A stretch of DNA of 64,000 bases from Entomortierella parvispora E1425 (lineage: Eukaryota; Fungi; Mortierellomycota). Positions 1 to 64,000 of this stretch are shown one piece after another (the stretch's first letter is position 1; each line of letters begins with the position of its first letter). Location of the stretch: NCBI GenBank assembly GCA_020891255.1, contig BQFW01000005.1, positions 1,426,001 to 1,490,000 on the forward strand, written 5' to 3'. The position numbers were made by a program, and so were the translations under genes. The notes beneath the pieces were generated by a model. That model was not told the DNA's origin. It made no database searches and saw only the letters and a program-made list of their open reading frames with translations.

Positions 1-1026
1 CTTCCTCCAAAGCCGCTAGCGAACCAAGGTCGTTGGCGCTTCGATTCTTGTGTATGATCTTGTTCCGGAGGTGTCTCACATAGCTGAGATTGCGATATAC
101 CATATACTTCCGGCTGATGGGGTCTCGCAACTCCGTCTTGTGGAGAAGGTGCTTGGGTCTGCTTTCAGGAGCCGTAGAAACAATCGTCTCCAGGTAATTC
201 AACGCATCCTGCGACGCGCGCTTCGGGATTGGTGCCTGATGTGTATGGTAACCGCGATGGGTGAACTTGATGCATCCCCCTTCCTCGACCAAATCCAGGA
301 CAGCTGTACATGGCAGATGTTCAAGCTCTCTCTCGTGGATAGCGCAAAATTGGCTCTCGGGTGTGTCCGACATGTCGATACGCGTTTCGCCTGTGACGTA
401 ATCAACAGGTCCATTAACTTTTGGTCGCCGCACCCACCGACAGTCAGGAGCTGGGCATCGCAGAATACCAAGGCACTTTTTGTGGATTTTGATCATTGAC
501 CCATCAGATTTGATATTGCGCCGGTAAACTTGAGTCGCCCAGCCTACACTCCGAGCGAGTAAAATGGTGTCATAGTCCTGGACATTGCGCTTAAACTTGA
601 TGTTTCCATTTGGGAACTCGTCGCTTGACTCGAGGCTTCTACAATTCGTTTTTTTTAAAAAAAAAAAAAGTTAGCAGACAGACTATAGCCCCGAGAGGAA
701 TGAGATGAGATGCAGTAGTATCCATACCCTCTGCTATTTTCTGAGGAAGCTGCCTCTCTCGAGGACTTTAGTTTCTGCTCGTCAGCAGGCGTAGCACCGA
801 CATGCAGCCTAAAAAAGACAAGAATCTGAATAAATACCAGGGAACGTACGAGAACGACACAGAAAAAAGACGACAGGGATCAACATAAAACGTCATCAAG
901 TGGCGAACATACCCAGCCTGACAGAAATTGTAGGTCTAGCATTTAAAACATAGGAGTATGGCGGTTAGGACCACTAGCAATCGATCCTCACCATGGCTTG
1001 GGATCAAGGAACTGTCGTCGACGTTC

Positions 1027-1057
<31 letters not shown>

Positions 1058-2906
1058 TACAGGTCATCTGGAATAACGATAGGGTTATTTGAGCTATAAA
1101 AGAAAGAGAGATTAGATCGAAAGAAAAAAGGAACACACCAAAGTCAATTGAACTTCTGATCATCATACCTGGAGCAGGGTTTTCTCACTTCATGACGAGA
1201 GCCGGGGTAATAACAGACAAACGGATCAGCAACTGGATGACCAGCAAAAGAGACGCCAGCAAGATGGCCAGCAAATGGGCCTGCAAGACCTGCATATGGA
1301 CCAGCATCAGGGTGTCCAACATATGGACCAGCAAATGGATGACCAGCAAATCGACGACCATCAAGTGGACCAGCAACAGGAAGCTTGGCAATCGGACCAA
1401 TAAAAGGGCCAGAAACAGGACGAGAAACAGGAAGCGGGCTATACACAGTAGAATACGTCAGCTTTCAGATATATGAAGGAAGGATGACAGTACTTATGGG
1501 ATGAAAGCCCTTACCCAGAATATGATCTTCTTAATCCATTAGGATGTAAGGTCATAGGTTTGGCCGCAGGAGTGGATGCCGTGTCAATTGCGAACTTGGT
1601 GCAAGTAGCAGGTTTGACAGATGCGACGACTCGGAGGGCAGGCGCCACAGGCGCTGCAATCAGGGGGGGTGGGCACCACAGGTGCGGCAATTGGGGGGGT
1701 AGGCACCACAGGCGCAGCAATCGGGGGGGTGGGCACCACAGGCGCGGTATTTACGGTCTTATCGAGCGCTGAAGGTGTGCTAAACGGGGAAACAGACCTG
1801 GCAACTGGGGAAATAGACCGCGCAATTGACGGGGAAATAGACCGCGCAATTGACGGGGCAGACACACAAGCTCCGGTCTTGGCAAGTGTAGCAGGTGCAG
1901 CAACTGGGGAGGGGGAGAGCCTTTTCGAAAACTTTGCCACAAGTCTAGACAGAAAAGAAAAGCGGGATCAAAGGCGAAATAATGAGTAAATTAGCAAGGA
2001 AAGCGTTCATTTCGAGATTTTAGAACTGAACATACCCATGCCCAGATCTGGTTGTCGTCAAGGTAAGTTTAGTGCTCGTGTTTGAAATTTCTCTGTCTGC
2101 GAGGAGGGTAACAGCGTCAGTCTTACGAAAAGCGGCTGCTTCGCGGTAGCTTCGTTGAAAATGGCAAATAATAGACAAGTGGGTGAAACAGATGGTCAGT
2201 TTGATATCGAAAGTTGAGCTTGATATGAGCTTGATATGAAAAGAACAAAGGTCGGGTCACTAGTTGGTACCTTAGTCGCGAACCGTCCTTTTCGCGACAG
2301 ACCTTAGAGTCACTATTAACCGTTTACGCAAAAAAAAAAGAAAAAAAAAAAAAAAAGACAGGCTAGACGTTAATATGATGATCGTACAAATCAGTAACAA
2401 GACAAGTAGAAACATACGGAGACTCATCGTCGCTCTCGATGGTGATGACATCTTGATGCTTGACGCACGTTCTACGTTTTGAATAGGAAGAATCTCAGTA
2501 GACTGCCACAAGGAGGAATGGCTTCAAAAGTTCAGCTGATGTTTACTTACTCTTCTTTCGACGCAAACTCGGGAAAACCCTCCGAAGAAGAGGAAGAAGG
2601 GGCGGAGAGACGGCGATTTGGATTTGCCCAGCTCAGGAACTCTTCTTCTGAAGTAGAAATTGACGGAGGAAGGGCGAGAAGGCGTCTCGCCCTCTTCGCG
2701 GTTCGAGGCTTCTGGGGGCTTCTTCCCAGAGGCGATGGGGAGGGTGCCCGCTTGCTCTCTCGATCCCCACCTTGATCAGCAATACGGTTGATTAGAGGGG
2801 GAAGTTCTCTAAGTTTATCGGGATTGATTTTGGCGTCCTTCACCATTGAAGCGACTCGCAACGCGAGATCCATATCTTCGATGGAGTAGAGGGGGTTTCT
2901 GCTCAT
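1..2906 (-). CDS. Multi-exon GCM (WRKY-GCM1 zinc finger) domain gene, probably transposase-derived; runs off the left edge; apparent frameshift near 1662
   Basis: Minus-strand exon 638..1 is not in the ORF track. It translates without stops as SSDEFPNGNIKF...VGWATQ...KKCLGILRCPAPDCRWVRRP...FCAIHERELEHLPCTA...GYHTHQAP, matching the GCM pattern (EWPDG, GWA, KKxCLGVxxC...C...RP, C...L...PC, GxHxHxxP). The branch site CTAAC and acceptor at 639 are clear. Upstream Pro/Ala/Gly-rich exons with GT-AG boundaries run to the ATG at 2906; that exon chain is tentative. Confidence 0.7.
1640..1740 (-). repeat. Coding 30-bp tandem repeat x3 (PVVPTPPIAA); one copy has an extra base at 1662
   Basis: Units are gggcaccacaggtgcggcaattgggggggt, aggcaccacaggcgcagcaatcgggggggt and a 31-nt aggcgccacaggcgctgcaatcagggggggt. 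The reading frame switches between ORFs 1584..1940 and 1511..1720. Confidence 0.85.
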
Positions 2907-3487
2907 TGTGAAGGAAGGTGTATTGGAATGAGCTAATGAGGGTAGAGTTGAAGGGTGATGAAGAAATGAGAGAAGAAAAAAGATATCAGCAAGTTGGCGC
3001 CTTCTTCAATTTGGGCAGTTCTTCCTGGCGGCGAGGCAGCAGCAGTCGTCCTGCCGGAGCTTAATTCCGGTACTGTTTGATGTGAGCATCACTTGAGAAC
3101 AAATCAAAGGCCAGAAAGTGAGCAGCACTAAAGTGTATACGTACAGTACAGCAGTAGTAGCTGAAAGGCGGGGCTTTATTTCGCGTTACTCCGTCCATCC
3201 GGGAACCAACCCAATGACCAATGGCATGACTGTAGACTGAAAGGATACCAAAAGGAGCAGTTCCGGGACCCCACCTGTGCTCACCGCGTCCAGTCTAGAA
3301 ATCGCTCATTAGGATTTTTCACAGGGTTGCAAACGAACGGGAGTCATTGGCACGTGCCGTAAAGGGGGCCTCATTTGAACTTCCGTGCTGGCATGGGAAG
3401 AAATGCCAGTTAGCAGGCAAATCACAGGACGGCATGGGCATGAGTCATATCTCTCTAGAGTACTCTCTAGGTTGTACGTTGAAGCAC

Positions 3488-4496
3488 TTACTGCAAAAGC
3501 TGTGATAACTGGATAACCTTCTGGGAAAGGTCGTATATCGCGTCAGACATGGCTGTAAGTTGCTCTCCGATGTATGGCGACAGACTATCTAAACGAAGTT
3601 GACTTCTATCCGTTTCGCTTCCCAACCCCGCTAAGGCCGGCCGTGAACTACCAGATTGCTGAGAGACGAGATCTAGCTTTATCCGTTTGGCCGACCTATC
3701 CGCGAGGGTGGTTGATATGGCACCATATTCTACTGACCGTGACCTTGACCTTGACCTTGACCGTGATAGTGACCGTGACCGTGACCGTGATTGAGCGTTT
3801 TTCTCTTCGTCTTCCGCTCTATCCTCTTGCTGTTCATTTCCCCCTGCTCTGTACATTTCGCCACTGCGTTTGTACGTCGGAAAAGCACGACGGAAATAGG
3901 TTGCACTCAGCTCAGAAAGCTCCTTGACCCAATTGAAGAGGATAGTTGGCTCGAACGCGTATTCCCTCCCGATGTTCCTGCTGATATATTGGTAATCGGC
4001 ATACTTCTTCAAAAGTAGGTCGTACATGGACCAATAAGCTTGTCCTGTCACTCCCTGAAAAACTGGCTCTTGATGCCCTAGGTCGTGGGCCCAATCTCTG
4101 AACAGGTACCCATCTCGAGAAGGCCGGAATAATTCTTTTTTATCTTTCCCGGGTAGGTTGTCCAAAAGTTCCCGGAATCTCCTGACAAGGAACACTACAG
4201 CGACCAGAATGTATGCCTGGTTCTGGCCGTTACATTTCGGTCGCAGAAGACGGAATCTTGGGGAACTGTGCTTGGGATTGACTTTCCCTACGTTATCCCC
4301 TTGCCATAGAAAGACCCCTGCCACAACATAACAACCTCATGTTAAGAAGGTGTCTAGTTTCTCATACAACTCGGACAAATAAAAGAACCAGCTATGTACC
4401 TCTTTTTCCTTCAACTAGATCGGCTGCATTGGGAGGGTCCCTGAAAAAGTTAAAGAGATCCCTGTAATCCTGGAGGTGAGTGCTGGAATTCTTCAT
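3488..4496 (-). CDS. Myb/SANT(trihelix)-like domain + SR repeat + C-terminal coiled-coil protein; paralog of 7047..8589
   Basis: Exon 1 starts at ATG 4496 (MKNSSTHLQDYRDLFNFFRDPP...) with a GTACAT donor at 4399 and an acceptor at about 4319, followed by ORF 3488..4324. A 6-bp repeat encodes SRSRSR. Clear similarity to the 7047..8589 protein. Confidence 0.65.
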
Positions 4497-6602
4497 GAAT
4501 TAATGTGATGTGGACGGGGAATTGACGAGATGGAATGGCAATTTGGGCGAAGCTTGTGATGAAACAATAGAGGATAAGCCACTATATGTCACGTGTGATG
4601 TGTAGTGTGTGCACGTGATTGGTGGTATAATTCATAATAAGAAATTATTCATTTGTGTCCCAAGTTGGTTTTGCTCTTGTGGATGCAGCAGCACATTTTT
4701 TTCCACGAGATCCTAGGATCAACGCACAGATTGGCCTATATCTTTTTTTTTTTTTTTTTTTTTTTTGCAGACTAACGAGTCTGCCCAGGGCAGATGCCAC
4801 TGGTGTAGCATTCTGCAACGGAAAGACAGGAAGGACGATAGATTTTTTTGTTTTACTGTCAAAAAAGTCTTCCCCAGGCAGTACTGATGTGTCCATTCTC
4901 GATCAGGACCGAAAGGGGGGCGACAACAGTTGACCTTAGTTAGCCAAAAGACAGGCGGAGGAAGATATAGTCCCACGCCGTGCAGGGGTTGTGCCTGTGG
5001 TATACGCCCTGGGTTATGGCGCCAGTAGGTCTGGAATCGAGGAAGGAGTCAAGCGGCAGAGGAGGAAGACTATGCATGGCAATGTTTTTTTTTTTTTTGT
5101 CATGGTATCCTGATATCCTGATATTCGCGCTTTTACTCTCGCACAAACTTCCCAAAGACACTACACAATGAATGAGGGCAGCAGTCGGCTCCCCGGTGAT
5201 TTTGGCGAGCCTCCTTCCGTAGGCTTACTGTGGATCTGGTTTCTAGCCCTCATGGCGCCTCTATTTCGAGGATACACTGGCTGCTGCTTGCAACCCGTCA
5301 CATTGCGCAAGTAGCCGTAGCATCGAAGTCTTCTCGCTGTTGCCAATGATTCTCCCCTCCTTTTCATCTCATTCTCTCTTCTATTTTTCTATTATGGCCT
5401 GCAGTGGGTTGTTTGGTTGGCATCCTGTAATCGCAATAACGGGTTGATGTGATCGAGTGGCATGATGAAGAGGTACAGGTTCTGCATGTATCAGCCTCAC
5501 TGTCACAGTCGGATACGCAGAGGAGAGATGGTGGAAGGGAAAGGGTCATATAATCACTACGAGGATTAATGTGGTTTGTGAGAGCTACAGGCAGAGGAAG
5601 GGCAAGGGGGTTTATACTACAAGGTAGACGAGATCCTGTAGTGGGTATGAGCGTGGATGATGAACCTAATAGAACTGGATGGGAAGCGGTGTAACTACGA
5701 TCTGGCCTGGCGATGAAATGAACCTATGGGTGAGCAGACAACAGTGTGGCTGAAGTAGTAATGGTCAGAATGGCAGGGATTGGCGGGGGCAGAAGTCGAT
5801 CGGGATTCAAGGTGCCATTTCAGTGAGCTCGAGCACAGGCCCCATTTTGTAGAGACAAGAGGAGCAACAGAACGTCAGTTTGACGTCCATGACCATTCGA
5901 AGGACAGTAAGTTTTTTTCTTTCTTGTGTAGAACACTGACAACGAGTAGCTGCCAGTGCCTCTTGGGAAACCACAGCACAGACCAATCCAGCAGACAAAG
6001 AGGTTGATTCTATTTTCAGAGTTTTTTTTTTTGAGCAATGGTCAATTCTATTTTCAGACACAACGTTCATTCTCAGACGTAAGGTTCATAACTCTATACA
6101 GAAATCAACAGTAAAATCGTGTGACCCATATTTAAGAGGATTGATGCGAACATTACATTTGAAAGTAAAAAGTTGTTCACAGCGGTGAAGGTTCCCATGA
6201 GAGAGGAGGCAAAGGTGGTGCAGCCTCAGCAGTTCAATTGCTGAATGAAGAATGAACGGCAAGTGGTACCAGACGAGAGTGGGATTTCCAGAAAGATGCC
6301 CTTCATTGTGTCAAGAGAAGTTCGATGATTGATTGCCCGCTCTACAAAAGGCAGCCGCTGGAGAAAATCTAATCGCGTTGAAGGGAATAGACGCGTGGAT
6401 CTGACTGGATCGCGACATGGGCTTGTGGCTCCTCTATATTTAGAACATTATCGCATTGCTGAAAGAGGCTACCGATGGTCATTTGACAGAAGGAGAGCCC
6501 GTCCTCCAAAACCCTCTTGTTGTCCACGCGTACAGCGTCCGTGCTCAATTGACAGAGTTCGCCATCAAACACGCGGTGAACAGGGATCATATTAGAGGCG
6601 GT

Positions 6603-6900
6603 CGGGCTCTCAGGTAATTCAAAGATTTGGTCTGGGAGACCGTCCAGGTCGATAGCCCTACGGCGCCATCAAAGCACGGGCTCTCAGGCCGTCATGGGAT
6701 CTAGCCTGGGAGTACGTCGAGCTCGATAGCCCTACGGCGCCATCAAGATGCTGGTTCTCAGGCTGTTACGAGATCTAGCCCGGGAGCACGTCCATGTCGA
6801 TAGCACCTCGGCGCCATCAAAACGTTGGTTCTCAACCTGCCATGAGATCTAACCAGGGAGCACGTCTATTTCGATATCCCATCTGCGCCATCAAACTTCC
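6603..6900. repeat. 74-bp degenerate tandem repeat (about 4 copies), non-coding
   Basis: TCGATAG cores at 6649, 6723, 6797 and 6871 give an exact period of 74. Shared blocks are GGCGCCATCAA, GGTTCTCAGG, GATCTAGCC and GGGAGCACGTC. A partial copy starts at 6603. Confidence 0.9.
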
Positions 6901-7046
6901 TGAACGAGTGTAACTTCCATTGCCTATCGACTACCGTCGAAATATCGGTAAGAAAGAAGGATTCACGACAAGCGATAGTCACGTGACCCAACGCGGACGC
7001 GGATACTGTAGAGGGTGGGGTTGCCATGACTCTCGCCGCAACAACC

Positions 7047-8589
7047 ATGGCTCCAAAACGAAACCCCTCCCAACATGCTGCTTCTGGGACGCTCTCGACA
7101 GAACAGACTGTCCGTCTGAAGCACTACCGGAATATATTTGAGGACCCTAAAGATGTCGATTCACTCCAGTCCGGTAGGGTTCTTTCAGTGGAAGACAGCA
7201 TTCGGGAAGGTAATTAATTGAGGCAATTGGGGATCCTTCGCTCTGCTGGCATTTTCACTGAGTCCCTTTTTTTTCCCTCATCTAGCTGACCTCGCTATTG
7301 AAATGCCTGCCATTAGGTCAAAGAGGTACTGTGGGCTTAAAGCCATTCCTAATGGTGGAAACCAACGGAGGATATTCTTGACCGTCCAATTCCTTATCCA
7401 GCGACTCCATCAATTCTGCGCTAATGCGAAGGATGAACTAAGAGACATGAGTCTGACGAGAGGCGGCGAATTGTACACTCAGCTTTCTGCAGAATTAGAG
7501 CGTGCCGAGCCAAGTCTGAGAGGAGTTACAGCAGGTGCCCTATATTCGACGGTTGGCAGACTCTGTGCTGACTACAACGCCTATGAGAAATTAGCCACGT
7601 CCGCGACTGGGGTGGATCTGGCATTCTCAACTCGGTTGCTGGAGCTCTGTCGCCTTTTGCGCGATTACGACCGGACTTTATTAAGGATCAAACAGGAAAC
7701 ATCGGAACTCACAGCGGAAGAGAGGGCGCGCGTGGCAGTTGCCGAAACTGCAACCCGACAGAATCTTATCACAGAGGATCGCAGACGGAGAATGCACAAG
7801 AAACTAAGATTTGACGATACTGTATCGCGCTGTAGCAGTGAAGACATTGACAACGACGATGAGCAGGAAGGCGAGGAAGAAGAGAATGAGGATGAGGATG
7901 GACACTCAGCGAGCGAACAATATGATAGCGAAACACAAAGCTCCGACGGGGCCGACGTCACGCATGTTCGAGCTGGAGTTGCTTTGCCCGTTCATCAGCA
8001 GCAACAAGAGCGACTCTACCCTCCAAGTATCTTGTCAACCATGGTTCCTTCGCCCAAACACCGCTCTATGACACCACCTCGGAGCACAAAAACAACGAAG
8101 ACGATGCGGATGCCAAGGGGATTTGCGAAGGAGCAAAGGAGAATAGCAGACGAAGTGCAGTCAATAAGACAAGTCGTGGCGATTGAGACTACCGCTAGAA
8201 TTAAGGAACTTAGTTGGAACATGACAGACAACACAACCATCGTTGAAGATCTCGGCAGGAACACAGTAGCCAAGATCGACGATTTGAATAGGAATATCGA
8301 CGATTTGAATAGGAATATCGACGATTTGAATAGGAATACCATTGCTGTCATTTCAATGCTGTCGGATTTGAGGTCAGAGATGCATGGAACGTTTCTCACA
8401 TTCAGGAACGAAATCCGTGATTTACAGGATATTGTATGGAAGTCTTACTTGAGGACTTCCGGCCCATCTCCACCTCAACCTCACTCGGCCTCGGTACGGT
8501 GGCCTCCAATGCTGGCACGCTCTCAGACCACATTGCATCCCGATATATCTCTGGCCACAGCTGCAGCGCCACGGCCACCAGAAAGGTAA
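7047..8589 (+). CDS. Myb/SANT(trihelix)-like domain + acidic region + coiled-coil protein; paralog of 3488..4496
   Basis: ATG at 7047 (MAPKRNP...), a phase-compatible intron at about 7211..7285, then ORF 7303..8589. It has an acidic linker and an IDDLNRN heptad repeated three times by a 21-bp repeat at about 8275-8337. Confidence 0.7.
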
Positions 8590-9655
8590 TGACGATACAA
8601 TTTATTACAATAAATCTTGACGTAGAAGGGCTCCCAGCATCCACTGGTGTTTGGAGTAAGGTACCATTCAAGAGTCGGCGGATCTATTCCGAAATATGAG
8701 GTGATGTTGTTCCCTCTGCGAATGCAAGTAAGAGTAGAGCAGGCACAAGTCTGGCTGTTTTCAAAATGTTGCTGTGGGCCAACCAGTTCCAGTTATTGTC
8801 CATAAAGTCAAATCCCTTGTCAGCACAAAGAACGGGACGCCTCGTGGATAGGCTGAAACGGATTTCGGATATGCTAAGGACTGGACCGCGAAAGGGCGAC
8901 GAACTTGAAAGTGATACCATTACCACAAATGACCATCGGAGCGCCAAGAGTGTTATGACAGTGGACATTCAGAATGATTCGAAGGCAAGACTTGGTCAAA
9001 GTGGCCGTGTCAGCCTCTGCCCCCGGATGAGGGCCACTCAGATGGGCAATCATATTTCATGAAGTGCATCTGTTTCTGAGTAGAATATGTCAGGTTTGGC
9101 GTTTCAAACACAAAAAAAAAAGATCTGCTTTTTGAGCGTGAAGTTTAGCAAAGGACAGGATGTTATAAGGAGAGGAGAAGAACTCCAACACCACAATGGA
9201 GATAGCGCAATGTCCAGAAACTTCACTGTGATGGTTGCACTTGGACCAGAATTAAAGTCGTGATTATAGGAGAGACGGTGCGCTGGACCTTGCCATTTCC
9301 GTGTTGCGGCGTGAGAGCGCTTGGGATTGAGGGTGGATCTGGTGCAGTTAAGTTATATAGCTATGTATAAATGGCCGACAGAAAGGTGCCGACAAATAAG
9401 CGTGATTGAGAGCCATGACGACAAAAGACTAACAGACTGTCAATCCCCCCTTATGACTTTGCCATGAAATTGGGTTGTGATTACTTCGCCTTGCAGCACG
9501 GATGAGGGTTCTGTGCGCCTGACCGTTCCTTCCTTTTTTCTCACACTCGCAGCCTTTCTTTCTTTACCCCCTTTCACCTGAGGTCTTTATTTCTGCATTG
9601 ACTTTTCTTCTTTTGATCTTGCTCCAGAAGGCCCCCGAGCTTTTAAAAACACACA

Positions 9656-10249
9656 ATGGCATTCAACGCCCCCCGGAGCGCAGCTTTATTACGTCTCTCT
9701 GTCACTAAAACGTGGTCATGGCACAAGAATTCCCCAAGAACCATCAACACAAAATCGACGCTCTGGAAAAAGATGCGCCAACAGGTGCTGCAGCGAGACG
9801 ACTGTACTTGCCGCTTCTGTGGTGTGCGGTCTGGAAAATATATGGTCTGCGACCACATCGATGGCAACCCCTCTCATAACGATCTTTCCAATCTCGGCAT
9901 CAACTGCCCAATGTGTGACTCTGTACGTCACTGTGGCCTAGCTGGCATCCACAACCTTTTGTCTCTGGGTATCTCGAAGATGCCCCAAAAGGATATTAAT
10001 CTCAAGACCCTGCAGCTCTTCAGCGAGACCCACAAAGTTCCTTTGTTCTCTGAGGTGGACAGCAGTGCTGTTATCGTTGCAGATCGCACTATTGGCTACG
10101 CCAACATACTGCTGAAACTCAGCGATGACTTTGATTATACTTCAAAATGCGATTGCAGTTCTATCCCCCACGACTACAGCATGCACAAGGGCTTTTTTAA
10201 AGCCGATTCTACCACTCTGCTCAACCGGATTCTTGATAATCGATTTTAA
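9656..10249 (+). CDS. Intronless HNH endonuclease, DotN/IcmJ-like
   Basis: W..MRQQVLQRDDCTCRFCG...VCDHIDGNPSHNDLSNLGINCPMCDSVRH is the zinc-binding HNH signature (RDxxxCxxCG...H.DG...N...N...CxxC). Confidence 0.85.
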   Translation: MAFNAPRSAALLRLSVTKTWSWHKNSPRTINTKSTLWKKMRQQVLQRDDCTCRFCGVRSGKYMVCDHIDGNPSHNDLSNLGINCPMCDSVRHCGLAGIHNLLSLGISKMPQKDINLKTLQLFSETHKVPLFSEVDSSAVIVADRTIGYANILLKLSDDFDYTSKCDCSSIPHDYSMHKGFFKADSTTLLNRILDNRF

Positions 10250-10723
10250 CCATAGTGGTATGCGGTATTATATGTCAAAAGACAATAAAACCCACGAAAC
10301 TCGTGGTTCAAACTGGGTATAAAATACCAAAGCGACTGCTCAAGGATAGGATGTTTCCTTCTCTCTCTCGTGGTTGATCCACTGTTTTGGTTGTTCACAT
10401 CCTTTTTCTTTGGTTATAATTGCTTCATTCCACCAACTGTTTTCAGAAGTAAAGAGATACTTCGAGTCGTTTTCCGTTGGAGATCGCAGTCCTCAAGTTC
10501 TCCCTCACCCTCGTCGTTGTCAGACTCACCCTCCAATTCATCTCTATCATCTTCAACAACCTCGAAGACGACTATCCAGCACACCTCCGCTACTACAACC
10601 ATTACATCCTTGATCTAGACAGTACCGCCATCTCAGCTTCATCGACACCGTATAGCCGCCCCTTTCTTGACCTTCACAGCAAAAACACTTCCATCACCTT
10701 TTCCAACTCCTGACATCCCTACG

Positions 10724-12640
10724 ATGAGTGAAGACATCACAGCTGATACCAGCGAGGTGTACATGTACGCGACTCAAGTAGAGACCGAAACAGCTCCCCA
10801 ACCAACCACGGCCACTACGGTGGCGCCACTACTTTCCCTTCATCGGCTAACGGTGGCGCCACGCAGCAAACAATACCAGACCAATGAGGGGGCAATTGAC
10901 TGCATGGTGCTGGCCCCATTTAAAAATATAGGACCGAGGTAAAACTGCTACCACTGTAACGCGTTGATTGACCCTTCCGCTGTCCTTCTTTTGATTTCCT
11001 GTTTTAGCGTGGGGTGTGTAAGAGTCCTATAAACCTGGTAGCGTTGTTCTAGACGTATGTAAAGTTGGTGGCGCTGTGATGGATCCCATAAAAAAAGGGA
11101 TCTTCTCTTTTTTTTTTGTGGCGCAAGGCCACATCTTGGCACCTTTGATGGTGTAATGATCATTCAAGTGTGGTTTTCTGATAGCCGCGTCAGGAATCCG
11201 GTATCTTGGCAAGATCTCGAGCACTATGACATCAAAGTTCATCCCCCATCCATCATTCATCTCCATGACGGTCAATTCCCTTGACCTGTGTGGCAATGTC
11301 GCTCATGGGTGCTGGATACCCTCCAGGAACGTATACGGATCTTTGGAGATGTTTATTTTTTACATGCGGGTACTGAAAAAAGATCATGTCGCTATTCCAT
11401 TGTTCCATTGCGTGAAACGTTGACTGCTGACATTCTTGCCCAGGAGCTTGATACACCTGGTACATACATATCGCCACTGTCGCCGTTATCATCACCCAGG
11501 AGGGACAAGAAACACTCCTCATGGACATGTTGTCAGTTGCCAACAGGCAGCAATCACAGCACGCCAGGATTTGGATGATGTCACTGACCGATGCCCGACC
11601 ATTCACTAATCAAACAACCTTTTGTCTGCATCTTTTCCAACTCTTTGGTTAACAAGCACTTTCCTTTCTTTTCGATCCGCCAACCCTCATAGTTGACCCA
11701 ATTCAACCCTCCAGTACGACAGAGTCTGGACCCCGTACTGACGCGAGGACATCTCCCCAAGGACAGCAAAGTCTAAACACTGGAAGAGTTCTACAGGTTA
11801 GGACAGAACCTTAATTGGATGATGATATTGACAACGAGGGCAACGATAATCAGGTCTCCGCGATCGGAGGAAGGTCCTCTACGTCAATAGTGGATAATGG
11901 CATGTCGAATTCCCCTTGTCATAACGGCCCTTACCGGAGTTCAACGCCCGAGGCAAGGCCTTATCCTGCAGCTGCCTCTAATATTTCGTCAGATCTACCT
12001 CTTTCAAGCAGGACGGCGGCTCATGAATCTCTATAAACATAGTCTCGGAGACGGTAAGCTTCTCATTCCTTGCTTTCACAAAGTGGGTTGGATGTGCTCC
12101 TTGGGAGAGCAACTGAAAAGTTGAGAAAGATGCGATCAAAGCTAGTTGATGACCCCGAGGGTTTTCAGGAGGAGTTATCTCAGCTACTCATCACCATCGC
12201 TGGTGTTCAAAGGTGGCCTCTGAAGTTATAACCAGAGATTGATGCCCAATCCAGAGCCATTGGTTGTATGGGAACTACTCTAACGCAAGCACAAGGAGTG
12301 CAGAAGCTCTTGAAGGAGACGCTTGGTCTTCAAGAACGGCTTCATGATGAGTCTACGGATCTTGAAACAATGTTGGCAATGGAGGAATGTTGCTATCGCA
12401 GCGGCCCGTTCAAAATGAGGACAAGGAGAAAATTGATGTGAAGCCTTCCCAGCTTCCTGAAGAACAGCGGGGCGGAGTTTTGGGCCCAAAGGAGACTAGA
12501 GAGACAGAGGCGTTTCACGCGGGTCCTGGTGCAAACCTGCACACTGAAAACCGTTGCCCAACAAAACCAGGGCGCATTGACTCTCAACCCCAACCAATAA
12601 GGGATAACAAGAATGTCGCTGTCACGGACAGGCATGGGTA
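10724..12640 (+). pseudogene. Possible decayed multi-exon gene of unknown family
   Basis: ATG at 10724 with a GTAAAA donor near 10939. Long near-open frames at about 11130-11578 and 11815-12640 are interrupted by single stops. No family recognised. Confidence 0.3.
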
Positions 12641-13123
12641 AGGGGGGATGTAAAAAGGAATAAATGGCAGACTTTGTGAGTTGCAGACTGGGAAATTATG
12701 AAGTCGCGTCTGTGGGTTTTACGAATGAGCCAGCATGAAGACTCGCCGTCATCCTCGATCAAAAAAAAAAAAAAAAAAAAAAAAAATGGAGATCGCTCGT
12801 ACAGACATCCAAACTTCAGATGACAATTACTTCTCTCATAGACAAGACAGATACGCATCCATTGGTGCATCTTTTCCTTCTTTGATATGCCATCAATCTT
12901 TGAAAACATGAGAATATAGATGTGAAAACCCACATCGCTATTAGCAATTCAAAATGAGAGTAAATTTGTCAGGAATTGACGCATGCAAATCATCTGCTCC
13001 AATTGATGCCTTTATTCTGACTCTGATTCTTGAAAGAGTTCGAAATAAAGATGAAGGTGTTTGATGGTTGTGCATAAAGAGAGCAATCCAGCAGACTTCA
13101 CCGAAAGACGTAGACAGCATGCG

Positions 13124-15080
13124 CTACTCCTTAAGTACTCGAGTCGGCGTACTGAAGCCAGGGCGCGTAAAGTTCTGCCCTTGGTCCCCTTTGGCGTGAC
13201 TTGCCGAGATCTCCGAGATCGTGTTTTCAAGTCGCTTTTGGACATGCAGTAAAACATTGATTGTTGTAGCCAGCACACCGAAGTCGAAATGGGATCTAGG
13301 AGTATAAATGGGTGCGATCGATCGGAGCGCATAAATGCCCCTAGCTTCCAACTTCATGGCGTACAAGCGTCCCTCGGTACCTAACGATTAGGTGGGACCA
13401 GGTATTATGATTTTGAGGCGCAGCAGACTACGCCCATCTATCAAAAGTGGACATGCACTTACCCACGATGTGGACACAGATAACTTCCGACGTACTGACG
13501 TCGATTCCTTGCCTGCTTATATCATCAACGGAGTCCTTCATCATACCTGCCAACTTCTCGAAATCATCCTTAACAACTGATGCACCTTTTAGTACTTCCT
13601 TTGCCTCCATCTAGAAGAGATATCAGACGATTCCACGTAACGCTGTTCTCAGTATGAAGTAGGCCGACGACCCACGCTGCCCTCATCAAGGCCCTTCTTC
13701 CTGTTTTGGTTTGGCGGGAACGCTTGATCCCTATAGTGAAAATCGTTGATGGTTACTTTCACATACCTTTCAGTGAACAGTTTGGCGGATAATTTTCTGT
13801 ACGTACCATCGACCAACACTTCCTTTCACATTGCAAATATATGCCTTAAGAAAGGGGTAGGGGTTGAAGACATGACTTCGCAACTCATGTTCGTTGAATG
13901 GTGCAGAGACCACAAAAAGTCATCCTCAACCAATCCCGTCAACACCTTTTTTATGCTGGTGTCTCCGTCCCAATTCAAGAGGAGGTTTTCCGCTCCCTGG
14001 TAACTCAGGCTACTGAGTTGAAGAGCTAGGTTTTGCAACTCCAACATCACAACATCATCAACTCCCTTCTCGATCTGGACAGAAGTAATAGCTCGCCACT
14101 CCTCAAGTCCAACGGCATCGAATAACGTGCTGTCCGTATCGCTTTGTTCAAAGAGATGTATATGGCCCCCAGCTCTACCAAACGGACAAATGAAAAGACG
14201 GCGTCAGGTAATTGCTTCAATGGAGAGGACCTTTTAGAACCCACTTACAAGTTACGTACAATCTTTCAACCGAGCTTGTGAGGGGAACTACTCGTTGAGC
14301 GGCATCGACTACACGTTTGCGGTATTTCTACAATGTGGGGGCTAGATCCTGATCATTGACAAGCCACGGCATCCGCAAAACCTCTGAGCCATCAGTGCTT
14401 CCATGTCCCGTAAGATAGTAGATATCCTTCGACAGTGACCGTGAACGTTCGCATTCTGACATAGTTGATGTTTGTGATAGTAGGTCATCATCTCTGTCAT
14501 CCAGGCGTGTATTGCCTCCTTCTGACTGCAGATCGTCGTCTCCGGCATCTGGGCCAACATCGATTCCTTTTGACACCAAGGCAATGTCAGAAGCCTCCTG
14601 AGTTCCATTTATCCGTGCATGACAGACATTTAATCCACATGATCAATCTTTCATCTCCCTCCTCTGGAGACGCATTACTCTCGTGAGCTTTAGCATCCAG
14701 GACGCCGTTGTCGTTCTCACAACGGTATTTTCTATCATAAGCAAAAAGTCGCTCACTTTAGTCATCCAAATAAAGAATTGCACCCAAGACGTTTCGGTCG
14801 GCAGATCGGAGAGGGTGTTTTCGAACGTTAATGCGGGCAGTGTCCTCGATATCACTGGCGGTCTCAGCATCATCCCGCTCCCGCCAAAATGCTCCTAGGC
14901 CATTTCCAGGTATTTTCCAGCTGGCCGGCAGCCGTTTGCCCTGATCAGTCAAGAAGGACTTTCAAGGACTTGTCCCACTGTTTATGCAGCCTTTGCTTGT
15001 TAGACAATTTCGGGTCGAAGGTTTTGAAGTAATCAACAGTGGTATATTGCCAGGGGCTGTCTGGGTACAGTAAAATGACT
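13124..15080 (-). pseudogene. Decayed Crinkler-type/Mucoromycota PD-(D/E)xK restriction-endonuclease-like gene
   Basis: Fragments read GRRP(D)FILRT...*YLF*MEAKEV...KDDFEKLAGMMKDSVD...HIVG, then an intron (GTAAGT...CTAAT...TAG), then TEGRLYAMKLEARGIYALRSIAPIYTPRSHFD...RPGFSTP. There are multiple stops and frameshifts, including one in the PD motif. Confidence 0.65.
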
Positions 15081-15305
15081 TCTTCGCAGTCGCTAACAAG
15101 AACGGATGTGCTTGACCTCTTTGCCTTTTCTCGATTTCGGTTTTGGCTTTGCTGTAGACTTCATTTTTGATTTCTGTACCATTGGGTCAAGGGTGGACGA
15201 TGCAAGCATGACGCGATTTCCGCGATTTCATGGTAAGACTGTAGCATTTACGTTATATAAATACCCAGACGCAATGCAATGTACTTTTTCTGGAATAAAA
15301 TATAG

Positions 15306-15677
15306 TTAAAACCTTGATCGAATATCCGGGAAATGCTCGTCAAGTAGCGCAGTTATTCGTTGAATATTGGCATTCCTCAAGAACATCGAGATAGTCCTCT
15401 TGAGGCGTTCGTCGTTAGTGATGAACATCAACAAAACGAGCCCGTTAATAACGACAGGTTCTCTGTGGTCGTCCGTTGGGAGATCTTCCGTCGTGAGCTT
15501 TATACATTGGAACAAACTGATTCCATCCCTGTCCCATGCTGTGACACGAGCTAAACTGTAGAGTGTTGGAAACGTTTCGTAAATCTCTCTCGCCAAAGAG
15601 ATGTCACCTCGTTGGACTTCTGAAACGTAGTCGACAGAAAGTCTCTTGGACAACTCCACAAATTTCCTGGCACTCAT
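15306..15677 (-). CDS. Small intronless orphan protein (123 aa), divergent from the thioredoxin
   Basis: Clean ATG-to-stop ORF with globular-like composition. No motif recognised. Confidence 0.5.
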   Translation of the reverse strand: MSARKFVELSKRLSVDYVSEVQRGDISLAREIYETFPTLYSLARVTAWDRDGISLFQCIKLTTEDLPTDDHREPVVINGLVLLMFITNDERLKRTISMFLRNANIQRITALLDEHFPDIRSRF

Positions 15678-16080
15678 AATTGGAATCGTGAAAGATGGAT
15701 GGGGGGAAAAATGTCAGGATCTTGGTCGAGAAGGGAGAATGTGAGCAGGAGAGAGGGTAGGAACTAGGGTAGGAGTTTATTGCAAGACAGGAGAACAAAG
15801 AAGAGGAGAACAAAGAAGAAGAGGAAAGAGGATGCCTCTCCGTGCATTTGTGTGGCACAATTGTCACCGAAGATGGCGCATCGCACAGACCCCCCCACCA
15901 CTTCCCCCCAGCCCGATTCCCTCTTCGTTCGCTTGGCTCCGCTACTGTATAACGTAAATAGAGGTGTGGCGGGAATATAGGGGTAAAAAGAACGAGCGGG
16001 AGCGGGAATCATCCTCTCCTCTGTCATTCCGCACCAAATTGGACAGGAGGACATCTCCGGCTTTTTTACAAGTAGAAATA

Positions 16081-16087
16081 TATAAAA
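16081..16087 (+). promoter_or_regulatory. TATA box upstream of the thioredoxin gene
   Basis: TATAAAA about 65 bp before ATG 16150. Confidence 0.5.
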
Positions 16088-16149
16088 AGGCTAAACTCGG
16101 CACCATCATCACCACAACTTCTGCTATCCTCACCATCATCGCGAATACA

Positions 16150-16556
16150 ATGAAGTCCACATTCAAACCCATATCCCTGATTTCAATGCTTGCGACTTGG
16201 TTGGCTGTAACTGCGATGATCGCCGTCGCTGTTCTGATAAGGTGCTGCAGCTGACAGATAGCTTATTCAACGCTGTCGTTCTCGAGTCTTCGAAGCCATT
16301 TTTGGTCGACTTCTGGGCAGAGTGGTGTGGCCCTTGCAAGAAGACTTTCCCGAGCCTCGATGAGCTCGCAGAAGAGTACGAGGGCAAAGTGATCATTGGC
16401 AAACTCAACATCGATCAGAGCCCTAACACAGCCACCCTGTACGGCATCCGCGGCATCCCAACGCTTCTCCTGTTTGAAGGCGGTAAAGTGAAGGCCACCA
16501 AGAGTGGGGATCTGTCCAAAGGCCGACTAAAGGAGTTTCTTGAGAGCAACTTTTAA
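16150..16556 (+). CDS. trxA: Bacterial-type thioredoxin (WCGPC) with N-terminal signal peptide; frame break at about 16231
   Basis: SDKVLQLTD...[13 protein letters not shown]...[23 protein letters not shown]...[13 protein letters not shown] aligns without gaps to E. coli TrxA as recalled (about 63% identity by hand). The signal-peptide-like [27 protein letters not shown] lies in the adjacent frame. Confidence 0.85.
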
Positions 16557-16879
16557 CTTTGTCCGCTCGAATGCAACAGAGGTCCAAACCAATGCGTGCG
16601 CAATGGCCAAACTGAGAGTAACAATCCGACCGTCTTGAAAATTGAGAAATACTCCAATCCATTTATGAAAGGGTATACTTGTTACCATGAAGGATTTGTC
16701 AAAAACAAAAAATAAAAAAAAAAATCAAAACCTGATGGCAAAGTTACATTGTGGCCAGCTCCTTGGTATCCTTTCTATGACCCTCATAGATGCGGTCTAC
16801 AATGCCTAAAAGTAGCCATTTGCCTATCTACGTGTAAACTGTATTTAGAACAACGATATTGGAAAGAACACACATATTT

Positions 16880-18190
16880 CTATTCAAACCGTTCATCTCT
16901 CGGTTGGTGGGGTCTATGGTAAGCTGTGTAGGTTCTTGCAGGCTGAGAAGCGGGGCCGATATTCCACTGTGAGGCTAGACGACACTCTAAACTTGTTCGG
17001 AACTCATCAAACCGTCGCTGCTGCTCAAGAAAAAGCCGCCTTTCCTCTCTGAAATCATCCAATCGACGCTGATGCTCCTCATCCATTCGCCTGCATCGTT
17101 CCCTAAACTCCTCCTCCATACGCTCGCTCCGCTCCTTGAGACTGAATTCTATCGCTTTCGCCCGATGTTGATAATAGGTTTCGAGATCCATTCGACGTTG
17201 TTGAAGAAGTGCGTCCGCTTCGGCTTCGGCACGCAATAGTTTATAGCTGTGTTCTCGCTCCCGCTCTTGCTCCCATTCCCGCCCTTGCTCCTGCGCCTGC
17301 TCTTGTCCCTGTCCCCATTCCCATTCCTGTCCCTGTTCAGGCAAATACCTCTCTTCAGGGTTAGGAACGTCCATAGCCCCCTCCTGCAACGCCCCCGTCT
17401 GGTTTTGCAAAGCACTGGGATCAAAAGTGACGGGAGCTGGCGTTTCATTCTTGGAGCGCTTTCTTCTTCCCGCATTTACTCTCTCCTCGTATAATGACCC
17501 TAGAGAAAAGTACAACTAGTTAGTGCCTACAATCTCGAATAAATATCCATCGGCAGAAAAGAAAATAAAATAAATAAATAAAAAATACCCCCAAAAAATA
17601 AAGATAGATTTACCTTCATCACCATCGTCCATATAGTTTGGCTCTTCAGAAGGTGATACGGTGCGTTTTCTGGAAGACGGGCCCGTTTCCAGACCGTCCA
17701 TGGATGGATCCGATTCAAGAACGGCATAGAGTCGATCGAAGTGTGGACAGACAGTTCGGGCCCTGTCCATCAAGACAGCCGCATCCTCTGTGCCACCGGG
17801 TCCTGGGATATTCATGAGCTCTCTGGCCTTGTCGTATTTTCCTTTGATGACTTGGAATCGACTCTTTGCAGAATTGTAGTCCATCGGCCTTATTGGTTTG
17901 GTGGTGGCGTTGATGTAGGTGGCGATCTCTTTGAAAACCTCGTTCTTGGATTTGCCTGCCACTCCTCGAGGATCCTTGAACCTTGCGTACAGCTTGGGGT
18001 CAGTGATCCAGTCCACAAACGCCAAGATGTCTGGTTTGTGCCAGTAATCCATCTCTTTGGCAATTTTCTTGGGGTCGATCATAACAACATCAGCGTCGTC
18101 GATATCGGTCGTGTGGGCGACACTAGTGGCTCTTCTCAGTTTGTCGGCTACTGCCCCGCGTGTGTTTGTCTTTTCGAGTTTCGTGGCCAT
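16880..18190 (-). CDS. Myb/SANT-like DNA-binding protein with acidic linker and E/R-rich coiled coil (Harbinger ORF1-like architecture)
   Basis: Exon 18190..17614 contains YWHKPDILAFVDWITDP...KNEVFKEIATYIN...SAKSRFQVIKGKYDKA...CPHFDRL. The intron 17613..17500 has GTAAAT, CTAAC and CTCTAG. Exon 17499..16880 follows in frame. Confidence 0.75.
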
Positions 18191-18224
18191 GAGGAGTAAA
18201 TTAGGGGAGGGTGTTTGGACAAAT

Positions 18225-18283
18225 GAATCAGATGAAATCAGATGAAATCAAATGTAATCAGATGTAATCAGATGTAATCAGAA
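18225..18283. repeat. 10-bp tandem repeat (GATG[A/T]AATCA) about x6, upstream of the Myb/SANT gene
   Basis: aaatgaatca gatgaaatca gatgaaatca aatgtaatca gatgtaatca gatgtaatca. Confidence 0.8.
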
Positions 18284-19215
18284 CAGAGCTTAGGTAGTCG
18301 GAGATGCAATGCAGGATGAGATGGGGTGTGGTTGTGAAAATGAGTCTGTTGAGACAGATTCCAGGGCGGAGGTTGGTTCCGATGCAGAGATTGTCAAAGG
18401 TCCAATGTCCCTGAGGATCTAGTCTTGATGGCGGCAGAGAGAAGGAAGGAGTGCTGTGATCTGGGTGCTGCATGCGCGCTGTCATGTGTGGTCCGAGCCA
18501 CCACAAAAGGGAAGTCCCCAAATACTGCACGTGCTCCCCCCCTTCATTTTTCACTGCGTGCCAACGCGCTTGCTTTTACACATCATCTCGATATCCAAAC
18601 TCATCAACTGCGGTAATCAATGTAAGCCGTCGTTTCGAAAGCTTATGGTACTCCACGCCATTACATCCATTCCATTTAGTTCATCCAATTTCATGAGGAT
18701 GACCCAAATGGAAGGAGAAAAACCGCGATTTACATTGAATACCTGATATCGCAACTCGCCCTGTCTCATGCGAGTAGCTGGATTTCATAGCGGCGTCTGC
18801 AGTCAATGGCTTCATCGCTTCACCTTATCCACCCCTACAAATCCTGCCATTCTCACTTCATACCTTCCCCTTTATTTTCTCCTTTTTGTCGCGTAAAGTG
18901 AACGCAATTCGATGAGCAACGCCGATTGTATCGAGTTCGCCAATGGGCTATGAGCTGACGTGATCACTCAGGTACCTCAGGATGGTATAGGGAGTTCTTG
19001 GAGAAATGCACTGAACCCTCAACCCACGTGTTTGCATCAGGAATCGATGTAGACTAAGCGATAAAGGTCGACAATGCGACCAGCTTACTTGCCAACTTGG
19101 AGCAGAGAGCAGCGCCCCTGAAAATTGTTAACACTCCTTGGGCATGAAATGGAAGTTTTTTACTGCTGGTTTTTGTCACCAAGAATCACTAGTAATAGAC
19201 TATCGAGTATGAATC

Positions 19216-21057
19216 TTAAAGACTCAGTCTGCCTGCAGGTTCGACCTCAAATGCCCCCACCTCCATGAATTCGTAATCAGACTTCATCCCGTAAAAGTCA
19301 TTCCCGTATTTCCAGCTTGCGAATATTGTGGCATTGATTCTTCCAGAGTCGACATCCATGACGCTCAGATTGACGTACTGCTTTATAGAAGTGGTAAGTC
19401 TCACTCGGATCTGTGGAACGCCTTTGGGAGCCGGCGCAATGCCTGTGAGTTCGATTCCGCCTAAGAAAGTATTCTGATTCGTCCATTTTCCCACCCCTCT
19501 AAAGACCCGGATGACAACTCGGTCCTGATAATCCTTTGTAGTGGAGAATGTATACATCTCGTTGACAATGGTCTCCCCGCCCCTGTATTTGAACATCACT
19601 CCGCCTGCAATCTCGATGCCAAAGGTAGCTCTAAGCGTTGAAGAAGCACACAACGTTTCACCGTCGTAGTGCCTTTCGTCTTGATACCAATGACCAAGCT
19701 TCCCTGCGCCCAGTACCACGGTAGTTTCGGGGTGATGCAATCCATGGTATTTTGTATGAGGACCAAAGTGATCTCGGATGGTTGACTGGAGAAGGGGTAT
19801 ATTGGTGGATCCGCCAGAGAACACAACGTCCTGGACATCGCTCTTGGTATACAGGGTAGAACCATTTATAGCCTCGTCGATTGCCATGATGGCTTTAGTA
19901 AAGAGATCCATGTTAATATCCTCGAATTGAGATCGAGTCAATACTTCGGAGAGACCTTGACCGCCAGATTGGAGAGGCTCTACTTCAATCAAAACCCAGT
20001 CTTTGATAGACAGCACCTGCTTGGCCATTTCCACTTTGGCTTTTAATCGAAGGAGAAACGAGTCGTCTCCGAAGAGGTCCTGACCAGTCTTGTTCTTGTG
20101 TGCTTGGAGCAGCCAGTTGACGACACGCTGATTGAAATTGTTTCCTCCTAGGTGTTGATTATAGACGGAGGACATGGTGACAAGTTCTCCCCCTTCGACT
20201 TTATGAACCGAGACCTCAAGGGTTGAGCTGCCGAGACGATAGACAAGAAAGGCTCTACCATATTCCATGCCGTTGTCGAATGGAAAGATAGCGGCAGAGG
20301 CTCTATTGTAGATCATGAACTGCCTGTAAACTGGCAGTGATATTACGGCTCTCATCAATGGCATCTCTGTCTTTTTAGAATCCAATCCATCAACTTCATG
20401 TTGATGATAAGAGGTGAAGTTCCCTGAGAGTTTTCCTGCCGTTCGTATATTTCGTCCATGGGGGGAGACAACGACTGTAAGGGTGATACGACCGATGACT
20501 GATTCCGCGTAAGTTATTAATTGTTGCAAATACTTTGTTGTCATCTCGATGAGGGTAAAGGCCTGGTGTCCGTCGAGGTCAGGTCTGCTGTGATAATGAA
20601 TATCATGCTTTGAGCGCAACTCGATGGGATGGTCAAGGTTGAAGAGAGTATTGAAAGGGTGCACATAGTGAGCTTCATCCGTGCCATCCTTGATCAACAC
20701 ATATCCTTCGGCTGTCCAGTTGGACTCCAACGGCCCAGGCGACGAGTGAGTTCCTGGACCAGTCCATATTATTTTCGGTTCACCCGTATCACCAAAGGCG
20801 AGTCCGTTAGCACCAACAAGAACACCCAAACGGGCCGCACTTGATCCAACATCTGGTGAAATGATAAAAATAAATATGGTGTCAATTACAAGATGCAGTA
20901 GTTCGATTTCAGAGGAGAGGAAGGTAGTGCAGTTGTCTGTACCAATTACAAGTGTCGACATTACCTCTCCTTGTGTAGGATGAGGCTGGGCTACAGAGGT
21001 GTGGTAGGCCAAGACGATCAAAGCAACCAGAACTGCAAATAGCTTGCTCGACCGCAT
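19216..21057 (-). CDS. Secreted, degenerate BiP/Hsp70-like protein (signal peptide, no lid, no HDEL)
   Basis: Signal peptide MRSSKLFAVLVALIVLAYHTSVA. A probable in-frame 90-nt intron at 20942..20853 restores LVIDVGSS. Hsp70 remnants include HLGGNNFNQRVV, LTRSQFEDINMDLF, FSGGSTNIP, TFSTTKDYQ..V.I.VF.G and LTGIAPAPKGVPQI. Confidence 0.85.
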   Translation of the reverse strand: MRSSKLFAVLVALIVLAYHTSVAQPHPTQGEVMSTLVIGTDNCTTFLSSEIELLHLVIDTIFIFIISPDVGSSAARLGVLVGANGLAFGDTGEPKIIWTGPGTHSSPGPLESNWTAEGYVLIKDGTDEAHYVHPFNTLFNLDHPIELRSKHDIHYHSRPDLDGHQAFTLIEMTTKYLQQLITYAESVIGRITLTVVVSPHGRNIRTAGKLSGNFTSYHQHEVDGLDSKKTEMPLMRAVISLPVYRQFMIYNRASAAIFPFDNGMEYGRAFLVYRLGSSTLEVSVHKVEGGELVTMSSVYNQHLGGNNFNQRVVNWLLQAHKNKTGQDLFGDDSFLLRLKAKVEMAKQVLSIKDWVLIEVEPLQSGGQGLSEVLTRSQFEDINMDLFTKAIMAIDEAINGSTLYTKSDVQDVVFSGGSTNIPLLQSTIRDHFGPHTKYHGLHHPETTVVLGAGKLGHWYQDERHYDGETLCASSTLRATFGIEIAGGVMFKYRGGETIVNEMYTFSTTKDYQDRVVIRVFRGVGKWTNQNTFLGGIELTGIAPAPKGVPQIRVRLTTSIKQYVNLSVMDVDSGRINATIFASWKYGNDFYGMKSDYEFMEVGAFEVEPAGRLSL

Positions 21058-21492
21058 TGAGAAGAGAGATGAGTTGAGATGAGTTCAGATGAGTTGAAAT
21101 GAGTTGAGACGAGGAGGGATGAGGAAGGATGAAGAGGATGAGAAGGAATGAGAGATGAGAGTAATAGGAAATTTATATCTTTCAGCCCTGCCAGCATGTG
21201 CAACCATGTAAAAATACGCCACGTATTAGATGGCGTTAGCTTCCTCGTCTAAAAAGTCCTGTGGAACTCGTCGATCGAATGAATGCATAGTGAGAGTAAG
21301 GGAAATGCAGATGATAAGGGAAATTGTAATAGTAGTAAAAGATAACGGACTCGACCCATTCATGATAATGAAGGCTGAATAGAGAAAGCGTCGCAGTTTT
21401 CGACGCGTTTTGTCCAGATAGCAAGCAATGAGAATGTTCTAATGGATATGATTTATAGTACATGCCATGATAATGGCAGAAAGAAAGACAAA

Positions 21493-24400
21493 CTACAGCA
21501 TACAGATATGACCAGCGCCCATCCAGGGTCGCTGCGAGTTGAAGTTGTTGACCTCGAACTGGACTTGATCACCAATCTTCATCTGTGCAGTTTCCTCGGG
21601 CGTGGCCTTGACTACTGACTGGAATCCCAGGCGCGTCGACAAGACATTATATCCGTCTCCAGTAAAGTTCACCACCATGCCTTCCAAGACGCCCGAGAGT
21701 CCAGCGGCATGTCGTCGACGGAGCATCTCAATCAACCAAAACTTGATTGATCGCGCCTCCAACATACCAATACTACGCTCGCGATCACGAATTTGGCCCG
21801 TCATCTTGTCCAGAGTGTCCTGGTCGAAAACAGGTGCGGACGATCCACTGTCCTTCAGCAAATGGTTCTTGATTTGCCAATGGGAGACCATATCCGTGTA
21901 TCGGCGCAAGGGGGAGGTTACTTTGCAGTAACCATCCGTAAGACCCATCGACCAATGCACCCATGGGACTGTCGCAATCTCGGCTCCAGATATATAGGGT
22001 CTCAATGGAAGCATGTTCTTGATATCCATCATACCTGTCGTTGGATTCACGCTCTTGAGGGCCTCTTGGAACATTTCTGTGTACTTTTCAGCGGGAGGCG
22101 ATTGGCCACGGTACATAGCTGGTAATCCATTGGCATGAGAATAATGAGCCGCGACACGACCTGCGATGATCATGTACTCTGCCACCATCATCCTCGAAGG
22201 AGATGAAAATCCTGGATCAAGACCTACAGAGATCTGAGGTTGCTGCCATTTTGAATAGTCGACTGGATGATCCAAAATATTATTAGGGACCTTCTTCAGT
22301 GGGTAGGGTGTCAGTTCAATGACAGATCTTCCCAATGAAAAGTTGAACGAGCCGTTCCGAAGTCTGGCGTCCAAGTGACTCTCTGCAACAATCTGCATCC
22401 GCTTCAACTGCGCAACCAACTCTGCATCCTGGGTGTCAATGGAGCCAGTGACTGGTCGATAGTATCGATGCTGCGCGGTACTCTCAGTTGGTTCTGGGCT
22501 CTCTGTCGGTTCTGGGGTGGTCATTTTCGAGCTGTTGATACGGGCTCGAGCTTCCAATCCTCCCTCCACTCTGTTCCACGAGAGCACGTTATCCACGTCG
22601 TCATAGTTCAGGGTTTTGATGTTCCGAACGACTGCTGGCTGAATCTTGGACTCTAGAAATTCTCCATTGCTATCGTTGATCCTAACACTGAATGTCATGA
22701 CCTTTTGTGGAAGTCCATTGTTCGATAAACTCAAGGTGCCTTCCGTCAATGATCTTGGTAACATTGGCCATGAACGTTCGGGAAGGTACACGGTCTGCAT
22801 CCTGTCCCTAGCCATCAATGCGAGTTCGTGGGTCGGTGGGAGGATAGAGGTCGGGTCCGCCACGTGAACATGCACCCAAGTGGACGGTACGGGTGTCAAT
22901 GTTGTTACTGGCACTGGCTCAATCGAGAAGGCATCATCCAACTCTGAGGCTGAGGGATCGTCGATAGCATACACTGCCTGGTTGCCAAAATCGTGACGAA
23001 TGGCATCGCAAGGGTCAACCCGGTACATATCTGCTGAACTTTGGAGGACAATTGGTCTTTTGGGCAGAGACTTGCCCTCCTTGATTTCATCTCTAATTTT
23101 CTTGATATCCTGGTCAAAGTCCCGCTTTAAGCTCTGAGGATTCAACTGACGAATCCTCTCCATGATATCCTGCTCCTCTTGACCACCGCTTGTCAGCGCA
23201 ACTGCCGATCGGTTGATCTCAAGGTTGTACCAAGATGGCCAGATTCCAATCTCGTTCAAGAACAAAAATGCTGTCTGCGGACTGATGTCTTCGTACGCCT
23301 GCAGGGGGCGAAGAAGTTTGGGAAGGTGCACAAGTTGAGGTGCCTTAAACATGTCGTCGTAGCCATGGAATGCAGCCTGGCGAACAAACTCGATGATAGT
23401 CTTGTCTGACGCTGAAAACTCTGTTTCTTTCCAGATCCCAGAGCTCCTGTCCTCGCCTGCTCGGTAGCTCTTGACCAGTTTTTTGCACTTTTCCAAAAAC
23501 TGTGACAGTCTTGGATCATCCTTGCGCATCCAGTCAACCACAGTTTGGGTGGTCAAGACAGCCTGGGGCGGTCTTAAAGCGAACTCGCCAGTCCAGCGCA
23601 CAGCCACAGAGGGGATGAACATGGCGAGATTGGGATCCTGGGTCAAGAACATGTGGGTTGCATAGATCTCTTGAAGCGTCAGAGGAACGGCGTCTGGGCC
23701 TTCCTTTGAGAAGACAAACTTTGCAGCCTCCGGTGTTGTCAAGGCTCGTTGTTTCCTCTCATGCCAGAAGGTGTCGTAGAGCTTGTTGAATCGGGTGTAA
23801 TGTGTGCCCAGGATTACCAAGGCTTCGTCTGCAAAGTCTACGGCTGCTTTTGCAGCTCCAGCTGGTGGCGAGATTGGGTTGGCTTCCACATCCCAGTGAC
23901 CAACTTTTTTTTGAATGTGATCCAGAAAGAGGAATCCTGGGATTCGAAAGACTACATCTGCCGTCCTGTGATAGAGCACTTTTCCTCCATGCGTGATACT
24001 TGTTGACTGAAGACGCCCTTCCATCTGGTCAAAGTCCTGGCGGTAGATGGCATGTGATGACACTCCTCCTCTGAAGAAAACAAGATAACAGCGAGGATGG
24101 CCTCAAGTCAGTAAAATGGCGTCTGTGCGCAGTACGACAATGAGAAAGAAAAAGAAATAAAAATCAGTGCTCGCACTCCTCTCACTCACCTGCGAATTTC
24201 GACAAAGTCTCCTGGCAGAACCTCTCGGTTCTGGAGGTTCTCAATTCCAAAAAGGTCGCTGACATGGCCCGGCGGAATGACAGGGCGCTTGAATATTTTA
24301 AGAGTCGGTTCATGGGTGCCGGATTCCGAGTTCAGGGTTAGCTGCATGGCTGCCTTTTCCTTCATGGCGTCTCGAGCATTCCTCTCCGAGATCTTTCGTG

Positions 24401-24656
24401 AAAGGGAGAGAATCCTATTGCGCTCCTCCATAAACTCTTCCGAAGGAGTAAGTCTCTTGTCCCCTCCAGACCTGGGGTGGTATGAAGGAGACTGGGCATA
24501 GCGGTCGTCCTTGAAGGGAGCCTTTGCCTTTCTGTGTTGGGTGGGTTTTGAGTAGGAGGGGGAAGGGCGAGAGAAAGTCTTTAAGGAGCAAGTCTGACCC
24601 AGACAGGCACGCCTGTAGACAGCGCACACGCTGGCGGATGCGGATGAGCGGTGCAT
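21493..24656 (-). CDS. DSS1: Mitochondrial RNase II/RNB-family 3'-5' exoribonuclease (Dss1/Cyt-4 like)
   Basis: Exons 24656..24190 and 24070..21493 (GTGAGT/TTCAG, in frame). RNB motifs AIDDPSASELDDAFS, WVHVHVADP, TVYLPE, SRMMVAEYMI and VTSPLRRYTD. Arg/Ser-rich presequence. Confidence 0.9.
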
Positions 24657-25082
24657 CTATCTGTCGGTGTGAAGGTGTGAAGGGTATGGGTATGAAAGGT
24701 GACGACAGGGACACGAGAGACGGGGGATACTACATAGAGAGTGAGCGATCTGCATAAACAACGACAAGCCACGAAGTGACTGTCTTTCGAGAACGGCCAT
24801 CTGCATTCATTTTCACACATCGCACATTGCACACATCCCCACGCGTTCTTTCGTCTTTTCTGTCTCCCTTTGTCCCCTTCTTCTTTTGCATCATCCATCG
24901 GGACTGGCCGACTGTCTGTCTGTCTGTCTGTCTGCCTCCTATCCTTATCGCCTACTTTGTCCTTGGTAGAAGAACTCAGAGCAACCTCCCTTCTTCCCCC
25001 CGTCCCTGACCAAACACGCGTCGCCCCATCCCTCTCTCTCCTTCCTCTTCTCTTTCCCTCGGACATCTCTTCCAAAGCAGCC

Positions 25083-28000
25083 ATGGCTCCAATGGCCCCC
25101 ATGTGGTGGTTCAAAGAGGTCCCTGTCCAGCCAGAGGCCTTTGTGGACATGCGCCATCCTGTGCGCCATGTGGTCCCCTCCCCATGGAATCTGCGACCCC
25201 TGGCTGAAAGTGCCTCGCGCTCATTCGAGCACCATGGTGGCGTCTTTGCCTTCCCCAGCCAGTTTGCAAAGTCGGTCGTGTGGAGGACAAAGGAAAATGC
25301 CTCGGCGCTCGAGCTGACCTCGCTCTCGGGCAGAGAAAACACCCCGACGCGCCAGATCACCTTTGTCTTCCATGCGCCTATCCTCCCTAGAGTCCATTTT
25401 GGCCCCCTGTCTCCTACCGGCGGCATCACCATCACGCTTCTGACTGCCGACAGCGTTCTCTATCGACTTCAGATCTCGTCCTTGAGCCGCTTTTCCACTC
25501 GAGACACGCCAGAGAGCTATTCGTCTGCGGCACAAATTGCCTGGAACAGCAGCTTCGAGCCTCAGCTTTTCAACTACCTAGGCGATCGTCAAGCTGCCGT
25601 GGCATCAAGCAACGGCGACCTTTGTTTAATTCGTACAGCATTGCTGGCCGAGGACACACATCGACATGGCAAGTACCTCGAACAGAATATGCATCCGGTA
25701 CATTTATAAACTGTAGCTCCGAACTGACCTATTATACAACCGATCCTTATAGACCATGCCGAGGTTAAAATCTATGATCTGCGGGACGATTCACACGCTA
25801 ACAAGATCCCACAAGTGTCTACGATTCAAAAGTTTTACTCTCGGTTCCAGTCTGCATTAGACAACTCTAGTCTGGCCATTCCCGCAGGATTTTCAGATGT
25901 TCAGGCGCGCATGGAAACATTGGCTATGGAGACATTCACAACACATGACGACACTCTGTTGTTCACATTGCACCAAGACAGGACAATTCGTGTGTGGTCA
26001 ACTGGTCGCAGGCAATGTCTTCAAACCATGAGAACTCCACCTTCACCCAACGACTCGGGATATCTGCACGAGTCCATCGGCTCCTCAGCACGCGCACATC
26101 TCGGCATTATGTACAATCCTCAAATGCCTTGGGTGCTACGCCTTCTTGCCTACATCCCATCCGAAGGCGAGTCTCAGCTTTCAATCTATACAACCAGACT
26201 GGATGCTACAGAGGATGTGGACTTTGTGCCCGGACCTGTGAGCATCGTACGACCAGATTCGGCAAGTGCACCCGGATCCAATATCTCGAGCCTTGTGACC
26301 TTGAGTATTACTTTGAACGAAAATCGCTCTGGCTATACGATTTGGGGACTCTGGGACAGCGACACAAAAGTCTCTGCAAAGTATATGCAGATCGACGACC
26401 CACCAGTGGAGAGAGAACACTTTGATCAGTTCTTGCAACGGGACCTATTGGATGGTCGCTGGTGGTCTGTATCTATGCATTCGCCCTCCAGCGGTCTTAT
26501 CAAGGATATTAGCTCAGTTGACGATACTATTGTGGACCTCTCTCGACATTTCTCTGATTATGTGTTTGCTTCAGGGCGTTTTTCGTACCGTACAGTCGTC
26601 GATGCTTTCAAGACAGTATTCCCCTCTCGCAGCATCGCACTGGACGAAAAGTTACAGGAACAAGTAGTTGCCGCGGTGGTAGCAGATAGAGCTAAAGAGC
26701 ATCAACACATCACTCGGGATCAGGAAAGACAGGAGGAGATCGTGCTATGGACGCGATTTATCTCGACGTGCGCCAAGATTGACCACGATGCCTCAGTACC
26801 TCTCTGTCTCTCCGTAGCCGCCGACACTGGATATATGATCATTGTCAAACAGGACTCGATGAGTTTCTTGACAGCGTGCGACGACTCTGAAATTCTCTAT
26901 CACACATTCCTGGACAAGCAGTTCGAGGTCGCTCAGTTTATAGCCACACCCCCATCGCAGCTTCGGAGCACATACCCAAAAATCCAGGATATTACGTTAA
27001 GAAAAGACGTTGCCAAGATTTTCATGGCAATGAACTTCTTGACAGGCGGACTCGGCGCAAGATCCTCCAAAGCTCTGGAGACAACTATATCGCATCTCGG
27101 CGCATCTCATGGGCCTAGGAGCTTTACAGACATTTTCTCTCGCGAGCATTTGCCTCGTTATGTCTCCAAGACGGACATGAACAGAGCTCGGAATTTGATT
27201 GCCTCCTGTGGGGCTCATACAGAAGTTTTCCAATATCTTGTTCACCAGCTTTTGTCAAACGCCAACTCGACCCCTTCTGGACTTCATTCGAATCGCTGCA
27301 TCTTGCCATACGAGGCTCTGGTTGCAGCAAGTGTCCAACAACTCGCCTTGAACCGTTATGCCATCGCTCAAAATTTCCTGGTCCTGGTTACTGTCATGGC
27401 AAGCGCGGTTCCATCAACACGTGTATGGATTCAGGACGAAATGAGATTCATCTCGGATGCCATGCGGATCGTGCAGTCACTGTTGATTCTCAAGTGGGTT
27501 TCCAGCCAAACTGTCTCTGCACCATCATCTGGACTGGAACAGCAGATGGCCATGATGAACGTGGACGCGACTTCTGGACACGATGCCTCATTACTGGACC
27601 AACAAAGTCTTATTGGATCTCTTCTTAAAACTATGGCCTCGGAAACGGCCAAGTATGGAACAGTCGAGTTCCCCATCTTCTTGGCGATCCCTCGTGCTGT
27701 ATCCACTTTTCTGTACAAGTTGGGCATCCTCAACCAAGGACAGGATGAGGATACCAAATACCATGCAGGATTGGCGCAACGTTTGTCTGGACTTGGGGAG
27801 ATGACGCTTCTATCGCAGTTTTTGGTCTTGGTGCCCACTACTTCTTCGATGGCATATTATCAGGGCAAGGCTCTGTTGGACCAAGGACAACCTGCAGCGG
27901 CACTTCAACAGTTTTTGGCAGTCACCGCTTGCTTTGGTATGCTCAAGAACAGGTTTATTGTACGAAATCTGAACCAAACGTACTGTACTCTCTCTCTAAA

Positions 28001-30327
28001 AAAAATACCATGCTCAACTTATAGGCAACGATATTCAAAGCGTGGAACAGGAACTGGACATTATGCAGCTCGATTACAGTAACAAATTGAATCACGGTCA
28101 GGCAAGGGTACACGACTACTATTGCCATGTGATCGAGATTCTCTCAGAGAAGGATGCGCACAAGGAGGTCGTCAAGGTCGCCAAGCTTGCTCTCTCTGAT
28201 CTGCTTAGAGTACGTCTTTGTTTAGTCGCCTCACCTTGGATTAATTTGGACGTATATGGCTGTTGCGATTAACTCTAACAGTACTCCTCAATAACTCTAG
28301 AATACAAAGTTGCCGGTGACAGAGACGCAGACAAGAGTGATGCTGGCTCATATTATTTGCTCCGGCCTGTCTATTGGAGCGTATGAGCAATCCTATGCAG
28401 CCGTGATGCAGATTTCAAATGAGTTGGCGTAAGTTGTCAGGCTTCGGGAAAGGAGGAAACACAGTTAGTTTTGAGCCACAGACACTGACAATTTGTTACT
28501 ATGAAAATCTATAGACGAAAGCAATACCTTCGAGTGTTTGTCTCCACCGTGTGCAACAGAGGCGACGGCGCAAAGCTGAGCTTGTTTCCTTTCAAGGGTT
28601 TACAGGATGAAGTGGAGCGCCTTTTGTTGACAAAAGCACAGCAGTCACCTGTGTTGTCTTCTCCAGACTATTATTCGATTCTTGCCGCCTATTACACTTA
28701 TCGCGGCGACTACAGAAATGGTAAGAGATGTCTAAATGACTGCTCTTTTTATTGGAGGTTAAGGATTTTAGAATGCTAACATGGCCCGCATCTCCCTTTA
28801 TAGTGGCCTCCGTCATGTGTCAGCAAGCCCAACGACTCACCGATACGTCCGATGCATCAGAATCTGTGCCTCTGCTCTTGAGAGAAGCAAGCAAAGCATA
28901 TCTGGCAGCTATTAATGCACTTCATCTTGCTGGGCCCAAATCGGCGTGGGTATCAATGCCTGCTATCGACGAGGTAAACAAGATATAAAGTTAGCGACCC
29001 AGATATGTGCTGTCGAACCATTATGTCTGACTAACAGTGTTTGCTCCTCATGTAAACCTATACAAATAGAGGGTGAAGCGGAGAAAAATTGAAAAGACGA
29101 GTACACACGGTCTTCCACGCCACGTGTCAGCTATGGACCAGAGCTCGGGATATCCGTGCAAAACTGCTATTGTTCATTTATCAGACCTTCGTAAAGAATA
29201 CGCTTTGATCGCTGCCAAGATCAAGTTGCTCAAGGAGATTCCAGCCCACATCTTGTCAGGTATATTATTGGATTGGCTTTGTTTTCCTTTTGTATATTTC
29301 AGTCCGCTGACTTTAGGAGCTGCTTTTGTATGTTTAGCTGCGCTCAAGTTGACACCAGAAGAGACTATTATCATGCTTGTCCGAACTGGGTGCTTTGACA
29401 CCGCAACGTCTTTGGCAGTCCATTATGGCTTGGAATTGGACGTGGTGTTTGATTATTTGGTAGACAAGTATCTGTTGGCCGTTGCTCAGGAGCAAGAGTA
29501 AGTGCCTTTGACCCGTCCTTGATTATTTTACTGCAAATAATATTGTTGTGTACCTGTTACTTACCAAAAACCACGCTTCCTTTAGAGAACTTCTTGGAAA
29601 GGATGGACTTGTGGACCCGAGAGACAGCAGTCGGAAACAACCCCAAGTAGACAGGACTCGATCGTCCAATGCGCTCTTGACATTACAGAGTTACTTGGAT
29701 CGCCACGACAGCGCCTTGGGAACCAACTTCAAGTACAGATCCAACGTAGTGGCGAGGATGCTGGAGAAGAATTCAGATTTCGATCTTCAGCCATGGTTGA
29801 CTCAACATTATTTGGTAAGTGTGCTGGACAGCCTCGTAGCAAAGATTTCGATATCCAGCACCTATGCTAATGAATCAACCTCTATTCTTTTGTTTTCAAC
29901 AACTACCAGACTCATAACCCAGAGGATCTGATCCGCCTTTATCTCAGCCATGGAGCACTGGCCAAGGCAGCTCGGTTTTCCTCCATTGTTATCCAAACTG
30001 TAAGTGAAGATACATGTGGTTAATCCTGCTGCGATCGACTGATACCCGCTTTGCTGTACAACTAACTTTTAACACATTTAACCTTCTCATGGCTTACAAA
30101 ATAATTAGGCGCTGAATAAGGATGAGCCAGTCTCGCGGCACCCGAACGCGCGCTGGCTTCCTTACTCTCTTTTGGACGAGATCTTTGCGTTATTGAAGGA
30201 GAGAATCGAACATGGAAAGGCAGTGCCAGGCGATCGCAAGAGAGAAGAACTGGAGAGCATCAGGAAACAGCTGGATACTGATGTCAACTTGTACCTGGAG
30301 AACGTCGAGCGGGAGTCCATCTTTTAA
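25083..30327 (+). CDS. NUP160: Nucleoporin Nup160/Nup120, multi-exon
   Basis: Large beta-propeller plus helical protein. Motifs include TLHQDRTIRVWS, YYCHVIEIL, RKQYLRVFVSTVC...FPFKGLQDEVE, YYSILAAYYTYRGDYRN and HLSDLRKEY. About ten GT-AG introns; stop at 30325-30327. Confidence 0.88.
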
Positions 30328-31328
30328 AGAGATGCAAAAAAACACCCTCCAACAGGGTCAGGGTCCTACCTTTGGTCCACTTCCACTGTCTCTGTCCGTG
30401 CACCTCTATCAATTGGTTAGAGTGCGAAGAATGCGCGACGTTGTTGTTGCCAAACAAAACAGCAGAGGACTTTTTAGAAATTAAAATAAAACAATCGGCT
30501 CAACTATTCTGCCCTGGATCAATCATAAAGACGGCACGGCACGCGTGTGTCTCGCGATCGGTCTTTGACCTGAGTGCATGAGGATGGATGGAGTGTTGAA
30601 TGGCAGGAGTGATGTGATGTGTTGTGATGTTGATGAAGAGAAGCAGAGAGGCAAGAGGGAGATAAACATCAACACACAAACGAAATAAAAATAGGGGTCT
30701 GCTTGTCTGACAGCATCAGAAATAAAAAGAGCGGCACGCGGTCGGTCCTCATGGCCACAAAAGGGGCGAAAGACCCCCTTTCTTTCTTTCTTGTTTTCTT
30801 TTCGTTCCTTCGTTTCTCTGCGTGGACTGTCCGTCTGTGGCCATTGTGCCTGCAGGGCAGCGCGGCTGTGTGAAGAGGAGCAAAGGATGACAGAGTTGCT
30901 CATGGGACCACTGCTGCTTCGCAACAGCTGGCAGGCTGATGTCGGACGGGCTGACGGTCTGTCGGCCCTGCTGGGTGCCTGCTTCGTGCGTCCTCGACCC
31001 CTTTGTCCCTATTTCACAACGAATACACTGGGAAACAAACAAACCAGTAAGCAAACATACCTTCCATCATCGCCACTATCTGCCTGTCCTCTCCCTCCTC
31101 TTTCTCCTCCTCCACACTTTCAATTCCTTCCTTTTTCTTTTCCCCTTCTTGACGTTTTACTTGTCCTTTTCATTCTCCACTCTTCAGCGAGAGAGGAGTC
31201 CACGGATCCCAACTGCTCCCCTCCCACACCCCTTCGCCTTCAAACATAGAACTGGTTTTTTTTATCTTCTCTCGTAGATTCCCAATCCATCCTTCGCATC
31301 CATAGAGTCCCCTTCTGCTAATCCCGTA

Positions 31329-34300
31329 ATGCTTCCTCGGCCTGTCTCCACGCTGTCCCAGATCGTACTTTCATTTCTACTCGCCACCGCCCTCATCCCT
31401 GTACAGATCCATGCAGGTAATGTTTTCAGGACCCACTACTATCACAACCATTGTCCATACTGTTTGCTGAGACCAGGTCTTTATGCCAAACCCCGTTCAT
31501 AGGTGTCTCCAGTGCCCGTCTGCAATGTCAGTATTCGTTTCTTGGGATCACCAACATGATCCAAGATCCATCCTGTACACTCTTGGCACAGACAGGGACG
31601 GATCCCCCGGTAGTCGCAGCGCCCCCAACTTTACCAACGACCCCTTCGATCTCGACAGGACCGTTGACGGCAGGACCAACAGCGGCCAACCCATGGTCTT
31701 ATACCCCTGGATGGGTTTATAACCCCATGTTTTCCTGTTGCTCCTATTCCTCCTCTGCCACCAACAGCACGGATGCCTCCCTCCCAACTTTGATCACCTC
31801 AGTGGACTTGTCCTCGTCTGCAGCATTGATCGACCAAGGACAACAGGAACTGGAACTCTCTGCTAGCTTCTACACCTCCAATGGCCCGAACTCTACAAGC
31901 CCCTCTTCTTCCACTACCGACACGTTCTTGGTCTTGATTCGCTTTCTGGATAGCACAGGCGCCTACATGACAATAGACACCACAGGCGCTGACTCGACTA
32001 GCCAGGCACAGGCACTTCGTCCGGCCGACGTGGAGAGTTTGCTCTACTATGAATTTGATGCCGTGACTTTGGAGGACGTCCGGATTCCTGTTGGGGCACG
32101 CGCCGTGGTCGTACAAATCTTGGTGCCTGCTGCCCAAACTTCGTTCTGCTTCGACTACTTCGCTCTGCGACTAGGTAAAATCTAGCACGTGTGTGTATAG
32201 GCGAGAAGGGGTAATGTGGGTGGCGGGTATGACAGGATAATGACGATTTTTTTAAACTAATCGTTGGTTGCCTGGACATCTTAGTGCAAGGGTCGAATTA
32301 CCCTACAATCCAGAGTCTTATCCAAAAGTGCTTGATCGCTGTGGGGTGCCTGGTACTTGTCAACGGTATCATCATCCCTATAATCTTGTTCCACGGTCTC
32401 CCAGGCTGGATCTGGCGCACAGCGTAAGTCAACCTCTCTCTCTAGGATGCAGGCATTACTGAACACTCGAGCACAATATACTTACCCGCTTATGTTTAAC
32501 TTTGGGAAATGCAGACCAGTCAACTTTTTTCAAAAGAATCCGGTCGTGGATCATTATGTTCCGCTGGCGCTCTTTGTTTCAACCTGTCAATGGATCTACA
32601 ACATCTTACTCCAGTACCTGGGCGGATCATCTTCGACAGTCTCAATCATTCACTCTTCACAGGCGATGTGGTTGATTCCCTTGGTGCTTATTGGCACGTT
32701 CTTTGCCTCTGCATTCGTACACTGGGCGCTCTTTCTTTGCTACAACCAAGTGATGCAGCGACCTCGCCAGCGGTTCCATGCAGCACCCCGCCGGTGGCGG
32801 GCTCCCTTGCTTGGCTTGTGGGCAGCACTTTGCCTGTTTGTAGCCAGGATTGGCATCTTGGCGCTCGCCATTATTCAGGGCGGGTACTGGTCGGTGCCCA
32901 TCGGGATCCTCCTGGCTGTCCCGGAGACAGCTGCCATGGCCTCAGTCATGATTTTCTTCATCAAGACAATGTGGCTTCTTATTAGAGAAGGTCGTGTCAA
33001 GGATAGAAGAGGAGTCGCTCACCAAGGAATTTCGGGAGGAAACAACGGAGGAAAGAAGGGCGCCAACTTGTCTCGTTCAGATTCAACAACACCGCTTTGG
33101 GACGACGCCGCCTCGGTGATGTCTCTGGATGACCCCCAGGATGACTTGATCAACCTTTCTAGCTACCACCACCGTGCCTATGTCAAATCTCTGCTAACGC
33201 CTGAAAATGACCTCAGGGACGCGGCTGGTAGTATGTATGGGCGATCGACAATTGGGTCAGACAGGGCTCCCAACGCTGCTGGAAGGTCAGGATACGGTGG
33301 TGCGAACAGTACGGCGGGAGACAACTCGAGTCGTTACATGGGATCTACACTGAACACCACCATCTCCATGGCTAGCTCCTCTGCGACTGAATATACTCGG
33401 TTTCCGACTGAATACGACTTTAATGTGTCCCCAGAGACGGACCGCAGATTTTTGTCCCCCACCGCTGCTCGGCAAGGAAAAGGAGTAGGAGCACAGCGTG
33501 GACGATCGGGAGCACCTTCTGAAAAGTCAACCTCTGCTCCATCTGCGCGAACTACAGGCGGCCCTAGTACTGGTCAGCGGCGTCCACCCATGTACAAGAA
33601 TCGACCCAGCAGCACCAATACCAATACCAACATCAACAACCACAAGCTCACCTGGAACTCGGCCACGACATCGTATACCACAACGTCGGCTGCGTTGCCC
33701 ATGACGGGAGAGACTCCAACGCTTTCGGTCTGGGAATACATTGTGTACCCAAAGCGACATATCTGGCCGACACTTGTAGGCACTTATTGGCTTATTGCTC
33801 GTTTGCCTCTTCGGATCCTGGTCGCCGTCCTCACGACCTTGGTTCTGTGCTATGACGTCCTCTTGAGCATGGGAGCGGCTGAAACTGTGCTGGCTGTGCC
33901 AGTGTCCTGCCTTCTTGGCGCCATGGCCTATCCTGGTCAGGGCCAGTTCGATAATACGATGAACGTGGCTCGTGCAATGCATACTGTCAATCTGGTTTTG
34001 ATTGTGGTATTGCTACCGTCCGTGGTAATACTTACAGTGGTACATCAGATCCGGATGGTCCAAAAGTACAATTGGTGCTTGCGCCTGCTCCGCATGGGAA
34101 ATTACGGATTTATTCCTGGAGGTCGAGGTGAGCACGAAGACATGGTCAGGTGAACGCAAGTTTCGGTGGCCCCATGTTGATAGTCACTAACTTGGCTTTA
34201 TTTCTTCACAATAGAATACACGCAGCACCTAAAGCACCCCGTACGGTTCATTGGATATACTGTCGGATTTGGTGTGGTTGGTCTGTGCTTCACTGTGGTT

Positions 34301-35503
34301 CTACTTTTCACCTTGTGCACGTTGGTGGCGATGCTTCTTGTCGCTGCCACCTTCCGATCCTCAATCTTCCGCACTCTGGGCTCTCGTGCTCTTGCCGCGT
34401 TTGGAATCTCTTGTTTATTAGTTCTCATTCTCTGGATTGTTCAAATGCTGGTCATCCGATACCGATTCCGGATGCCTGGATCCCGTTTCTTACTCTCATC
34501 TCACAACGCTTCCCGGGCAGGCTTCTATCACTGGGAATTCTTTTGGGCCTTTTTCAACATTGTCTTTGGCGCCTTTTCATTCTCGAAGCGCATCTTTCTC
34601 TCGGTCCTGTCGATGGGCATCTACTCGACCCGGATCGATCTGTGTATCATGGGAGGGCGCTTTCGACCGTGGGATGGAGGATACTCGGCCTTTGTGGGTC
34701 TTGTCCTTGCGGACCATGTTCTCAACCACCCGATTGTGCTCGAGTTTGTGCAGATTCTTCGCGATCTCCTCTTGGTGAGGCGACATCCCAACTTGGCCCA
34801 TATTTATTTGGAGGCGCGGAAGAATGAGTCCTCGACATCACGAAATGGGCAAGAAAATGAGGACGATATTCGAAAGCGAAGGCTGATGATGATGATGAGT
34901 CCACAGCAACCTCACCGGGGAGGTGTGGGAGCGAGAAGAAGAGCTCTTAACGACATTGAGGAAGCAGAGGAAGCGAGGATGGAGGATCTGTTGATGGTTA
35001 GTGGTGGTGCAGCAGGTGTTGGCGTCGCCATCAAAGGAGGTGCCGCTAGCCCAGAGGTTTCAAAAGTTCACCATTACTTTCGATTGGACCAGCGCGCCGA
35101 TCGGCACGGGGCTGGGCAAGGTCCTCTTGGCGCTGCACTTGCGTCCTCTTCGTCCGCGGCGCCCTTGTCTCCACCTCCAGCCTATGGGCAACCGAATCGA
35201 GGCGTGTCTGGTCTTCATGTTCAACTCCAGGACACCCGTACCATCATTGGTGACCATTCCTCTGCAGTCTCTCGTGAGCAGATTCGACAAAAGATGTCGG
35301 AGGCAAAGTTACGATCCATTCGCATCCGCAACCGGTGGTTCCTTTTGGTGACTTTAGTCCGGAACCCGTCTCTGTGCTCCTTGCGGAGGACCAAGGCCGA
35401 AGACTTTTTGCATCCCATCGGACAAGGCGCCGAGTTCTTCGACCTGCACGGGAGTCATGAAGAAGAGGCCCTGACAGATATCCAATGGGACCGTGAAGAT
35501 TAA
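31329..35503 (+). CDS. STRA6-like (retinol-binding-protein receptor family) multipass membrane protein with signal peptide and jelly-roll-like ectodomain
   Basis: Signal peptide MLPRPVSTLSQIVLSFLLATALIPVQIHA followed by multiple transmembrane segments. STRA6 C-terminal motifs are RIDLCIM...WDGGYSAFVGLVLADHVLNHPI and RIRNRWFLLVTLVRNPSL. Introns at about 31417-31502, 32175-32284 and others. Confidence 0.8.
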
Positions 35504-36149
35504 CAAAGCGAGAAGTGGGAGAGGATGCTCCTGGCATGTATTTTTTTGTGCCTGTAGATTGTAAATAAATTGATCTGTAGCTGCCGTTTGAAGATAATAG
35601 ACAAAACGGGAAAAAAAAACGAGATGAATGAATGCCACAACTTTGGCTATCGAATCAATTGTTCTAACTCAAAACTGCCTTAACGACCAGCTCACGTTCG
35701 ATGTAGATGAGCAGACATCTTCTTTGGGACTAGGCTGCTTTCAATTTTTGCTTTTGTTGGTCATACAAGTGCGACTTTGCGACAGGATGCATTGTGCCTG
35801 AAGCGACCAGAACAACGAAGTTCACATTGTCTGAAGAGCACCAGTTTTGCCAAGATAAATGAGACGATGAATGAGGCAATCGCTAGCGAGGGCCGACACG
35901 TTAGGCCCTATAGTGCTCGAAGACATAAGGCGGCATGCTCCTTTTAAAGAGATGTCGTCACTAAGTGTAGCGTGTGATTGAATGTGCACATGCGCACAAG
36001 TGCATGCCAAAGGCACCAAACCAATCCCAAAAAAGACTTTTGTCACTTTTGTGCGACTATCTCGGTGAGCAGGACAATCTGATTTGCAATGTTTGTGTAG
36101 GAGATAGAAAAGACACTGAGATTCCGCTTTAGTGAAATAATACCTTCGA

Positions 36150-36350
36150 AGAACTCTAATGATCATCTTGCCCTTGGCTCTGCCAGACTCACTCTTGTCA
36201 AGAGCAGCCAACACCGATGCCAGCGTAAGTTCACTGACGGAATCAATGACTGGATAGGCCTGACCGACTTGATCCAGGATCTGGACCGCTTGTCTCAACA
36301 CCTGGCCATCGGGTGACAATGTTATAAAGTGATAGCCAGGGCCAGACTTC
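36150..36350 (-). pseudogene. Isolated C-terminal fragment of an MDR/quinone-oxidoreductase (ADH_zinc_N_2-like)
   Basis: YHFITLSPDGQVL...YPVIDSV.EL....AALDKSESGRAKGKMII matches the family C-terminus. No upstream exons were recognised. Confidence 0.6.
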
Positions 36351-37207
36351 CCTTCCTCAGAGGAATGGCGACGTGGATCTCTTGGTGCCAAGATTGTGGA
36401 GTGCATACAGGTAGAGCATGACATTCAATCACACAAGATACGCCAGGGCAAAAGCACAAAATGAAGTGGTACGCATAATTCTAAAATAAGTGTTCGCGAC
36501 AAAGCGCGTCCCAAGCATTACAGAAGCGCAAAAAAAAATTAGTGTCACGGTTCGAAGTTAGTGGCAACGCATCAAGTTGGTGGCGATGTGTGCGCCTGCT
36601 CTGTCGTTTCCAGTTCTCTGAATGACAAAATAACCATTGCGAGCCTTTGCAGAGACCCATTGTTTTCGCAGAGGTGCCTTGTGGCATGACCTACGCTATC
36701 ATGGACCCAGACTGGGCTTGAACAGCTTCCACAAGCTCTTTGCAAGGCCTCAACTTGTCCTTAGCCTGTGTGTCTTGTTGGCGTGTGATATGCACTATAC
36801 AAAACGCTCGTTTGTAATAGTTCCAAGGTAGATCATATGGACCTTTACAATGGCTTCATGGGAAGGCGTAGAAGGGCAAATAAATTTGGCCGGGGCGAAT
36901 CTGCTTATCGCCCAGAAGGGACCAATCCTCAAAACCGTGTTTAACCTTAGGGACCATCCCTGTCAATGACGCTTTTCGCTATAATGCCCTCTATGCTATG
37001 CCGACACAAAGTCTACCTTTGCTTAGAGTCATAGGAATACAGCCCCATTGGAGTATGATGATCCCCAATCCTATCGAGATAGTCAAACGCTCAGGGTATT
37101 GGCAGAAATACCGTAAGCGTGCTGTTAAAGTTTATTACAACTACAAGGGTTGTGCTAGACAGTCTTTGGACTCATAAGAGCAACGCTGGAAACACCGTGC
37201 CCAGCAC

Positions 37208-37519
37208 TTAGTTGTAGTAGCAGTAGAAGGTGGAGGTCTTGTCGTTGTAGTTCTGGTCATTCAAGTTGTAAGCGGGACCCGAAATGATAGGACCAGCACC
37301 AGTGCAGTTGTCAGATTCGTAAAGCACGCAGCGAATCGATCCAAAGATATCCGCAGAGGAGATCGAGTTCTTGTAGCCTCCGACACTATAGCAAACGCGG
37401 ACATCGCCGGCCCAGATGATGCAGCTGCCGCCAAAGTTGCTGTCAGTGCAGGTCTTCATCAGGTTGACGGCCGAGCCAACAGCAGCAAAAACAGAGGCAA
37501 CCAAGAAAGATTTCAACAT
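37208..37519 (-). CDS. Small secreted beta/gamma-crystallin-domain protein
   Basis: Signal peptide followed by two Greek-key motifs (TDSNFGGSC...NSISS; YESDNCTG...NDKTST) and six Cys. 5'-UTR intron 37616..37521 (GTAAGG/GCTAAC/TATAG) and TATAAAG at about 37720. Confidence 0.8.
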   Translation of the reverse strand: MLKSFLVASVFAAVGSAVNLMKTCTDSNFGGSCIIWAGDVRVCYSVGGYKNSISSADIFGSIRCVLYESDNCTGAGPIISGPAYNLNDQNYNDKTSTFYCYYN

Positions 37520-38929
37520 TCTATAAAGGATCTAAGGTTAGCATGGTGAATAGGACCTTCGCGAGCAAATGCAGCCAGTGGCTGTATTTTGAGAGAGCGT
37601 TGACTTGCGGCCTTACGTGAGTTTGGCTTGGTGTTCTTGGAGTGGGGGTTGTGACGGGACTTGAGTCTTGAGATAGGACAGGGGGTGTGCGTTGCAAGAT
37701 GTTAGGAATGCGGCCTCTTTATAAACTTGAACAGGGCTGAGAAAAATAAAACAAGTCGAGTTATTCTCAATGTCCTGGTCTGGGTGCTCTTCTTGTGCGC
37801 AGCTAACCGCTGTCTCCAAATACTTTCTTACCGGGGGGGCACTGTCCAGGATATCTTGCTGTCTGGGTAATTGGGGCATGGACCAGGCGCACTGTCCATA
37901 TACAACGGAGTGTTTTCTCAGCGTGCTCAAAAGCTCAAAATCCTGGATTGCATGATCTGTTTTTCTTTCAAAGTGATCTGAACCATACACAATCTATTCC
38001 GCATGCACTTCGCCCAACGGCATTCCGCATATCCAAGCGGTTCCCACGCCAAACCACCTCCAAACGGCTCCCACACCGACATGTGTTAAATGACTCTCTT
38101 CCGAGCCGTTGTGTCAAATCTGGATTTTACAGTCATTGGCACCCGCAACAGCGATCGATAATCTGCGCCCCCATCCGAGCTCCATCACTTCCCCTTGCTA
38201 AGCCCCGTCCCTCACTTGCGAACCATCTATCACATCTTCTGATTTCTAATTACACATGCATGCACTCCACCTGGTACACTCTCCAAGGAACTCGTGTGTG
38301 TGGGCCAATCACAAATCCCTGTGCTATGAACGTTGGAAAAGTTTGCGTTACACGAAATGCGAAAAGTTTGCATTTTTGTAAAAACCCTGGGAAACCAGAA
38401 ATGATCGAGCCTTCCATTTTTACAGTTCGATGATGCGGGCTAGGACTGAGGGTTTGCTACTGAATTTCTGCATACATTGTAGTCATAGTAAGTCGGCTTA
38501 TCAAGAATATATGCAGCTCGAGTAGGATTGGGCCGAAGGACCCGGACCATCCACGGTGGGATATCGGATACTAAAGCCAACAATCCGAACACTCCATCTG
38601 TTCCCTTTAGAAAAAGGACAGAGGCGAGCGAAGTATCGGTGAGCTATTCAGGTAAAAGTCGCCCGACGGTTCAAGATGGATCTTGGAGACGTAACTTTTC
38701 TCAACATCATTTTGACAGCGACAGTTTTTCTGAGTGCATATTTGGACTCAGATGCTGCGCGCGAGTGCCTAACATGTCATTTTGAAAAAAAAATGAAAGG
38801 ATCGGGGAACTAGGGCTGGGGCAGGATGTAACTCCTTATATAACCCCTCTTTTCCTCCCTTCCTTCATCCATTTCATCGCTAAAGTACTCAACCGGACTT
38901 CTCAACTCTCTCACAACCCATCTCCAAAC

Positions 38930-39139
38930 ATGTTTGCCCGCACCTGCCTCACCTACGTTGCCATTGCCGCCGTTGCCTTAATCTCCATGGCCAGCGCTGC
39001 ACCCACCGATCCCGCACCCGAGGTTACCTACGTCGATGCCATTCCTCAGGAGTTGAGCGGTCCCGACTTCCTTCCTGTCCCCAAGGAGTTGTTTCCCTTG
39101 TGCTGCATCCACAAGATCACCGAATGCTGTTTGTTGTAG
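38930..39139 (+). CDS. Small secreted precursor peptide with C-terminal CC-x6-CC motif
   Basis: Signal peptide, acidic/Pro-rich pro-region, then LCCIHKITECCLL. TATATAA at 38837 and a pyrimidine-rich leader. Confidence 0.8.
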   Translation: MFARTCLTYVAIAAVALISMASAAPTDPAPEVTYVDAIPQELSGPDFLPVPKELFPLCCIHKITECCLL

Positions 39140-39797
39140 TGAACTTTAGATTATCAAACAAAGGATGACGGTAGCCTAGGTTAATACATCCCTGCTTTTT
39201 CTTCTCAGTCTAATTAAACGAAGCGAAGTAACTGAAGCCCATCACGATGTTCTTGCCAGTCTACCTGAATGGCGTCGCTATCTTCCTTTCTCCTGCATTT
39301 CTTCACATAGGCATATAATGTTATTGTGGCGCATTCTTTGTTCCAAACGAGCATAAACACACCTCGCCATAAGCAGTGGTTGCTAGAGCTAACTCACAAC
39401 AGACATCACTGGAGATAGCCTCTCAGTTGAATTTTCGAACAGCACCTGGAGGATCTGAATCAGACCACCACACGAAATACACATGGAAGCCGATAGGGGA
39501 AGCAGTTTGAGTTCGGCCACTGGCTCAAGGTCGTCACATTTGGTGCCTTTGTCATCTGCCACAATGAAAAGGAATGCCTGCACAGTGGGTCCTCTTTTTG
39601 GGTTGAATGAATTTTCGACCGCCTATGCTGGCCAGCAGAATCAGGCCAAGAGATCACCACTGCAGATAATGAAGTATAGTTACGGCCTGTTTCAAGGTTT
39701 AGGAAGGAACACGCAGGGAGTGGTGACCAGATAAAAATACAGGTTTATTCATGGCAGTAGAACAATGTCAGACTGCGCAGATATCAGGACCTTATTG

Positions 39798-40343
39798 TTA
39801 TTGCACCATGGCCACTCCCAGAGACTCAAGTCGCGGTTTGAGATCATGCTTGGTGTCGAGTGCCAACAGATTGTCCTGTCCTCCGATGGACTCGCCATCA
39901 AAAAAGATGGAGGGAAAAGTAGAGTGGCCCTTGGTGATCTTTGTCAGAATTGTTTTGATTTCTCCAGCCTTGGATTCCAAGTCCACTTCCAGGACTTTGA
40001 AGTCACTGGTGTAGGATCCCAGCAGCCTCTTTGCAGCGGCAGAATAAGGACAGTACGACTTGGAGAAGACCATGACATGGTTGGTATCAATCAGATTCTG
40101 GATCCTTTTCTCCAGCGCAGTGTATGGATCTTCTTTGTTTGCTCCACCGGAAAGAGGAGAGGAGGACTCATCCATGAGTCTATCCTCAGCATCGAGGTCG
40201 AGAGACGGTGAGGAGATGCGGACAAGAAGGACATATGAAAAGAGGAGACAGCCAACGAGAAAGAACACTGCACGCATACGACGGGATCGCATGATGGCCG
40301 AGATGACCGAAACAGGCTTCGGTTTTGTGGAAAGGGAATCCAT
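39798..40343 (-). CDS. Membrane-anchored monothiol glutaredoxin (CPYS; Grx6/7-like)
   Basis: N-terminal transmembrane segment, VMVFSKSYCPYS, STFPSIFFDGESIGGQDNL. ATG at 40343. Confidence 0.9.
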   Translation of the reverse strand: MDSLSTKPKPVSVISAIMRSRRMRAVFFLVGCLLFSYVLLVRISSPSLDLDAEDRLMDESSSPLSGGANKEDPYTALEKRIQNLIDTNHVMVFSKSYCPYSAAAKRLLGSYTSDFKVLEVDLESKAGEIKTILTKITKGHSTFPSIFFDGESIGGQDNLLALDTKHDLKPRLESLGVAMVQ

Positions 40344-40590
40344 GGTGGAGATGTCGGTGAGAGACTTATGACAAATGTTGAGGAGGAAGAGGAGAATAAG
40401 GAAGAGGATGTTCTTGCGAAATGTATTGAAGCGCAAGACATGCATGCAAGCATGCAACAGGAAGTCACAAACGCCACCATTCGATTTTAAATGGCGCGAA
40501 GACATGCATCTCTCTTCTCCACTTTCCCCTTCACCTCCCTTGCCCGCTCTCTCTCACTCTCTGTCCTTACGCGTCCCCAAGTCACCCATC

Positions 40591-42033
40591 ATGGAGTTCC
40601 CGACCGTTGGCGCACATTGCGCGCAGCCCTCGTGCCAATCGCTCTCATTTCTCCCGCACCAGTGCTCGTTCTGCCACGCGAGCTTCTGCTCTGCTCACCG
40701 ACTACCGACCGACCATGAGTGTGGGCCATGGTCGGCCCTCTCTCACGCTGCCTCTATCCAGGTTTGTTCCACCTGTGAGCAAATGCTATGGACCCCTAAG
40801 GGAAAGGATCCCCAGGCAATTGTAAGGCATATAGCAAAGAACCTGCTGCTGTTAAACTGCTCTTCCTTGGACGCTTTCTCACAGATCCTAAACCCTCTTC
40901 ATGATTGCCCCATTGAGTAGCTTAAGGACCATTTGGCAAGCGGCTGCAAGGTTAATCTAATGCCTGCGATCGAATCGATCACCGTGCCCTGTGCCTTGGA
41001 AGGCTGCAAAAAACGTGATCGCGTCGTTTCGACCTGCCCTGACTGCCAACTCACCTTTTGTCTTGGACACCGACACCCTTCCGATCACCGTTGCTCCCAC
41101 CTGGACACTTTAAAATTGCAAGCAGAGGAAGAAAAGGAGAACAGGCAACGGATACGTGAATCCATCGCAAAGAAATTTAGAGCTACCAACGCTGCTACGT
41201 CTTCAAGCACAACACCTGTCGCACGCTCCAAGGAAGATGAGGACAGTAGGCAGGCCGCCACCAAAGCCAAAGCAGAGGCTGCCAAGGCCGCCATCGCGGC
41301 TGCAAAATTGAAAGTCGCGGCTAGAAATCAATCGGCCAATGCATCTGCGAATGCCACCTTGAGGGATACAGCCTCACCTGCACAACCGGCCACTTCCAAC
41401 ACTAAACCACCTATCAAGAGGGCGTCTCGCGTTGTATCTCTTTTAAAGCTTAGAAAGATAGCTCAAGTACAGTTTTTGCAGTTGAAAATTATGAGTGCCA
41501 AACTATTCAAGCCGAGCCCCTGTTACTTACCACCCGCCTGTCTCATCATATAGGGTGAAGACAAGATCCCTGTGAGCTCAAGGATATATGTTTACATCCG
41601 ATCTCCTTTGTTTCCACAGCTGAATGATAAAGCAGTCTACGTTGATAGGGTAGAGTATGATCTCGCAAAAAGAAATAGGGTACAGTAATAGACATTTCTC
41701 TAACTAAACCTATTTGTGTAGACATGGACTGTAGGCAGAGCCGTGGATAAGATCATCGAGTGGCTTAAAATTAGTCCGCCAGCCAACGAGCCTTTCCAAC
41801 CCCAAAAGGTAGGTTGACCTGAGCCTGAGTGCCCAATGAACGCATCCTTCACTACCAAGATTGCAATTAACACGCTTGTCCTGCTTTCACAGCGCTTTAG
41901 TATCTTTCATGCCAAAGAGATCGAAGATAGCCCTACACTTCTTGCCATGTCAGACAGAATCCAACAGCTGACCTCCGTAGAAAATGGAGATGTATTTTTA
42001 TTGACAACAGCGGACTGGGACTTCGCAGCCTAG
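40591..42033 (+). CDS. CUZ1: AN1-type zinc finger protein with C-terminal ubiquitin-like region (ZFAND1/Cuz1)
   Basis: Two AN1 fingers (GAHC...C...FLPHQC..C...FC..HR...DHEC; C....C......CPDCQLTFCLGHRHPSDHRC). Four GT-AG introns; stop at 42031-42033. Confidence 0.85.
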
Positions 42034-42067
42034 AATGAGTAAATTGCGGACCAAATATATTTTCAAT

Positions 42068-43388
42068 CTACAACGCGCCCTTCACAACAAGAACCACTGG
42101 GACATGGTCACTTGCACCGTACACCTTCTCTCTGATAACACTCTCGACCACTCTATCCTTCATCATATCCTTATCTGTAACAAAGTAATCTAACCTCCAG
42201 CCAATACCTTTGACTCTGCATTGGAATCGGTACGAAAAGTACGTATACTGGCCTGCAGCTTCTTCTCCCTCTCCTTGGATCTCACGGAATGTATCCACGA
42301 GTCCAACCTCATCCAAAATGGCTTGGAATCCCGCTCTCTCCTCCTTCGTAAATCCAGCTGACATTGTGTTGGTGCTAGGATTACGAAGGTCGATGGGCTT
42401 GTGGCAGACATTGAGATCCCCCGTCCAGATGATTTGCTTGCCCTTCTCTTTGAGCTGAAGCAGCCAGGCCTTCATGGCAACATCCCATACCATACGCTCC
42501 TTCAACCTCACAAGACCTTGACCCGCGTTAGGGACATAACAGCCGAGAAGATAGCAGGTTGGAAACTCCAGAGTCACAATGCGACCTTTGGTCACACTGG
42601 GATTTGGGTGTGTCGGCAACCCAGCCGTTACAGACAGCGGCTTGGTTTTGCTAAACATGGCAACGCCAGCATATCCTTTCGTCTCCTCAAAGCCCCACCA
42701 ACTGAAAGGATAGACAGTTGGATCCAGCAGATTCATGGGAGTAACGTTCATCTTGTGCTCCTGCAAACAGACCACATCTGCATCTTCAGCTTTGATGTAG
42801 GACTTGAATCCCTAGAGGTGCAAAAGAAGCGCTGCTGTATCAGTGGCTGAAATACATCCCATTGGACATTTGGGTCATCGTGGCTTTCGGTTTACTTTTT
42901 TCAGGGAGGCATTCAGGCCGCTGACGTTCCAAGACGAGATCTTGATGCAGCCTTCTGGTGTCTTTGGCAGAACCAGTGGATCAGGCATGGTCGTGTTGGT
43001 AAAAGAACCTTCTCGGATGGGAACCTTCGCAGTGCTTCCCTTCTTGACCAGCGCTGGCTTTTTTGTCACTACAGTTTCAGCAGTAACCTCGGTCTCCACT
43101 GTCACCGAACCAGCAGCTTCATCAGTGGAGCCACTGGTAGTAGTCGTCGTTGTCGAGGTTGTCTTTCTCTTCTTCGCGCCTATTTATTATTTATAAAAAG
43201 TAATGGGACATCAGCTGCGAAGGAAAAGCAAGAGAGTAAATTCATTGCGCGAATAAGATTCAGACGCGAAAACACTTTTTACCGATGCCAAATTCCCTTT
43301 CGACGCTGGTCACGACAGATTTCAAGACATCCTTGATGAGGGGATTGTTGTTGAGGACATCCCTCTGTGTGGCGGTGCGCTTTGTCAT
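42068..43388 (-). CDS. APE1: AP endonuclease, exonuclease III/APE1 family
   Basis: SWNVSGL, CLQEHK, YVPNAG, GDLNVCH, GWRLDYF and SDHVPV catalytic motifs; two introns. Confidence 0.92.
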
Positions 43389-43750
43389 GGTGATGTAGGG
43401 CGAGGAGGAAAAGGAAGACGAGGGAAATGAAGAGGAGAGGAGCGAAGGAGGACAGAGGAAGGATGCAGGAATGGGACGGGAACGGGAACGAGACAAGGGC
43501 AGGGCGACTATTGGTGGCAACAGGCGGCAAAAGAAGCTTTTTCTCATCGTGCTGGGACGGTGCAAGTGCAGTGCAGACGAGGAAGAGACACGGCGAGACA
43601 GACAGACAGACAAAGGACCCTAACACACACGTCCTGCCTGGGACAGTCCACAGTCACATCACTTTGTTTCTGTTTTGAACTCTTGCGTAGCAAGTGCAAG
43701 GTCGTCGCCCAAGGCTGCATCCCATTCCGCCACCCCCCCTCTGCCTCGCA

Positions 43751-46176
43751 ATGTCTGCATCTGATCTTGCCGCCGTGTTGCTCGATCTCGCCAATGGCCG
43801 CACCGAGACCGACCCGCGCCTGGAGGCTGTCGCAAAGAGACTGCAAACAGACGCTGACTTTCGGTAATTTTTTCTAATTTTCTTTTGCTTGGAGAACGCA
43901 CCTTTCGGATCACGACCAAGCGCAAGCACTCACTCTCTCTGCTGCTTCATGACACTCACTTCTAAGAGTTGAAGTTGGAGATATGAAGTCTGTCTGGACC
44001 GATCTATCGGATCTATTAGCCAAGGTTGTGTCCAATGGCCTCAACCCCGAACAGGTCGAGCAACTCATGTTTCTCTTTAGGATTGTGCGCAACACCGCTG
44101 CGAATGCTCCTTTAAATCAGGACCGGGCAAGGTAAGCCTTGTCAACCTGGTATCTATGAATTGGGGACGAGGCCTTGACTAACAGAGCATTGCTCTGATC
44201 TGTCCTTGTGGAAAATATAGAGTAGCAGGCATCCCTGGAAGAATTCAAGAAATCGTTTCTCAAGCTGCCCACACCCACTATGGCAACATGGAATGTTAGT
44301 TGCACTTTAGAACTTCTTGACAGCACTGATACCTTCTTAGCGACGGGATCTAACTAGTCTATCTTATAGATATCATGATGCTGCGCGCGGGTGTTCAGGC
44401 GTTGTCAAATCTTTTAACCGGGAATGAAGCGTCCAAGAATTGGATTTGGAAATCACTTCTTGTTCAGGGACCGAGCCCAAGTTGCGATCATAATTTACTC
44501 AGGTAAAGCATCCTCATGCTTTGGCAAAGAGTCATAGTAGCATCACCCCAGCTGTCTCCAAGCTAACTAGTTTATTATCTAATAGTACACTCGCTGCGGT
44601 TGAGGACGAGACTATCGTCTTAAGCACCGTTCTACTTTGCTACAACTGCGTCTACAAATCACCTGAGCGGAGGTAACTTTACTTGATTATTAGAACACTG
44701 CTTGGATAGAAAACGTGGACCCTAAACACTCTCCGTCTCTTGGGTTTATAGCCAAACACTGCTATCGACATCCCCAGGGCGAAATTTGATCAGGCAGCTC
44801 CTCAACGAATCGCAGGCAACTAGCTCCCTTGAAGAACGAAAGAGCTTCGAGATGATCTATACGTTTTTCAACCACCTCATCGGTCAGGACTACTTTCAAC
44901 AGCTCTTCGACGCTGTGGCCATCCACGAAGGTGACGAGGATGGCAGTATTCGATATCATGGAGAAGGGTTCCATAAAGAAGAGCATCCATTGCCAAACAT
45001 TCAGGGTCTTCGGATAGAGGAAATCAAGGACGAGGATGAAGACTCCACTTCAACTGAGAGCGGCAGCAGCAAAAATCCACGGCAACCTTATATCTGCCCC
45101 GAGCAAGTGATCCTTCTCAAATTCATTGACTCGAGAGTGTACACTCATCATCAGCAACAGCAGGATTCCGACGTGGACCAGCATGAGCCAGCTGTCAGTC
45201 TGGAAACAGTTGGATTCCTCACTGAAGTCTTTGGCAATGTCTCAAAGTTGACAATTCAAGTGCTGCAAACATTGGATCTGCCTGGAGTCGGACAACATAG
45301 CGTGGAGGACCTTTCCAACCTCTCTGCAGCCGTGACACTGCTGTTGGGCTGCTTTTCTCATCTGTGTTTGTATGATGACGGTCAGATTGACGGAGCATCG
45401 GCTGTTGGCACCAACGATGACAACCATGGGGATGTTGATGGCGCAGAGAAACCAGGACGGTTATTGCCTGTGCCAGATTGGTTCAAAGCCCAGCATATGG
45501 CTATTGTCAAAGGAGAGCTTGTGGAGAACGCGATAGGTAAGAGAGGCGGCTATGGTGGAGTATATTTACACAGCAAGTGAAGAGATGGCTAAATTTGTGT
45601 TTTGCATGCTTAGAACTTCTTCGACAAGCAGACAAGAGCCTTGCCAGAGTGACAAAACCTGCCACATCTCAACCTACTTCAAACAACGGAGTCGGTGCCA
45701 ATTCAGACTCGACCCTCCTGTCGAACACTTCAACTCTCGAAGGCCAGCAATCCTTTTTCGTGGGTTTGAAGCGAGATATTGTACGTGTTGTTGGAAATCT
45801 GGCTTATTGTTCTCGTCATGTCCAGGACCGAATCCGCGCATGCAATGGCCTTATTGTGATGCTGAGTCAGTGTAACATTGACGATGCCAACCCTTGTAAG
45901 TGGCGAGACAGATATGAACGTATTCAGGACAGTCATGATTTTGTAACTGACAACGCATTGCTGCGGATGATATGAATAGACCTTCGGGAGTACGCGATCC
46001 TGGCGATGAAGAATATCTTGACGGGCAACGCTGAGAACCAGGCATTGATTGAAGAACTGCAACCTATTGAGGCTGTGGATCACCCAGCCTTGCAGGAAGC
46101 ACGTGTGACAGCGCGCTTGGACGCGAAGACTGGACGACCAGTGCTTTCGCAGGATAAGCGAAGGGGCACAAAGTGA
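43751..46176 (+). CDS. ATXN10: Ataxin-10 (Ctr86) family ARM-repeat protein, multi-exon
   Basis: C-terminal domain GLKRDIVRVVGNL...VQDRIRACNGLIVMLSQCNIDDANP|YLREYAILAMKNILTGNAENQALIEEL. Confidence 0.88.
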
Positions 46177-48607
46177 TGCCATAATTATTAAACACGCAGT
46201 CGCGTCTGGGAGTTTTTTTTTTTACGTTTTCGGTGGAATGTATTGGAGAGCGGGAAAGAAGAGCAGACAGACTCGTCTTATCCTCATTGCACACTTCCTT
46301 CGCTCCGTTACTGCCTCCATCCCGTCCTCATCCCCCGTCTCTTGCTCTGATTTGCAAGCAGAGTCTTCGTTGCTGCCACCATCATCACCACTACCATCCT
46401 TACACCTCCGCACCACCGTACCTCCAATGAGGAGCGCAGTGTTGCCAGTGTTCTAACGAGCAATGGCCATGCTACCCCAACATGGCCTTCGTCAGCGATC
46501 CTGATCGGCCCTTTTTGTACATGTCGTCTTCCCAAACACCTGAAAACCAATCAGATCTCTCACTCCATTCACGCGTCCTTTAAGCGATGGCGATTGATCA
46601 GAATGCCATCCTACTTCTGCATTCTCCACATTCGGCAGGGTTGTCTTCATTGTTTCGGACCTTGACACTGCATCCTCATTAAACCTCTTCTTTTGGGTGC
46701 CCTTGAGGGGACATCTCTGCAAGATTTTTTTTCGGTGGAACACGTAAGTAAAGCCTTCTATCCCTTTTTCAACGCTGCTATTCAGCCCGACTGACCGCGA
46801 TTCTCACTTGTTTGTACGCGTTTTCTAGGTGCAAGATCTAGTCGCGGTCCCCCATTTTAATCTGCGGCGAATACTTGTGTCGGCATGCCCAAGCATCCAG
46901 GGACAGAAGTAAGGGCCTGATTTGTCATTTTTAGCCAAACAAGCATGAGAAGCCCCTTTTCTCATCGCCGTCGTCCGTCCTACTGTGTTGTTAAATAGTT
47001 GAATCTGGCAGGAGGAAGGAAGGGGCCATCATTTTTTTTCTAGTTTTGAATTTTTCCTTTAGCCGCCATCTTTATCCTTCTTCAATTCGGGAAGCAGGTA
47101 GCTGGTGCATCGACAAGGATGGCCACAATAACCTGCCACCCTTCATCCAGAGCATCCTCCATCATCCGCGGGCGATTGGGGCGGATCTGGAGAGATTGGA
47201 ACTGGGAAGGCAACTCGTCTTTTTTTTTTTTGTTTTACTTTCCTTCTTTATTTTGATGTTTTGTTCCCATTTTTCAAATTTTCTGTCCATCCTCAACTTC
47301 TTGCAATAATCGGCTCCTGGTCGAACTTTTCTCTTTGTTTTTCTTTGTGTTTCCAGTCTTGTGGTATGACACACATCTTGCCTGTGTCACCGCCGTGAGC
47401 TGCATACTTTTTTTTTCTTATTTTTGCTAGACAAACGTCTGCAGATGGCCCCTGTTGAAGGTGGAAGGGTGCAGCTTTTTTTAAATTGGTGGCGTATCCT
47501 GTTGTTTATTTTTCAAGTGCATTGACAGTGATCGCCACATATTTTCCAGCTGGACACAAACGCGATGTGTTTGTGTTACAGCTCGTGGTCAGTATTAAGG
47601 TCGCCCGCCGGCCTACTGGATCCTGCTTTTCCTTTACAATTTTTTATTGACCTCCATCTAGGTTTCCTTTGAAAGAGGTTCAGAACTGGGAAAGCACCAA
47701 CCCGCTGGTTTTTTTTTTTTTTTTTCTTTTTTTTACATATTTTTTCAGCTCTCGTACTCAACTCTTTATACACACTGTTCACGGCACATTGTGGTACTCC
47801 CCTTTTGCTGTTTTTTTATACTTTACTTTTGACAAGGAAACAAATGAGAAGTAAATGGTTTCCCTTAAGAAAAACACACAAAAGATCTCAGAATGCGTCA
47901 ACAATTTCAACATCGGATCGTCTCCAAGTCGTTTATTTTTTCTGGACGCGCATTTTCCACGATTAGAGCCCGACGCGCTCCAAGTCAAGCTACCTTCTTG
48001 AAGGTTGGTCAACCTATCATCCTGAAGTCGAGACACTAAGCCTTAATGGGAGCCGCAAAGAGCCTGCTGGACGGCGTCTCCACAGATGTTGCTTCGATTC
48101 AGGTTGACTTCAGTCTTTTTGTAAATTAAATAAAGGTAGAAATGCTCACTCCTGGATGCATTTTTCCGTTTATAACCTCTATTCAAGGGGGAGTATACAG
48201 GTCCGGCAGCACTCAATTTCCACGCGATGGCAGTAGATGCGGCAAGAAGAAGAAGGGTAAGAGCTCTCATGCAGGCACCATCACACGAAGTACCCTGGCA
48301 CCTCTCATCATTCCCGGTCCTCGAGATTCCCTCGGTCGCTTCATCTCCAGCCCGTCTATGCAGAGAGGCACTGGCAGAGCATGCCCACTCGCAGTACGAC
48401 CCAGACACTCCACGACCCCCCCTCCCCTCCCCCCACCGGGAACAAAGGCTCACGCTTGCTGAAGGATTAGCCAACCAAAATATCAACACCAGCCCTCCAT
48501 CATCCTTGGACTCAGACCACACCAACGAGTCTCCCATCGACGAAGATACGTTTGCTGTTCGATCAGGTTAATGACCGTCTCATTTTAATCACAATGTCTT
48601 TGGATAT

Positions 48608-50564
48608 TTAGTACTCTCGATCCTTTTGAAAAAGACTTTGGTTCGAAGAATCGTCGAGCTCGACAGCGTCGAACTTGAGTCTCGTGGAATAAACGTTCCC
48701 TTTGATCGTTGTTTCGGCCCTGATTTCACTCAGTCCAAAATAGAACTTAACTATGAAATGAACCTACAAAAACAATGTTATATCTCAGTGAATAACGTTT
48801 ATCGAAACCCTGCGACATGATCATCAGCTAATATCTTTGTTACCTCTCGGCCGGGTGGGTCTGATGTCGTGAAAGGGTTGGGGATCAATATATGGGCGGA
48901 TGGGCTCAGTTTGGTAACGTATCGAGGTGGATCTCCATCGATTGAGTAGATTGAGACTTGCATGTCTCCGGTTGGTATGCCACCTTGATGTGTGAAATAG
49001 TAAGCACCATCGATACACTCGTCTACTTTGACGACCGTGCCCTTCTTGACAATGGTGCTGAACCGATCTCTACATTTTACCCCGTCGACTCTGCGTACCA
49101 TCAACTCTGTTGGATCAACACCTACTTCAAAGTTCCTATTCACCTCTACACCATAGCAGCGACGAGTTGCTCGCGCAGTGACTTTCCCTGGGCTCAATGC
49201 TGCATACACGGCGCCGAAAACCACTGCAATCTCGGGTCTATTTGGTGCTGAGATTGTTTTGATGCTATTTCCAAATTCCTGCATCACGCGTTCCAGAAGA
49301 TAAGTCGATGATCCAAACCCTCCTACCATAAAGATGGCGGAACAGTCCTTGGCCTTGTCAAGTTGGCCTTGAATCAGCTCTAGGACTTGCTCGACTACCG
49401 GGTCAAAAACTAGTTTCTTCAATTCAACTGCTGTAAAGCGCATGACGTCTTCGTCGATTCCAATAGCATCTGGAAACTCAATATCCTCGAAGAATGAATT
49501 CCAGGGAAGTTCGAGATAGAGATCGTCCACGCCATTAAATTGTGGCTTGAGGGCAAATGCAAACTTCTCGACCAAATTGGAAATAACGTCGTCGTCATTC
49601 CGAACACTGGCGCCTTGCTCTGTGAACTTCTGTGCCAGAAGTTTGCCGAAATTTTGGTCTATGAGCATAGATCCACAAGAAGCACCATGGCCTTTGGTAA
49701 CCTCTGAGAGACTTCTGCCTTTGGCTGTCTCGGAAATATCGTAAACGATAAGATCAACAGTGCCACCACCAGCATCACAAATTAAAAACCTGTCACCATG
49801 CTTGAGATCGTACTCCTTGCAGGACCGCTCACAGTATAGCGCCGCCGCCTCGGGTTCCGTTACGAGCATCAAACGATCCATGTGATCGCTTGTCTTGACA
49901 AGGCCAGCGCGAATAGCTGCCTGTCTCATGGTGTCCTTGGCCTTATCAGACCACATGGCAGGAACTGTCAGGCAATATCGAAAACTATCGCGGGTGAAAC
50001 GTTTTCCGAGCTCCTGCTCTATCTTGCCCGCGACGTACTCATGCAGGGCCCTCAGAAAATCTGAAATCGCATCAGGGACAGAAATGGGACTTGACCATGG
50101 CGGCAGATCAGCACTTTCGTCCAACTGAGTCTTGTACTTGTAGAGTAGAAAGCACTCTGATCCTGATCGTCCTTTCTTTAATTTTGAATCACAACCCCAA
50201 GACTCCATCTTGTATTTGTTATTGGTCTTCTTGTAAAGGCTGACTGTGGGTGTTTTCGCGTAGTACATGAGCTGCTTTGGCCTGTATATTTGGTTATGAA
50301 CACATGTATAAGCGTGTAAATGAGATGGCCTGATCATAGTCTATCATATTTCGCACGATACAACTCCCTACCACTCTGATATCAATTTGGGAACTTTATC
50401 TTGTGGAGCGTAAGCATATGCGCATCCTCTATGTCATTAACAGCGCATCAATAACTGCACGTCTCTGGGGCCACAGATTTAACAGGCGCTTACGAGAACG
50501 TGGTCCCAAAGTCAATGGCGACTACCACTGGAAACTCATCAAGGTCGAGGGTGCTTAGAGGCAT
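48608..50564 (-). CDS. HSPA12-like atypical Hsp70 (actin-like ATPase)
   Basis: VVVAIDFGTTFS|GCAYA, YCLTVPAMWSDKAK..MRQAA..AGL, EPEAAALYC, ICDAGGGTVDL, CGS..ID, VGGFGSSTYL, and final exon FYFGLSEIRAE (acceptor about 48764, stop 48608). Three introns. Confidence 0.9.
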
Positions 50565-51072
50565 GGTCTGCGAATGGTGCTGGCTTGGGGACGATGTCAA
50601 GATGGAGCTGTTTAGTTCAAGTGATAGCAACGAGAGGCGTGAAGAAAAAAATGAGTGTACGGCCCAGAGGCTGCAAAAAACAAAGAGCTGGTTACGTTGA
50701 CGTTAGGGGTTAGAGAATGGATGCATGCGGCTGTGTTTAGCATATAGGGGCTATGCAATGCGAATTTCGCCCCTATTTCAAGGTGCCTCTGTGGTGAGAC
50801 CTTTGGGCTGCTGTTGAACCGTCACACTTTTAGACATCGTGCAACAGGGTCCATTGTTCCTCACCTTTCCACATCGCCTTTCAAATACAGCTCCTGGCAG
50901 CACTGACAGCACAACAGCAATCGCTATTCCGTGCACGACCCAAACTCCCCGACCTCAACTTAACGCTGTGGTGTAGCTTTTAGAGTAACCTCTGTTTTAA
51001 CAAACATCTCTCTTTTGTCACCCTTCGGCGCTTTCCGTTAACTTATACTATACTTCTGTTATCAAAAGATAC

Positions 51073-52422
51073 ATGCCCTTTCTTTCGCTTTCATCGATGC
51101 TCTTTCGGAGTGATCCTAAGCCTCCCAAAATTCCCCCGTCTACTGTGGAAGTTAACTTCAGTTTGGCAGATAACACTTCCTGTGACAGTCAAGGTCCTCG
51201 AACAAGTGACAACGCAGGTAGTTAACCGATGCTTCATTGGATTGCCGTATTGCAAGCAAGATGCAAACTTTTAACTTATAATGCTGACTTTATACCAGCC
51301 GAAGATGCAATGGAGATAGATCAAGACAGCATTGTTTCTAATACGGCAGTGAAGGAGGATAATGCGGTCAATGGGCCAGGAGAAAAGACCTCTTCGAAAC
51401 CCAATGTATGGTCCGATGGGGTCCATCAGGCCCTCAGAGGACAACTAACAGGAGCACAATATAAAATTCAGGAGCTGACCAAAATTAGCCAGAGTCAAGG
51501 CGACTTCATTGTCAAACTCCAAAACGACTTGAACCATTTGTCAAGTAATCGCCGATATCTCCAAGGAGCATATTCCGAACTTGAACATAATCACAATGAG
51601 TTGAAGCGCAAGCATGAAACTGTGCTCAGGAAATACGAGGACCTTGATAGGAAGTATATGGACATTGCAAGATCTCTGCAAGTTACTGGAGATGACCGAT
51701 CCACTATCAACAAACAGCTGGAGGCCATATACTCGGCGATTGAAACCATGGTCATAAGATTAAGAGGCAAAGCCTCGGTCAATTTGAACAGGGCCGTTGC
51801 CATAGAACAGCTCCGGGACTTTGGCTTACTTCAAGATTTTCCAATCCAAGAAGATCAACTAGAATCGTTTCATCTGAACCTCTTGATGGAGTGTGCTCTG
51901 ATGTGCACTTTAAGCAACCATCTATTCTCGCGGCCCTTGCAGTGTATTTTTGACGGAAGCCAAGAGTTTGAGACGATTTGCGAATTGGTGGAACAGCGGG
52001 GCAGTAAAGCTTCGGATCGTTGGAGACAAGAATTATGCATCCTAATTGCTCAAGATGGAGAGGGCATGGCACATAGAAAAGAAATCGAGGTCAGCAATGT
52101 CAAAGCGGAACTCGAACATTGGGTTTCGAGTGTTTACGGAAATGTTGACGCGGCTATAACGAACAAGATTCAAGAGCTTTGTAGCTCAGCGTTTGACCTA
52201 TCCTATGCTTTGCTTGGAATGGAGTCGAGAGTCTACCCTGTTTGGCCCGATATTGGCTCACAATTCAACAACAACGAGATGAAGAAGTCTACTCGATCGA
52301 ATCCTGAGGGCTTGGTGTCAATGGTGGTATTTCCATCCTTTCGGGATAGTGAAGACAGATTTTATTGCAAGTCAAAGGTCTGGCTGTGGGAAAAGGAAGA
52401 GACGCACACTTCTGAGCAATAA
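51073..52422 (+). CDS. Coiled-coil protein with a C-terminal GrpE/MIEAP-like domain, head-to-head with the HSPA12-like gene
   Basis: join(51073..51217,51299..52422), 422 aa. A long heptad region is followed by a helical domain ending LCSSAFDLSYAL...YPVWP..GSQFNNNEM...VSMVVFPSF...SKVWL. The fold call is inference. Confidence 0.75.
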
Positions 52423-53169
52423 GAATTTGAATTTTATTAAATATGTCTACGAACGCATTGCAAGCAGAACAAAGCTTCAAACGTCAGAAAAAAAATGAAC
52501 GCGACCTTTCTCGTAAAGATCTTTACACGTGATGTGATCAATGTAGTCACGTGCTGATGTACCTGCGCAGTTGCGCCTCTTTGTCCCTTGCCCATGGACC
52601 CACCATCCAGGCCCAGAGTGAAACAGGCCAATGGCACAGACGCATGGTCCTTGACCTGTCAACACAACCGCCATCACAACAGGTGATAGGACAGGACAGG
52701 GTGATCGTTGAGCTGTCAAATTGCAATTTCACACTCCCCTCTTTTTCACACACTCCCGCTTCGCACACAGCTCCCCTCCTTATCAGATTTTGTTTTTGTT
52801 TGCCTGTTGGCCTGTTTCTGCCACACTCGCTCCGCCCTCGCCCTCCCTCCTTCCTCTTTCTCTCCTGTCATCCCCTCGCCTGTCTCGTCTGATCTCTTTG
52901 TCCTTTCTCCTTGTCCCTTTGCTCCCCCCCTGGTTGTCCGTAACCGTTGGATTCATTCATTCTTCCTTTTGCATCTCTTCTCTGCTTGTCTCCTCCCTCT
53001 CTGCTCTGGACTGCAGGCAGTCCTTTCTCCCTTCCCCCCTCCCCCCTTGCTCAAACACGGTAAGTCTTGCTACAGCCTCATCCCACAATACACAACGCCC
53101 TCCAACACTGAACTAATTTTACCCTGTGGTTCATCCCATTCTCATCTCAACAGACCAAGTGACACCACA

Positions 53170-56100
53170 ATGACAACTGTGGACGATCCAACAGGGTCGT
53201 TGCTGCACTCATACGACGATGACGAAGAAACCCTTTACCTTGGCAGCCAGCAGAACGGCCACTCACAAACGCCAGACACCCCCTTGCCAGCAGCATCTGC
53301 CACAGCGACCATGCCTGTGGTAGGCATGACCTGCATGTCGTGTGTCAATGCCATCACCTCAGTGCTTAGTTCGCAACCTGGGATCCAAAACGTGCTCGTC
53401 TCGCTCAGAGACAAGCAGGCCACCGTTACCTACAGCCCGTCGACCATCACGCCCGCGCAGATCAAAGACCATATCGAAGACTGTGGATTCGATGTTCCTG
53501 TCGACACTGACGCACTGCAGCCAACGTCTGCAGGCACTCCCGAGCCAGCTGTGTCCCCGAGGACACCCATGCCCATCACTGCAACCACAGTAACTCCAGT
53601 CAGAGCCACAACACCACCCGTTTCTCAATTGACCAGCTCCTGCCCCGCAAATACCCTCACAGCGCAGCTCTCTATCCAGGGCATGACCTGTGCTTCCTGT
53701 GTCGCTTCAATCGAGCGAGCCATGCAAGGAACTCCCGGTCTCGTCTCCATCAAGGTCGCGCTTCTAGCGGAACGAGCCACTGTCGAATATATCCCTTCAC
53801 TGACCTCGCCAAAAGACCTGGCCGACCTTATTGACGACATTGGATTCGAAGCCTCGCCCATTCAGGAAAACCGCCCAAACCAGGTGGACCTCCAGGTCTT
53901 TGGAATGACCTGTGCCAGCTGTGTCCATTCGATTGAGACGGAGCTGCGAAAGATGCCTGGAATCCTTTCCGCTAACGTAAGCCTAACTCTCCAAGGGGCC
54001 AAAGTCGAGTATGATTCACAAGTGGTCGGAGTACGGGACATTGTGGAGCGAATTGAGGACATGGGATTCGATGCCTTGTTGGCAGAGCGATCCCAGAATG
54101 CACAAGTGGAATCACTGAGCCGAACCAAAGAGATTACGGAATGGCGCAACACCCTAAAGACCAGTGTGATCTTGGCCATCCCTGTTTTTTTGATCTCGAT
54201 GGTCATGCCAATGTTTGCCTGGGGTCGAGCTATCTACGACACCCAATTGTTTTTCCATCTGGCCTTTGGTGATGTTTTGGCCGGTATTCTGACCATCCCG
54301 GTGCAATTTGGTGTCGGACGACGATTCATTATCAGTGCTTACAAGGCCCTCAAGCACGGCGTTGCCACTATGGATGTCCTTATCTCCCTTGGAACTCTGT
54401 CGGCGTTTACGTTCTCCGTGTTCTCGATGCTCTACACTGTCTTTTCGCCTGACCATCCCAAAGCCTCCGTCTTTTTTGACACGTCCAGCATGTTGATCAC
54501 ATTTGTGACCATTGGTCGTTATCTCGAAAACATGGCCAAAGGTCAGACCTCGGTAGCGCTTTCCAAGCTTATGTGCCTGACTCCACCCACTTGCACGATC
54601 TATTTACGAGATCCTGCTACTGGCGAACGCGTGTCAGAGAAGGAGATCCCTTCCGAATTGGTACAGAAAGGTGACTGGATCAAGGTTGTGCCTGGAGACA
54701 AAATCCCTACTGATGGTCTGGTTATTTCTGGACAGTCGACCGTGGACGAGAGTATGGTTACAGGCGAGGCAGAATCTATTTTCAAAGGTCCTGGATCAAC
54801 AGTCATTGGCGGCACCGTGAACGCTCTGGGCACCTTTGATATGGAGGCCACCCGGGTGGGATCAGAGACGACTCTTGCTCAGATTGTGCAATTGGTGGAG
54901 GACGCGCAGACTTCCAAGGCGCCTATTCAGGCCTATGCCGACAAAATTGCAGGTGTATTTGTGCCAACCGTCATTCTGATTGCATTGATGACCTTTGTGG
55001 GCTGGATGATCATCTCGCACACCCTTCAACAAGCCGATCTTCCTACCATGTTTTTGATGGAGCCCTCAAAGTTCGTCGCATGCTTGAAGCTGTGCATCTC
55101 TGTCATTGTTGTCGCGTGCCCTTGTGCCCTTGGACTCTCAACCCCCACTGCGGTAATGGTCGGTACCGGTGTTGGAGCGCAGAATGGTATCCTTATCAAG
55201 AGCGCCGTTGCACTGGAAGAAGCTCATAAGATCACCATGGTGGTCTTCGACAAGACTGGAACGCTGACCCATGGAAAGCTGCAGGTAGCGGAGTGGAGTG
55301 TGAAGCCCTCGGCGTCATCCGCCGGTACTTCGGCGTTGGGATCGCTGAACGACAACGATTTCTATACCATCGTTGGTGCAGCCGAGTCTGCGTCGGAGCA
55401 CCCTCTTGGTCGCGCCATCGGACTTTTTGCAAAGGAAAAACTTGGCACAGAGCAGTTCCAAGCAACCGTCACAGACTTTTCATCTAAGCCAGGACAGGGC
55501 ATTGAGTGCTCTGTAGCGACCAAGTCCATGACAAGCCCTTGCAAAGTTATGATTGGTAACACCTCCTGGCTCAAGGAACGACAGGTTGAGCTGCCTACTC
55601 AGTTAGCTTCCGAGAAGGCAGAGCAGGAGAAGCGAGGCCGTACAACCGTTCTCGTGGCGATGAACAACAATTACGTTGGGTGGATTGCACTTTCTGATAC
55701 CATTAAGAAGGAAGCGGCACGGACAGTCTCCAGACTTCAGCAGATGGGCATTCAGGTCGCCATGGTCACTGGTGATCAGCCCTTGGTCGCGCAAGTTATG
55801 GCCAATGAGTGTGGCATTCAGCAGGTCCATGCTGGCGTCTCACCTGCAGGCAAGACGGCCATTGTTTCCAGGCTGCAAAATGAAGGACACTGTGTGGCCA
55901 TGATTGGAGATGGTATCAATGACTCCCCTGCATTGGCTCAGAGTAACCTCGGTATTGCTCTGAAGTCTGGTACCGATATTGCTATGGAAGCTGCTGATAT
56001 GGTTCTTATGCGTGGTGATCTGACGGACGTGGTCGCGGCTATGGAACTCTGTCGAGTGATTTTCAGGAGAATCCGCTATAATTTCGCTTGGGCCTGTATC

Positions 56101-56448
56101 TACAATGTGTTGGGCGTGCCTCTGGCCATGGGCTTGTTCCTTCCTTGGGGCTATCACATCCACCCCATGATGGCCGGTCTGATGATGGCCTTCTCGAGTG
56201 TTAGTGTTGTTTGTTCAAGTCTGTTGTTGAAACGATGGAAGAAACCCCATCTCCGGGACGTGACACAGCAGGAGCGCGAGGCCATTTTGCGCAAGGAACT
56301 GCAAAAGAAGAAAGAAGCGACAATCCGAGCCCACTGGCGAATGCAGTTGGGTGGTCAAAAGTCCAGCAAGCCCCTGTCCAGAGGAAGCGGCTATGTCCCT
56401 GTTGGATCGGAGGATGTGGATGAGACTGAGATGGACCAGTTTGTGTAG
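53170..56448 (+). CDS. CCC2: Copper-transporting P1B-type ATPase
   Basis: Three GMTCxxC metal-binding domains, TGE, CPC, DKTGT, SEHPLG, GDGIND, YN and MxxSS. ATG 53170 follows a 5'-UTR intron (GTAAGT at 53060). Confidence 0.97.
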   Translation: MTTVDDPTGSLLHSYDDDEETLYLGSQQNGHSQTPDTPLPAASATATMPVVGMTCMSCVNAITSVLSSQPGIQNVLVSLRDKQATVTYSPSTITPAQIKDHIEDCGFDVPVDTDALQPTSAGTPEPAVSPRTPMPITATTVTPVRATTPPVSQLTSSCPANTLTAQLSIQGMTCASCVASIERAMQGTPGLVSIKVALLAERATVEYIPSLTSPKDLADLIDDIGFEASPIQENRPNQVDLQVFGMTCASCVHSIETELRKMPGILSANVSLTLQGAKVEYDSQVVGVRDIVERIEDMGFDALLAERSQNAQVESLSRTKEITEWRNTLKTSVILAIPVFLISMVMPMFAWGRAIYDTQLFFHLAFGDVLAGILTIPVQFGVGRRFIISAYKALKHGVATMDVLISLGTLSAFTFSVFSMLYTVFSPDHPKASVFFDTSSMLITFVTIGRYLENMAKGQTSVALSKLMCLTPPTCTIYLRDPATGERVSEKEIPSELVQKGDWIKVVPGDKIPTDGLVISGQSTVDESMVTGEAESIFKGPGSTVIGGTVNALGTFDMEATRVGSETTLAQIVQLVEDAQTSKAPIQAYADKIAGVFVPTVILIALMTFVGWMIISHTLQQADLPTMFLMEPSKFVACLKLCISVIVVACPCALGLSTPTAVMVGTGVGAQNGILIKSAVALEEAHKITMVVFDKTGTLTHGKLQVAEWSVKPSASSAGTSALGSLNDNDFYTIVGAAESASEHPLGRAIGLFAKEKLGTEQFQATVTDFSSKPGQGIECSVATKSMTSPCKVMIGNTSWLKERQVELPTQLASEKAEQEKRGRTTVLVAMNNNYVGWIALSDTIKKEAARTVSRLQQMGIQVAMVTGDQPLVAQVMANECGIQQVHAGVSPAGKTAIVSRLQNEGHCVAMIGDGINDSPALAQSNLGIALKSGTDIAMEAADMVLMRGDLTDVVAAMELCRVIFRRIRYNFAWACIYNVLGVPLAMGLFLPWGYHIHPMMAGLMMAFSSVSVVCSSLLLKRWKKPHLRDVTQQEREAILRKELQKKKEATIRAHWRMQLGGQKSSKPLSRGSGYVPVGSEDVDETEMDQFV

Positions 56449-56468
56449 GTCCACTCTGTTCTATATAC

Positions 56469-56602
56469 CAATTTTTTGCATTGAACAGTTATTTAAAGAA
56501 AAGTCATTCGTCCATTACCTGTAAACCAATCTTTACAATTTTTTGCATTGAACAGTTATTTAAAGAAAAGTCATTCGTCCATTACCTGTAAACCAATCTT
56601 TA
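56469..56602. repeat. Perfect 67-bp tandem duplication between convergent CCC2 and THP3 3' ends
   Basis: 56469..56535 is identical to 56536..56602. Confidence 0.92.
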
Positions 56603-56620
56603 TTAGACACTTTTTTTTTC

Positions 56621-59600
56621 TTAAATCTGGCCTTTGATATCGATCATCTGATACTTTTTGCTAGCCTCCACAACAAAAGGCACAGCCTGCTTTGTATCTA
56701 AAAATTGGTGTTGCCTTCTTCCTGTAGCGGGATCTTGGTCTTGATTGAGGAAGCGTAAGATACCCATAGATTTCAAGAACTGAATACATTCGATTTCATC
56801 CGTAAATCCAAGAGTCGACACCAGGAATGACACCTCGATGGATGGACGGTACCTATGGCAATAACCAGAAATATTATCAACTAGTTAATATCGACTTTAA
56901 AAAAAAAGTGGCATTAAGCGATAACCAAAACACACGGTAGCTATGGCACCTACGCTTTGCAAATGGTCTTCATGGCCTCTACTCGCTCACGCTCGACAAA
57001 TTGATCCATCAAATATCCCCCCATGTTGGGCGCTTCAAGGTAAAGCTTGAACAAGGCGTGATAATTCGAGGATGCCAATGACGTGCGAACTTGCAGAGCA
57101 TGCTTCACGGCAGGATCTTGCTTTTGAGCAGGTGTAAGAGATGCTAGCATGGCAATAATATCTATAGATATAGAGAGAAAACACTGAAAGTCAGAAATCC
57201 ATGGCCACTAGAACACAAGAGTGTTTACATGTGTAGCCTAGACCAAAGGATCTTAGCGCTTTACCTGATGGGTTTCGTGTGTGGAGAAGGTAAAGGATTC
57301 GATAGGCAGTAAACTCCATGACGTGACCTTTCAGATCATACTGATAAAGCTGCTTGAGCTGCGTCTGGCACTGATTATACTCGCCAAGATCACCCTGATA
57401 ATGACAAGTGGTGTATGAAGTGATCAATAACTGCGTTCAGTGAAGATACGGGAATAAATAAAAGTCCTGCTAATGTCCAAACTCTTACCTTTTCCAAAGC
57501 GATCCTAGCATGAATTTCGTAAACCTGAACTGTGAATTCATTCTTGATGCGCTGCACTGTCAGATCCTGACGAACACTCTTAAACTGATCACAGATATAC
57601 GCGTAATTCTGGTCCTGGCGCCATTTGTCCTTCAACAACTCCAGAGTTTTCTTCAAAACACTGACTGGGCGAACTGTAGACGGATCTGGTGCCTAAGAGA
57701 AGAAAAATGGGATTCCAATATTTTAGCAACATGATGACGTGCGTCGGAAGAATTCTGGAAGGGCACACTCTACTTACCGAAGTCAGGCGCAGATAGTTCT
57801 TCTCTAACTTGGTACTGGTGCCTACAATGGTATACTCATCCCAGTCGATAACGTCCGAATTGAACACTGGCGGGGCATACTGAACACGAACTGGTTTTTT
57901 CACTGGCGGCTTATCTTCTAGCTGATCTTCAAAACGACGCATCCTTTTTTCTCGCCTAGCCCTTTCCTCTGATCCCATCGTCTCCAGCTCCGGAGAATCG
58001 CTTGCTCGTCGTCTTAGAGTGGGGATATCAAAAATAAGTAAGTCTGAGTGTGAAAGCCAGAAAATTTCAAAGACGAGGCTATACTTACGATTTTCTTTTC
58101 TTGTATTTACTTTGAGAATAATGTGGGCAGTCCAAGAATTAACATTAGTATCAAGACACTCAGCATCGAGAATAACAAGGAGTTATAGATGCTTACCTTG
58201 GCACCTCCATCGCATCCCAATCTACTGTCCAAAGCATGTTCTGGGCATGATATTTTGCTACTAAATTCTTGAGATCAATTTGAGCAGCATCCTGATCCTC
58301 CTCTGCAATGGCCTCAAAAACACGCTGAACATAATCCTTCAAGGACTGAGGCCAGCCCTCATTCCCTCCTGAGGATTGCTGTGGTGGCTCTTTGGACTCT
58401 AATACGTTGCTCGTTAATGGCTTCACTTTTTTGGACTTTACCGACAAGTAAGCGGGTTCTATGGAAGTTAACAAGTGGAGTTTATCAAACCAATATTAAA
58501 AAATCGTGTTCGCAGGTCAAACCTCATCAACTGCCATTACACACAAAGTCTTACTCTCAAGCTTGGACTTAGACATGTCAGTTTCGTTTCTTCAACATAT
58601 TCAAGGGAAGCAAGTACGTTAGTTAGAGAGGGATCTAGATATGGATTCTCAGACATATGCAAAACTGCTTACCTTGATTGAAAACCGTTATCCGTAATTG
58701 AAGTGTCTCGCAATTTCTGCTCAATACCAAGACGCTTCTCCTGTTCTTTCTTTTGACGCAGGTTCTCGGCCTCTAGGTGTTTTTGCTTTTGAAAGGCCTG
58801 GTAGTCAAATGCTGGCTGTTTCTGCTGCTGTGGCTTTGAATATCCACCCGATCTTCCGTATTGTCCTCCGTGTTGATGTCCTGAATGTGGTACAGATGTT
58901 GCTTGCTGGTGTGAGGCAACGCTTGAGCTATAGGGAGAGGATGAGTACGGCTGATGCTGGGGATTCTGATAGGATGACTGGTAAGAATAAGGATGAGATG
59001 TTAGTACAGGAGCGCTTGCTGGTTGGTGTGCTGGCCCTGCGGCTTGGGCCGGGGCTTGATGAGGCGTCGGATGATGTACGGCGGAGTAAGGGTATGGCTG
59101 GTGCGCTTGTGATTGCTGAGCGTAGTAATCTGGGTAAGCAGAGGTATTGTATGGCTGTGCCAACTGAGATGGTGCTGGTGCCGGTGCGGCTGTTGAAGGT
59201 GCAGATCCAGGAGCTGGAGGCACAGAGTATCCGTAATGACCGTAATAGGCTGCGTACTGCTGAGCGTACTGCTCTTCCGGCGTCAATGTCTGGGCTGGTG
59301 CTGGTGCTGCTGCAGAGGGAGGGTACTGTTGATAATAGGCAGAGTAGTCCTGGGTGGTTTGCTGTGCTGGTAAGCCTGCAGGAGGGGCGATCCCCGGTGC
59401 AGGCGGCTGTTGGTATCCTGGGTTCGCGGCAAGCCTATGGGACATTACCAAGAGAGGTTGTTAGCATCAGATGAGAAGACATGCCGTCAACACTAATATA
59501 ACATGAGGAGGACAGACACACACCAGGCTTGGTACTGCTGAGTGTATTGATGATACTGCTCGGCGTAGAGGTCTGCTGCTGCCTGATCTGCCGAGGAGGC

Positions 59601-59632
59601 TACGGGGGTTTGGTTCGCCAGGTTGGAGACGC
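56621..59632 (-). CDS. THP3: THP3/LENG8 (SAC3/GANP family) protein, multi-exon; start codon uncertain
   Basis: [17 protein letters not shown]|[27 protein letters not shown]...[12 protein letters not shown]|[25 protein letters not shown]-rich N-terminus. Confidence 0.9.
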
Positions 59633-59950
59633 TGTGTAGGATGGATGGAAGTCGCAGGGGGGATGGACTCGGGGCCAAGAAGCAGCTGATGAGCTTGGAG
59701 TGATAAGAAACAATAAGAAGACAACAATAGGAATGCAAAACACGCGATCAAAGAGTGAGACAGGAGATGGACAGATGCATGAGGAAGTGAGAGGAGCTGC
59801 ATGCATGCATTAAGGATGCTCTGCGGGTGGCTTGGCCCTATGTGACTACTGACCGAGATCGCCAATCTGTTGACAGCTCCGAGGCGGACTTTTCTTCGAT
59901 TTTTTTCCTCCTGCCATTCCCCACCCTGCCCTCCAAAGCACAAGACAGCA

Positions 59951-61611
59951 ATGGCACTTTCAACCCTGTGCGCCCGATGGGCCCTTCGCCCGAGACACTT
60001 TGGCGGCCTTACTGCAGACAAGAGGCGCATCCTGGCCTCGTCCTGTATGCAGTGCCAACTCGCCCTGTTCTCAACAAAACGCTCGGAGCACCCCAAGCGA
60101 CCAAAGACGTTCGACTCAACCAGCCACAGGAACAAACCTGTCAGTCAACCCTTGGACTTCAGTCTGTCTATCTCTGACCATACCGCGCCTGTACGAGACT
60201 GGAACAAAAAAAATCTTATCGGCCTTAGCAAACAGCAACTCAAGGAAGAGCTCGAGACGATTGCTGGAACAAAATCATACACAGCAGATCAGATCTGGAG
60301 ATTTATTTACCAACGGGGTGTAACCAGTATTGACGACATGCTCAATATTCCGAAGGGTATCAAGGATGATCTCAAGGAGAAATACACGATAGACTATGGC
60401 CGTGTAGTGGTGAGTCCCATTGCATTTATGGATGAGCAGGTTTACTTTTGCGCATGCCTCTAACTCGCCTTATTACCACTGATCTTAGTCGGACCTTCTA
60501 TCGCCAACGGATGGGACAAGAAAGCTTTTAGTGGGGTTCAAAGATGCCAAGGCTATGGTTGAGTCTGTTTTTATTCCAATGGTGGGACCTAGAGGGACAC
60601 AATGCATCAGCAGTCAAGTTGGATGCTCTTTGGCCTGCACATTTTGTCATACAGGAACTCAAAAACTTCTAAGGAACTTGACTCCTGGAGAGATCATTGG
60701 ACAGTACATGATTCCAGCTAAGGACTATGGTGATTTGCCTCTGGCTAAAACGACACAGCGACGCGTCAACAACATTGTTTTTATGGGACAAGGAGAACCC
60801 CTTTACAACTGGAGGTAATTGAAGGATCATGATCTTTGTTGTCCAAATCAAATTTTGCCCCTGATACTAATAATTATTTTGCTGTGCTAGGAATGTCAAA
60901 CAAGCGATTGAGATCCTCACAGACAAGGATGGCATCGCTATGCCAAAGAGCAAAATCACTTTATCGACATCTGGAGTTGCTTCAGGACTTCCTAAACTTG
61001 CAGAGCTGGGCGGAATTGGATTAGCCATTTCACTTCATGCAACTAATGACAGGTTGAGAGATGAAATTGTTCCTATCAACAAGTAAGGGCACTACCGAGT
61101 TTTAAGAGTCTTGATCCCGTATCTAGCGATATCATCTGACGGTAATTTATCTGTCTCTCCATAGGACGTTTCCGCTACCTGTACTTTTAGCAGCATGCAA
61201 GGACTATGCAAAGGCAATGGAGGGGTGTAATCGGGATAGCCAACGGATAACATTCGAGTAAGTGAAAAAAAAAAAAAAAAAAAGCAATCGAGTGATGGGT
61301 GGACAAGGCGGACACTAACATTGGACTTCAGATATGTCATGCTGAAGGATGTCAACGATAGTTTCCAGGAGGCAAGAGCGCTTGCTGAGCTCCTGATGGA
61401 CATTCCGTCTCATGTGAACCTGATTCCTTTCAATCCCTGGCCAGGAAGTAAGTACGTGAGCTCACCGAGGGACCACATCATAGGGTTTTCAAGAATTGTT
61501 GAGAACATGGGTATCCCAACCACCATTCGATGGCCAAGAGGCCTTGATATAATGGGAGCCTGTGGTCAGTTGCGAACAAGTCATGAGCAGCAGCAGCAGC
61601 AGCAGCAGTAG
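59951..61611 (+). CDS. rlmN: RlmN/Cfr-family radical-SAM RNA methyltransferase with probable mitochondrial presequence
   Basis: [24 protein letters not shown] (CxxxCxxC), [29 protein letters not shown]|[28 protein letters not shown]. Four introns. Confidence 0.93.
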
Positions 61612-61931
61612 AAGTAGACTTTCACTATCAGCTAAAGCACGCGTCTTCCTCGCTTTTCGATACCCGATTACTCGCACTGGATGCTGGATGGGCGGGATGA
61701 TCGATTTCCTCTCTCCACTGTGATTTCTCTTGCGGCAAGTATAATGTGGAGACCTTTCTAGATCATTATTTTAGACAGCAGCATTGCTGTGTACATTCTG
61801 CGCCATCTCGAAATATATCCACTGGAACAAAGACTCAATAAAAGAGGATTGGACAGCAGGACAACAAGGGTTTTGGAGCATTTCCATGCTTTATAAACTA
61901 TATATTATAATATATCAAGAGAACACTAGTT

Positions 61932-62709
61932 TTACCAAACGTTCTCTTCTTTTTCAATCCCCCCAACGCTGCGACTTATCTGCCAGACATCAGCAGGTTC
62001 AAAGGTTGAGACGATGTGTTTTTGACCTTCGTATTTTGTCATGGTCAATTTGAAGGCAGAAAATCTTGAAAATGGATGACGGCCACCGTGTTCGTCGTTC
62101 TGTGTGGCGGCAACAATGTTCACCAACTTGCGGACGCTTGTTAAAACTGGAAACCATCGAGATTTTGACAACAACGGTGTTTGTCCAAATGTAGCGACAA
62201 CCATGATGACAATCACGGATGTGATTGTCGTCCCAACAAAACCCAAATACTTTTTCCACGCGGCCGTGTGGGTTCCGACACATTTTCTTGCCCAAGAGTC
62301 CATCCATAAATAGCTTTCCTTGCATTTTTCGTCAGCCCAAATATCACAATTCCCTCCAGCAGGAAAGCTGTTCAGATTCGTTGAATCTTTGTTGATTCTT
62401 AGAAAGAAATATGTCGAATTTAGCGGAATTACAGTCGGAACATCTCCTGGTATGCAATTGTCCCAATTGTCCAAACACACCGCATTTTGTTTGAGATGCC
62501 CTACCCAAGTGCCGTTTGCAAGATCAACTGGTGGGTCATATCTTAGCCAAAACCCCGAACCGGTTGTGCTTGTCCAAAGTCGAATAAAAACGTTTGAATT
62601 CCACATTGCTGCAGCGTTCGCTCTGCCTTGGTCCCAGAGATACTGTACAACGTCCAAAAGTTGCAAATTGTCCAAGGACATATTTTTGTCGTTCAAACTT
62701 GGCAGCGAG
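61932..62709 (-). pseudogene. 3' part of a single-pass membrane protein gene (Cys/Trp-rich ectodomain) cut off by a LINE insertion
   Basis: The frame is open from the poly(A) tail at 62710 to stop 61932, with no ATG or signal peptide at the 5' end. Transmembrane segment YLGFVGTTITSVIVIMVVATF. Confidence 0.6.
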
Positions 62710-63256
62710 TTTTTTTTTTTTTTTTTTTATTGACAAGGGGCCTATAGAAATGTGACCTAAGCCACTGTTTCAATCGCATGCTTCTGCATCCAGAGCCGTA
62801 CGCGACCGTTGCGTCGCTCTCCTCTTTTTAAAAAGAGAAGAACCCGAGGTCTAGGTCGCCTCACGACAATAAAAATTTACAACTTCCCATCCTTTCCATC
62901 ACTGCTGGTCGTCGCCGACCTAGGTATGTGTCCAGCAGAATTATATCCGCTTCGATGGCTTCGCCCGTAAAACCGGGGCAAGTGTTGTTCGTGTGGTTGT
63001 CTAGTAATTGTCCGCATTCGCACTCATCCTCCGCGGGTGGTGCTCCGACCCAGGATCGCCATGGGTTGGCTTGCGCTCCTTGTTGTCTCGGTGGCAGTGT
63101 TCTCTTCATCTTCTTGGTGATTGCTTGTTCTTTTTCCATTGCAATCTGGCTATTGCAACGGTCCAGCCAGACTGCCTCTCGAATCCCTTCCTCGAGAGCG
63201 CGGCAAAAACGGTGGACGAGGTTTTGGGCCGTGGTGATGTTGGTCTTAAAGAGCTT
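62710..63256 (-). mobile_element. 3' end of a non-LTR retrotransposon (LINE): ORF2 C-terminus, 3' UTR and poly(A) tail
   Basis: The frame is open up to 63256: KLFKTNITTAQNLVHRFCRALEEGIREAVWLDRCNSQIAMEKEQAITKKMKR... resembles the (I/V)WxxRC...E...(G)I motif ending fungal LINE ORF2. A 19-nt poly(A) lies at 62710-62728. Confidence 0.7.
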
Positions 63257-63367
63257 TGTAACAGGAATACGGTGACATCACGCGATGTGTACCTACAAAA
63301 GCTAGAAACTTGCAATATAATAAAACTCACTTCTTGTCTCCACTCCACCCTCGATACTCCTATTGCA

Positions 63368-63398
63368 TGGTAGCAAAGGTTTTCGATCCACTGACCTC
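63368..63398 (+). promoter_or_regulatory. Primer-binding site complementary to initiator tRNA-Met
   Basis: TGGTAGCAAAGGTTTTCGATCCACTGACCTC compared with the reverse complement of the eukaryotic tRNAi-Met 3' end as recalled, TGGTAGCAGAGGATGGTTTCGATCCATCGACCTC. Confidence 0.8.
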
Positions 63399-63485
63399 AC
63401 TGACCCACTGACCCTCCGACACACTTACACCCTGGACCCCCTCGTATCCCTCTTCGATCAACTCTCCCTCGACAATTCACCCAAC

Positions 63486-64000
63486 ATGGACCCCGCGACA
63501 CCGTCATTCAAATTCCCTCATCCAACACCGTTCAACGGCAAGCGCGACGGATTCTCTGTTCTCGGTTTTCTGAAACGCATGACCTTTTTCTTCGATGGCG
63601 CTGGAATTGCCGAACCTCGCAAGGTCGGGGTTACCCTTGCCTTTGCCGGCGATGAGGTTATCGGCTGGTGGGCACTCTTAAACAAGCCATCCGACACCTC
63701 ATTCCCGGATTTCAGCGAGCTCCTTGCCACCGAGTTCAGTCCTGCGAAGTTTAAGGAGCACATTCTCGCCCTCACAATGCAAATGAAAATGACACTACCA
63801 TTGAACATCTCCAACGTCATGGCCTATATTACCAAAGCCCGTGAATACCACCTGCTCCTCCAGTCTTACTACGCCGACAACGCAGTTCTCAACGATACTA
63901 TCCGTACTGCCTTTCTCAGTGGTGCACCTACTCAGCTTCGCCAGATGCTGGAAGTGGCCATTGTTAATGCAGGCAACGACACCATAGATCTGCCCAGACT
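63486..64000 (+). CDS. Retrotransposon Gag (capsid), partial; missing from the ORF track
   Basis: MDPATPSFKFPHPTPFNGKRDGFSVLGFLKRMTFFF...EVIGWW...FSELLATEFSP is open to the window end and fits the PxxFxG...FL...WW...F gag pattern. Confidence 0.85.
   Translation, partial: MDPATPSFKFPHPTPFNGKRDGFSVLGFLKRMTFFFDGAGIAEPRKVGVTLAFAGDEVIGWWALLNKPSDTSFPDFSELLATEFSPAKFKEHILALTMQMKMTLPLNISNVMAYITKAREYHLLLQSYYADNAVLNDTIRTAFLSGAPTQLRQMLEVAIVNAGNDTIDLPR

Follow-up and report, generated by a model that had tools for sequence, protein, structure and literature searches.

The atypical Hsp70-like gene and the coiled-coil gene diverging from each other in the window analysed here (the whole 64-kb stretch of Entomortierella parvispora DNA) constitute a conserved, co-inherited module, whose duplication and relocation have carried both genes along, head to head, as a single unit. 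The 15 loci examined in the close subfamily, from Entomortierella, Mortierella, Linnemannia, Podila, and Actinomortierella, all carry the pair head to head, and this divergent arrangement is far beyond chance. Because the pair stays together and relocates as one block, it points to a dedicated helper for the HSPA12-type class of ATPases. The two products probably work together, and the chances are about even that this conserved Mortierellaceae module comprises an HSPA12-type ATPase and its dedicated cofactor or adaptor, acting in one complex.

A preliminary description of this DNA had proposed an atypical Hsp70 gene and a 422-aa coiled-coil gene diverging from a 508-bp region, and the gene models rebuilt from the sequence agree with it in coordinates, lengths, and orientation (Table 1). 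The Hsp70-like gene comprises four exons (50564-50494, 50428-50372, 50281-48844, and 48763-48608) with GT..AG introns, and its product is 100% identical to EMPS_03925 (database protein P0150). The partner gene is split into two exons (51073-51217 and 51299-52422) by an intron at 51218-51298; its GenBank model is erroneous, being fused with the downstream Cu-ATPase. The same description had placed the pair among housekeeping genes, and the neighbours are indeed ordinary: copper P-type ATPase, SAC3/GANP, an RlmN-like gene of the radical-SAM type, ataxin-10-like, Exo_endo_phos, and glutaredoxin.

Table 1. Features of the divergent gene pair, in window coordinates.
Feature	Position	Strand	Details
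HSPA12-type Hsp70-like ATPase gene	48608..50564	minus	573 aa, splice model and translation; EMPS_03925 of Entomortierella parvispora
Adenosine-binding motif VGGFGSS	49306..49326	minus	residues 362-368, alignment to DnaK NBD
Catalytic-Glu motif TEPEAAAL and phosphate-2 motif DAGGGTVD	49753..49860	minus	residues 184-191 and 212-219
Phosphate-1 motif DFGTT	50499..50513	minus	residues 18-22, from translation
Divergent intergenic region	50565..51072		508 bp between both start codons; presumed bidirectional promoter
Partner gene	51073..52422	plus	422 aa, splice model; stop included
Predicted disordered N-terminal region	51073..51414, intron included	plus	pLDDT <50, exon-2 residues 1-38
Long single helix, predicted coiled-coil "stalk"	51415..51678	plus	exon-2 residues 39-126, pLDDT about 64-89
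Conserved all-helical domain	51688..52215	plus	exon-2 residues 130-305, helices at pLDDT 80-97
Small C-terminal beta domain, "wing"	52234..52389	plus	exon-2 residues 312-363, six short strands in model

The HSPA12-type identity initially assigned to the Hsp70-like product holds, as its closest named relatives, by database and Atlas similarity, are HSPA12 proteins, and its Atlas neighbours include the HSPA12A cluster ("Hsp70 member 12A.1") at 0.96. The Pfam HSP70 match (35 bits, for a cut-off of 20.6) covers the nucleotide-binding domain (NBD) only. All four ATPase motifs are intact and match those of the DnaK NBD: TEPEAAAL and DAGGGTVD are conserved and aligned with 1dkg_D by phmmer, and DFGTT is the counterpart of the DnaK IDLGTT motif. 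The Pfam and DnaK alignments end at profile position 369 and DnaK residue 376, respectively, and neither gives a substrate-binding domain (SBD) match in the remaining ~170 residues, which contain no canonical SBD or lid; in relatives, this C-terminal part is occupied by DUF8340. The atypical animal Hsp70s HSPA12A/B are likewise NBD-type proteins without a canonical lid, and likewise subject to lineage-specific expansion: the HSPA12-like family has undergone a huge expansion (549 matches in the database search), and HSPA12, whose function is stated as unknown, is greatly expanded in bivalves (PMC13580251). The fungal clade differs from HSPA12A/B by its own C-terminal domain and by a fixed genomic partner in one subclade, whereas HSPA12 has no known cofactor.

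The partner belongs to no Pfam or NCBIfam family, these searches returning generic coiled-coil noise only, and its 29 stand-alone homologues (41-66% identity) come from the Mortierellaceae only. In its AlphaFold2 model (pLDDT 81), the predicted disordered N-terminal region corresponds to a part of the orthologue alignment that is weakly conserved and variable in length. The stalk differs in length among orthologues on the heptad scale and matches generic coiled coils only; this predicted helix of ~88 residues probably dimerises as a coiled coil. The helical domain (~175 aa, about eight helices) contains the motifs LQVTxDDRSTI and RWRQELC, with invariant or nearly invariant columns, while the wing carries a conserved GMES...P.F...KxKVW, the columns M228, P246, F248, and V261 being conserved across the wide partner family. 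Two profile searches, one of 1.84 billion representatives, extended this family to Mucoromycota and reached no protein annotated as GrpE, MIEAP, or GIL1.

Eight of the 15 paired loci were verified on DNA (the window and L001-L007), five were taken from consecutive locus tags on one contig each (BGZ74_005417/18, EC991_005632/33, BGZ96_009489/90, BGZ95_003993/94, and BGX24_003386/87), and the last two were assigned from both genes belonging to one species and to contigs of identical length. One of the verified loci, L002 (EMPS_04137/04138), is a second pair in the same E. parvispora genome, on another contig. Orientation is strictly kept across loci, with spacers of 0.5-1.5 kb, a threefold spread, and no gene besides the pair, in the 64-kb window or in any locus flank, is common to different loci. 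The Linnemannia loci L001 and L007 have in common one sharp-edged 5.6-kb block, of 88.7% identity, which is exactly the pair: it stops about 280 bp and 130 bp past the two stop codons, and the DNA beyond is unrelated. Recurring adjacency or fusion of the two families had been envisaged from the window; the adjacency is borne out, but no fusion was found, and the ten long partner-family members (549-909 aa) contain no Hsp70 or other enzymatic domain.

The phylogenies lead in the same direction. In a tree of 110 HSPA12-like sequences, the 11 Hsp70-like proteins whose partner is known all belong to one 26-sequence clade (support 100, stem 0.38), and this single ATPase clade corresponds to a single partner clade. 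The trees of both proteins are compatible, with the same copies long-branched in both and the same faster copy in three out of three sister pairs, the evolutionary rate of the partner being about 2.5 times that of the ATPase; both genes are intact in every copy examined. The distribution is patchy, since the pair occurs in E. parvispora while the listed matches from E. beljakovae, E. chlamydospora, and E. lignicola stand outside the paired clades. In the wider partner family (Lobosporangium, whose unpaired relative has 41% identity, a divergent Linnemannia paralogue, Calcarisporiella, and Umbelopsis), no Hsp70-like gene is present within 7 kb. As these relatives adjoin unrelated genes, a linked Hsp70-like gene is unnecessary for the partner domain.

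The C-terminus of the partner had been likened to GrpE, a comparison that stands weakly, for the modelled order of structural elements but not for sequence, where no signal was obtained, and which reaches structure scores below the trust lines. Bacterial genomes contain grpE-dnaK operons, and Mge1/GrpEL1 are the mitochondrial GrpE-type exchange factors. Such a factor homodimerises via its stalk, binds the Hsp70 NBD in an asymmetric 2:1 complex, and speeds up ADP release. GrpE-like factors consist of a disordered N-terminus, a stalk helix of about 70 aa, a short helical domain, and a C-terminal beta-wing (PMC12987570). Here, the gene linked to that of an Hsp70-fold ATPase encodes a protein in which a disordered N-terminus, stalk, helical domain, and beta wing are predicted in the same order, GrpE chains align with this partner almost end to end (146/151 and 155/161 residues), and its wing is collinear with the GrpE beta-wing in VIA alignments. 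Foldseek of the partner model against the PDB places GrpE at ranks 1-3, at E 0.13-0.29, under the trust line. With the full model, VIA yields seven GrpE entries at Z 4.5-6.3 (rmsd 5.5-19 Å; trust line Z 8). The wide whole-model VIA search was swamped by generic long helices; the C-terminal domain was, therefore, folded separately, and its model gives GrpE at Z 4.7-5.5, below the same line. Among PDB families other than coiled coils, GrpE comes first for the partner, with entries from five species, all of them scoring below the trust lines.

Nevertheless, sequence similarity to GrpE is nil. The GrpE family (PF01025) is not matched in Pfam or NCBIfam searches of the partner, even at E 1-10, GrpE is missing from a PDB profile search with the partner family, up to E 10, and the family profiles reach hhalign probabilities of 0.2% and 3.4% with E. 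coli GrpE. In addition, the middle domain of the partner measures ~175 aa, in contrast to the short helical hairpin of GrpE, the window ATPase is devoid of the SBD, which GrpE also contacts, and the two genes diverge from each other in a eukaryotic genome instead of forming an operon. That the partner works as a GrpE-style nucleotide-exchange factor of the ATPase, as its modelled architecture might suggest, is the most specific form of the cofactor reading and an unlikely one, although to be kept in view.

The other resemblance proposed for the C-terminus, to MIEAP (SPATA18, PF16026), persists as a weak echo by fold, language-model features, and sub-threshold Pfam matches, but the Pfam gathering score is not reached. 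In MIEAP, similarly, a helical domain comes after the coiled coil, and the C-terminal domain is small and of beta type. With predicted models on both sides, the Atlas fold match has TM 0.53/0.30 (0.53 by query) over 193 residues (rmsd 4.2) for the C-terminal domain model, and TM 0.41/0.47 for the full model; the language-model features score is 0.82. At the gathering score, PF16026 does not match the window partner, and three of 38 family members match sub-threshold (best E 0.021). The best named fold match is the C-terminal domain of plant GIL1/IRKI (TM 0.59 by query and 0.38-0.47 by target, 208-213 residues), without any Pfam match of the partner to GIL1_IRKI_C or DUF641 (PF24994, PF04859), and many fungal proteins present the fold of the partner at TM 0.66-0.78. 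GIL1/IRKI differ from it as plant proteins from another biological context, without a sequence link, and we know of no ATPase linkage for them. Unlike the window partner, MIEAP has no link to Hsp70-type ATPases in the literature found, and no publication joining HSPA12 with MIEAP, or Mortierella with HSPA12, was retrieved.

The linkage could also be explained by co-regulation only, a shared bidirectional promoter driving two genes whose proteins make no contact and serve either a common response or unrelated processes. The strictly kept divergent arrangement, with its spacers of 0.5-1.5 kb, would suit this explanation, as would the absence of fusions and the fact that the wider partner family functions without an adjacent Hsp70-like gene. 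However, the seven intergenic regions compared (the window and six other loci) have no conserved sequence element, not even a common k-mer of 8 or more bases, their length varies threefold, and the clade-to-clade match and parallel branch lengths fit functional coupling better, without proving it. We regard co-regulation only as unlikely, while giving it some weight. Heat-shock control of the pair was considered and rejected, as no heat-shock element (HSE) was found in 50565-51072, the 3-unit HSE is absent from all seven spacers, and 2-unit matches amount to two only. The absent fusions, promoter motif, and HSE also count against the cofactor reading, as do the unpaired relatives of the partner and the low GrpE scores. 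A slightly less probable explanation makes the partner a client: the ATPase would spend ATP on assembling, disassembling, or keeping soluble the coiled-coil oligomers or condensates of the partner, which would be the working part, a MIEAP/GIL1-like scaffold. The nearest named folds and the many fungal proteins of similar fold agree with this, together with the sub-threshold MIEAP matches; a long stretch of disorder at the N-terminus and a coiled coil that varies are typical of self-assembling scaffolds, and members of the fold also function elsewhere without a linked ATPase. Yet the window ATPase has no recognisable substrate-binding domain, the MIEAP/GIL1 similarities are modest and the profile searches reached no sequence link, and the partner oligomers that it calls for are putative.

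Neutral hitch-hiking, in which chance ancestral neighbours were co-copied by small segmental duplications or relocations without selection for linkage, is improbable. Any block duplication copies neighbours, carrying them along regardless of interaction, which counts against the cofactor reading, and the pairing is limited to one subfamily of each protein family. On the other hand, across at least five genera, and between paralogues too, the linkage outlasted all outer neighbours, the block common to L001 and L007 ends just outside both genes on each side, and no copy examined has lost the integrity of either gene. Even less probable, in our view, is an accessory or conflict module, either carried by a mobile element that escaped recognition or serving as a fast-evolving unit of defence or non-self recognition. 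Its multi-copy, patchy distribution, insertion contexts that differ even between 89%-identical copies, the faster evolution of the partner, and the expansion of the HSPA12-like family, as in bivalves, are all compatible with such a module. Moreover, prokaryotic GTPase-centred conflict systems contain Hsp70 and GrpE genes, including Hsp70 without a peptide-binding domain (Kaur et al. 2020, PMC7159879), and so set a precedent in which an Hsp70 outside housekeeping adjoins its exchange factor. These systems nevertheless rely on a bona fide GrpE, and their bacterial operons also encode GTPases and effectors; such extra components are absent at the pair loci, where no effector-type domain was found. 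The mobile-element version was rejected: no direct or inverted repeats bracket the window pair, the L001/L007 block edges have no inverted ends or duplications, terminal repeats and target-site duplication are absent, and no transposase or integrase is among the called neighbours of the pair loci. For the defence or non-self role suggested in the preliminary description, no direct evidence was obtained, the PADLOC scan being empty apart from coiled-coil noise; EAD9 matches of the partner family (E 0.03-0.12) were dismissed as noise.

Under the reading of a dedicated cofactor or adaptor, the ATPase, which has an Hsp70 nucleotide-binding domain with intact motifs and no canonical SBD or lid, would act in one complex with the partner. 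The partner would bind the ATPase via its conserved C-terminal half, and may either tune the nucleotide cycle or direct the ATPase to its site of action. HSPA12-type Hsp70s are widespread, and expanded in bivalves and Mortierellaceae, without a known mechanism or cofactor (PMC13580251). As the partner resembles MIEAP and GIL1/IRKI by its fold and GrpE by its architecture, a confirmed joint action would hint at what several uncharacterised families of eukaryotes do. By far the boldest extension, and a long shot, is that MIEAP/GIL1-like stalk-and-wing proteins would be extremely diverged GrpE-type cofactors, dedicated to HSPA12-type ATPases, whose partners have long been missing. In that case, the head-to-head pair of Mortierellaceae would be the one place where the genome still records this relationship, providing a testable function for HSPA12 proteins and MIEAP-like domains in animals, plants, and fungi. 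Even without joint action, the pair would still be a clear case of two eukaryotic genes forming a unit that moves as a block.

Head-to-head pairing of the ATPase gene, which encodes an HSPA12-type Hsp70-like protein, with the gene of its coiled-coil stalk-and-wing partner is real, as the preliminary description had it, and recurs in other genomes. The coordinates and lengths it assigned to both genes proved exact when the gene models were rebuilt. A partner homologue lies head-to-head with an ATPase homologue in 7/7 fetched loci (L001-L007), including L005, in which the contig terminates within the ATPase gene, exon 2 of the latter being still visible. Five further pairs carry consecutive locus tags on the same contig, and for two more both genes were found in the same species, on contigs of equal size; in total, with the window included, pairing was found at 15/15 loci from five genera. 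A. ambigua has two copies of the pair (L004, L005), as does E. parvispora, with one in the window and one on another contig (L002, EMPS_04137/04138). Fusion of the two families, which had also been envisaged, was not found.

Coordinates of the paired genes, their spacer and the block shared by two Linnemannia loci
Feature	Position	Strand	Remarks
ATPase gene	exons 50564-50494, 50428-50372, 50281-48844, 48763-48608	minus	573 aa, four exons, rebuilt by hand
Partner gene	exons 51073-51217, 51299-52422	plus	422 aa, two exons, rebuilt by hand
Divergent spacer between start codons	50565-51072		508 bp
Shared 5.6-kb block, exactly the gene pair	L001 3247-8762; L007 3257-8798		sharp edges, unrelated DNA outside

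Evidence for the pairing is sharpest in L001 (L. elongata) and L007 (L. gamsii MAG), which have this single block in common, at 88.7% identity, from about 280 bp beyond the ATPase stop to about 130 bp beyond the partner stop. As the block is confined to the pair and all DNA outside is unrelated, the two genes travelled together, by copying or by relocation, as a discrete unit. Neither terminal repeats nor duplications mark the edges of the block, and no mobile-element signatures were found there or at the window pair. No flank genes are common to different loci, and no locus flank holds relatives of other genes in the 64-kb window. In L007, the 7 kb that follow the partner (8657-15657) are free of called genes. 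The window (63249-63367) and L002 (9119-9265) have two short stretches of 41 and 59 nt in common (90-93% identical); tRNA was ruled out, and a small dispersed repeat is probable.

A tree of 110 HSPA12-like proteins gathers every ATPase known to have a partner (11) in one long-stemmed clade of 26 (support 100). Across 11 matched pairs, the ATPase and partner trees are compatible, and the partner evolves at about 2.5 times the rate of the ATPase. The second E. parvispora copy is a long outlier in both trees, and in three sister pairs the same copy evolves faster for both proteins. No Hsp70-like gene was found within 7 kb of the partner relatives examined outside the paired subfamily (Lobosporangium, at 41% identity, a divergent Linnemannia paralogue, Calcarisporiella, and Umbelopsis); the linkage thus belongs to one clade per family, and not to the fold in general. 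The gene pair is co-inherited, co-relocating, and clade-specific.

The main exon of the ATPase matches EMPS_03925 of Entomortierella parvispora at 100% identity. The protein exceeds the Pfam HSP70 threshold (35 bits vs. 20.6), limited to profile positions 125-369. Since its phosphate-1, catalytic-Glu, phosphate-2, and adenosine motifs are intact and DnaK alignments end where the nucleotide-binding domain ends, it looks, by its sequence, like an active ATPase consisting of this domain only, without canonical substrate-binding domain and lid. Mortierellaceae have a very large HSPA12-like complement (549 proteins at E <= 1e-60), partly in tandem arrays, which recalls the bivalve HSPA12 expansion. 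Among the listed homologues P0150-P0269, at least 13 matches lie on one 42,290-bp contig of Entomortierella beljakovae; in E. lignicola, with locus tags 006647, 006649, 006651, and 006652, other genes may be interleaved.

The partner has no fitting Pfam, NCBIfam, or PADLOC family, these scans giving only generic coiled-coil noise. A word-based search retrieved 29 homologues (41-66% identity), all from Mortierellaceae and several per genome. In their alignment the N-terminus varies, the coiled coil changes in length on the scale of heptads, and a C-terminal stretch of ~270 aa is strongly conserved. Exhaustive profile searching extended the family to 120 cluster representatives; its spread, as given by 8 of the ten representatives looked up, covers Mortierellomycotina (Lobosporangium, Lunasporangiospora, Haplosporangium/Podila, Entomortierella, Linnemannia) and Mucoromycotina (Calcarisporiella, Umbelopsis, Bifiguratus). 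Mucorales joined in a second profile search, and in both searches no member had Pfam domains over the conserved part.

The preliminary description had likened the partner to GrpE, the nucleotide-exchange factor of DnaK, and to MIEAP. By sequence, the GrpE likeness does not hold: no family scan matched GrpE, even at E 10, a PDB profile search returned nothing, and hhalign against E. coli GrpE gave probabilities of 0.2-3.4%. Predicted structure may favor it. In the AlphaFold2 model (pLDDT 80.8), the N-terminus is disordered and is followed by a single helix of 88 residues, a helical domain of ~175 residues, and a C-terminal beta domain of ~55 residues with six strands. A recent review describes the same order of parts for GrpE-like factors (PMC12987570), although GrpE has a far smaller middle domain. 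The top three Foldseek matches in the PDB are GrpEL1 and T. thermophilus GrpE (E 0.13-0.29). An independent search of the C-terminal model against 48,161 chains ranked three GrpE representatives among its first 17 (Z 4.7-5.5), and the first 19 places of the realigned Foldseek list include seven GrpE entries, drawn from five species (Z 4.5-6.3), all under the Z of 8 below which, by the tool's own calibration, a match may be a common arrangement. These seven are collinear and cover >90% of each GrpE chain, with the rmsd of GrpE matches at 5.5-19 A. The resemblance of architecture is possibly real, and shows neither homology nor function.

The closest predicted structures belong to unnamed fungal families (TM 0.66-0.78). 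In one of these, a Basidiomycota family (ESM Atlas cluster, 628 aa, TM 0.69 by query), a fold like the partner's C-terminal domain mostly follows an MMR_HSR1 GTPase, another NTPase association of this fold. Plant GIL1/IRKI C-terminal domains follow at TM 0.59. MIEAP matches at TM 0.53, ranks first among named families by language-model features (0.82), and is matched sub-threshold by 3/38 family members; the MIEAP remark is therefore a fair lead, albeit unproven.

We put at roughly even odds that the two products assemble into a complex, where the partner, probably dimeric, would serve the ATPase as cofactor or adaptor; a GrpE-style exchange role, the most specific variant of this, is unlikely. 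The arrangement could also reflect only a promoter common to both genes; the seven spacers compared hold neither heat-shock elements nor shared promoter words. The partner might be a client of the ATPase, to be read beside the enzyme's apparent want of a canonical substrate-binding domain, and neutral hitch-hiking of two genes, to be set beside the discrete block, is a further, less likely alternative. Bacterial conflict systems, in which an Hsp70 occurs with bona fide GrpE, are a loose precedent for the pair (PMC7159879), which may, with still lower probability, be an accessory or conflict module; PADLOC gave no defence-family matches. A literature search found no HSPA12-MIEAP or Mortierella-HSPA12 link, and a 2026 review states HSPA12 function as unknown (PMC13580251). 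What emerges is a candidate stalk-and-wing cofactor linked to an Hsp70-type ATPase; the linkage is solid and directly testable.

Around the pair lie ordinary genes (Cu P-type ATPase, SAC3/GANP, RlmN-like radical SAM, ataxin-10-like, Exo_endo_phos, and glutaredoxin). In the GenBank model, the partner gene is for the most part fused to the downstream Cu-ATPase, giving a 1,477-aa product (window 51097-56448; 4117-9468 in L012, the record covering this locus), which is why the first homologue search lacked an identical partner protein. Partner orthologues are all stand-alone and end at one shared C-terminal motif, and a CT-rich spacer of ~750 bp separates the partner stop from the likely Cu-ATPase start; we therefore argue that the merged model is an annotation artefact. 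Upstream of that start, the strongly C/T-rich stretch at 52500-53170 (GC skew about -0.3) lends the ORF a long extension (from 52708 on) that is spurious; the stretch probably serves as promoter or 5' UTR.
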